This document shows, piece after piece, positions 1-64,000 of a DNA stretch of 64,000 nucleotides (its first letter is position 1; each line of letters begins with the position of its first letter). The notes under the pieces were generated by a model that made no database searches, had not been told where the DNA came from, and saw nothing but the letters and a program-made list of their open reading frames with translations. Position numbers and translations under genes: made by a program. Source of the stretch: Trichoplax adhaerens (taxonomy: Eukaryota > Animalia > Placozoa); contig NW_002060944.1 in NCBI RefSeq assembly GCF_000150275.1, positions 9,450,556-9,514,555 on the forward strand, in the 5' to 3' direction.

Positions 1-3000
1 CTTCACTCTTATCAAATATAGGAGAATGTCCTGGTGAAGCATCAAATATAATTGTTTGACCATAATCGTAGTGCATATTTCCAGGTCCTATACAGAAAGT
101 TGAAATAGAATTAGTGGCTTCTCTAGGAAAGCAAAGTTACGTTTATTCGCACTGTATATGACATATACATGTGCAACAGAAGTACAGCACCGATTAATAC
201 ACGTAGCAACTTCTTCAGGTTGTAAGGGTATAGATAAATCAATTATTGCAATTAACATTTAAAATTTTCCAAGAGGAAATAAATCAAGGATCTTGACCTT
301 TTCTTAATAAAAATCCACTCGGTGGTGATACAACTACACCATCCAAGCTAACATGAACGATCTTCGCCTATTATTTATAATTATTCACAATAGATAAAAG
401 AATCTTAGTAATTGACAACTTCCTAGTATCTAATGTATCTTTCTACATATGAAATTCTAACCCCTCTTATGGTATCTTCTAATGATTTATTGTAATTCCA
501 GATTCGAAAACCAATAATATTTACTTTCTGACTAAAAGCTATCGTTAATATATGATTCCGACCAGGAGTAAAGGGTATTAACCACATATGCTCATCGCTA
601 ACTGTAATTGTTGTTCCATCAACCAACCTAATAAGTTACATCGAATTTTCAGTGATTTTAAGCGCATTCAGTTCCATATTTCATCTCGTCAACGGTAACA
701 TAAATATCCTTAACTTACTTGTCAATAGTCCTACAATCATCATCATATTCTGGAAGATCATTTAAATCTCTAGGATTAGCACTTAACATGTCGACGTTAA
801 GTTCTAGTGAGTTTCCATCAGCTCCTAGGATCTTTAGCCCAGTTAGGCCCAAGTAATGCGGATCGGACCAGGTATCAACAAAATTAAACTGCAGTACTAT
901 TAAGTAAGAGAAGACAGTTAAAACAGTTTGATATTATCAAAGAAATGTCAATTCCTATTACCTCCACAAACATTTTCAGTACTTTCCATCCTTGGAGAAT
1001 TTCCTAATAAGTAACAAATTTATCTATTACGGCCAAATTAACGACAATTCAATTCTATAAGATAAATAGCAATTAATCCAACTGTACTAACCTACTGTTG
1101 CTGTGTCAATTCCTACCGTAAGTGGCTGTTATAAGTGTAAGTAAATTGTTAGATTAACACATATCTACAAAGGACAAAATCTCATCCATCAGGAAGATAC
1201 TTTTACTTTCTGCTTACTTCATCTACACTTTCCATCCCCAAGTCGGCGGTTGGTGGTCTAGCATCTATTTGCGATACAATTTCTTCATCTTCAGAATCTG
1301 TTGCGATTCTAGGTGATAACCCATCAAAACTGTGGTCAAATTGGGAGATATTTTCCAATACGTCTTCATCGGTAGTAAAAAGAATGGTCTAAACCGATAG
1401 CAACAATAATGAAATATTAGATATATTCCACCAACTACTCAATTAATTTTACTTAATTATTTTAAATAAAGGAATTCAAAAACGATTTCTAGGCTGACTA
1501 ATATGATCAATTAGCAAACATCTATTTATTTCAGACAATCCACCAATAGATACATACATCACCAAAAGAAGCCGTTCCCCCTAACGCTCCACCGATAGCT
1601 CTATTTAAGAATTTATTAAAAGTTTCATTAATGTATTTCCAAGCAAACTTTTTCTTCTAACAATTCACCATACCTGGCAATTTCACCATCAAAAATTTTA
1701 TAACCGTCTAAGAATATTTCAACTCGACGTGCTCCACGATTAGAGTGAATACGAGACTTATTATAGTTCTGCATTATGTAGGTTAAATGATGTTTTTATC
1801 AGTAAAATTTATTCACATTTAATACTGCCAAAGTTCAAGTCTACGTTTCAGTAAACTCCATCCTAAACAACTAAATCTATATTATTTAACCTAATATAGC
1901 TTATTAAACATGAATAGAAACAACGTCATATCTAACCCATAATCGAATTATGGCAACCGTTTCACGCTTATCAAAGAGAATTGTAATAAAATGATTCTTT
2001 CCAGGAGTAAAAGGCGCTAGCCATTGATGCATGTCATCCCTACAGTAATAATTAAAAATAAATAAGAGTTTAGATGAGTAAAATTGTGTTTGAAAGTCAT
2101 AACTATGCCTCAGGATTGAGCTATTTACTATTGTAATATATCTATTATGCATATTTTTTAAAATGCCAATTAATTGGCGTATTCACCTAGTTTTATATAC
2201 TCCATCGATTAAATTACTGACAACTCTTGGATCTTTGTTATAACCAGGTAATATGTTGATATCTGCTGGATCGGCTGATATCTATCAACATTTTCAGTTC
2301 GCTTCAGTTACGACGATATCTTTCGTATAATTACTGTATTACATTTACATTTATAACGACTGCTTACATCCAAAATTGAAGGTGGTTGACCATTTCTCGC
2401 AAAAATCTCAATACCGTTCAATCCGACATAGTGCTTATCGCCCCAAGTTGATAAGATATTAATAATCAGCTGTTGTCCAGATGGTAAAGTAGGTATCTCA
2501 AAATTAGATACTGCAGGAGCAGCCCTACATTGCATAGATCAAAAATGTTGATTACTAGAATGGGAGTGAGATCTCAATGTGAATAGCTTTCACTTGGTCT
2601 ACATACTCTAGAACTTCTCTGCCATCATCGCCTTCAGTATTAATGTCTACAAAAATTTTTAGAGAAAAAATAGTAAATAATATTTTTCAATCAAGACAAT
2701 ATGCTCAATAAATTGGACCACTATGAAACAAGACAAACAGTTTAAGTCAATATTTGCCTTACCTTCAGATTCCATAGTATTTGCTAAGCGTCCTTTCTGA
2801 GTTCTTTTAAAATAAGTCAGTGAACTCCAAGATTCTTCCAATGATGACTCTTGCTCTCTGTAAAAATATTAGGAACACAAAGGTTATGGTCAGCTTACCA
2901 CGCAATATTTATTGGTGGTCCAACAGTTACGCTTACTTCCATTGTTCCCTAGCCGATTGTAAACTAGGTTCAACACCAGCACTGGATAAGTCAAGATGAC

Positions 3001-6000
3001 CACCAGAAGATGCGTGAGCGGATACTGATTCTCCTTTTGCATAAGCGTCATACATTGACCCTATTTACAACAGTGCAAAGAAAGCAAGAAATCTAAATAT
3101 CAGATTGTTACGGAGCTTGATGCTCCTTGCATATAACTAGTAGTAATTTACGATAGTAGAATAACTGTAATGATATACTGTCGTGTGATTAAAAATATTA
3201 TTAGAGATTGTCGTGTTGTAGACAACAATCTTCAATTGTTAATTGAATATTATTATTGTTTATGACTTTGAATTGAGTCATAATATGCTTATTGCGATTA
3301 ATTAATTAACTAATGATGCCAAAGTAGGCAATAGAACTAATGGTGAGATAGCACCACAAATGTGTGATAAATAAGTGAACTTGCTAATTAATAATATTAA
3401 TTAGTGGCAAGTATTAAGTAACACTCGGTCTAGTCGGATTTATAGTAAGCCTGTATTGCACATTATATAAGTTAATGTGAAAGATTAGCACCGGGGTTAT
3501 TTGTGTGATTATTAATTTTTCATCTCAGTTCCACTGAGGCTAACGTAGAGTACACTGGTACAAACGTAAACGGGCTAGTAATAAATATATTTATTAACCT
3601 AAACCTATCGTTTGACTCGATTACTATCGTATAGGAATAAGTTAGTTTTCCCTTACTGAGGATCTCCGGAGTTAGTCGGAGAACCATAAGAGTAGATAGA
3701 CTAGTTTAGGTACAATCACGAAAGTTGTTTTATGACACAGATAAGCTGATTTAAACTTATCCTAGTAAATGTAAGAGTTTACCCGCTGATGGAGCTGAAC
3801 CTCTACGCGAAGTACCTCCAACGCCTTGAGAGACAGCGAATTCCTATAAATATGAATTGATAATTAACTACAATACACTGGTAGCTTGACCATTAATGAG
3901 TAAACCTACTTCTAGCTGAGTAAAAACATCACAGGAGCCACTTTTAGTTACGGATAACGGTGCGCTTTTCATCGAAAGCTACAAAGTAAACGAAGTTCCA
4001 TAAATCGCAGCTTAAAATAATTACATTATTTCTCCATCAAACATTTTAAATTACATTACCTTGGTCATTTTTTGCATATTATCTTCCAACGAGCTGTCCC
4101 TAAAAAACGTATAAAATCAACAAATACAATGTAAATAAAATATATGAAATACACTTAATCGTCAATAATGGACTTCATAGGTATAGCAAAGCAAATGAGA
4201 ACTAAAAAAATCAACAGAATTGCAAGCATTATCAATATAAAAAAATTCGTTATGTTCTAAAATCATCAGTAATTTCAGTACCCGTCGTCAGAGTCCTTCT
4301 CAGCAACAGCATACAAATCGGTTAAATTTCCCCATTTTCTATTGTTAGTACTCTTATCATCAACTGTAATGTTAACTGTAACAAAACATTTTATTACCTA
4401 ATATCAACTATAAACTTCCTTTTAAACTTAACGTTCATTTCCTACACGCCTATAAGTCATATCACTACCTAAACTTGGGTTCTGAAATGAATCTATTTCA
4501 TTCATTGAGGACCTGTGCCAAGTATAGAAAAATTTTAAGTCAGACTGTTATCTAGATGACACATGATTACGCAGAATAACATTCATTATGCAATCAGGAC
4601 TTACTCTTCTTGAAATGAATTGCGACTACTCCTTAAATTATCATACCATAAGGACGTATGTTTTGACACCTCAGTGCTAAAAATGTAAAGGTTTCCAAGC
4701 ATTACGTTATAGCAATAATGTAATATTAAGTGATATCATGATTGATTGAGTCTTAGCTTGCACTAATTTACCTCCCAAGGACAACAGTAGGCTCAGTTGA
4801 GGGCATATCTTCACTTAATTCATGTTTACTTGGCTGTTCCGGACTAGCAGCCTTGACCGTGTAGCTGTATAATATACATATTACAATAAAATCAGTAGCT
4901 AAACTCAGAATTACTGTTTGATCTTACAATATCGCACTAAGTAATACATCATTACATTACTGAATTTGCAGTCCCAAACGTCGTAAGAAAATTAATAGAT
5001 CGAAGAACTTTTTAGAACATTTTACTCGTATATCTACAGTATGGTACATACAATGAAGGTTGTACTACAGTGTACTGTATACTCTGCAAACGTGTATAAG
5101 AATTATCTACGGCAATTCGGCTTATAAAATGGCTATTCATCTAACTACTTTATATCTAGTTCTGGCGCGAGAATCAGTCAAAAGTCAGACATGGTACCTC
5201 TTGTTTAATACTATTTCGCTTGATTTTCCTCCTGTTAAACTGTCCGTCTCACCAGTTTTCTTCGAGATTAATTTCCTCACATCCTTTAGTGAAAGAACGT
5301 CACCCGAGCTAGAGAAAACAATATTCAGTTCCAGTTAGGATCAGCGCAAACTCGAAAAAGTCCATCAAGCCATATCTAGTAAACATACTTATCGCCTGGT
5401 ATGTAATCTAAATCATTAAGATCGCATGGAAACGTACAAGAAGCTATTTCATAATCTTATTTCTAAGCTTGCAGATATTTACATTTGACTTTTTCGTTGA
5501 TTGTCTTCGTTAACTAGAAATTCATCATTTTCTACCATAATTTTAAGGTTTGGCATAGCTACGTTAGTGACTAAATTTATAGTTTGACCGTATTCGAACA
5601 CTTGATTGCCGCATCCCTAAATAATTTAAATTAACAACAAGCGAGAATTAAATATTATAAACGAAGTTATATATCTTGTTTCAAGTAAGCTCACACTTTG
5701 AATATACCCTACACTTCAATATAAATATTATGAAATAAGTAAACTTATATAAAATACCACACGCACTTTTTCTAATACTCCTTCCCAGGTTAATATATCA
5801 TCAACAAATATTCTAGCATCTTTAACTCCAATATTTAAATCCTGAAAAAAACACTTGCCATTACTACTGATATGTAACTCTTTCTTTACGAAAGTAACCC
5901 CTACCTTCAAACTTTTATTGTAATTCCATACCATTACTTTAGATAAAATAAAATTTTCCGCTTTAGAACTTGACATCACTGAAAAATGGAGCACTAAAGT

Positions 6001-9000
6001 ATCGCTTTTTTTATATGGAATGGACCACATATATTTAGTTTTAATTGTCTATATAAATATAAAAAAGCTAACATTAGAGAATCTATATTAACGCGTGTTT
6101 TATTTCTAATTAGTTATGCTATCTGAAACTGAAGATCTTGTAACGTGAACCTTAGTTTTTCCATTCGTAATATTCGGTAATGAAGCTGATGTTAATTCTT
6201 CGCCTTGCAATATCACACCGACATTATTAATAATCAATTTATTTGAATAATCGTCATAGAATTGTACCTGTACAAAGTACACAAACAGAGGATAAGTTGA
6301 TCCGTAAAAATTAAATTAATCCGCAAATTTGCATTAATAATAATTAATCTTACTTCGGTCATCCCTAATTTATCCGGATGTCCCCAATTTGACAAAATCT
6401 CAAGTGTTACTACTTTAAAACTTGCATTCTCTACCAATTCCTCATCATTATTAGTGTAATCATTCTACGTATACACATAAATATGTAATCAAAACCATGG
6501 TTACAACAACGCAAAAATTAATATTTAAGATGCCTGTTTAATTCTCTCATCAACTTACTTGAGAAGCCGAAGTTGATGCATATACTGAGAGCAACGATGG
6601 ATTATCACCAAGTTTGGATAGCATCCGTAACAATCGTCGTTGCTGACTGTTTTAAGAGATCATTGTCATGAGTAAAAATTTTAGTTCATCTATGCTCTTA
6701 TTTTTGCATCTAATTTACAAGCAAATTAATACACTCTACTAAATAAATTATTTAGTCTAGGCTGACCTTGAATGTAACTGTTTCACTTTATCGACGACCT
6801 GGTGAAGAGTATTAGAGGTTAGGCCCTCTGATGTAGCTTGAATTGCCACCTTTTGATTAAAATATAATATAATTTGTTAATAAACTTTAAATTCACAATC
6901 GCAATCCTTGTTAGGTAATACCGTAAATATCAGTCAAGATTTAATCCAGAATTATAGTAAGAGTACCTCCGATGTGCTTTTCTCTACATTTGTATTTCCG
7001 TCTTGTTGATCATCTAGAGTAATTATAAAAAACAACTATTTAGCGACCGCCTAACCCTATAGGATTTTGTCCTCCTAATAGTCAAGTAAAGATTTATAAT
7101 AGTAAGACAAATCATATATCATAAAATATACCTTCTCTTTTTATGTCATCTCCAATATTTGATTGATACTCTTCCTTTTTCGCACTGAATAAACAGCTTA
7201 TCACTAAGTATTTTTTAAGACACACGATTTTCAAGGTATATAATATCGTCACTACCTTGTCGTAGACGCATCGTCATCATCTTTAGTTTGATAAGTTGAT
7301 TCAGTTTTCTTTCTATGATTGCAAACAAAGATCTTACGTAAGTGTAACCATGGTATAACATTATTATAATAACTTATAGTACAGTATAAATCTTAAAGTT
7401 CTAAAAATATGAGATTACCTTGCAACGCTTAATTGTTTACTTCCTATAGCACAAATCAAAAGAATATTGATAGAAACATGGCATTAAACTAATGCTATAT
7501 AGCATAGCAAAATTAATGGTTATCTCTTACTTCTAACGGAACTGCTAAAGTCTAATAAGAACGTCCTATCTTGAATCTGGACCGGAGGCTCTTCAGAAGA
7601 TTTGACTACCGGAGTATCATCTACTGATTCCTCAATTGTTTCCTCAATATCCTCATCAGTTTCAATTTCATGATCATCATCAGCATCATCTCCAGCTATC
7701 TCTTCCTAAGATTTTAAGATTAAGATGAAGCAATCTCCAATTTAAATCAATCTCTAAATACTTTTTAAGCAGGAATTAATAATACCTCAATTTCTTCATG
7801 TAAACTTGCTCTAATATTTGCATCAGCTTCTAAACTTCGTCTTAATGTCTAGTAAACAAACAATTATACACTATGAACACTCTTACTAGATTTAAATTTT
7901 ACCGAAATACAATTCGTATCGTTCATTTATCCCAACAGTTACCTTTAGATCATCATAACTAAGTCTAAGTTGATTAATACCAAGATCTTCAGTAATTTCG
8001 TCTTCAACATCATCGTCATTGTCACTTGGCATTTCTTCATCTACTTGATCGGCTTTACTTTGGGACGAAGACGACTGATTAGCATCATTCGCTGTTGCAG
8101 AAGTTGTAGAAGCTGGATTTGGAATTTGTCCTTCGGGGAATTAACAATAATTGCAGTTAATTAAAGTCTTACAAGCCCTTATGCAGATGCAATTATCGCT
8201 GTATGTTGTAGAGAGATTATAGAAATACATCCGTAAGTCCAAAATTGAAAACTAACGGTTGGCCGGGGCGTGCAAGGGTTCGCCAGTTTCTGCTTTTATT
8301 TCAATTGATTGCTAAGACACAAAACAATAGTAATTATATAGTGACACACTACTCTAGAAACAGATATTAGCTAATAAATACCTGACTCCATCCTTTTCTT
8401 ATATGTTTGGCCGGAGCAGATTTGACCCTAAATTACATTAGATTACGAGAGCAAATATTACGTATTAACTATAATTCGATGTGAATCAGGCCGATTTCAA
8501 ATTTCGCTTTGGCTTAGTTTACCGTTCGGGATTTATTTGGTCCACATCTCCAAAATTGATTGGAACCCAGTCAGTATCCTCTGTAAAATTTATTTAATAT
8601 ATCATTATGTATATTGAAGCATAGCCCATTGTACTCCAGATTGAGATCAAAACACGCACTAACTAACGCCAAAATTTTATTACGAATTCTTTAAAATGTG
8701 GAGCACAATTAAATGCTCTCATTAGCATATAGCAAGCTTACTCAAGATATCCTGCGGAGCAGTTCTAGCACGACTAGATACTCTAGAAAGATTTTGTCTA
8801 GGTGGCGGAGCTTGAGGTTTGAATTTGCTGACTAGGTTAGCTCCATTGATATAAAGTACAAATCCTTGTTCTCTTTTCTCTTTTTCTAACTGCTTATCAT
8901 CTTTTTTCTTCATTTTTTTCATAAGTCTAACGTAAGATAACGTATACACAGCTATAAGATATCGAAGGTGGAATGAAAATTATACGGCAAGTTAGATATG

Positions 9001-9614
9001 GCACCTGTTCTTATGCTGTAAAGAAGTGAGGTATTGTTCATAGGCAGGTGAAACATCCTTTGAAGTTCGATCCTAAATTAAATATCAGGTAATACACTTA
9101 TGTCAGCCACATCGCTATGTGATCTTTCCTGTGACCGTACTGTAGTGTTCTCAGCTAGTTATAGTCGTTAAATGTTTTCAAAGTGCGATAGTAATAGGAA
9201 ATAAAGCACTATTTGACGTAGAAATAGTCGGTTGTTCTTCAATAAAGTAATTATAGATATCGCTGGCAAGATGGCATAATACTATTAAGTTGGTGAATTG
9301 CGAAGTGTAGGAGTTAAAAGCCATTCATTACACATAGAAAGCCGCAATTATACAAAAAATGTTTCACATGTATGAACAGAACTCACGATCTATGACTACA
9401 GTTAGCTTACTACTGCTCGAAAATAAACAATATAAAAGTAACCGTACGCGAGCAAAAACGGATTTAGTTATTAATTATTAATATAAAATATTTATGATCA
9501 TGGTATAACTGTCAAAAGTTAATTACATACTGAGCTACAAAATAATCTGGCAAGCAACTATTATATCCTCACTGTTTTACATTCTAACTGTAAGTTTTTT
9601 GCTCTGTCACCCAT
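1..9614 (-). CDS. KATNIP: Katanin-interacting protein (KIAA0556/KATNIP, DUF4457 repeats); many exons, 3' end lies beyond the left edge of the window
   Basis: Spliced N-terminus MGDRAKNLQLECKT|DRTSKDVSPAYEQYLTSLQHKNR...EQGFVLYINGAN (proposed exon 1 9614-9573, exon 2 from 9072) resembles the YLxxLQxxNR..EQGFxxYxNGAN block of KATNIP as I recall it. Repeated modules occur in ORFs 423, 1904, 2308, 5728 and 6234: ILSNWGHPDKLGMTE, ILSTWGDKHYVGLNGIEIF, MHQWLAPFTPG, HMWLIPFTPG and three WNYNKS motifs. The start codon is inferred. Confidence 0.9.
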
Positions 9615-9650
9615 AATTAACTTCGAATCATGTATCTTGTCCAATAATCG

Positions 9651-9658
9651 ACTTCCGG
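9651..9658 (-). promoter_or_regulatory. ETS-type motif (CCGGAAGT) about 40 nt upstream of the proposed KATNIP ATG
   Basis: The + strand reads acttccgg, which is CCGGAAGT on -. The position is consistent with a proximal promoter; function is inferred. Confidence 0.4.
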
Positions 9659-10607
9659 ATGAATGATAAATTTAGTGATCGTTCAATACAGTAGTGTTAG
9701 CTACTTTACGAAATAGTAACAAAACTGAAAGCTAGCTTTCAAAATTATTACCATTAACTTTCAGTTATTTATATCTTCTATAAATAGGTACAGGAGACTT
9801 GCGATACAATGATAATAAAGCTCTTAATATACAGTAAGTACTGTATATTATCATTTTTACGTTCATGAGATTTTAAAACCGAAGACATAATAGTTTAGCC
9901 TTTTCTATTGATAGTAAACTAAATGTTCTTTATTATTATAGTCACCAAATTCAATTTGTTCGTTATGTTTATAGCTGTATAAGTTGATTTAGCCTAATGT
10001 ACTGTAATTAGCCTTGCTAATAAGCAACTACGATTGAGCACAAGTGTCTTCAAGGTAATCGTTGTCTTATTGTCGTTAACAAGCTACCTAAGGCTATATT
10101 ACCGACTATTTTATGGTTCATTGTCAATTACATGACTTAATATTTCATTCGCCTTACAAAATGAAAAGATCATAAAACGCTAGTTCTTATAGTCTACCTA
10201 CAATGCCATTGATCACAAACAGAGAATGTTCATTTTTGTATCCTTCTGATATCATTAATTATTTTTATTAATACTACCATTACAATGATTGCTCTTGTAA
10301 GATGTGATACTTGCTAAACAAGTTGATGATAATAGTGGTATCTAGCCATTCAAAGCATTGCCTAAATGCTTTCCTTTAGTAAATCCACGGTGAATTATTA
10401 TTAGACATATCACTTATGAATGAAAGTTTAACTGGAAGAGCTTTGAGCCAAATGTAGTGTTACAATGTTTGTAGAGAGCGATATAACTGCCTACAATATT
10501 CGTTTTCATTATTTTACCGACAACAGACATTAGAAAGGTAATATCCTGGCACATCTATACTTTATCGCTTCATCGTAAGTTGGGTATACGAAAAACGGCA
10601 TAATGGA

Positions 10608-10657
10608 NNNNNNNNNNNNNNNNNNNNNNNNNNNNNNNNNNNNNNNNNNNNNNNNNN
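10608..10657. other. Assembly gap (50 N)
   Basis: Run of n. Confidence 0.99.
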
Positions 10658-13216
10658 TTCAAAGCATGACTTAATTTTGAACACTTTTGATACAATCTCC
10701 AAAATATAATGCGATATTTTATAATTTGCAAATGGGTTTCTGATGTATCCGTATCCGCAATTTAAAAAATGTAATGTTTAAAGTATTCAATACATTTACG
10801 AATTCTACAATGCGCACTTTCCTTTACGGTTGCTTTACTGTAGTTAAATTTTTATCCCTTATTATCTGTATTAACTGACTGGCGGAGCATATGGTATGAA
10901 GTAACGTTTATTTGATTGCACTAATAAGACCTCTAACATGACTTTATTACGTTATGATCAAGCATATGGTTAAAGTCTAGTTATTGATTTACTATAGAAA
11001 CAGTACTAGTTAATGAGGTCCATGTATTTTTATTTCATTATCGTAGTTTACACCTGTCAAGAATTACTAGAAAATGCGGTATTCTCTACACCTATTTTAT
11101 CACTCCATATGGATAATTCTATCAGTAATGGTTGACAATATATTAGGGCGTTACGAGCTATTAGAATTGAAGATGCGGATATACATCTTGTTAGGAAATG
11201 AGAAGCATTCATCCGTGAAGCATTTGTATATTATAAAAATGCAAAAGATTGAAAGACTTGCATACCTCTTCTGCTCTTATCTTGACAGCGGAATCGCTTC
11301 TTTTTTGCCAGTGCTTACGATGATTTTGCCCTAAGATAACCAGCATATTGTATTTTAATACTAGCTCGCATACAATTGAAGACAATGTTTCTTTACAGGC
11401 ATGATTTATTTCATTAAATGACAGAAATTAATTAAAATTACTAGAAAAATGTTTTGATGTATTAGGAAGGCTGATCTATTCGTGCCTTTTTATGAGTGTT
11501 GTATTTATAAACTTTATATTTAACGTCTTGAAGTACAATGATTCATGGTGGTCCACATGTAATATACGAGTATACTAAGAAAATATCGTCATTTTATTCG
11601 AGTTATCGTATCGATAATGAAATTTAGATCAATTGTCGATGGCTGTAGGCAATGGATACTTTTGACAGTAGAATATCCACAGCCATTGTACAGAAGTTAT
11701 TCTAATTAGGGTGTAACATATTTGTCACCGATTATTTCAATGCCAGTTCAAGTTGACTCTTTATTTACACTCTTTCTGGTATGTTTCCTTCCCTCCTCCT
11801 TTTACACTTTCGCAGTTGTAGATTGATATAAAAGATGAACAAGATCGAGTTTTTGTACGCGCATATATCCATTGATGAATTTTTCGTCAGATTAAGATGA
11901 TATAATTCGTATTAAGCGCAATGCAGCTACAATGGAAATAGATCTGTTTGGTATGTATTCCTGTCCATCAACCCAGTTGGAATATTAATTATAAAAATGT
12001 AATTCAATCTGGATTTTGGATTACTTCATTTCGGTCCATGGATTGTGTAAGAGATGTGTAGTACTCAGTCAGTGTTGATATCTTGTATTGTACAAAAAGG
12101 AACATTTACAAGTATTGCAATGTGGAATCGAGCTGGTATGTAAACTCTACGTCTAACAAGCAAATTCGACGGTCTATCGATGAAAGTGCAATAGAATTAT
12201 GATTTGGATATTTGATTTCCGTCCATTTTATTATTCTAAGTATAAAGAGACATGCTGAGTCTACACATACATGCTAAATCGACGCCAACAGTACTGTATA
12301 TAATAACTCGGATTTACCGCAATTTCAATACGCGTACAGTATCATGAAAATGCAGGTCGATCTGGATAACGCATACTACCTACCAACAAAGTTGGAATAT
12401 CGAGCATAAGTGAAATTGAATTGGACTTTTCCCAACTGAACTCCTATTTGAATTGATCGGCCTATCTACTATCCATCCACACCATCTGAGTATTGATCAA
12501 AAGTGAAATTTCATTTGGATTCTTTTGCAATCCAAATAGATCATGGACATGATTTTCGCATTGTCTCGGTTCAAAGTGAAATTGAATTGCAATTTGCATT
12601 TGGACTACTGGATTTTATCCATCGTCAGCGCTCCCCGCACAAAAAAAATAGAGATCATCTGTATCGTTTACGGCAAACTATTGCTATTGTATATTGATGT
12701 AGCCTAGGGTGGCAAAGCAGTACATATACGGCAGTTTATTTACTAATAATGTTAATTACTCTTCATTGATTCTCTACTCTTGCTTTATCCATCTTTGGAT
12801 AACAGCATGACTACAGTACTGTGCGTACTAAAATAATCAATTAATCAATGCTTCAATAACTGGATGGCACTTGTTCCTTTCACTCTTGCCACTTTAAGAC
12901 ATACTGTACTACAAGTAATCAATGAAGATATCCACTAGGTTGAATTGATTTCAATAGCACAAGTTATAATTATTATTCAATTATGGTTGATCGATGATGG
13001 AAAAGCTCAAACCGATACAGTACAACATTTTGCTGTCGTAAACACTGACAGTAGGTGAAATCCATCACTTCGCGCTTACTTTAGTTACTCTAACGGGTTC
13101 TACGACGCTTACCGGTGCTCATGAAGCCTTCAGGTGAGGAATGATAACAGGTCCAATATAATTCACGATTTCTATCGATATTCTACGATGATTTTAGTCC
13201 CAACATTCAAAAAGGA

Positions 13217-14285
13217 GTACCATTGAATCAAGAATGGCTAATCCTCATCCTTTGGTAGGATTGGTATGGCGTTGATTGATTAATTTTGTGATTTTATTAG
13301 TCGTTGATCAAGATACGCGTACATTATCTCATATCGAGACGAGACGGCAGAATCTCAAGTTTACTACAGTCTGTCTAGCAGTCGGCTTTCTGTCTGTAGC
13401 TTACAGTGTACAGTACAGTATAGTGCAGTACAATACTGTACAAACGGCAGAATTCAAAGTGTACCACAGTCTGTCTTGCGGTCGGCTTTCTGTCCGTAGC
13501 TTACAGTGTACACAGTACAGTACAGGACTTCTACAGTTGTACTGTAGAAGTCCATTTCCAATAGGAATGGCTAGAAGCTAGACTACAGTACTGTAGGCTA
13601 GACCGCTACAGTACTGTACAGTGTACACTGGTATACCATTCAATCAAGAATGGCTAATCATCATCCTTTGGTAGGATTGGTACGGCGTTCATTGATTGAT
13701 TTTGTAATTTATTAGTCGTTGATAGACCTGACTCGTTGATCAAGATACGCGTAGGTTTCCCATATCGAGACAAGACGGCAGGAATCCAAAGTTTACCACA
13801 GTCTGTCTTATAGTCGGCTTTCTGTCTGTAGCTTACAGTGTACAGTACCGTACAGTTGTACTGTAGAAGTCCATTTCCAATAGGAATGACTAGAGGCTGG
13901 ACTACTGTGTAGGCTACACCGCTACAGCACTGTACCGTACACTGCAGTACAGTACCATTCAATCAAGAATGGCTAATCATCATCCTTCGGTAGGATTGGT
14001 ATGGCGTTGATTGATTGATTTTATGATTTTATTAGTCGTTGATGAATATGCAGTACACGTCCATATCCCATATCGAGACGAGACGGCAGAATCCAAAGTT
14101 TACCACAGTCTGTCTTGCGGTTGGCTTTGTGTCTGTAGCTTACAGTGTACAGTACAGTACAGTTGTACTGTAGAAGTCCATTTCTAATACTGTAGGAATG
14201 ACTACTGTACTGTACAGTACTGTACACTCAGTGTACAGTATGTACTGTACAGTACGGCCAGACCGCTACAGTACTGTACACTGTA
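13217..14285. repeat. Three-copy tandem duplication (units about 415, 320 and 330 bp) containing CAGTAC/TGTACA tracts
   Basis: The block taccatt(c/g)aatcaagaatggctaatc(a/c)tcatcctt(t/c)ggtaggattggta recurs near 13218, 13634 and 13953. It is followed each time by catatcgagac..gacggcag, cagtctgtct..gtcggcttt and gttgtactgtagaagtccattt. Confidence 0.95.
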
Positions 14286-15156
14286 AGAGAAGTGCATGGG
14301 TTTGGTTCAATCAGGCCATTGAGGTGAAAGAAAAGCCTACAGTATTTTCTATGGATCAAGCAGTACAGTACTGAGTACTGTGCATACAACATTCCTGTAC
14401 TGTTCATTATAATTATTACTGTATGCTTCGACTCTTCTTGTAGAATGCTCTAAAATAGAGTCATTTTACCTTAGTTTCAGTACTAATTTTTCCCTTTTTC
14501 TGAGTCTGAAAAGAAAAGGAAATAAACACATCGTACTGGACACTAGTGAACAGTACAGTACGAGCATATCATTTCCATTTGCTGTTCATGGTACTGTATT
14601 GAGTCATGTGATCGTACCACGCTACCATCGTGTTCGCATCGTCTACAGTACAGTACTGTAGACTGTTTGCACAGATTGCGTAATTCACTCATCGATCGTA
14701 GGTCTGACCCATAGAGTTTTTTCTGAACTCTATGGTCTGACCATACAGTACGTACTGCACTTATACTGTACACTGTACTGTATCCGACTGGACTCTTCGC
14801 CAGTCGGAGTTCACTGTCTGTCTGTCTGTATTAGAACAATACTAACGTCATCAAAGCCACAACGTCTTTTAACAAATCACTTAGGCACGAAGGCGCTAAC
14901 CACTGCAAAAGTTGCTGCGCTCTGGACGCCAGTTTTACGGAGGACGATCTATTTGTTCTCTATTTATTATGATTATAATTTAACAATTGTTATAGGTAGG
15001 AATACTGTACTGCAACTGTGCTGTAGTGTTGTTTATTAGGGGTGATTATTATTATTGTTAGTATTATTAACTCTTACTGTACTGTACTGCAGCCATCAGT
15101 ATTACAAAGGATCACTTCACGTCATCGCAATCGAACCGCTTGGCTTAGCAATCATC

Positions 15157-16032
15157 ATGGCCAATTTAGCCAAAGCTTGCAATCATACTATCGACAACTC
15201 CATCTTGGATCAACAACAAGAAGCCAAATGGTCACAACCTTTCTACTTTATTTTTGGTGCTGATCCACAACTGGGTATCGTTACACAAGATGTAACATGG
15301 CAAGATGAAATTCAATATGTTCAAAGAGCCGTTGATGAAGTCAATAAAATGCAACCACCGCCTCGATTTTTCATGGTCGGTGGCGATCTCGTTAATTCAC
15401 CCCCTTCCAAACCAACACATCGCCAACAGGTTGAAGATTTCAAGAAAGCATTTGCTCAATTAAATCATCAAATTCCGTTAATGTGCTTACCAGGCAATCA
15501 TGATATTGGCGATACACCCACGCCCGACGATATTGCGACCTATCGTCAAGATTTTGGAGATGACTGGTATTCATTTTGGTGCGGTGGAGTTTATTTTATC
15601 GTCTTAAATTCTCAATATTATTATGATGGCTCTAATTTACAAGATATCAAGAAAGAGCAACATCAATGGCTAGAAGATCATCTCGTCGAGGCTCAACTCG
15701 CTCATGCCAAACACATTGTTCTTTTCCAGCATATTCCATTATGTTTACAAGGTATCGACGAAGAAGATACCTATTTTATCATTCCTAAAAAGGAACGATT
15801 ACCGCTCTTCTCCGCTTTGAAGTATCACGGAGTTGTATCTGTTTTTACTGGGCATCGTCATGCTAATGCAGACGTTAAAGTAGATGGTATCCAATTGACG
15901 ACAGCATCTTCGATGTCATTTCAACTTGGTAATGAAAAAAATGGTATCACAGTTGTCAAAGTTGACGACAAGGCAATTACATCGAAATATTATCAATACG
16001 ACGATTTACCGACAAAGATTACATTTGATTAA
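15157..16032 (+). CDS. CPPED1: Calcineurin-like metallophosphoesterase CPPED1, single coding exon, 291 aa
   Basis: WSQPFYFIFGADPQLG, GGDLVN, PGNHDIG, FGDDWYSFWCGGV, VLNSQYY, VLFQHIP, FTGHRH. The first true ATG is at 15157 (atcatcATGG); the listed ORF start at 15055 is a TTG. Confidence 0.93.
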   Translation: MANLAKACNHTIDNSILDQQQEAKWSQPFYFIFGADPQLGIVTQDVTWQDEIQYVQRAVDEVNKMQPPPRFFMVGGDLVNSPPSKPTHRQQVEDFKKAFAQLNHQIPLMCLPGNHDIGDTPTPDDIATYRQDFGDDWYSFWCGGVYFIVLNSQYYYDGSNLQDIKKEQHQWLEDHLVEAQLAHAKHIVLFQHIPLCLQGIDEEDTYFIIPKKERLPLFSALKYHGVVSVFTGHRHANADVKVDGIQLTTASSMSFQLGNEKNGITVVKVDDKAITSKYYQYDDLPTKITFD

Positions 16033-18568
16033 TTCAAAACCAATGACTGCTTTGAAAATATTCCACTCGTTAGTTAGCACGCGACTCTAAACATCGATAT
16101 TGCATCAATAGAGCACTTGAATGTATGCATCACATTTTACACATGCTGACCTACTGTATTATGAAGCAATGGACAATGTCCAAAATGTAAATTTCTGTTC
16201 TATACGTATGTAAGAGTATTGCTTGTATTTACTCCTATTGTCATTAGTGATAATGATGATCATCATAATCTAGTAGTCAGTAGTTGTCACGTTGAATGCT
16301 TACAATTTAATTTGTTCCAAGGCTGGACTAATAAAATTGAAGGAATAATAAAAGAATAGACTGAGAGTATAGCCATCATTTTATTAATTTGTATCAGTAA
16401 TATACAGTTGTATATTTTTATTTTATATTTAAAACTCATTACAATCGTCAATCTTTTAATAACAACTTTTAGCGATATTTTGGAACCAATGATTTCTTAT
16501 ACATTGCCCTTTCCTAGCAAATTAACAGTTTTAATTGGCAACATTGGAAATAAATTATACTTGTGGCATGATACTCATATTAGTTATCGAGTTTTTTTCT
16601 CCTTTTTTTCTTGAAAAATAGCAGCACACAATTAAACTTTTATGAATCTCTTGAATTTAACCCCAATCTGATAATTAGAAAAAATGAATCATCTTGTATT
16701 GCTTATCTTGTCTTTACTTTGATAACTTTAATAGTACGTTGTTCAATTCTCAATAAAAATCTATTCTCACTCTATGCTGCGACGCAAACCGGGGTAAAAC
16801 AAATTAAAATAAGGCTATTCATATACTGCATCCCACTTCTGTCGTAATTTCCTGTTATACGTACGGTACTATGCTATGCAATCTAGACGTGCTGAAATTC
16901 GATAGCATGCTTTGAAAACGATACTATTTATTAATATCAGATCGGAAATTTAATATTATGATGATGCGCTATCTCAATATCTATCGATTGAGGAGTAAAA
17001 TTCACGTTAAACTACTTTCACAACATCGGGCAATCTGAAGGAATTAAACGAATCAACTAGATATAGTTATGGCTTTCTCTGTCAATAGAGACATACATAA
17101 CATCTACAATTATTATAACTTATAAAGAGATCGCTGCTATTTAAGAATGATAGAAAATAAAAGTTCAACACCATTTCTGCTACTATACTATGGTAATTTA
17201 AATTGTCTACATAGTGTATGCCATTGTTTCGCCAACTTATTTATTTAATATTAATACTAAAACAATTGGTTATCAAAGTCACGGTTCCTTTCGTTATTCT
17301 ATACTAAGTCTTTCATTTGATACCATTTTAGGATCATACGGATCAAAACATCATTAATTATTTATTTACAGTTAGTCAGACAATTTGATATCTTGGTGTC
17401 TGTGTACTTCATAACGGATTCATGGCTACGTCTTGCATGTAGAGTATACATCCACAATATAGTATCATGTACACGTGTAGATCTAGTAGCCGAAAATGTA
17501 ATTATAGTCTTCATAAATTCTAGTAAATAATGTCAAAATAATAACGGTCAATAAAGAATCGATAGGACCACGTCATAATAAATAAAGACTGAAAGCGATC
17601 TATTGTAATATATGATACTAAATCCCATGGTTGAAGTAATCTAGTACTTAAAAACTCTTCACTTAAATTTTAATACTGAATTGCTATTACTTTTCATAAG
17701 TGTGTTAGCTATGTACTGTAGAATTTATGTGAGCTTTTGAAAGTCAATTTTTAACTTTATCTATTAGGTGAACTTACCATATTATTATAAGAGTACAGTT
17801 TCTTAAAAATTACTATATTGAATATACTGTAAACAATACTAGCGAAAACGTAACATATACATACTACACAACTATTAAGTACCTGAAATAAATCGCAGCC
17901 AAGAAATGTAGAGCATCTCTAACTTATTCACTGTCAGTATTTTTAGACACGCAAGCACAGCCTAATACAGCTTATACCGTACATCTTGAGCAATTGACAT
18001 ACTATAATTATACATGTATCGTTCAACTTCATGCTTCATCCCAATCAGTCATAGGTCCTACGAGTATTTACAAGTAATAATTAATATCAGTCCTAAGAAT
18101 TCTAGTGCGGCTACTCAATATCGAATCATCTGGTGCAATTCACTGTCGATCACATAACTGGATGATCGCTCATTTTAATGGCAAAACAAGAAACGAAGTA
18201 CATGTATCAACATGTACTGTCCAACAGCTTCAAGAAAGTACCGTATTAATAATCCCCGTCATGACATGAATAATAACTATCTCGATATACATTCAGTCAA
18301 TGATCTCTAAAACATAAAGGTTTATTTTTTAGAGATCCCAAGTACTGTACTACAAACATGCATCCACTTGTTATAAGTTGCACTCGTTTTAGTACAGTAA
18401 ATAGCATCTATTTCTTCACTTCCTATTCGAGATGACAAGTAAAGTTAGCAGTCTTCTACTATTACATGATCAATACCACGAGAAGACACAGCCAAAATTA
18501 ATTTGAAATTTTAATCATTTATTACTCAACAGTACATGACACGTCTATTAAACAGTAATTGGCCGAAT

Positions 18569-21035
18569 TTATGCAGTAGCTGCGATATCTTTCTTAAGGG
18601 TTCCCTAAAAGAGAATAATGTATAGCACACGTCACACTTACAGTGTTCAAATAATAACTTCAACTGTTGCAGGTAACTTACCATAAAGGCTTTCTTTTCA
18701 TCAAGAGTTTGGAACCTTCCATGGCCAAATTTCGATGTTGTATCCACAAATTTCAAATTAATCTTCTCCAATGCGACACGGCTAGTATGGACACGGCGAG
18801 ACTGAAAGAAAGGAAGCATGGTGAATCAGAAATGCCATTCTTGAGCTACTGTTCTGTACTGTACATCCAATAAGTGTTAGTTTTACCTTTCGTAAAGTGA
18901 TGACTCTTTTCTTAGGACCCATGACACATCCTTTCAACATTATGTAATCCTGTGTAACTACACCATAATGAGGGAATCCACCCTAAAAGTGAGAAATATA
19001 TGTCGAAATTTTAAAATAGACACAAATAGTAAGTGCCGTCAGTAACGCTAGCTCTTCAATTTACCACAGGAGTAATTTTCTTGACAGTCGTATCATATCC
19101 TGTACTAGCGTTCTTTTCATCTTTTCCAGAACCAATACGGTAAATCTTCTTGTTAACTTCAGTACGATGATGGTAACCAGTTTGACCAGCGCGAGCAATA
19201 GAAAAGCCAACACGACTAGGATGCCAAGAGCCAATACATGCAACCTTTCGTAAACCTTTATGCGTCTTCCGTGGTAATTTCTTCGTTCCCCATCGGAAAG
19301 TAACGCCTTATCACCAAAGTAGTAACATTATGAATTGTTTTTAATATTTCGATCAAGTAGATATCATGCTATCATCATTAGCGAAGGTAGTAATATGAGA
19401 AATTATCTAATATTTATGACATATTACAATATGACAGGGCATTGGAGTACCTCTAAATCCTTTTCCTTTAGTTGCACCAATTATATCAATCATTTCATCT
19501 TGGCTAAAAACGGTATCAGCTGGTACTTCTTTTTCTAACAGAGCACGGGCATAGTCTACCTTTTCAACGATATTACCTCCGTTAACTTGGATTTCCATGA
19601 CATGGGATTTCTTTTGTCGTAAAGCGACCAGTCTTATCTAAAACATTAATATTTAATTTAGATACTTTACAAGAAATAACATCTTGCTGTCGCAAACATT
19701 CTATGCAAGCCAGACTGCTTTCGTATCGAAGTACAAGTGCAGTAGGTCTCCCTCTGCTCACCTGAGTATGTGCAATAACACGGATGACTTTGCAATACTT
19801 TTTCATTTTTTCGAAATCACGTTCGATCGTTTGAACGCCGTTTGCGTCTCCATATCTCTTACATGATTTAGTGAAGGCCTTCTTCTTTGATCTATACCTG
19901 TTGCATTGAACATAATCCTCCTTACAGACCTGAAGTCTACATTTACTTTATCAAGAAACTTGCTAGGATTGTATGCGATCTTGCATTAATAGAGAGCTTA
20001 TCGCCAGATAGGTGTCTATAACAAATACATCTAAGCTTACGTACCAGTTCTTGTAAAAGCGACGCTTGCATTCTTCATTCAGATGTTCAGCCCAAACGGT
20101 CTTATAAGTACGAAGGCCACGAGGAGTTTCAATATAGCCAACGACACCTACAACAACCATTGGAGGAGTTTCCAGGATGGTAACAGCTTCTACTACTTCT
20201 TTCTTATTCATTTCTATAAGAGTAGAGATTACAGCCGTCATTTATAAACAGTAGTCGATTAATGAGAGACTTTGAAGCCAGATGTATTTTCTCATATCTC
20301 AACTCAAAGACGACAACAATTTATGAGAATAGTTCCATTTTAAAGTAACATTTCATCATACGGCAACTTATGCATCGTTGCCATATTCTGGAAATACTTG
20401 TATTACTTTAAGGCGTAACAAATTACACTAGCGCTGTATAACAAATCGTTCAATATTAATGCATAACGAAAGGCTATTGCCAATAAAAAAAGTTGTCTGT
20501 ACGTATGTACTATCGTAAAGTATTTGATATTAAAAATGATGATCTATTACTAGCATTGCACGATATCAAACTATCACTTGGCTCTTCCATTATTAGCTGT
20601 CTAGCTATTGAAGAACGGCGAAATACTAGTTACCGCCATCGTAAGAAGTTGTTGTACATTATGGCAGTTGAACTTACTTGAACCAGGACGATCAGGTTCA
20701 CGCAAGACATGAGTCATACCAGCCTTATAGGCCATAAATGCTGTAAGATGGCAAGGCTTGGTAGCGTCATCTTTAGGGAAAGACTTTACTTTTCCTCGAT
20801 GCTTTTTCGTTCTCTTACGTGGTAAGAACCCAAGGGAACCATGACGAGGAGCCGAGAACTTACGATGAGACTATATAATAGCGAATAAAATTTTATGATT
20901 ACATCTTTAGCCAAACAAAACTAGATCATCTTTTACAACGAAAGTGCCGAAGCAGTTTGATGATAAAAGAAATTTACGATCGTGCACAGAAATTGAAGAT
21001 TGGACTAGGATATTTTTCTTTACTGAACCTACCAT
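18569..21035 (-). CDS. RPL3: 60S ribosomal protein L3 (uL3), 9 coding exons
   Basis: Exons 21035-21033 (ATG only), 20870-20678 ([17 protein letters not shown]), 20213-20045, 19897-19762, 19637-19451, 19306-19065 ([21 protein letters not shown]), 18982-18887, 18801-18682 ([13 protein letters not shown]) and 18604-18569. All introns are GT-AG and in phase. AATAAA lies at 18523-18518. Confidence 0.98.
20281..20404 (-). ncRNA. Candidate intronic H/ACA-like snoRNA in RPL3 intron 2
   Basis: Two adjacent hairpins on - (TATGGCAAC/GTTGCCGTA closed by AAGTA/TACTT; TTCTCATA/TATGAGAA) are followed by aatACAtc. The hinge TAAAATGGAA does not match ANANNA exactly. Confidence 0.3.
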
Positions 21036-21058
21036 GATGGCTACTCGGATAAATTGCT

Positions 21059-21076
21059 AGAGAGAAGGAAGAAGGG
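21059..21076 (-). promoter_or_regulatory. 5' terminal oligopyrimidine / TCT-initiator tract of RPL3
   Basis: The minus strand reads CCCTTCTTCCTTCTCTCT, ending 23 nt before the ATG. Such tracts are an established feature of animal ribosomal protein genes. Confidence 0.75.
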
Positions 21077-21139
21077 TCACATGCAGCCTTAATATTGTGC
21101 CAAGCCTGCGCAAAAACGGCGTTATACGGTACACCGTGA

Positions 21140-22400
21140 TAAGATGCTGTAGTACAGTGCAGTATTGTAGCCTATGTACTGTACGCTACTGTCCCTCTTG
21201 AGCCATTTTGGATATTTTTTCGACAGTACTGTACACTGTACACTGTACAGGATGCGTCCCATACTGTGTGTACAGTGCACAGTGCACAGTACATACTGTA
21301 CTGTACAGTACTGTAGGTTTGGACGGTGTTATTGGACAGTACTGTACTGTGAGTGTACAGTAGGTTTGGACGGTGTTATTGGACAGTACTGTACGTACGG
21401 TACAGTATACTGTACTGTAGGTCTGTAGCAATCATACCGTTAGATTGCTATTGCCTTAATTCAATATTACCTGAACTCAGTACGTTACAAACTTGCTATT
21501 GTTACAGGTTCAATATTCAAAATCGTGATTGATTACTTACAGTAACCTACAAATGTGATATTCAATATTTATTCTACGCGTTAATAGTACGAACCTTCAA
21601 TTCGCTTGTTAGTATTAACTCTACAGTACTGTACAGTACAGTACTGTACAGATACAGTACACAATACACTCTCACTGTACACTGTACACTGTACTGTACT
21701 GTGAGATGTAGTGGAATTCTGTAAACCGCGAACGGCGGATGCAGAGAGATAGTGGCCCATGATGCCGTGCGTGCCACTACCGTATGCTCAGCTGTACAGT
21801 AACGTACACAGTACACTACACTACAACTTTGCGCTGTAGCCTGACCACTGACCAGCTCGGGCGACACGTCAGTCCTAGCGACACCATCGAAATCCCATGT
21901 ACCGTGTACTACTCTAATGTACTGTACAGTACCATACGAACTCTACTGTACTGTATACTGTACTGTATTCTGAGAACTTTCGATGCAGTGACGGTAGAAG
22001 GGTTTGATCTAGCACAGACTGCACACAGTGCACTACAGTACCATCATTAGCGATCAGTACAGTACAAATTAATCTGAGACTATCCCATTTTTACCTTTAT
22101 GGAGTATTTCGCCATACAGTACACAGTGTAGTACTGTCTATTTCATACAGTGACGTATAAATAACAGAGAAAATCCCTAGTACAGTAGTTATTTTCATTC
22201 TGGAATCTACAATATTAATGGAAACGTTTTACAGCACAGTACAGTACAATACTGTACTGCACTCTACTGATTCTGCTCCGTAAAACTGAAAGTTGTCCCT
22301 TTTCGAACCATCGTCGTCACGCTTCATTAACAGAAAGTACAGTACAGTACAAATGTACAGTACAATTCTGTACTGTACAGTACTGCACTCTACTGATTCT
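21140..22400. repeat. CAGTAC/TGTACA low-complexity island upstream of RPL3, including a 35-bp direct repeat with period 47 (21313 and 21360)
   Basis: Dense cagtactgtacagtac variants; gtaggtttggacggtgttattggacagtactgtac occurs twice. Confidence 0.85.
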
Positions 22401-22585
22401 GCTCTGTAACTTCAAGTTGTCCTTTCGGACCATCGTCGTCACGCTTTATTAAACATTATGCAATAACTGTAAACATAAGAGAGACACGATAAAGTCAATC
22501 CATTAGAGCGGCTGCGCGAAAGAAAGGGCTAAATTACAGTACACTCTACTGATTCTGCTCCGTAAAGTTCTCCCTTTTTGGACCG
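22237..22585. repeat. Direct repeat of about 95-120 bp, two full copies plus one partial
   Basis: cactctactgattctgctc(c/t)gtaa occurs near 22260, 22386 and 22542; ccatcgtcgtcacgctt follows in the first two. Confidence 0.9.
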
Positions 22586-23476
22586 TCAGCCCATGCTAAT
22601 GCCAACAGCCAGCCCAACACTATGTTGGACTTCCTCAATCCATACGGTAACGTACTGGACTTGAAGAACTGGTGCTCCCACGGCTAGCCCTTGTATCGAG
22701 TGAGTGAGTGGTCAAGTACTACGCAAATTGATATGTTGGACATGGTGGCCATAGGATTTAAAGCAAGCATGGAGACTGTCAGGCTACTTGACCATCAAAT
22801 ACTGTTCGTTGCTGTAGCATTGCTTGTCCGCATACTGCGATGGCAGAAAGGCATTGCAGGACGTCTGCAATGCTGCAGGAATAACTATTTATGGCGATGC
22901 TCATTTCATTTGAATGAAATCATTTTAATAGAACTTGAATGTGTTTGATTGAGCTGCGCTACTCAACTGTCTACGAGATGCTACTATTACTGCAGCTCAT
23001 TTCAACATGCATAACGATATCGTTGCAATGCTTCAACATGAACATGTCTATCGCAGAGAGTACAGTCTAGCGGTTGGCAATGAATAGCCATCAATACTAT
23101 TTAATGCTATGCAATGGATAAAGAACATGTTGGTAAATCTTGATCAATATCATGACAGTAAGGCTAAGGCAATGCATAAAAACAGCATAAAAACGTGCTT
23201 GCAAAATGACCATGATCGAAGCGGTCTCTACTGCTTACAAATGAAGTCATCGATGCAAAATATTTTCTGGCTGCAATTGTCAACAACATGTGAGGCACAT
23301 ACATTGAAATAGTCTACTAACAATCCTTCATTTTTAATTACAAATGTTGCTTTTCATACAAGCAACCAAGGAAACACGTCAATGATATAGTAATTTCTTA
23401 CATGGTCGGCACAAATATCAAAATACGCGATATTGAGGTAGTGAAAAATAGCAACGGTCGGAATGCTGCGTAATCA

Positions 23477-24643
23477 TTAATCTTGAGTGACCTTTTCCAA
23501 TTCAGCATACTCTGGCAAATCCTCTACTTTTTGAGGAACTTGCTTCGGCTCTACGGTCGATACTGGCGTATAAACAGCCGAATTGACCCTATGGATCTCT
23601 AGCCGACCACGAGGAAAATGTCGCTTGTAATATATAATAGCAATAGTCAGTAGAAAACAACAATCTAAAACCGCTAACGCAACATGGATCATGACAATCG
23701 CAGTAGTATTTAGAGGAACTGGAACAGATGGAGGCTTAGTAGTGATGCTAGAAGCTGTTGCAGTGGCTACTTGTTGACTAGTTGCAGCTTTCCATTGGCA
23801 TTTAGATCCGGTATATTCATCTGAACAGTAGCATGTTTGATTATTTTCATCATTTTGAACTAGAGAACAAACACCGTTATGCACGCAATGACAGTCATTT
23901 CCAGTTGCTCTTGCTGGCCCTGATACTATTGCTGATGCGGTTAAAAGTGTTGTATTCCATTTTCCAAGACATTCTATCCTTAAGCTATACAAGCCATAAT
24001 TCACCTACGTCAAAGAAAATTTCATTCTCCGTCTATTAATCACATAAAAAACACTTCAATCTAAGACCAATGTACCGTCCAATTTAAATATATCCTATGA
24101 ATAGTTGGTGCTCCATTCACGGTTTCCTACCTGAAAAAATTCAATGACATTGCCAGGAAATGAATTCGTCAAACTTGCGTTCAAAGGAGGACTTCTTATG
24201 GCTGCCAACACATTTTTTTCACATCCAAATACTTTCGCTCGCAATTGAAATGGAAAGACTGCTACTGTTAAAGTAATATTTGTAACGTCAGTTTGTGGTA
24301 TAACTTGGCCATCTTCATCCAACCATAGAATGACTCCTCTTGTCCGTGAATTGATATATAAAATATTTTCTTTCACTAAATTATTACCATTGTTACAACG
24401 AATGTAATAAAATTCTACTTCATCATCATAATTATAAGAGAACGTTATTCTATTATCAGTAGATTGTTGAATTTTGCCGTTAGGAAATGCTATGACTGTC
24501 CACTGAACCGACGATGATGGCTGAGTTGAAGACGGCATACAATAATCCACATATAAACTTGAAGGAGGCAATGTTACATTTTGACAGGAGCCAAAATATA
24601 AACTCGCATACAGCGATAAAAGTGCAGTAGCTAGAAAAGGCAT
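23477..24643 (-). CDS. Type I membrane protein of about 346 aa: signal peptide, unrecognised beta-rich ectodomain, one EGF-like domain, S/T/P stalk, TM helix, short tail
   Basis: join(24643-24131, 24004-23477) with donor CAG|gtagga and acceptor cgtag|GTG, phase 0. Signal MPFLATALLSLYASLYFGSC; EGF CHCVHNGVC-x11-CYCSDEYTGSKC; TM AIVMIHVALAVLDCCFLLTIAIIYY followed by KRH. Confidence 0.85.
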
Positions 24644-25888
24644 GTAGGTATATAATTTTGATCAACGAACAGATTTGGCCAAAAGAAGAAAACGATATAA
24701 ATTGCTATAAAACTAGAGATTACAGCCAGAAAAGCAGCCGGAGCAAATTCAAATGCTATAGACTTCGTCGCTTCAAATAGTGGATCAAATCCTTGGTTGT
24801 TAATATCAGTCATCATAGAAATGGAGTAGTGTTGATTATTGTTTGTCTTAATAATTGTTGTTGGCGGCCATAACAACTTGGATAAATAATCTGCTAGAAC
24901 CAAATAAAGTCCAGTTTACTGATGATGAATGATAAATCACGTGCAAATCAACATGTCCATAACTTGCTATAGGTAGGGTACGATACTATAAATGTACAGT
25001 AGATAGAAATTTTACCAGAGTAAATGCACAAGAAGTGCATCTATCTGTTTACTAGAAAGAAAAATATTCCAACCCAATTTGAAGACTAAATTTGGTATCA
25101 TAATGGTGTTTGGTAACTGATGCATCACTACCGGTATGTTGTGCTGTAAAACAAGATGTATTTCAATTCCAGCCAGTAACAAGCGTTATATCATGGCAGA
25201 ATCGAAAGCTAAATTAAATTATAGAGTATGTGGTAAATCTTATAGCGTTTGCATTTCATATTTGAAGTAAATTGTTTAAATACTTTCTACCGTAATTTGA
25301 CTGTGCTACTTCGGATTACGCTGACCTGAAACAATAATAACGTATAAAAACAAATCCACAAACAACATCAGCTATATGATACATGTTTTGTCAGTCATGA
25401 TAACACTAGTACTAAGATTATTTTGAATTTCGTAGATTGATAGAACTGATTCAGAGCGATATTTTTCAGAGACTACGTAAGAATTCGATATTAAGGAAAC
25501 AACTCAAAAATATGCGGCTAAATATGTAGACCATGATTATTTTTTTGATAGATCGGTCTACTTATTATTACTTTCAATTTGGCAAATGAAATTTTCTGAG
25601 CATAGCGGTATATAAATGTGGTGACGACAAATTACGGAAACGATTTTTCCGCATATACCAGCTATGAGTAATCAATTCTAGTGTTAAATTTCCATGCTAT
25701 AGTAAGTAGTACGCTAAGTGAACTACTGTCGTTCCGTTTTGATGGTGCTCTGCTGTCTACTATTAAAGAAGAAATAATCCATAAGATAGCAGCTCATTTT
25801 GCATACAATTGTAGTATTATCCAGGACAGTGTAAGGAAGACAGGCTTGTTCTAGGTTAAACATTTCCCTCGACATGTAACCTATGAGT

Positions 25889-26027
25889 AGGCAAATTAAA
25901 ATCCTTGTCATAGATTAAAGATATTCCTCATCATTTAACCCCTGAATAGGGAAAATTAAAATCCTTGTTATAGACTAAAGATTTTTCCTCATCGTTTAAC
26001 TCCTGAGAAGGCAAATTAAAATCCTTA
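25889..26027. repeat. Tandem repeat of about 60 bp, roughly 2.3 copies
   Basis: aaattaaaatcctt occurs at about 25893, 25953 and 26013; taaagat.ttcctcatc.tttaac occurs twice. Confidence 0.9.
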
Positions 26028-28619
26028 TACAGAAAACGGGATTAACTTTGTAGCTAGAATCATTACTTGTACAACCTATACGTTTAAAGCGTCTATAGTT
26101 AGCTCATGTCATTTCTGTGCAAGGCATAATGTGGCCTACTGGTACTTTTTTTTTGCGTAGTTACGGTAAGGCTTGATAAAAGAGTACGAACCGATATTAG
26201 CAACTAGCTCGACCAATCTTCGCCAATACTTATATTATTATGACATAGGAAGTAGAACTGGTTATTGTCAACTAATTTTAGTCGCAACTATTTATTACAT
26301 AGTTGATCAAATCCATCTATTCTACCTACATCCTCAACTACGAATGCTTCATGATATCTATACATCCAAGCTCTATGAAGTATGAAACTTGCACTACAAT
26401 CCTCATGAAATTTTAGAACAAGTAGGATACCGAGTTATTAATGTCCTTAGAATACGAAATTGTTCAATTTTGGATTGTTACTCCGCCTGTGGCACGTAAT
26501 TGTTAGATTTCTAGACAACTATCCATATAATTGTTTTCGATGAGTTGCAAGCTATTACAATAGCCATAAATAAAAATTCTTTCGACATTTGTCAAGCTAG
26601 AAAATTCTTTCAGATGCCAGTTGATAAGCACTAAATAATTCAGCACAAAGGAATATCTAATAACTATAGTGATGATGGAACGGTTGCAGCTGGCAATGAA
26701 TAATAAATCTATCCGATAATATGTCGTTTAGCTAGGTAGCTACCACAGTTAAATGCTTTCTTTGTAAATGAGGCTAATAAATCATTAAATTCAATCTTTT
26801 CTAAAATACTACCAAAAGCTACGCGGCAATGTTACTTAGATGAGACTATGGTACCAGTAAATTATTGGATAAAGCAATATTTTACAAAATAGCAGCTATT
26901 TATTGATTATTATCCAGTGCATAACATTTATTAAAATATTACACGGCGAAGGTTATGTTAAAGAACACTAATAAATTACTCTTTATTCTGTTACACGATA
27001 ATTAGTAGTCCTTAATACCAATCTATACTGTGTACTGTAATGGCGCACATTTCATAGAACGATTAAAATCCTAAAGTATATTTGTATATGAAATTGTAGT
27101 AATCTAGCATTGATTTGATTGTTATTGATAAAAAAAGATCGTCCAATACATCTCTGCGCTTTTAGATATTAATTGTTATTTAAATGAATTTGAAAAATTG
27201 TATTGAACTAAGTCCGAGGAAAGCTTGAAAGGAGTAAACTACCATTTTGTTATATCATCAAAATGCGTTCTATTTACGCTTAATACTTATAACAATACTT
27301 AGATGTACTTACCTCTGTACTTATTTTATGACAGCTATAGCTGTATCAGTTGTTGAAATAACATAAAGAACGCTTCCAGCTATCATAAAAAAGTAGAGCG
27401 AGGGCAGTTTGATTAGAAATAGTGTTTATCTGTAGGCGTGTCAATATTACTCGATAAATCTACTTCTGGCGCAAGTTGACGACAGTCATGAGACCTCATT
27501 TCATATTTAATTCATACAAAAATTTTAATTTCATTATTATTACACACTTTAAAGTTTCTTATTTTGATATTCCACTTGAAATAATAATTTTGTTGACCAA
27601 ATGAATTAGTAAGCATTGTACTGGATAATACTAAGATCCCACGATATCTAATGATTCCCAAATTCAATACCGCTGATATTGAACCAGAATTTTCTGATTG
27701 CATTATCTTTGAATCTAATCATTATTGTAATGGCATCTAACAACAGAAAAAAGCTCTAAAGCAGATGTCAAAATCGTTCTTTCAGCTTTATTATTAATTT
27801 AGGTGGTCAATCTATATTTGCTCATTATTTTAAAATGGTCAAAAGCATCAAAATCTTGTAGCAATCATGAGATTGTTGTCCTTGTTATTATTGTTCATCC
27901 AAAATACACAATACAACGAAAATAATTCGAACATGCAGGCCTTTACAATTACATTTTTAAATACAATATAATGAAAATCCAATATCATACCGCCCCTATG
28001 GGAATTCTTCAACATAGCCAGCGATATTGAATAAGCCAAAATATTATAGATATTGCCCTTACCATATTATTGAGTATATTAAGAAGAAAATACACTGTAC
28101 AATCATTATTATTTTAGATCGTCATATAGTAATAAAGAAGGATAAAAAAATTGTATGTTATTAATACCGTAGACATAATTAAGAATAATTGCATCCCATA
28201 TGTTAATCATCTGCTAAAGAGAATGATTCTTTACGGTATCCAAAATTGATTACATACAAAATCAAAGAAAGATGACGCTTCATCATATAGCTAAAAGTGT
28301 TTCTGAAATAGAGTAATGAAAGCAATCGTGGTTTACTACTCCAATCATTGTATACTTCATAGTAACGATATTATTACATCAATAATATAGCTTGATAGAC
28401 GTGTAATTTCAGTCCAGAGCTAAAATGATAACGATGATTGCGACAATCTTTGCAGAACGAATTCTTTAATCGTTATAAAAAACGTTTATGCCTCTAGAAT
28501 TCCATTAAGTAAACAAGGGAGAAAAGAATAAACTACTATATAAACAAAAGAAACCGAAACTGAACAAGATTTGCAAATATTGTCCAGACATTGAATTACA
28601 ATTTAGTTTCTATCTATCG

Positions 28620-29090
28620 TCTGGTTGCCATCAGAACAGTATCAACTTTATTCCACCTATTACAACGGCAGCTTCCTGTCCAGCATCGTAGCTCTATAAC
28701 GAATGATTGAAGAGAATTTATTATCTTCACATCAAATCTAGCAAGCAGCTCTATCGATGAATGCTCCTAGCTATTATATTGAACTCCTCCGTATAATATA
28801 ATCATAACTTCGGGGTTTAGCTCTATGTTAACTCTCAGCCTTGCGATTCTCTATCTTCACATCAGAATTTTAACAACTATGCAATTCTATTGACCGATCT
28901 TCCTGTCCGTTATTTTTTGAACTCCTTCGCAAAGAAAATAAGCTTAACTTCAGTGCGGTACTGAACTCTTTCTAATCATGCAATCTGACTATTTCCATTC
29001 TTACATCAGAATGAGTTTGGCTGTACAGCCCAATCGATCGATATCCTTGCTCGTCATAATTCAACTTTTCTGCAAAAAAATTAAAACTTT
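28620..29090. repeat. Degenerate tandem repeat (unit about 130-144 bp, 3-4 copies), possibly a decayed coding repeat on -
   Basis: acatca(g/a)a anchors at 28729, 28859 and 29003; ttgaactcct at about 28779 and 28917; cttcctgtcc at about 28672 and 28899. Confidence 0.6.
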
Positions 29091-32000
29091 GGTATTCGAC
29101 TGTATATTATCAGATAATCTAGCTGACGACCGTAAAATTTTTCTTCTATCAAATTTCGTTTATATTTAATCTCGGTCGAAAAGGATTAACAAAGTCTGCA
29201 TCTGTATTCGCATACAAATAGACACTTACACTTTTCTGAACTTAAATCATCTTATTTATTAAAAATTAACCCGGATCTTAATTACATTTGTATTTATCAA
29301 TGTCGTCATCATTTGAACCGTTAGAAATAAAATTAATTTGGCTTATAAACATCTACTGTAGCAAATATAGTTTGCAATAAAATGATTGCGAAGGAAATTG
29401 CACTCACATAGATGAAGTTTAAAAAAGCAAAATTATTATCAATAATAAGAATTAAAAATTGACAATAAATCAGTCCATTGAATTATTATTAATATTATCA
29501 ATTTGTTGATATAGCAATGAATTTTCTTTTCCGTTGAAAGAGAATATTGAAAAATAGTTTAAATCATAATAATATTATTTCAATGCCAAATGATAAACAT
29601 ACAAGACTTAGACGATAATTACATGGCTGCATAAGCTAAAATAGTTTGCTTTTCATTATTTGAACAGATGAATGGATGGAAATTGGTGATAGTAACCTAG
29701 TATTAGTCGTAAATATCGATAAAGATGACTTAGAAATGATCATTTTGGAATAAAGAGAATATTTAATTTTATCGTGGTTATGATTAATTTGAAATGCGAA
29801 TAAAAGAGAAAAGTCCATATCGTTTGGCATCATGTCCTGTATAAATTAAATCGATTCCCATCATTGATTGTTTAGTAATTACTGATATTTACTGTATTAA
29901 ATTGGCCAGTCAATGTGCGTATTACAAATGATGTGAGGATATAATCTAAGGGGAAATAACATCTGCTATGGTTGGCAATAATAGAAATGAAATCATTCCA
30001 TTACAAATGTACATATCGATCAGGCATCATCATGTATTCAAATTAACTTTCTTGCGATAGAAAGTACGAAAGTAATTTGTAATAAATTATGGATATTAGA
30101 TTTTTTTCAACAATTTTTTAAGTAGTTTCATGTCTGCTTGGTACATTTAAAGTACATAAAATAATTTCCTGCTAAAGTCTGAATTTTGATATGAAAAACA
30201 ATCTGGTTGTACAATATTTATAGCTCGTAAGTTTGTATCCCAGCATTCCATCTCAATATCATCTCCAACGTAACTATTTACATATCGATAATCTTATTTT
30301 ATGACAATTTATCGCTTTATTGACCAAATTTGTGACTGTCATTGCGTTGAATACAGTATATTTTAGAATGACAGATAGACCATGACATCGTAGGTATTTT
30401 ATATAAATTTAATACATTTATTTTAACCGGAAAATGTAAGGTACGGTACTTTATACTTTGCTTGTTTTTGAATAAGGAGATACTGTATAAATAAAAATGA
30501 TAATTCTGACAACTGCATTGTAGCTACCAAATTGACGTATATTTTAAGCACAATGATTGTAACAAAGTAAATTTTAAATTAACGGTGATTTCATGTATTA
30601 ACATTTTTATGGCTAATTAGTAGCAAAGTCAATATAAAACTACGTATCCTCTATTGGCTGGCGATATTCATAACTAAGATTAAATTCCAGATAGAAGGAT
30701 GATCACTTATGTACTGTTTTTCTAGTTATTATTCGTTCAATTACTTCGACGAATATAATTTTCCGATATCATCTCGATGAAAGTGTCGTTGTTAAGTATA
30801 CACAACTTGTTCTAAGATCTAGGATTTTAAATGTTACATATTATACGAAAATTATCATTTTGCAGATCAATTTAATTGAACTCCATAGAGTTCAAGATAG
30901 GCCAATTTTCATCCATACTGTGAAATTTCAATTATAACAATGTGATTTACAATTAAAGTCGTATGAATTCATTTACTTAATAGCGTAATAATCAATTCTA
31001 TAGGTTTAAGAATAAACACATTAGAATTGCTAGATTTTCTACTCTTTAAATTTTTTATGACATAAATTGTATCTATTAAGATTGAACAACTGTAGTCGCC
31101 ATAATAATTCGTACGCAGGGCTTATAATTAATGTTTACTTCATGTAGCCTCCATAAGAAATATTACTCATTTTAATAGTAATGATGGAAATTCTTCCAAT
31201 CGAATGCATGTCTTTCAATATCGTACTAGTTGTAAATATCAGATTTGTAATTTGATTAGATCTTAATCAAATAAGGAATAACTCTACTATTATATGCCTT
31301 AGAACGGTCATATATAGTAATTCAAAGGCAAGCAAATATTAAAGACGATGAAAGTATGTTTTTTTGCAATATATTTTCTGCTAGCTATTAAAGGAATAGA
31401 ATTTCGAATTCTTTGAAAATTTTTATGATTATCTTAATATAAGTAATTATAAGTAAATTAGACTATTTGGCTTACCACGACAGGCTGTTGCAAAGTAGCA
31501 TCATGAATGTGATTGGTTACATGAATTTTATCTTTCTACTTTAAAATTGACAAGCTGGATCGGATTTTAATGTAGGAACAATCAAAGATGTTATTATGTA
31601 TTGATTTCATTTCTCTGTATAAATCTTATTTTTCTTGGAAATCATTTCACAACAAGAAAGAACGTCAAGAAATGTACAATAATTGTAACTAATATATAAA
31701 TGTTAAAATATCAATAGTGAGAGGACCATAGTTTTGAGTTTCATTCATGAACAATAATGGAACCTACGGCCAAGTTGGAAAAATATTTATACCCCAATCC
31801 ATAAATCTAAATCTATGAGCATTTATGCTAAAATTATTGCGCCGTATTTCTGCTTGATATTGAAAATATAAGTAATGGTTTCACTTATGATAAGGTAATT
31901 GCTATTTATTTTTCATGAATTAGAAATCACAGGCGATATTGCAATTTTATTTTTTTAATTAATTCTTACAATTTGTATCTAATCGGAATTATAGGATAAA

Positions 32001-32111
32001 ATCTATTGTACTTTGATCGATAGAAATAGATTCATTAATAAATAGATAGTGATGCTTAATTGGGAATAAAATAAGCTAAAAATTCTTCCAAGTATTGTTT
32101 TATCGACTTAC

Positions 32112-32140
32112 TTGACGTCAAGACTACGTGACGTGCACGT
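32112..32140. promoter_or_regulatory. CRE palindrome (tTGACGTCAa) plus adjacent ACGT-core cluster; candidate distal promoter
   Basis: ttgacgtcaa at 32112-32121, then tacgtgacgtgcacgt: four ACGT cores in 30 bp within a CpG-poor background, followed by a purine tract. Confidence 0.5.
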
Positions 32141-34802
32141 TTTGTAAATTAGTTGGTTATGAAAGAAAAAAAGGGAGGAGAGAGAACAGAGTTTTAAAAT
32201 CAAGATAATAGACAACTGCAGCTGCATATGAAATAAAATTTCCACTTATGTTTCATGCTCATTGAATATACTGCGCAATGCTATTCTATCCTATTCTATA
32301 GAAAGGAAGTTGGGGTTATTGTTATGGCTTTCATCTCGAGGGGTGATCCTACAGGGCAATTTGCCAGTGTATTTATTCGCATTTGTAAGAACGTTACTCG
32401 CAAAGAAGTAATTAGGTATCATCTGACAACATCGGATATGCTTGTCGATTATTCTATCTTATAACAAGTTTAAATTGAAGAATCTCACAGTTGTCAGTTA
32501 ACTAGAATATCAACTGCATCATTGAAATCATTTCCTTTACGTCGATCAGCGATTATCGTATTGGCTTTCTGTCAGGCTGATTTCATTACTGCTAGTTAAA
32601 TATCGACTACATCATTATCATCGGTATCATTTCACTGCCATTTAGATACTAATACTTGGCTTATTATATCGAATAAAACTGCATAAAACAACTCCCATTT
32701 TGCATTAAATGTAACTTTTTTGGCGTATAGCATTCCAGTATTTACTTCCAACTTAGACTTGCTATCAGGTATGTGCTAGCATAGAATTTATCAATTATAG
32801 TCTATAAGTATATCAATTAATATAATTGCTTTAAATAAATGATATTTTATCACTTACTAGAGCTTATCTGCATTCCATCCTTTTATTTTTTGTAACTATC
32901 TTTCACATTTTTAAGTTCAAATCAACAAGATAACTTCATACTCCCTTTCTCGATATTTTTACGATATTGGCAGAGGCAAATAGTCAAGTATTGTGCATTT
33001 ATAAATATTCTATTTCAGACTTATTATCGGTACCCAAAATACACTGTGTTTAGATAATGGCAATTTACCTGTATTTCAATGATAACATCCTGAAAATATC
33101 GATAAGAGAGGCAATTTTCTCAAAATATTGCCAGTTATAAATCTGGTTGAATATTGTTATTGGTCACACAATTTAAGACCATAAAAGTGATTTGGCCTTA
33201 TTCTAAACTAGTGTCCATTAAATACGCGTATAGTATTTTCTCTCATTTAAATGACCAACCACTGACAAGCAAAAGCTATTGACATTCAATTAAGATAATT
33301 AAAAAGTATTTCCTCATTTACAGGCGATTGTTGTATTCTTGCAGACTATAGGCGGTTTCATGATGAAAGTAGGATAATTCTATTTCCCTTGTACAACAAA
33401 AAATTGTATTACTAATAGATAAAATTATTAAGCGGAAAACTTTATAAAATTTGAAGAAGTTGCTATCCGAATCGTTCAAAAATCTTGACTGCAGTTTTAC
33501 AGGTATCTCGATCAAATGAAATAGATACGATAGTATTAGTGTACAAATTTTGGGTATAATTAACTCCTACTGAAATTGATGTACATAATAAGAACATGAT
33601 GGGCTATATTCCAATATAGGAAATTTATTTTTGATTACCTTAGAGGAATTACAGAATTATTTTATTTACTAACGTGACTACTAACATGGTTGAATTAAAT
33701 CTTTGTATACGTTAACGGAGACGGTGGTCTAAATTATTATATCTAACAAGCCGGAGTATCTTTACAATCATCGCGATAGATCATAATAGCAATTAAAAGT
33801 AATGGGATATAGGGAGATTTCATTTAAATGGCCTTCTAATTCCTTATTCCTTTCATTCACTATAAATATATACAGGAAGAGCATTTTAGCCATCACAGAA
33901 GCAATGATTAGACAGTATTGTCTGTAAATTGCATATTATGTATATGATAAATGATATTCCGGGTAATTTCTCGTTCCTTCTATTTACCGTATATATAGGA
34001 TGGGCGTATGTCTATCAATTAAAGTAAAAAAAGCTGATCATGTCTGTAAATTATATCTTTTACATAAAGCTTATCACATAGTTAACTGGATCGCAACCAA
34101 TTCAAGCAATTCTTTCAAGTTAACTATCTTATTCTATATAATTTAAAGGCTAAGCTATTTCGCACCATTGTAGGTTCTTCATTTAGTTCAGTACCTATTT
34201 TCTAAAATTTAGGAAGATATAGAATAAAGTAACTACAGAAAGACTATCTAAAACGGATTATTTAATGTTAGAGAGTGACACAATAAGGGGAAGTACGCAG
34301 ATTTTTATCTTATCTCATCCTGAGCTTTCAACTGGTGAAAGAACTACTTAAATTGAGGATGTCTCTTTGGACTAAATGATTCGATGAAATTTTCATTGAA
34401 AAATACAGATCATAGCTACATAATACAATCTATCGATTGATGTAAATAGCATAGAGCCAATTCTTTCAATAATTATTGGCTGCATCGATTGCTACTTTAA
34501 TATCATAGCCGCAGAAATATTAAACTTAAAGTACAGCCTCAGTAAGAAAAGCATTTTAGTTCCTAAATATCACCTAAAGCATTTACTCTTACTTTTTACA
34601 ATACTTTTTACGGGCAATAATGCCAGTTTTATTCTAGAATGCATGCTTATTAAAGGAAGAACTATTGTTTGTTTCCATCATTTCTAGTATATTTATCAGA
34701 GAGAGTATCATTACTGTATTGCTGGGTATTTGATATTGTAAGATGAATTATATTTTAATTACAAAGCCATTACAGAATCTATGCTGGCTTGTTTTTTAAG
34801 CT

Positions 34803-35267
34803 ATGTTTCAATATTTGGTCATAATATCATCGCATACAGATATGACTGATATATGTAAGTTGTAACGATACTGTTATTTATCTCATTTAATTCATCAACA
34901 CTTAATAACAATTGTATCAAAGAATAATAACTTAAAATCATTTAATGATATTATTTTTACGAGTGCTAGTAAAGCTTTCTGTCATCACGGTAGGCTATAA
35001 AACTGAGAGATACTATTTTCAATCATCAATACTCATTCTATTCCTACAGCAGATGTAATTCAAACAATCGATCAGCAGAATAAACGTAGAGGGTAAGAAA
35101 AATGTTCAAGATTATCATTATAACAAATCAATCTAGTAACTAATGCTTGACAAATAAAAATCATATATTTTTACAGATTCAGTAGAGCTCTAGAGAATAA
35201 CAGACATCCTTCTTTTGGAAAAAGAAGACAGCCTGTCGTCTTCATACAGAGCTGCTATTACTATTAG
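34803..35267 (+). CDS. Candidate small spliced peptide precursor (possible neuropeptide gene, or a pseudogene fragment)
   Basis: join(34803-34854, 35050-35092, 35177-35267) with donors gtaagt and gtaaga and acceptors cctacag and ttttacag gives MFQYLVIISSHTDMTDISDVIQTIDQQNKRRGFSRALENNRHPSFGKRRQPVVFIQSCYYY*. The N-terminus and signal peptide are unresolved. Confidence 0.35.
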
Positions 35268-38200
35268 TGATAGCAATCTGAAGTTACGTCCATTTTCAAC
35301 ATAATATTGACATAGATAGGTAAACATCATCAGATAAGCAATTTTCTTAGTTTTGACACGAACTTTGAGATTTTAGAGATTCTAGAGGTCTATGAGTTTT
35401 GATAAGGAAAAAAGGTAAACAATGAATGGATGGATAAGATTTTATTTATCTTTAAAGAAATATTTTTCTAAGTTATCACATGAGGTAAAAGACGAATGAA
35501 AGAACAATAGGTAAAAGATAAAGATTCGGGTCATAATAAATAAGATTATGATTTTAAGTTACTTTGTTGATTATGAGATCACTGGAAAGATGAATTTATT
35601 TTAAAAAACTATTAAGAAGATTAGAAGTCCTCAGTTATCTGACTAGATAAAAGGGAGTGAAAGAATTTCTGGCGGGAATAGGATTGATTCTATCGTTAAG
35701 AAGATTTCTATAATTTCTTGTTAGGTCAGTAATATCTTAAAAATAAGCGATGAAAAAACAGGATATACTTTTTTATTTAGTTGATTGTACTTTAAGCGAA
35801 GTAATGAAAAGTATTTTTATAGATAAACCTATATTAACTAGCCCTTAAAAGCACTATAAAATTTCACGCATTTCTCTTCTAATTTTCAATTACTTCGATT
35901 CTGGAATAGTCCAATGAGCATAATATTTCCTATGAAAAATCACCACATAGACTAAAGATTACCGCATAAAAGTTATTTTTAATAATTCTAGAAATAATAA
36001 TAATTGTTGATCAGATTTAATCGTTGCCAAAGCATTCAATGGCTATCGATCAGTAAGAATCTATCAAATTTGATTATGCTAGCAATGTACGTATTCTAAA
36101 TATCAAGATTTCAGTTTAGTTAAGGTAAATCTTTCTTATCTATATGGCTACAGTAAGGGTATCATAAGAGATAGTCTAGTTTTACCTAAACTTTTCTCTT
36201 ATAGAAAATGCTCGCATTTGCCTGAATTCAACCGGATATTAAAAACTTCTTAACCGTTAAGTTGCCCATAAGCCGATTAGTCTTCCCATCGATCGTTATA
36301 TTGCATAATCAAGCACGTAGTAATAATGATTAAAATCATGCGGCAATATCCTGTACTAAATTATTTTCATCTATCTATAACACCTTAAAATTTTGAAATG
36401 ATTTTTAAGTTATGTAAATGAGTATGATCTCATATCAAATGCGAAATACATTTTTTTTTTTACATTTAAAATTCAATTTTTCACCTATGCTATAATCAAA
36501 TGTCTTAATTCAATATTATTCCGATTGTCTAATCCAAGCAAGTCCAAATAAAGCTGTATACTTAAGAAACAAAAGACAAAAATAATATCATAAATACTTT
36601 GTCTTTCATATCATCCATTCTTAAATCCATATTGCAATTTGATTTCTACTTCTGAATAAGTGAAAAGAGATTATATCAATACTGATCTTGTAATGATTTT
36701 CAATACAGATCGATATTTGATCACCTAGCTATAAAAAAAATAGCTTTAGAAACCTTTCATCATGCAATCTAAATGGAAATTGATAAATATACGACAATAT
36801 ATTGGACTGTATAGACACTATAATTCCGTACTTAGCAGTAGTATGGATTATAAGACCGCGCTTATAAACTCTTAGTAAATTATTAATACCTGAATAAGAC
36901 GAGTCGAAATCAAAATTTGATGATAGCGTTGGTTGAAAATTTCATAATCTGAATCAATTTCGGGTTGTTAACTACTTTTTAATAGCTTAATGACGGTTTC
37001 GGTTACGAACGACGGTTTGCTGAGTAATGCAGTTTAACATTTGTATGATCTATCAGAGCCAAACAATTAATAAATCATTTTATCTTACACTAGAGAAGCT
37101 CGAATAACGATATTACCGTTATCAATATTTTTAAATCTATTAAATAAGCTTAACCATAAATCAATAATTTTATAATGCTTTGATTACTTTTCAATAATAT
37201 GTATGCCCTAGTCAGTAATTCTATATTTTTTTACCTAAAAATCACTAGTGTAATTCTAAATTGCTTTTAAACTACTCTACCCATCGTAACTATTTAATAG
37301 TAGTTATGATTTATATGGCTGATTACTAGTCATGCAATAGGAATACGTGCATACATTCCATTATATTCTCAAGTTTTGATTTATTAAGACAATGCAAACG
37401 GACAATAATCTGATTCTCTGTTAGAAATTATGAAGAAAAAAGTTATTCTACCCCGCAATGACATTCATCAGCTTTTTTGAGTATTTCTTAATCTACATTT
37501 GGATAGTGTAGATCTATATACGTATATACCACAGTAAGAAGGCTTACTCTTCCGGAAAAACGATATTTTATAACAATTAAAGGTTATTCTTTGTTGGTTT
37601 GTAAATCGATATATCAATCACTTTTGTTGTCAAAATTTCTTTTGATAGATGATTTGATTTCCGTTAGGAAAATGAAAATAAGATGATCTAGAATTGGTCG
37701 TGTTATTACATAGTAGTAGTATTGAATATATATTCTGACGTACAACTAGTAAATAGAATTCCTGAATATAGACAAATTTCAATTTAAACCAATGGAAATC
37801 AAAACTGAATAATTTTAACTGGATCCAGAATGAACGATCCGTAAATTGATTTTTTTAAATTAATTAAAAGAATAGACGTTATATTATAGTGGGCTAATTT
37901 TTACAAAATTTAGAAATAGAATACAATCTATACAGTACAAGCAGATGCATTTAAAATTAATAAAAGGATCGAATGTTTAAATTCCAATAACTGTCAGGTG
38001 GATTGGCCACAGAGTACGTGGAAATAGACACATTGCGCAATCAAACAATCATGTATCGACATATATTCAATGACTTTATTTATGTTGATAGCATCGAATT
38101 TAATCAGCTTCAATACGAGTATTAAATTTGAGATTTAGTTGATACGCTGTATAGTGCAATCACTAGATTATCCCAAACTGGTCACTTCATGTAGCAATAG

Positions 38201-41110
38201 ATGTAATTAGATCGAGAATTTTCGTTACAATATTTAATTTGTCGCGATTTATCGCTATCTTGCATATTTCAGTGTAGTTATTAATTAATACTAATGTGGT
38301 TGCTATTTCTTAATTGAGTATAAAAATATCAATTTCATTCCATGGTAATTAATAATACCCTGATAATTACTTAATTCTGATACATTGATTCGCACAAAAT
38401 TTTAGCTTTTTTATGAGAGATGATTTTGCATCGCTATAAACATATAGAACATTCGTAAAACATTTTGGTTGTTAGAGTAGAATTCTTAGGTATTATAATG
38501 ATAAAAAATTTATACCGATTGACTATTAATTAAGCTCCCATTTAACATTTTAAAATTCAGTAGAGTACAATAGCTAAAGTAGACGGTCTTAATTGTTCCA
38601 CATACTAATTACTGCAACTTTGTCTGACGGAAGAGCGCCTTCTTTAAAAGAGAGTAAATACTGCTAGTAAGTATAGATTATATTATACCTGTTCTCCGCG
38701 GTAAAAAAGTAGAGTTCACTGACTAAGCATTTGTGAAAGTAAGCACTATTTTATCATATCGTATTACTTTGGTGGCTGGGTAATGAAATGAAAGACAGTT
38801 TTAACTTCAGTGCATAGGAAATCATACCGCAATAATGAAAAACTTATCGCACGTATTCCATAATACATTCCGCGTTCCCAATCAAAAAGATTCATCGTTA
38901 CAATAAGTTCAAGCCTTTCGCCTCTTAACAGCTATTCCGATATCAAATTAATCACAAATTACTCTAAAAAGGTAAAGCATTCAATTCAAAAGTATATTAA
39001 ATCTAGTTATCGATAAAATACACAAGATACGAAGTGGAAATGGGCCTTAGGCTACCTATTTACTCTATGAAGCAGTCACTTAAAAAGTAACTTGGATCTA
39101 GCTGTCTAGTTCATATGATAGACACGAAGTAAAAATATAGCTATCGCTTTGCGCCCTATACTGTTGTTAATAACTATAAATTTATATTATATTATTAAAG
39201 ATGTTGATTAATCTTGGATGTCACGTATTACTCTCGCCTATACTGACATATGCAACAGCCAAAATAAGAACTTTAACATAAATCTATCAATAATTGAAAG
39301 TGTTACTTAAACTATCGCATTCCTTTCGTGCCTTATGTTTCCATCAAAATATTCGAGGTGTCAAAGAGCTACACCTGGGCTATTCAAATCTGCGGCTATT
39401 TGAAGTACACATCTCTATCCTTTTCAATACTAGAACTATGTACTATATTGATTGTATCAAATTACATATAATCGATCAAATAATAAAACTTTACAAATAC
39501 ATCTGCATTGAAAACGTAAATATTACAATGTATCAAATTAAAATGACAGCGTATGAGTAGTATACATAAAAGGATAATTTATCATCAATAGCTAAAGGTT
39601 TATATGATCCCTACTCTAATATTGAACGATTTACGAAAGTGAACACTTTATTGCAATTGTAAACAACAAAATTTGTTCTACATTCGACCTCAGAATATCA
39701 GTGAGGAAATAGTTACCACTATTTTCGTAATCACGACATTCAATAAAAATAAGATATTAAGCTAGCGCAATCTAGACCATCAAAATATGTAAACAATGGT
39801 GAATAGATAAAATGACGTAAATCAGATTGCAAATGAATGCTATGCGTAGACATACCTATGAAATAAAGTTTAGTCTTGTCATTACGGACCGAAACATGAT
39901 ATTTTGTAACCTATTTCATATCTTATGAACGTATCCACATTTCATTGGGTTTGAGATAAATTTACAATTTATAAATATAATTTCCGTAACTAATTAAAAG
40001 GTGATAAAGGTAAAACCCTTTACTGACCTATGCATTTAGTTGCTATCTGGTCATATGAGAATCTATCGCTTTAGATATTTATGTAAGATCGATAGTTCGT
40101 TGTAAGAGTTTTCACGGAGCCAAATACCATTTCTGCGATATGTTACACCGATTGCTTTCGATCTATCATGGTTAAGTTTTCAACGACTTGAAAATCATTC
40201 AATTATAATTATGAAGGATTCATTTTCAATCACTATTGTGATGATTTCGTGCTTTATATTTTATGATGCAATTGAATTGTATTCAGTAGGACTATTTTAT
40301 ATCGAATGCATCTGATGTCAATCCCCTGGTCTATCAAGAATAAAATTTAAATCTTTAATAGGTGTGGTAATACAATTTTAAAGTTTTCCTGAAAATCTCA
40401 ATAATCACGTTTGTATCTCAAATTGTAAATATTAAAATAGCGCACTGAATTATTGGTAAAATTGTGAACAAAAACTGCGATAAGGGTGTCAAATGATAAA
40501 TATTAAAACAGTAAATAAAATCGAGGTCAAGATCTGATGACTTTTATACTATTTGTTTACAGGTTTTGTTCCGATAGCAATTACTGCTTGACTTACGATT
40601 GTTATTATCATTTTACACCTCAGTAATTTTTCCATCAATTTATATTGAAACCAATCAAAGAGTGAGTGACAATGGATCGGGAAAGTAAATGATAATATTA
40701 GAATAATTTTAGATAACATGCATTTTAATTAATCCCATTCCAGTGATCTATTTCTATGATTTTTTTTTAAACCGTAATTGTGTGCGTCTGAACAAGCTGA
40801 ATAGTTTATCAAATAATATTTTCCATTACATTTCCTTTTCGATATAGATGTAAAATTAGGATATATATCAAATGATTGATTAATTCTACTGTCTATCACT
40901 TGAATGATACAGTTTTTGCCTTATTTTTTGTCATTGTCTACACTAAAGTTGAAATCTTGATCGTTCAACCTTAAAAATTTTAAACCGAATTTTCATGGCC
41001 GTCTATCTTGTCTATATAAATTGTGCAGTCATCATTTTAAGTGCACTAATGCTATTGCCTGACTTTGACAAATTTAGAGTATGATATGATTCATTTCATT
41101 ATTACTTTCA

Positions 41111-41269
41111 NNNNNNNNNNNNNNNNNNNNNNNNNNNNNNNNNNNNNNNNNNNNNNNNNNNNNNNNNNNNNNNNNNNNNNNNNNNNNNNNNNNNNNNNNN
41201 NNNNNNNNNNNNNNNNNNNNNNNNNNNNNNNNNNNNNNNNNNNNNNNNNNNNNNNNNNNNNNNNNNNNN
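41111..41269. other. Assembly gap (159 N)
   Basis: Run of n. Confidence 0.99.
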
Positions 41270-41696
41270 TTATTACTACGGACGGTATCATTTAAACTAC
41301 TACTTTACCATATCATCATTCTGAGTATTCTGTAATCTATCAGTTTAACTTTCAATTTTTAGCCGGATGGGTTTTTCATTCAATATTCTTTTACAATCTA
41401 AGCTAATGTTATTGTTTTAAATAAGGATTAAATATCACTCTTCAAGGAAAAGAATACCAAATCCAAATCGATTTTTTTATTCATTCGATATAATAGGACA
41501 AGGAGGCGGTGGCTGCCATTTTCGACATAAATATCCGTGGGCGAAAGCTAAAGTTGGACATTTCAGTTGATAAAAACAAATTGAAAGAGAAAGGGTACTT
41601 TATAACTATCATCTTGACCTATAAACAAAAGCTAGTCAAAACGTATCGACTTAGCTTATTAGTAAAAGATTAAAATTGAATCACAATCTCGCCATC

Positions 41697-42440
41697 ATGT
41701 CGATTAAATTTCCCAAATCAACATCTTATCATACCAAAATGACATCGCCATGTTGTAATGCAGCCGAATATTGCCTAGTTGTTTTAGGATCAGCCGGTGT
41801 AGGCAAAACATCGTTGGTATCACGATTTTTTTACGATAAATTGAACGATAACTATCAGCCAACTCTACAAGATAGCCATCGTAAAGAAATTATGGTAAAC
41901 GATTTTACATTAAAATTGCATGTTATCGATACCACTGGTAAAAATGAATTCCCGGCAATGCGTAAATGGTCTATAATGCATGGTGATGCATTTGCCTTAG
42001 TCTATTCTATTGATGATTTAGCATCATTTACAATGCTAGAAGTGATATATCAACAAATTTTGGAGGAAAAAAGCGGTAAAGATTATAAAATTTTAATTGT
42101 TGGTAATAAAAGCGATTTGGAAGTAGATCGACAAGTTGCTCAATCATCAGCTAATTTAACTGCAGCAAATTGGGGTTGCGATCATATGGAAATATCAGCT
42201 AAAAATGATCAAAATGTTTACAGTGTCTTTTTTAATATCTTAACACAGATACCGCTACCGTGTCGTATTTCATTAGAGCATTTAAAGCCATCAACATCAT
42301 CATGGGATAGTAATACAAGAAGGAAAAAATTCAATAAAGTTAAATCAGTTACTGTCATGGACAGTACAGCCTCAACACGACGAAATCGTATGATGTCAAA
42401 TAAGCGTAAAATGATCAGTCAAAGTTGTATCATATCGTAA
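41697..42440 (+). CDS. Ras-family small GTPase, DIRAS/RASD(Rhes)-like, single coding exon, 247 aa
   Basis: G1 GSAGVGKT, effector YQPTLQDSH, G3 DTTGKNEFPAMR, G4 GNKSD, G5 EISAK, polybasic tail and CAAX box CIIS. The ATG context is gccatcATG. Confidence 0.92.
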   Translation: MSIKFPKSTSYHTKMTSPCCNAAEYCLVVLGSAGVGKTSLVSRFFYDKLNDNYQPTLQDSHRKEIMVNDFTLKLHVIDTTGKNEFPAMRKWSIMHGDAFALVYSIDDLASFTMLEVIYQQILEEKSGKDYKILIVGNKSDLEVDRQVAQSSANLTAANWGCDHMEISAKNDQNVYSVFFNILTQIPLPCRISLEHLKPSTSSWDSNTRRKKFNKVKSVTVMDSTASTRRNRMMSNKRKMISQSCIIS

Positions 42441-45205
42441 AAAACATCTGTCGAATAGGTCAACAATTTCCTATTTAGAGATATACCCAACTTAATTGGT
42501 ACAATTGGACTATCATTCACCTCATAATAGTAATGTTTTTAAATTGGTTGTAGCTATAAACTATACGCATTCTATCGGAAGTTATACACCAAGTACATTC
42601 AAGCTTGCAATAGAACTAAATAAAGCATCTCATCTGAATTTCTTTATTTAATTCTAAAATTAATAGAATAGCAATATTGCTAATTATGCTCTTCTGCATT
42701 ATTGCAATTTTTATGTAGTCGTTTCAATAGCGTAAGAATCATATCTAATTCTGTCTCTTTTATTAATAATCATATTCAAGATAAAATATATAAAAACCAT
42801 AATATAGTCAAACATATAGGCACGGTATGACATATATATATTTATTATACATCACTACATCGTCTAAGTTATTATGGTAATATTTATATATGTACATGAG
42901 TAAGGCAGTTAAAAAATTTGAATAAAGCACGATGATTATGCCACTGTCATGTTATAGCTGTGTACGAATAATTTCAATTCTAGAAAAGTTAATTGATAAT
43001 TTTGCCACATTGTATGCTATGTAATGTTGTAGTCAGTTATTGCACGATACTAATATTGATTTCGTATTGATAAATTTAAGGTAATACTTGGAGATTTTAT
43101 CACCTCAATAATACTACGCACCTGCTAGCTATAAATTTCAATATTGATGGATTTATTGCTTATTATGATTATAATACATGTTGTGAAAATAATTTGCAAA
43201 AAAATAACGATTTGATTATCATCTGACGTAATTCGATTACCTTCATTTCTAAATATATCCAGTTTGATCAATGCTATTATGTGCCGTCATATTGTGTTAG
43301 TGAGGCATTAGAAGTACAATATTTAGCTTTCGACTTCTCTGCAATACGTATCATATAACATTAAGCATAATGTTAAATCATCAATTCGATATCACTCATT
43401 TACTGGTTTTTTAGTCAAAAGAATTTGGATATTATTTCAAATTGATGGCTTGTATAACGATAGAAGGCCATTTTTGATCACTGTTTATTTTTAAGTTGAT
43501 TTTGCTTTACATATTTCGATAGTTTCTTCACAATAGTTTGTTGCATTATGATGAAGAATTAAGAATAAAACTTATGAAGGCAATCACGTCTATCGATTAT
43601 GAAATTTGACTCGAACGCCTAATAAATACCTTGCATGGGAAGATACACTTTTAAAAAGTTTTAACGTAAAATAAATTCATTCATTTCAGTTATAGTTACT
43701 TAAGCTTATTCAAATAATTGCTTCAATAAAATTGGAGAATATTTCTTATATATACACCTGGTCTTTCTATTTTATCCATTTTTAAATCAATCCAGATCCA
43801 CGATTAATATAGACTAAATCTACATATGCACACATAAGAACTACTTAGGGTAATTTAATACTGTGACAATTATATTTATCAATTTAGCCATTACTGGATA
43901 TGATGGGATAAACGGTGATTGATTTACGTGTGCAATACCTTAGAATACGACTTGATTGAGTAAATTTTTTTAATTATGACAGAATGAATAATATTTAGAG
44001 GATTAGTTCAATCGTAAGAAGTAGTCAAGATTGCTAGAATGATAGTAACTATTACCTCTTGGCTTATTCTGAGTCGTTTCGGTAGCTCAGTATGGAAATG
44101 ACTCCGGATAAGGGTTTTCTTAGATAATAAGCAAGGAAGTGCTTAGATATGTAAGTATTCATTTGTTTCAGTATTACTGGATATAACAATTTTCACGAGC
44201 ATTTAAACCATGGAGTGGAATGCGAATCAACCTTATCTTTGGTAAGAATGAAAGTACTCCTTCTGTACTATTCACTCTTTCTAATATGTTTTTGATATTA
44301 TTAAAGAACAATGTGAACGGTTAACTGACTTTTTTTTTAAAGCCAATTAAATCCTTTACGGTTAGTTGTTAATAAGAATGATTATTGCCATAAGAAGTAA
44401 TTCCTGGTCAAAATTAGTGGTAGAAAGAATGAACAATAACAAAGCTACTCCACAAGCGCAGATCAGCATCCACTCGTGGTAAATAACTATTTTTCCATCT
44501 CATTTAACTTTTCACCTTAAAAATATCAATCAGGCATATATAGATTAATTATGGATAGAAATCATAATTAAACAGTAATTAGACCTCGTGGTACAATAAA
44601 AAAATTGATAAACTGCAACATTACATGATTACAAGTGTTTCAATTTTTTTTATTACAATGAAATAAGCAAGATACCATAATTTTGCAAAGCAAATCAATA
44701 CCGCTGTTATCCTTGGCATGAACAAGTTAAGGATATCGGTGCTACAACAGTCAAGTTATGACATTCGGAAAAGTGTCGTTAAGCTAGATGTTAATGTATA
44801 GAAGTACTGTACATGCAGCACTATTGTTTCATCATTCAGCAACTATTTAGTTAAGAAGGCCTGGCAAGCGAAGATATTTGATAACATCATCTACCAGATA
44901 TTATACAATTGTATTCTAAAGATGTAAATCGTCAATTGCTTACAAGATAACTTTTACATCGTGAAAGAAATGTACCACGTCAGCGATGTTGACTGCCATT
45001 AGAGTAAATGAGTTGATATTAAACATTCAACAGTGGTCTATTTTTCGTTCGATCATACGCTAAAATGGATGATAATAGTATACTGCACCATTAGGCCATA
45101 TTTCAAATTCATATTGTGTTTCTCGTATGATTGTATCTTGACTATGAAAGATTTATAAAGGCGCAAAAGTATATTCAATCATCTTTACACTAAAAGCGTT
45201 GGATT

Positions 45206-45653
45206 TTAGTCGATGTTGATTTCGTATCCTGCCGGTAGCGTTCCCCATCTTGGGTTTCTAGGGCTAAATTCTATTAGCATAGAATAGATAACATCATCAG
45301 TGAGTTGGACCATAACGAGTTCAAGTAAATACTCTGTTATAAAAGATTGAGTACCATCTCCTATCAATAAGGTAAACTATTGCTAGCAAATTGGTGGGTA
45401 GCTTACGTTTCTCTTTGTATGCAGTGAGAGCTTCCATATAATCGACCATCTCTTGCCTACAATTTTTCTTTGCATTGACTCCTTGACGCCTGGTACATTC
45501 GCTCATACGCTCTCTTAAGACTCGGATCTCTTCTCGATCGATCCATCTATCTCTGACATACTGATTACGAGCTCTATACCAAGCTACCGGATCGCTTCTA
45601 TCGATTTCCTCGATACTCGGTACTCTCTTAAATTCTCTCTGAAATTTATCCAT
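45206..45653 (-). CDS. NDUFB10: NADH dehydrogenase (ubiquinone) 1 beta subcomplex subunit 10, short form
   Basis: REFKRVPSIEE..DP..RERMSECTRRQGVNAKKNCRQE (CX11C pattern of the PDSW family). Donor at 45406 (gtaagc). The last exon is probably 45270-45206; an alternative acceptor gives a stop at 45190. A non-coding first exon has its donor at 46031. A start at 45710 is also possible. Confidence 0.85.
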
Positions 45654-46016
45654 GCGACTATCCACTAATCGATAGCGGAGATTAATCTTTGGCAGAAAAA
45701 ATCTAGACATTGGAAATGAAAATGGATGAACATGAGCTATCTACGTAGCACAATGAAGGCGATGCCTAAAGGCTGGCTGTTTATAATTTTAAGGCAAAAT
45801 TCACATGATGGATAGTGAATATTGTGGCTAAGGAAGGAAGAAAATTTGGAACATGCTCAAACTCAACTACGACATCACTGCTAATGCAGGGATGAAAAAC
45901 ATCTTTACTTTATTTTTGTGGCTATCTAAAGTTGAATACGGTAGTGTAGATACTTTCGATTTAGATTATAGCTCTCATTCTTAGTAATAGATATCAATTT
46001 GGATGAAAATGGAGAT

Positions 46017-46027
46017 CAAGATGGCGC
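46017..46027 (+). promoter_or_regulatory. YY1-like motif (CAAGATGGCGC) next to the NDUFB10 first donor site
   Basis: caagatggcgc matches the AAGATGGCG core; function is inferred. Confidence 0.35.
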
Positions 46028-46066
46028 TTACCTTCCTCCGTTGCGGCAGAGAAACGTTGGACTCCT

Positions 46067-46870
46067 TGTACTGTGCTGTACCGTCCAGTACCGTATAAAC
46101 ATAAGGTAGTACTGTACTGTACTGTGGTATACTGTACAGTGTACAGTACTATATACAGTAGTACAGCACACTATGGAATACAGTACTGTACACTGTACAG
46201 TACCGTACTGTAGAGTACTGTAGAGTACTGTACAGTACTATCTGGACTCACGCGTCTCCTTGTACTGTAGGCTCCAGCCGTTATCTGAGCCGACAGACAG
46301 GCAGACATTTGGCCACATTCGAATACAGACAGTCGATTACAGTAGTGAATGGATTGGTTTTTTGTTCTATATTAGGTAATATTATATATTGTATTCCATT
46401 GCCTGTGACTAAACTCCGCTTGGAAGTAGTCACCTTAGATCATCCATGTCATTCAACTTCATACGAGTGATTTCGAGAAGAGACAAGCAAGATCCATACT
46501 GTGTAACGAACTAGTTTTCCCCATTTTCGGACTCATCTGGTATGAAAAGTCCATCCATCCGATGCCTGATTACGATCATTTGAACAACCAGTACGTACTG
46601 TACAGTACAGATCACTTTTCGCCCTCATCTGGTATGAAAGGTCCGTCCATCCGATGCCTGATTACGATCATTCGAACATCAATACAAATCACTTTTCGGC
46701 TTTTCGCCCTCATCTGGTATGAAAAGTCCATCCATCCGATGCCCGATTACGATCATTCGAACAACTGCCAACAGTACAGTACCGACTGTACCGTACAGTA
46801 CGATTTTACAATGTACAGTACAGTACTGTACAGTACAGATCAGACGAGCGCTACAGTATGCAGTACTGTA
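46067..46870. promoter_or_regulatory. Divergent promoter region of NDUFB10/MRPS22 with two CAGTAC islands and a three-copy repeat of about 50 bp
   Basis: The genes diverge from here. Islands lie at 46067-46270 and 46590-46870. ctcatctggtatgaaa.gtcc.tccatccgatgcc.gattacgatcatt occurs at about 46532, 46624 and 46709. Confidence 0.75.
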
Positions 46871-47200
46871 AGCAAATTAGATTGAATATACTCTACTGTA
46901 CGCAATTGCAACGTGCAGCTATCACACGCTGACAAGGGTCGACAGATTCAAATCCAGCTGGAGCAGCTTTGCACATTCGGTGGCCATTGCATTAAGCGAT
47001 TGGTAAAGTTTCCACTTGGCTAGAAACAGCATCATAACACCTTGTGCATACTCGGCAATACAGTACGTAGCTCTTGTGGCTTGGGGCAATTTCTTTAGGC
47101 TAATTATACCCCAAATTATCCAAGAGATTGTCTTGATTCCTGTACCGTATTTGGAAGAATTATTCATCTTGATACCCTCGTCCATTCAATAGCAAGAGTA

Positions 47201-49151
47201 ATGGCCTTCGCTTGGATTTCAAGAGCAAGGAATATTTTATATCGCCGCCTACCTGTACCCATTTCCAAGAATACCAATTATGCTTTATGTTCAAGTACTG
47301 ATCGCCCTTCCGATGGAAAGCAAAAGGAGAGTCATCGAAATACCAAGCGGGCAACCCCAATGGACAAAGATGATGCAGATGTACCTCGATTTAATGATCC
47401 CACTGTCCAGCAAATTTTATCGAAAATAACTGGTGTAGATTTAGTCAAGATTTTTCATAGTAGACCTCAAGAACAACCCAAGTTACCTACTTATAAGCTA
47501 ATGTCAGATGTAGAGTTTAAAGCGGTGCGTGCAAGAGGATACAACTTGAATCAAACAAATACAACTTTTAAAATTTTCATTGATAATTTCCTAACTACTT
47601 TGGATGACAGTTTACAATGACTAACGTAGCTTCAATCTTTCAACCATTAGGCGGAAGCAAAAGCAATTCAAGAAGCCAAACAATTATTGGCTATGCCACC
47701 TCAGATGGTTCAAAGAGAACGAGGCATTAGCAGAGTAATCACCATTGATAAGGAGTTTGTAGGCTACGATGAAGATAATGCCAATTACATATTTACTGAT
47801 ATTAGCTTATCTGCAACTGATCGGGTTAGTGGATTAGAATTTACCCAAATGATACCATTATACAGTATACGTATTTCCGACTGATTTCTACTACTACTAC
47901 TACTACTACTACTGTAATCTCGACTTGATTGATGCATTGCAGCTACCGGCCTGTAGTTCAAATAGGTAATAGCTACGTGCATTATTCTTTCAGGATCGTC
48001 GTGTTGTTGTACGGGAACCAAATGGCGCCTTGAGATATGCTACCTGGGACGAAAGAGATAAAATGAACCAAATTTATTACCCCAAGTTAGGCAGACAGTT
48101 GAAAGTGCCTCTTATGTTTCAAGGAAAAAATTTAGAAGTACTCAATTTATGCTAAAGTTAACATACATACACTAGATCACGCTAGCATGTAATCCATACC
48201 ATGGTGCTATGGTGGCATTTGATTTGATAGGTGTAGGTCTTAAGATTGAAAAGATCGTTCAATGTTTTTGAAATAATAATTCTATTTTAGAATAGCTTCA
48301 GCCAATTACGTCATGCTGATCTCCTCGATTTAGCCGTACTTCAGTTTGAGCCTGATTCTTCTATGTATATCCAGGTAAACGCGATTTTTTTATCTTGAAA
48401 TGGGATTGTAGACCAACTCATTTTTATCGTGATCGCCAGTAGCTCTAAATTTTCTCATATGCATTTTAGGTTCATCAAAAAACTTATGAAAATCTAGATG
48501 ATCATAAAAATTATGACCTACTACGATCTACCCGTCATTTTGGCGGAATGGCGTATCATCTTGTTAAGAGGAATCGTTTCCATGGGTTACTCTCTGATAT
48601 GCTTACGCGAAAATTGTATGCACATGTTGAAATTGGCATTTTCCAGTGAACAATTTGTGCTTGTTTACTTTTTTTTGACCAGTAGTAATCCTTTCGTAGT
48701 AATTGCCTCTTTATGCTATCCTAGTAGCAGGAATATTGAACTATCCAATTCTTGCTAATTTATTCTAATTCCTTGATGGTACACAAAATGTAGGATATCG
48801 GATGCTTGCGATTTAATAGGCCTATATTGTTTATTGCATCCTCAAAGTTCTCTTGCCAGACAGATAAAAGAAGGCAATATGACCAAGTCACAAGCACTAA
48901 AGGTTTGTCTTTACATTGGATTAGTTTATGAGCGATAGCTTGGTTAGCAAGTTGAACTATGCTTCAATGATGATCCATTGCTAACTGTATCGCTCTGTCT
49001 TACTTTATTTCCTAATTGATCTAATTAGACTTATGTTCAAGCCAATGAAGACCTTGCTAGCCAATATAATATCGATCGATTATTGGATAAAGATGAAGAG
49101 TTCGCTAAGGAAGAAAGTTCGATGAAATATAGAAGTGGCGTCAGAAACTAA
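47201..49151 (+). CDS. MRPS22: Mitochondrial small ribosomal subunit protein mS22, 7 exons
   Basis: Approximate exons 47201-47524, 47651-47824, 47994-48137, 48291-48373, 48470-48615, 48794-48902 and 49030-49151. Motifs VQQILSKITGVDL.KIF, PTYKLMSD, YIFTDIS, VVVREPNGALRYATWDERDKMNQIYYP and YDLLRSTRHFGGM. Basic N-terminal presequence. Confidence 0.93.
47888..47913. repeat. (CTA)n microsatellite in MRPS22 intron 2
   Basis: About 8 copies of cta. Confidence 0.9.
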
Positions 49152-49841
49152 TATTGACGTTGAAAAATTTGTATGCAACTGCTGTATTTCATCTGACATT
49201 TATTAATTATTGTAAATACTCATATTATAATGCAGTATTTTGATTTATAGAAGGTATTATGGACGCATTGATATAGCATTTTATTGATTATGGCATATTG
49301 ATTGCTTTCAGCTTTTTGTTTTAATTGATGGGAAAGGTTCTGTTCTCCATTTCCTCTCTCTTTATATATGTTTTATAATATACAGAAGCACATATGTCTA
49401 TAATATAGTCTATAAGATTGGATATTTTAAATGGTTTCAATGATAGATATTCATGAAGACCGCTTGAAGGCCAGTAGTGTAGTCATTTACCGGGAAGAAT
49501 TGTTTCAAATGGAGCACTTTATAGTAATAATAATTATTTGGAAGAGTTCAAGATGGGAGTAGAAACATCAACAGTAGGACTACGTGGTGACTACAGATTG
49601 ACTGTACGATAATAAAATTTATTCTACAGTATTGGTTTAGTGATGTATATGATCATGACATGGTAGTCCATGCCTAATTGTACATAGGAAGACGAGTTGT
49701 GAAGAAGCTTGGATTCATCGTCTTGACTCCTCCGTAGAGGGTTGAATGATTTTGTTGTACAGTATTTACAAATGAAATCATTTTCAATGCGTAATCCATT
49801 TTTATTTATCACATCAGATTGATTGCATAGAGTTTGCCAAG

Positions 49842-50535
49842 TTATAGCTGGGTACGGTAGGATGGTGTAGTTATCGAATCCTATAGTTCACCTAGACTAG
49901 TTATCTAATGATAGAGTTAACCTAGACAGTATCCTTTTGCAATTTCAATCCAAATTATAGCAGGGTTAGGTGGGATGGTCTAATCATCCAGTTAACCTAG
50001 ACAGTGTCCCTTTGCAATTTCAATCCAAATTATAGCTGGGTACGGTAGGATGGTGTAGTTATCGAATCCTATAGTTCACCTAGACTAGTTATCTAATGAT
50101 AGAGTTAACCTAGACAGTATCCTTTTGCAATTTCAATCCAAATTATAGCAGGGTTAGGTGGGATGGTCTAATCATCCAGTTAACCTAGACAGTGTCCCTT
50201 TGCAATTTCAATCCAAATTATAGCTGGGTACGGTAGGATGGTGTAGTTATCGAATCCTACAGTTCACCTAGACTAGTTATCTAATGATAGAGTTAACCTA
50301 GACAGTATCCTTTTGCAGTTTCAATCCAAATTATAGCAGGGTTAGGTAGGATGGTCGAGTCATCTAATCATACCGTCGAGTTAACCTAGACAGTGTCCCT
50401 TTGCCATTTCAATCCAAATCATTAGAGTTAGGTAGGATGGTCTAGTCATCGAATCATACAGTTAACTTAGACAGTGTCCCCTTGCAATTTGAATCCAAAC
50501 TACAGCAGGGTAAGGTAGAGGATGGTCTAGTTATT
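49842..50535. repeat. Higher-order tandem repeat: 188-bp unit made of related 75-bp and 113-bp monomers, about 3.7 units
   Basis: tagctgggtacggtaggatgg at 49845, 50033 and 50221 (period 188); gttaacctagacagt at 49916, 49991, 50104 and onward (alternating 75/113); decays toward the right. Confidence 0.95.
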
Positions 50536-50869
50536 CAATCATTTAGCTGATGACTAAAGTCATGCGGGACCTGCGTTGTAAACAGGAAACGACAGTGGTG
50601 CAAGGAAGTTCAGAGCTAGCTGACAGGATGCCAATTTGACACACACAGTGTACAGTCGAAGGATTGGCGTTGGCATGTGCTGCTTAGCCTATACTGTACA
50701 ACGATTCCATACTACTGTACTGAACACTCATTGTCCACTCTCCAGTATGTATGAGTCATAGCCTCATAGCCGCTATAGCACAGCAGGGATTCCACTTTGC
50801 CTCCATCTCACCATGTACAGTATGGACAACTAGGGCTGATCGCTGACAGAGTGGAAGTTTTACTATGGC

Positions 50870-51013
50870 TTGACCCTGGTTGGTTTTACCCTGGTTGGTT
50901 TGACCATGGTTGGTTTAACCCTGGTTGGTTTAACCCTGGTTGGTTTAACCCTGGTTGGTTTGACCATGGTTGGTTTAACCCTGGTTGGTTTAACCCTGGT
51001 TGGTTTTACCCTG
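50870..51013. repeat. 15-bp minisatellite (TTAACCCTGGTTGGT and variants), about 9.5 copies
   Basis: Direct reading; variant units carry tgaccatggt and ttaccctggt. Confidence 0.95.
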
Positions 51014-51352
51014 ATTTCACCATTTGGTGAAGCACTTTACGTAGTACTGTATTGTACTGTACTGTACAGTATCGGCATCCGATGTTCCAATACCATCTTG
51101 CCCGCCTTAAAAATCCCATCGACGATACGGTACGGTACGGTACGGTACGATACGGTACGGTACAGCGATACCGTATCCACTTGCAGTACTTTCACACCAG
51201 CTATACCAATGTGTCGGGCAATCAGTGCAAGCAATTTCGTCGTCAGCTTGAAATAGTCAAAGCCAAAAGGAAGGCCAACCCAAGGCTGCATCGAAGCATC
51301 TTACTACTTGTAGAGCTTGCTGTAGACATCGACATCGATTGAGGAAATCGCA

Positions 51353-54300
51353 ATGAGTGAGGTAAGCAACAGATCGACAGGTATCATCCATTCAACCATA
51401 TTTAAGAATGAAATGGGCTGGGGGTAGTTATGAAATCATGTGTAGACTGCTCTTCGCTCAATACTGTAACTTGACAATCGATAGCGTCGTCTTGGGTCTA
51501 CTCGTTATCATCTTGGGATTAATCATGCATGGAATGGATCAATTGGCTTGTTAGGGCTGAGGATGCTTGCTATGCCAGGCGATTCTTCCGCTTATCCATT
51601 GCCAAGTTACGACAGTTTGATACACTGTGTTGGTCCATAGATAGCTTGGAGAAGGCGTCATTGAACCCCATGGCGATAGATCTTTTCCGCATCGATCCAC
51701 AACGATCGTGACTAGCGTATTTCAGTCGAAAACACCATCAGGACATCATCGATCACTAACCTCCAATCAACTCCATGATAGAGAGTTGTTTCTACACTTT
51801 TATAGTTGATAGCTTGTTAATTGCAACATCTCTTTTTAAAGCAAGCAAGAAATGGCAGATTAAAACTAGACTCAAATACTTGTTCAGTCAAGTTTGCACA
51901 ATTCAATGTACTGTCTACAAGTCCTTTCAAATTGAAATAATTAATCCAATATTAGTACGCTAAAATTCGGGCGTTAATGAAGTAGTAGAATACCAACATG
52001 ATAAGGATGAATACAACGATCTCGCAATGCTATGAAAGTAATCCTTTTCATCATTTATTAATAGTATTGAAACTGATAGCAATACATCTGCTTGCAGAAT
52101 TCAATGTTGTGATCGGTTGCATAGTATCTAGCCGGTAATGATCGGGGGCAGAATACATAAACTGCACGTTAATTAGGACGGCGATAAAAGATATCCGATA
52201 CGTACAACTGATGGCATGACTATTTATTCAATCAAGTATTAATGCCTCTTTTCTGGCAACACAATATCGTTCAATCTGCAAAGAGTTCTCTTACTTTGGC
52301 TTATTTCTGTGAAAAGATGCCTTGAGTAATCATCACAAGCAAAGCTTCATTATGAAATTTCTGACTCGCAACTCCATTAAATGAATTGGTGGTAGCCAAC
52401 TACGAGTATAAATGGACATAATACACATGTACATCAATGATGCGCGTATAGTAACATACCATCTTAATGAATTAGCCGTCAAAGCTGCGATCATGGACGA
52501 CCAATGAGAAAAATTGTCTATAACTGCATACCTTTCCAACGTATACACACTGTTGATTAATGCTAACGCTTGCCAAATTGATTGGTAGAATCCTTTGTCA
52601 CTGATATACAATAAAACAAAAGTCAGAGTTACCGAGGGCTTCTGGTGTTGAAGACACTAATAATAATAATTAATTAAATTCCATTAGGACCCTAGTGTAT
52701 TGAGAAGACGAATTATACCACAAATAGTCTGTAATATCCTAGTGTAGCTCTAATTACAGCCTTATCAAGTTTGAACTGCAGCAGTGTAAAAGATGAATTG
52801 TAGTACATGCATCATGCGACAGAAACTCTTTCGTCCGCTTACCATTTGACTTTGAGAACGTACAGTATGCACGTATGTACAATATAAATCTAATCAATTA
52901 TTTTTGGTTTGCTTATTTAATTTAGTTTCCGGTAGAAAGTATCCTAACAAACGATCAGATTAAAAGTAAGTATAATATTTAGACGTTCTTCTTCATAATT
53001 AATACCGCGTATTGCCTGCTACATTAGTATGTTTAATTGATGATATTGTTGTCGCTTCCTTCAAATACGGACGTAATTCAGATTTTGTAATTCGCAATGC
53101 TGGGCTTTTTACTGGCAAAGCTAGATTAGTGTCTATAGTACTGGTAGTAAACAGAAGGCGAATAGTTTTGTAATACTTTGAATATAAAATGGTTAATAAT
53201 TATAGGATCATTTCTTTGATATTAGCAGTCAAGATGATCGTTCAATTTTGCAATCATTTCTTATTCACTTACTGAACGTAAATTAGGATACAAAATAGTT
53301 TCCTAATGATCCTATTACTATTGCAGCAGTACTTTTTAGAGGAACTTTCTTTCTGCTGAGATAATTTCTGTCTTTATTATAAGTCATAAATGTTTCGCTA
53401 AATGGTCTCAGTAACATCGTAAACGCGATCATGTTGTGCTTTCAATTCCATAAGAATACATGAATACCCTGAAATGTATAAACGAAATGTGATATCGACT
53501 AGACACTAATTAGTATTCTCCAGGCAATCATATCTTATTGTACATCAATTAAATTTAGATCTGCACATTGCCTTCGATAAGCGAGATGAAGGCAAAAAAG
53601 GTGCCGTTCCTCCGGAAAAAATTACGGATTTAATCAAGGAAGTTTTTGGCCCACCTCTAAATGGCACTTTAATTGGTTATGCGAAGGACCTAAGCAAAAA
53701 CCTTTCTGAAAATGGTCAAGAGATTTTAAAATATTTAGCGCTTGTTTTACAACTAAATTATTAAACAGTGTCAAGTTAAGTCAAGCACAGAATCAATAGG
53801 AATTAAAATTTACTTCTTCTTTCCATTAGGTGGTTTATCGTATGAAAATTTTATAGTGGTTGTGAAACATTTAATGTTTGAGACAACGCGCTGGGGAGTC
53901 CTAAAGACGGCACCTGAAAGGCCTATTGGACTGGATAGTATTCAGGATCAAGTCAAGCAGAAATTGCTTCGTTTTGGATTAACATTCAATATTATGATAG
54001 TAGGTCGGTATCTTTTCCTTCTGAATAAATTGTGCAATGTAGATTGACTGGTATGATCGGATCTTTGTTTCTAGGTTCTTCTGGCTTGGGTAAATCCACT
54101 ATGATGAACACATTGTTCAAGAGCAAAGTGAATCGATGGATGGCATCAGATACTAGTCAAGAGCCAATAATTCCGCCAACTGTAGAAATTAAGACTATTT
54201 CTCACGGTAGTTTTTCATAGTATCCATAGCTGTTGATAGGATACTTGATGCTCAGTTGTATAATTCTACTTCTTAATAGTAATTGAAGAGAAGAACATTC

Positions 54301-55620
54301 GTCTAAAACTAAGCATAACGGATACTCCAGGTTTTGGAGATCACGTTAACAATGTTAAATGGTAAGACATCTATATAGGCTTTTAAAGTAATTTACAGAA
54401 GTCTTTATCACTTAATAGTAATCTATTTACGAACTTTACGTCCATAGCTGGGAGCCGATTATAAAGTACATTAATGATCAGTATCAGCATTACCTAAGTG
54501 AAGAGAGACGTATTGAACGTAAACCTCGAATTCCAGACACAAGAATTCACTGTGTAATCTATTTTATTGCTCCAACTGGACATAGGTATACAATATTACG
54601 TTGTAAGCGTAGAACATAGTTGAGATACAACAATAAATAATCTGACAGCAATATTTGCTATGTACCAAAATTTCAGCCTTAGAGCTATTGATGTTGAATG
54701 TTTAAAGCGATTGGTAAAAGTTGTAAACGTGATTCCAGTTATCGCTAAAGCCGATAGCTTGACCTTGGAAGAAAGACAGGCGTTTAAAAATAGGGTTTGT
54801 ATCACTATGTGCAATCATGAAGAAGTTGGTAAAAAGTCTCATCCAGTGTAGAGTACAAATCGGATAACCTATGCTGGTGTTATCATCTAATATAGATTCG
54901 TAATGACTTTGAGAGAAATGGCATTTCTAAACTGTATCCAATGCTTCATAAAGGCCTTGAAGAAGATGAATTCCAGAAAAATAAGGCCATTAAGGTATAA
55001 TTTTGCTAAATTCAGTGTTTAATCAAGTCAATATGGAAGGATTTTCATGTTACTTTTTTCTTCGTTAGTTGGAATCCAATTTGCGTTTGCATTGTAATCA
55101 TTCTTTTTTATACCATAGAATCAACTACCATTTGCTGTGGTTGGTAGTGATCAATTTATGTCCATTAAAGGAACACCAGTCTTAGCTAGGAAAACTAGAT
55201 GGGGCACTATTGAAGGTAACAATGTCATCAGTTACTGGTATGGATTAACTATAGAGGATTAATGAGATCTGATTCGAGTGCTTTTGGTTCATTTCTCTTA
55301 CAGTTGAAAATCCAAGTCATAATGAATTTCCTCAATTTCGTGATATGCTTCTCAGGTATTGCTAACGTATTATAATGTCAATATTTGAGGATAATGCTCT
55401 ACTATTTCCATTACAATCTACTGATCAAACGTTATTTTAAGGCGTAGTGGGATGGCAAAATTGTCATCATTTACTTACTAATTATAACTACTATTAATAA
55501 AAACTTTTGGTTTATTTTGATAGGACTCACTTACATGATTTGATAGATACAACTGCTGAAGTTTACTATGAGCATTATCGTCGCAATCAACTTCAACTTG
55601 TGCAAGACGGTGATTCCTAG
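51353..55620 (+). CDS. Septin of the SEPT3/9/12 type (no C-terminal coiled coil) with an N-terminal EF-hand-like extension
   Basis: Approximate exons 51353-51361, 52926-52965, 53559-53714, 53830-54003, 54075-54207, 54280-54361, 54448-54586, 54677-54793, 54896-54993, 55119-55215, 55304-55355 and 55524-55620. Motifs FNIMIVGSSGLGKST, DTPGFGD, PDTRIHCVIYFI, VIAKADSLT, LPFAVVGS, RKTRWGTIEVENPSHNEF and YYEHYRR, then a stop after about 10 residues. Confidence 0.95.
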
Positions 55621-57961
55621 ATCTTGCTTATTTTTATATGAAATACATTTATAAATTATCTAAGATTAATTCTCTTCCTAGTTTTTGTTTGTTTTTACTA
55701 AGGCTGTTAATATAAGCAAGGGTATAGCAGCCCTATAGACCTTTTGCTATCATTATCAGAAATTATAACAAAATAATTTGCATTTTTGAAATGTGGTGTA
55801 CGTTATAACCCAAACTACCGTAAATTGTTTATAATGGTACAGTAGTATGATGTGAGTCAATTGATGTTGGGGTCTCACGAAGTAGTGTACGTATATAACA
55901 TAACATTGTCCTTGATGACTTTTACACTGTATTTTTTCCTAGTTGAATCAGTAAGTACAGTATTATGAATTTAGTAATTAAAGTCACAAGTGCAGCTCTA
56001 TGTAGCTATCGTAGTTAGTAAAAATGTGTATGACTATTTTTAATTATAACATGATTGATATTACTGCAGCGCTTACTCGCGACTATAAGTTTCTTAACCA
56101 ATTAAAATGTATATTATAATTATTTGACGAGAAGTTATTTTGATTACGTAAGCAGACTTTTATAATGATACATTCATTACTGGTGATTGTCCTCTTTTGT
56201 TTAGGTATTTCCATACTTTTATGCAAACTAACTGTGGAAGTGTTAACTTCCCATTCGTTCAGATAAAACACGTACATAAGTCAAATAATTTGCTTTGCGA
56301 TTAATAGTTGAAATGTATCAAAATTTCAATCGCTGTTGCTAATGCAGAATAAAGCACTGGTGTAGGGCTTCATCATTTTGAAATAGGTATATACTGTGCT
56401 ATAAGAGAGTAAGTTGATATTCTTTCTGGTAGTAGCAATGGTAAAGTTAGTAACCACAAGAGTAAGCCAATTTTATCATTCCATTCCTAGTAATGAAATA
56501 TTTGTGAATTATTCAAGATATGTACAAACTTTACAATAACATCTTGAGGAATCTACAATGAATTTAAAGAGAATTTACGAAATACACCCAAGAAACAATT
56601 TACAGTAAATGCTTTTCGGTAGAGTATTGCATAACACCCCTCAAGGCACGTGTAGGAAAATTGCATACAAGGATTATGCATTTGCGTACACTGTATCACC
56701 TGTAACTACTGGAGCGATCGTTATGAAGCTCGTTACGGGTTTCGCAATTACAAATTTAGGCATATTTCATTAATTCGATTTTAATGGGATTATGGACAGG
56801 AGTTGCGTACACTAGACAGAGCAGTAGTCACATTACATTACCGTTATGCATTTATTATCGAGCGTTCGTTACCCAAATAGAATGCACGTACTTTGGCTAA
56901 GGTAAACAAATAACAAATCAATAATATTTGACATTTCGTAAATAAGATTAACCAAGCTGGTTGTGTTGATGCAAAACATTGACGTATCATTTTTAGACTT
57001 TACACTTAGTGAATGATCTACTGCATTATACTTTGCTTCACATTAAAAGATTATATATATTTTATAAGTGCCAGTTTATGGAGCGATACTGTATAATAAT
57101 TGAACCATTCGTTTTTCCTCAGTACAGTAGTGTTAATTTGGAGATGATTCTAATTTAATTTACTACTATACTGTATTTGTTTACTGTTTACGCTGTTTAA
57201 TTAGCGCACAATGAGCATTACGGCTTGCACATTGCTGCAGGCCTCCAGTGAGGCTTAACAGTTACCAGTAGTATTGCAAATCACAGTGCACAATACAGTA
57301 CTGTATAACCAGTATCTGCCTTGGCCTGTACTGCAGTACTGTATTGTATTGCCATCTTGTTGAACTTGTATTCAGTAGTACATCGATGGATTTTATTTTT
57401 GTTCAATTATCAGCTCTCAGCTGTTACTGCTTTACTAAACGGCCAGTTCAGTGCTACTGTTACCTTAACAAGTTGAAAACCTGTTCATGTAATAGATAAT
57501 TAGAATTATAGATGCACCGTATGGTTGGTCAGTCTGCTTTCACAGCATACTCGTATAACAACACCATCACCACCATTAGTATTGCAGTGTGACCATGTAT
57601 TTAAGACGTTATTAAGACGATGATCTACAGTGATACAGTGCTACACTGTAATGCAGTTTGGCACGGTAGAATACTGTAGATGACAAAAAAATTCGATATT
57701 TATGGACGGTGAATTTTCAAGATTAATCTAGTACAATCTACCGTAGACCCTGGTAGGATAAGAAGGTTTAAACTTGTAAACAAGGACTTGTAATGATTAA
57801 TGACATCTACTAGCTCGTGGCATGGTGGGGCTGATTTCTTTTTAGGAACCATACTGGGTTAGCCCTCTTAATTACAAGTCCCGACTACTGTAGTCCCTGC
57901 TTAAATTAAACTACTGTATACAGCACAACGGTTGTAAACAGATTGAATAAACTGAACCATT

Positions 57962-57995
57962 TTATTATTATTATTATTATTATAATATTATTATA
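57962..57995. repeat. (TTA)n microsatellite upstream of FOXK
   Basis: Direct reading. Confidence 0.85.
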
Positions 57996-58502
57996 TTATT
58001 TTTTGATAATATATTTTTTTTTATTTATCGTACAGTATTTGTTTTCTTTCTTTTGTTTAGATCAGTCCAGTCCAGTACTGTACTGTACGTACAGTACACA
58101 ATATTGTACTAGACCGTCCAGTGTACATTGTACTGTAACTTACAGTACTTTTTTGATTCTTTTACAAAACATTGCTGAAACTACTGTACTGTATTGTACT
58201 GTACAGTACAGCGTACTGTAGTCAACTGCTGCTGGTGCACTCCTGATGCTCTGTCAATGCCGAGCCAAGTTTCAATTCATATGAAGTACTGTACAGTACT
58301 TACCACTCGCACAGACTGTAAAACGTACTGTAAACTTGTACTGTAAAAGTATACAGTACAGTACATACAACCAGCACGTCACGGCTCACAACGTCGAGTT
58401 TGGAGACTTCGACCACTTCAACACACACGACATCCAACTTGCCCCACCATATCACGTTTTACTCTTGACCGCTGGACAATTGCATTGAAGACGTACCCCT
58501 GA

Positions 58503-63829
<5,327 letters not shown>

Positions 63830-64000
63830 AAAAGTTTATATTTGGCTTAAGAAATATATTTAAAATTATAGTCGTATTCAATACTACAATTTGAATGTTT
63901 CATTAATGTTAATTTGTGAAAGTTTCTAACGCATAGTTAATTAACGTCAAACGATCAAATCATGTTAACAGCTACGAGGCTAGGTATCTATAAATATTTC

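What the first reader, a model, noticed from the sequence alone, without database searches (positions are those of the whole stretch)
51353..53900. Septin fused to an N-terminal calmodulin/myosin-light-chain-like EF-hand pair
Seen: exons 51353-51361, 52926-52965, 53559-53714 and 53830 onward join with canonical GT-AG sites and matching phases (0,1,1). The product is MSEFPVESILTNDQIKNLHIAFDKRDEGKKGAVPPEKITDLIKEVFGPPLNGTLIGYAKDLSKNLSENGGLSYENFIVVVKHL, running directly into the septin domain. Knowledge: this lines up with the calmodulin N-lobe pattern (LTEEQIAEFKEAF..FDKDGDGTI...EL..VMRSLG ... GNGTIDFPEFLTMM), whereas septin N-termini are normally low-complexity or disordered. The loops lack most acidic ligands (position 12 is K and N), as in non-Ca-binding light chains. 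Inference: a septin with a built-in pseudo-EF-hand lobe could dock on IQ motifs (myosin, IQGAP) or dimerise, linking septin filament ends to actomyosin. I know of no described EF-hand-septin fusion but could not search.
Basis: partly seen in the sequence, partly recalled or inferred. Interest (0 to 1): 0.82.

Follow-up and report, generated by a model that had tools for sequence, protein, structure and literature searches.

The report
Septin with built-in EF-hand domain
A Trichoplax septin of the SEPT3/9/12 type carries a folded, calmodulin-like but probably calcium-blind EF-hand domain at its N-terminus; the public gene model misses this domain, yet it is shared with sponges, corals, echinoderms and amphioxus, which suggests an ancient animal feature that was not found in the vertebrate and tunicate proteins retrieved.

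Summary
The four exons, their GT-AG sites and phases (0,1,1) are in the sequence as described.

**Gene model.**
- A genomic contig of a second, divergent placozoan-like organism (L002) keeps exons 1-4 at the same lengths and splice sites.
- Its exons are 75-87% identical to the window; its introns cannot be aligned.
- Substitutions fall mainly on third codon positions. dN/dS is 0.08 for exon 3 and 0.03 for the part of exon 4 upstream of the annotated ATG.
- The sponge Oscarella orthologue has the same four intron positions and phases, including a three-codon first exon.

**Annotation.** The public Trichoplax model TRIADDRAFT_21019 (314 aa) starts at ATG 53874 and lacks these 83 residues.

**Distribution.** The N-domain is homologous to the N-terminus of about 400-aa "neuronal-specific septin-3-like" proteins of Porifera, Cnidaria, Echinodermata, Hemichordata and Cephalochordata. 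None of the vertebrate or tunicate proteins I fetched has it.

**Fold.**
- Pfam EF-hand_7 matches six of eight orthologues over its full length, but below threshold.
- phmmer against PDB returns only EF-hand proteins.
- An AlphaFold model superposes on the calmodulin N-lobe (TM 0.79-0.86).
- Both loops lack canonical Ca2+ ligands.

Fold tests ran on orthologues, and the Trichoplax exons were tested one by one. The fusion is real and ancient, and I found no description of it in the papers searched. Its function is inferred, not shown.

The parts
51353..51361 (+). Coding part of exon 1 (M-S-E), donor gtaagc. The 5' UTR and transcription start upstream are not defined.
   Evidence: L002 has GCA ATG AAT GAG|gtataa as the best local match. 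Oscarella exon 1 is also three codons, ATG GAG AGG|gtaagc.
52926..52965 (+). Exon 2 (40 nt, ends in phase 1). Encodes the start of the first EF-hand helix, with the 'LT-x-x-Q' motif.
   Evidence: L002 1334-1373 has the same length, AG/GTAAGT sites and phase, with dN/dS 0.21. The Oscarella intron is at the same position and phase.
53559..53714 (+). Exon 3 (156 nt, phase 1 to 1). Encodes the end of helix 1, pseudo-loop 1, helices 2 and 3, and the first half of loop 2.
   Evidence: GC 0.41. L002 1564-1719 is ungapped and 75% identical at nt level and 76% at aa level, with codon-position differences 10/4/24 and dN/dS 0.08. It matches positions 19-52 of the N-domain HMM, E 1.6e-5. It is 52% identical over 27 aa to Oscarella, E 5e-8. 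It is unique in the genome.
53830..54003 (+). Exon 4. Encodes the end of loop 2, the last EF-hand helix, the conserved TT-x-WG-x-LKT linker, the septin alpha0 / polybasic helix and the first strand of the G domain. The publicly annotated start ATG lies inside it at 53874.
   Evidence: The 44 nt upstream of the ATG are 86% identical to L002, and conservation drops sharply at the AG; codon-position differences are 0/1/5. It matches HMM positions 72-97, E 1.2e-8. It is 49% identical over 57 aa to Oscarella, E 2e-17.
54075..54206 (+). Exon 5: P-loop (GSSGLGKST) and G1 region of the septin domain.
   Evidence: Identical to P0270.
54280..54361 (+). Exon 6: the G3 DTPGFGD region.
54448..54585 (+). 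Exon 7 of the septin domain.
54677..54794 (+). Exon 8: the G4 AKAD region.
54896..54994 (+). Exon 9.
55119..55215 (+). Exon 10: septin unique element.
55304..55355 (+). Exon 11.
55524..55620 (+). Exon 12 with stop TAG at 55618-55620. No C-terminal coiled coil. The full model is 397 aa: 83 N-terminal plus the 314 already annotated.

Best explanation
**Shown.** The locus is Trichoplax adhaerens gene TRIADDRAFT_21019, a Group 1A (SEPT3/SEPT9/SEPT12/Cdc10-type) septin without a coiled coil. Its real coding region starts about 2.5 kb upstream of the annotated ATG. Three small extra exons, plus the first 44 nt of the annotated first exon, add 83 residues. They form helix-loop-helix twice over, an EF-hand pair of the calmodulin N-lobe type, followed by a conserved TT-x-WG-x-LKT linker that runs straight into the septin alpha0 helix. 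The same architecture, with the same intron positions, occurs in a sponge. The same domain occurs in cnidarians, echinoderms, a hemichordate and amphioxus. This suggests it dates to the stem of animals and was later lost, or replaced by a disordered N-terminal extension, in vertebrates and tunicates.

**Inferred.**
- Neither loop keeps the canonical Ca2+ ligand set. Loop 1 has Lys (other phyla: a hydrophobic residue) at position 12. Loop 2 has Asn, Asp or Glu at position 12, but ligand positions 1 and 3 are mostly missing.
- The domain therefore most likely works as a permanent, cation-independent helix-binding module, like an apo-calmodulin lobe or a myosin essential light chain, and not as a Ca2+ switch.
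- Group 1A septins form the central pair of the septin octamer and meet through their NC interface (Delic et al. 2024, PMC11238149). Two such lobes would then sit side by side at the centre of the rod.
- There they could pair with each other, clamp the adjacent amphipathic alpha0 / polybasic helix, or recruit a partner helix such as an IQ-like motif.
- A shorter isoform starting at ATG 53874 may also be made.
For: **Gene model**
- Splice sites, phases and peptide.
- Exon/intron GC contrast.
- L002 orthologue with identical exon lengths and sites, and unalignable introns.
- dN/dS 0.03-0.21 in the N-terminal exons, against 0.01-0.15 in the septin exons.
- Exon 1 match.
- Oscarella intron positions and phases 0,1,1,1 and a three-codon exon 1.

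**Identity**
- P0270 = TRIADDRAFT_21019, 314 aa, starts at the 53874 ATG.
- Pfam Septin, E 1.6e-101.
- Best PDB relatives are SEPT3 (350 bits), SEPT9 (345), SEPT12 (321) and Cdc10 (288), against SEPT7 (252) and SEPT2 (245).

**Domain family**
- Seventeen fetched proteins carry the whole N-domain.
- The Trichoplax exons align to it in order.

**EF-hand fold**
- PF13499 covers about 1-67 of 67 positions, E 0.005-0.015, in 6 of 8 orthologues. On the isolated domain, EF-hand_1 scores 6e-4 and EF-hand_7 scores 1.7e-3.
- phmmer against PDB: the top 60 are all EF-hand proteins, with centrin at 9e-4.
- AlphaFold2: pLDDT 79, topology H-E-H-H-E-H.
- Foldseek top hits are the Mg2+-bound calmodulin N-lobe 3ucw (TM 0.79-0.86, rmsd 1.8-2.2 A), apo-CaM on myosin-X IQ motifs, centrin and troponin C.
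- The ESM Atlas model of the sponge orthologue has as neighbours troponin C, CALML4 and a myosin regulatory light chain, TM 0.68-0.73.
- Exon 3 alone has only EF-hand-clan named neighbours in the Atlas.

**Loop residues**.
Against: - No transcript evidence for Trichoplax was available. The splicing rests on comparative genomics.
- The Trichoplax N-domain was never analysed as one chain. Single exons give no Pfam match and no PDB match.
- All Pfam EF-hand scores stay below the gathering thresholds (16-20 bits against 25-30).
- Placozoan loop 2 (N-L-S-E-N/D-G-G-L-S-x-E-N) has oxygen side chains at positions 1, 3, 5 and 12, so weak Ca2+ or Mg2+ binding is not excluded.
- The full-length AlphaFold model was poor (pLDDT 55) and says nothing about docking of the lobe.
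- The functional part is inference from fold and position only.
Confidence: 0.8

Rival explanations
1. The public annotation is right. The septin begins at ATG 53874, and the upstream pieces are untranslated 5' exons or chance open frames.
For: - TRIADDRAFT_21019 is annotated that way.
- The ATG gives an ordinary 34-residue septin N-terminus.
- RefSeq short isoforms in Saccoglossus, Ptychodera and Anneissia start at the equivalent point.
- Single exons give no Pfam hit.
Against: - The third-position substitution pattern and dN/dS of 0.03-0.21 upstream of the ATG show translation in this frame.
- Homology to the N-domain of orthologues: E 1.6e-5 to 2e-17.
- Intron positions and phases match a sponge orthologue.
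- A short isoform may still exist alongside the long one; I put that at about 0.3.
Confidence: 0.04
2. Exons 1-3 form a separate small EF-hand gene. It would end by reading through the exon 3 donor to the stop near 53763.
For: The exon 3 frame stays open for 16 codons past the donor, and the donor GTCAAG is weak.
Against: - The read-through tail is not conserved. L002 stops after 8 different codons, and the DNA there has indels.
- The spliced continuation in exon 4 is conserved (13 of 14 residues identical). It supplies the missing last EF-hand helix and aligns with the orthologues.
- A word search for small proteins of 46-147 aa carrying exon 3 found nothing.
Confidence: 0.02
3. The domain is a working cation sensor. 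Loop 2 of the placozoan protein binds Ca2+ or Mg2+ and makes septin assembly or partner binding ion-dependent.
For: - Placozoan loop 2 has N/S/N(D) at positions 1, 3 and 5, Gly at 6, Leu at 8 and Asn at 12.
- The closest structures include Mg2+- and Mn2+-bound calmodulin N-lobes.
Against: - Position 12 is not the bidentate Glu in placozoans or cnidarians.
- Loop 1 has Lys or a hydrophobic residue at position 12 in every member.
- Ligand positions 1 and 3 of loop 2 are not conserved across phyla. A shared ion-sensing role would predict that they are.
Confidence: 0.14

Closest known systems
Group 1A septins (human SEPT3, SEPT9, SEPT12; yeast Cdc10)
   Same: The G domain is about 60-65% identical, and these are the best PDB and database matches. 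There is no C-terminal coiled coil. The alpha0 / polybasic helix precedes the P-loop. The expected place is the central pair of the octamer.
   Different: Vertebrate members have a short or long disordered N-terminal extension. In SEPT9 it binds microtubules and actin (general knowledge). Here, and in the non-vertebrate orthologues, the extension is a folded 80-residue EF-hand pair.
Calmodulin N-lobe, centrin, troponin C, myosin light chains (EF-hand pair, Pfam PF13499)
   Same: Helix-loop-helix twice, with a short beta bridge between the loops. Foldseek TM 0.79-0.86 and rmsd about 2 A to the calmodulin N-lobe. All phmmer PDB hits are of this family.
   Different: It is a single lobe fused to a GTPase. 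It scores below Pfam thresholds. Both loops lack the D-x-D-x-D-G...E ligand set, so it resembles non-binding light-chain lobes or apo-calmodulin.
Miro (mitochondrial Rho GTPase) with EF-hand and EF_assoc domains
   Same: It is another P-loop GTPase with built-in EF-hand pairs, some of them 'hidden' non-canonical ones. The Atlas feature search on the sponge N-domain lists Miro EF_assoc clusters among its neighbours (a weak lead).
   Different: In Miro the EF-hands lie between two GTPase domains and include Ca2+-binding loops. No homology beyond the fold is shown, and the GTPase family differs.
SAPC2 EF-hand-like N-terminal domain (PF25825)
   Same: It is a degenerate N-terminal EF-hand-like pair. 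It appears as a weak neighbour (E 0.16).
   Different: Scores are far below threshold, and there is no evidence of specific kinship.

Membership tests
Septin (Pfam PF00735) | Septin-type G domain above the Pfam gathering score, with the P-loop, DxxG and AKAD motifs | tested here: met
   P0270 scores E 1.6e-101, 339.7 bits against a cut-off of 26.2. GSSGLGKST, DTPGFGD and AKAD are read in exons 5, 6 and 8.
Group 1A septins (SEPT3/9/12, Cdc10) | Closest to SEPT3/9/12 rather than to the SEPT2, SEPT6 or SEPT7 groups | tested here: met
   PDB phmmer gives SEPT3 350 bits, SEPT9 345, SEPT12 321 and Cdc10 288, against SEPT7 252, SEPT2 245 and SEPT6 222. All top database hits are SEPT3- or SEPT9-like. 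No phylogenetic tree was built.
Group 1A septins (SEPT3/9/12, Cdc10) | No C-terminal coiled-coil extension | tested here: met
   The stop comes about 10 residues after the last conserved septin helix. The product ends at residue 314 of P0270.
Group 1A septins (SEPT3/9/12, Cdc10) | Occupies the central dimer of the hetero-octamer | not testable with these tools
   Known for the human and yeast members (Delic et al. 2024, PMC11238149). Only assumed here.
EF-hand pair (Pfam PF13499, EF-hand clan) | Score above the Pfam gathering threshold | tested here: not met
   Orthologues score 16-19 bits against a cut-off of 30, though over the whole profile and in 6 of 8 proteins. Single Trichoplax exons give no match.
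EF-hand pair (Pfam PF13499, EF-hand clan) | Two helix-loop-helix motifs paired through a short beta bridge; structural superposition on known EF-hand lobes | tested here: met
   Tested on orthologues. The AF2 topology is H8-21, E28-30, H31-42, H49-59, E64-66, H67-80 with pLDDT 79. Foldseek gives probability 1.00 and TM 0.79-0.86 to the calmodulin N-lobe. An independent Atlas model of the sponge protein agrees. Trichoplax exons 3 and 4 align in order to this family. The joined Trichoplax chain was not folded.
EF-hand pair (Pfam PF13499, EF-hand clan) | Canonical 12-residue Ca2+-binding loop (D-x-D/N-x-D/N-G-x-I-x-x-x-E) | tested here: not met
   Trichoplax loop 1 is D-E-G-K-K-G-A-V-P-P-E-K. Loop 2 is N-L-S-E-N-G-G-L-S-Y-E-N. 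No family member has Glu at position 12 of loop 1.
EF-hand pair (Pfam PF13499, EF-hand clan) | Ca2+ binding | not testable with these tools
   Needs ITC or 45Ca overlay on recombinant domain.

The most novel reading that the evidence does not exclude
The stem-animal Group 1A septin carried a calcium-blind EF-hand lobe. Two copies sit at the central NC interface of the octamer and clamp an amphipathic helix: either the neighbouring alpha0 / polybasic helix, or an IQ-like motif of a myosin or IQGAP-type partner. On this reading, septin polymerisation, membrane binding or actomyosin coupling was originally gated by a folded adaptor. Vertebrates later replaced that adaptor with the disordered SEPT9 N-terminal extension.
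Probability: 0.25. Interest if true: 0.8.

Novelty: new variant of a known kind. Interest (0 to 1): 0.62.

Why it matters
- Septin N-terminal extensions are generally treated as variable and disordered. The two evolutionary surveys I opened (Auxier 2019, Delic 2024) do not contain the term EF-hand in their text. The search tables also show zero EF-hand occurrences for the reviews PMC8801916 and PMC7851956 and the preprint PMC10690161.
- A folded EF-hand lobe shared by sponge, placozoan, cnidarian and invertebrate deuterostome SEPT3-type septins would change the picture of the ancestral animal septin rod.
- It would also give a concrete, testable handle on what the central subunit's N-terminus does.
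- It may explain why SEPT9-type N-termini are the main site of isoform and partner diversity.
- Practically, the Trichoplax model TRIADDRAFT_21019 is truncated by 83 residues, and Pfam does not flag the domain in any orthologue.

Tried and rejected
- **Pfam on exons 3 and 4 alone:** nothing.
- **phmmer of exon 3 against PDB:** only chance hits.
- **Own-genome search with exon 3:** single copy, no paralogue or retrocopy to use as a joined reference.
- **Word search for small proteins or fragments carrying exon 3:** none.
- **Big representative search with exon 7:** 1145 septins, but the Trichoplax protein is not a cluster representative. Its value was the 75-aa fragment that led to contig L002.
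- **Word search with alignment A2:** failed to list the Trichoplax protein. A local rebuild showed the profile scored the Trichoplax exons at only about 185 bits in total. Alignment A1 scored better in local tests and did recover it.
- **Nematostella locus:** not on record.
- **Full-length AlphaFold of the sponge orthologue with 18 sequences:** poor (pLDDT 55). It is uninformative on how the lobe packs, although the N-domain itself again folded at pLDDT 68-84.
- **Separate small gene:** rejected, because the read-through is not conserved.
- the exons were never joined in any tool or script. No Pfam, AlphaFold or Foldseek run exists for the Trichoplax N-domain as a single chain.
Full report
**What is in the sequence**

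The window is AT-rich, intron-bearing eukaryotic DNA. It lies on contig C1413 of a 105.6-Mb, 1414-contig assembly. A later search identified the gene as TRIADDRAFT_21019 of Trichoplax adhaerens.

- Exon 1, 51353-51361: ATG AGT GAG, followed by gtaagc.
- Exon 2, 52926-52965: preceded by ag, followed by gtaagt.
- Exon 3, 53559-53714: preceded by ag, followed by gtcaag.
- Exon 4: starts at 53830 after ag.

The frame of exon 4 is closed by a stop at 53754-56, and there is no ATG before 53874. Exons 2 and 3 contain no Met. So either translation begins at 53874, or all four pieces belong together. Downstream I traced eight further exons to the stop at 55618-20. The total is 397 codons, 314 of them from ATG 53874.

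**Is the N-terminal extension a real coding part of the septin gene?**

Composition gives a first hint. Exon 3 has GC 0.41, like the septin exons, while its flanking introns have 0.27-0.31. Intron 3 is 115 nt, the same size class as the septin introns. An 84-codon open frame alone is not rare in such DNA.

The decisive evidence is comparative.
- The representative search with exon 7 returned a 75-residue fragment, 89% identical. It is encoded on a 2.7-kb genomic Logan contig, SRR30664516 (L002).
- I could not identify the organism. By divergence (dS about 0.8-1.8) it is a different placozoan-like species.
- Aligned to the window, exons 2 to 7 are ungapped, of identical length, with AG and GT at the same positions. 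They are 75-87% identical. Every intron drops to about 50% with indels.
- Differences by codon position are 10/4/24 in exon 3 (dN/dS 0.08), 3/3/7 in exon 2 (0.21) and 0/1/5 in the 44 nt of exon 4 upstream of the annotated ATG (0.03). The undisputed septin exons give 0.01-0.15.
- The other two frames of exon 3 are full of stops in both species.
- The best local match of window 51250-51420 in the L002 upstream region falls exactly on exon 1: GCA ATG AGT GAG GTA against GCA ATG AAT GAG GTA.
- The frame that reads through the exon 3 donor is not conserved. That removes the idea of a separate small gene.

**A second, deeper line of evidence**

The Oscarella lobularis orthologue (P0271, 400 aa) was mapped onto its genomic locus L004. 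It shows:
- a three-codon first exon, ATG GAG AGG|gtaagc;
- a phase-1 intron between the 'LT-x-x-Q-x-x' helix start and 'AL-x-x-x-F';
- a phase-1 intron just before 'GLSF';
- a phase-1 intron in the Gly before the P-loop.

These are the same four positions and phases as in the Trichoplax model. Shared intron positions and phases between a sponge and a placozoan argue that the whole 5' structure is ancient and orthologous.

**What the public annotation says**

TRIADDRAFT_21019 (P0270) is 314 aa and begins MFETTRWG, that is, at ATG 53874. The search profile contained the exon 3 rows, yet no placozoan protein carrying the N-domain was listed. So in that collection the placozoan N-domain is unannotated.

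**What the extension is**

I therefore looked for database proteins that carry a homologous region.
- Exon 4, including its part upstream of the ATG, and exon 3 both match the N-termini of about 400-aa 'neuronal-specific septin-3-like' proteins.
- I built an HMM from nine of these N-termini. It finds the full domain in 17 of the 325 proteins fetched:
  - the sponge Oscarella;
  - the anthozoans Actinia, Nematostella, Exaiptasia, Acropora, Pocillopora, Paramuricea and Actinostola;
  - the brittle star Amphiura and an unnamed NCBI protein;
  - the acorn worm Glandiceps;
  - amphioxus;
  - two unnamed transcript contigs.
- It finds the domain in none of the vertebrate or tunicate SEPT3/9/12 proteins fetched.
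- Scored one by one, Trichoplax exon 3 aligns to HMM positions 19-52 (E 1.6e-5) and exon 4 to positions 72-97 (E 1.2e-8). The L002 exons behave likewise.
- BLASTP of exon 3 and exon 4 against the sponge protein gives 5e-8 and 2e-17. A motif G-x-VPP-x-x-I-x-DLI-x-x-VFGP is shared by sponge and placozoan.

**Is the family an EF-hand pair?**
- Pfam EF-hand_7 matches six of eight orthologues over practically its whole length. E-values are 0.005-0.015, which is 16-18 bits against a cut-off of 30.
- On the isolated domain of P0185 (referenced from a transcript contig, L003:119-397), EF-hand_1, EF-hand_7 and EF-hand_6 score 6e-4 to 3e-3.
- phmmer of that domain against all PDB sequences returns 151 sequences. 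The 60 shown are all EF-hand proteins: centrin 9e-4, CaBP4, myosin regulatory light chain and calmodulin. The alignments span a whole lobe.
- AlphaFold2 with a 15-row alignment gives pLDDT 79 and pTM 0.70. The order is helix, short strand, helix, helix, short strand, helix.
- The top Foldseek hits against PDB are all EF-hand proteins (apart from one calmodulin-containing engineered sensor). They are led by the Mg2+-bound calmodulin N-lobe 3ucw (TM 0.79-0.86 on the target, rmsd 1.8-2.2 A), apo-calmodulin on myosin-X IQ motifs, centrin and troponin C.
- The ESM Atlas's own model of the sponge protein has troponin C, calmodulin-like 4 and a myosin regulatory light chain as structural neighbours of residues 1-100.
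- Even Trichoplax exon 3 alone has only EF-hand-clan families among its named feature neighbours (weak evidence on its own).

I conclude that the domain has the EF-hand-pair fold and is very probably a divergent member of that superfamily. It fails the Pfam threshold.

**Loops**

Using the centrin alignment as the register, Trichoplax loop 1 reads D-E-G-K-K-G-A-V-P-P-E-K and loop 2 reads N-L-S-E-N-G-G-L-S-Y-E-N (L002 has D at position 5).
- Across the family, position 1 of loop 1 is always D and position 6 is nearly always G (one unnamed protein has E). Position 12 is never E.
- In loop 2, position 12 is N, D or E, while positions 1 and 3 vary freely.

So this is a pseudo-EF-hand pair. Weak cation binding by the placozoan loop 2 cannot be excluded.

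**Septin part and likely mechanism**

The G domain is a clear Group 1A septin and has no coiled coil. PDB scores are SEPT3 350 bits, SEPT9 345, SEPT12 321 and Cdc10 288, against 252 or less for the other groups. Group 1A subunits form the central dimer of the octamer (Delic et al. 2024, PMC11238149).

The EF-hand lobe is joined to the alpha0 helix by about 20 residues containing the invariant TT-x-WG-x-LKT motif.

My inference, not shown, is as follows. Two calcium-blind lobes sit at the central NC interface. There they act as helix-binding adaptors: towards each other, towards alpha0, or towards an outside partner. The best structural matches being closed or apo-like calmodulin lobes fits that weakly. 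The full-length AlphaFold run was too poor to test it.

RefSeq short isoforms of hemichordate and crinoid orthologues start right after the domain, at the point of the Trichoplax ATG 53874. A short isoform may therefore coexist with the long one.

**Novelty**

Four full-text searches, and the term look-ups in Auxier 2019 and Delic 2024, turned up no description of an EF-hand domain in a septin. In septin papers the term refers to STIM/Orai or Miro.

The architecture does exist in public protein models of several phyla, without a Pfam flag. I could not check InterPro structural assignments. I therefore rate it a new variant of a known kind. It is real, ancient and apparently undescribed, but it is a domain-architecture finding with an inferred function.

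**Constraints observed**
- Nothing in the window looked human.
- No step needed referral.

Noticed in passing
window 53874-55620 (+): The public model TRIADDRAFT_21019 (314 aa) starts at the internal ATG 53874 and so lacks 83 conserved N-terminal residues. No placozoan protein with the N-domain appeared in the protein collection searched.
   Followed up: yes
window 53886-53912 (exon 4), and the orthologues: An invariant TT-x-WG-x-LKT motif lies between the EF-hand lobe and the septin alpha0 helix. It is conserved from sponge to amphioxus. It had low pLDDT in both models. Its role is unknown.
   Followed up: partly
P0163, P0171, P0173, P0170 (crinoid, hemichordate and sea-star RefSeq isoforms): Short isoforms begin just after, or inside, the last helix of the EF-hand domain. 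This suggests alternative promoters give septin-3-like proteins with and without the lobe.
   Followed up: partly
window 50000-50472, 50873-51013, 51122-51163: Three tandem arrays lie directly upstream of exon 1, inside the GC-richer (0.42-0.52) putative promoter region: a 188-bp unit x2.4, a 15-bp unit ACCCTGGTTGGTTTA x9.4, and ACGGT x8.4.
   Followed up: no
window 45324-45710 (-) and 47201-47617 (+): The neighbouring open frames match NDUFB10 (Pfam E 1.3e-17) and mitochondrial ribosomal protein S22 (E 6.5e-12). They are ordinary housekeeping neighbours. The intergenic gap to the septin gene is about 3 kb and full of repeats.
   Followed up: partly
G000: C1404:2085102-2086812, C1411:5053448-5054757, C1410:3422425-3423334: The genome holds three further septin loci, four in all. 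The C1404 locus has an unusually long open exon (331 aa).
   Followed up: no
L002 (Logan SRR30664516 contig 67113): This is a genomic contig of an unidentified organism whose septin exons are 75-87% identical to Trichoplax, with unalignable introns. It is presumably another placozoan lineage. Intron 2 is about 190 nt there, against 593 nt in the window.
   Followed up: partly
PDB entries 9bht and 9bhw: Solved Ciona septin complexes include a 364-aa septin-3 chain. The Ciona septin-3 fetched here (P0156) has no N-domain, so these structures show the domain-less state.
   Followed up: no
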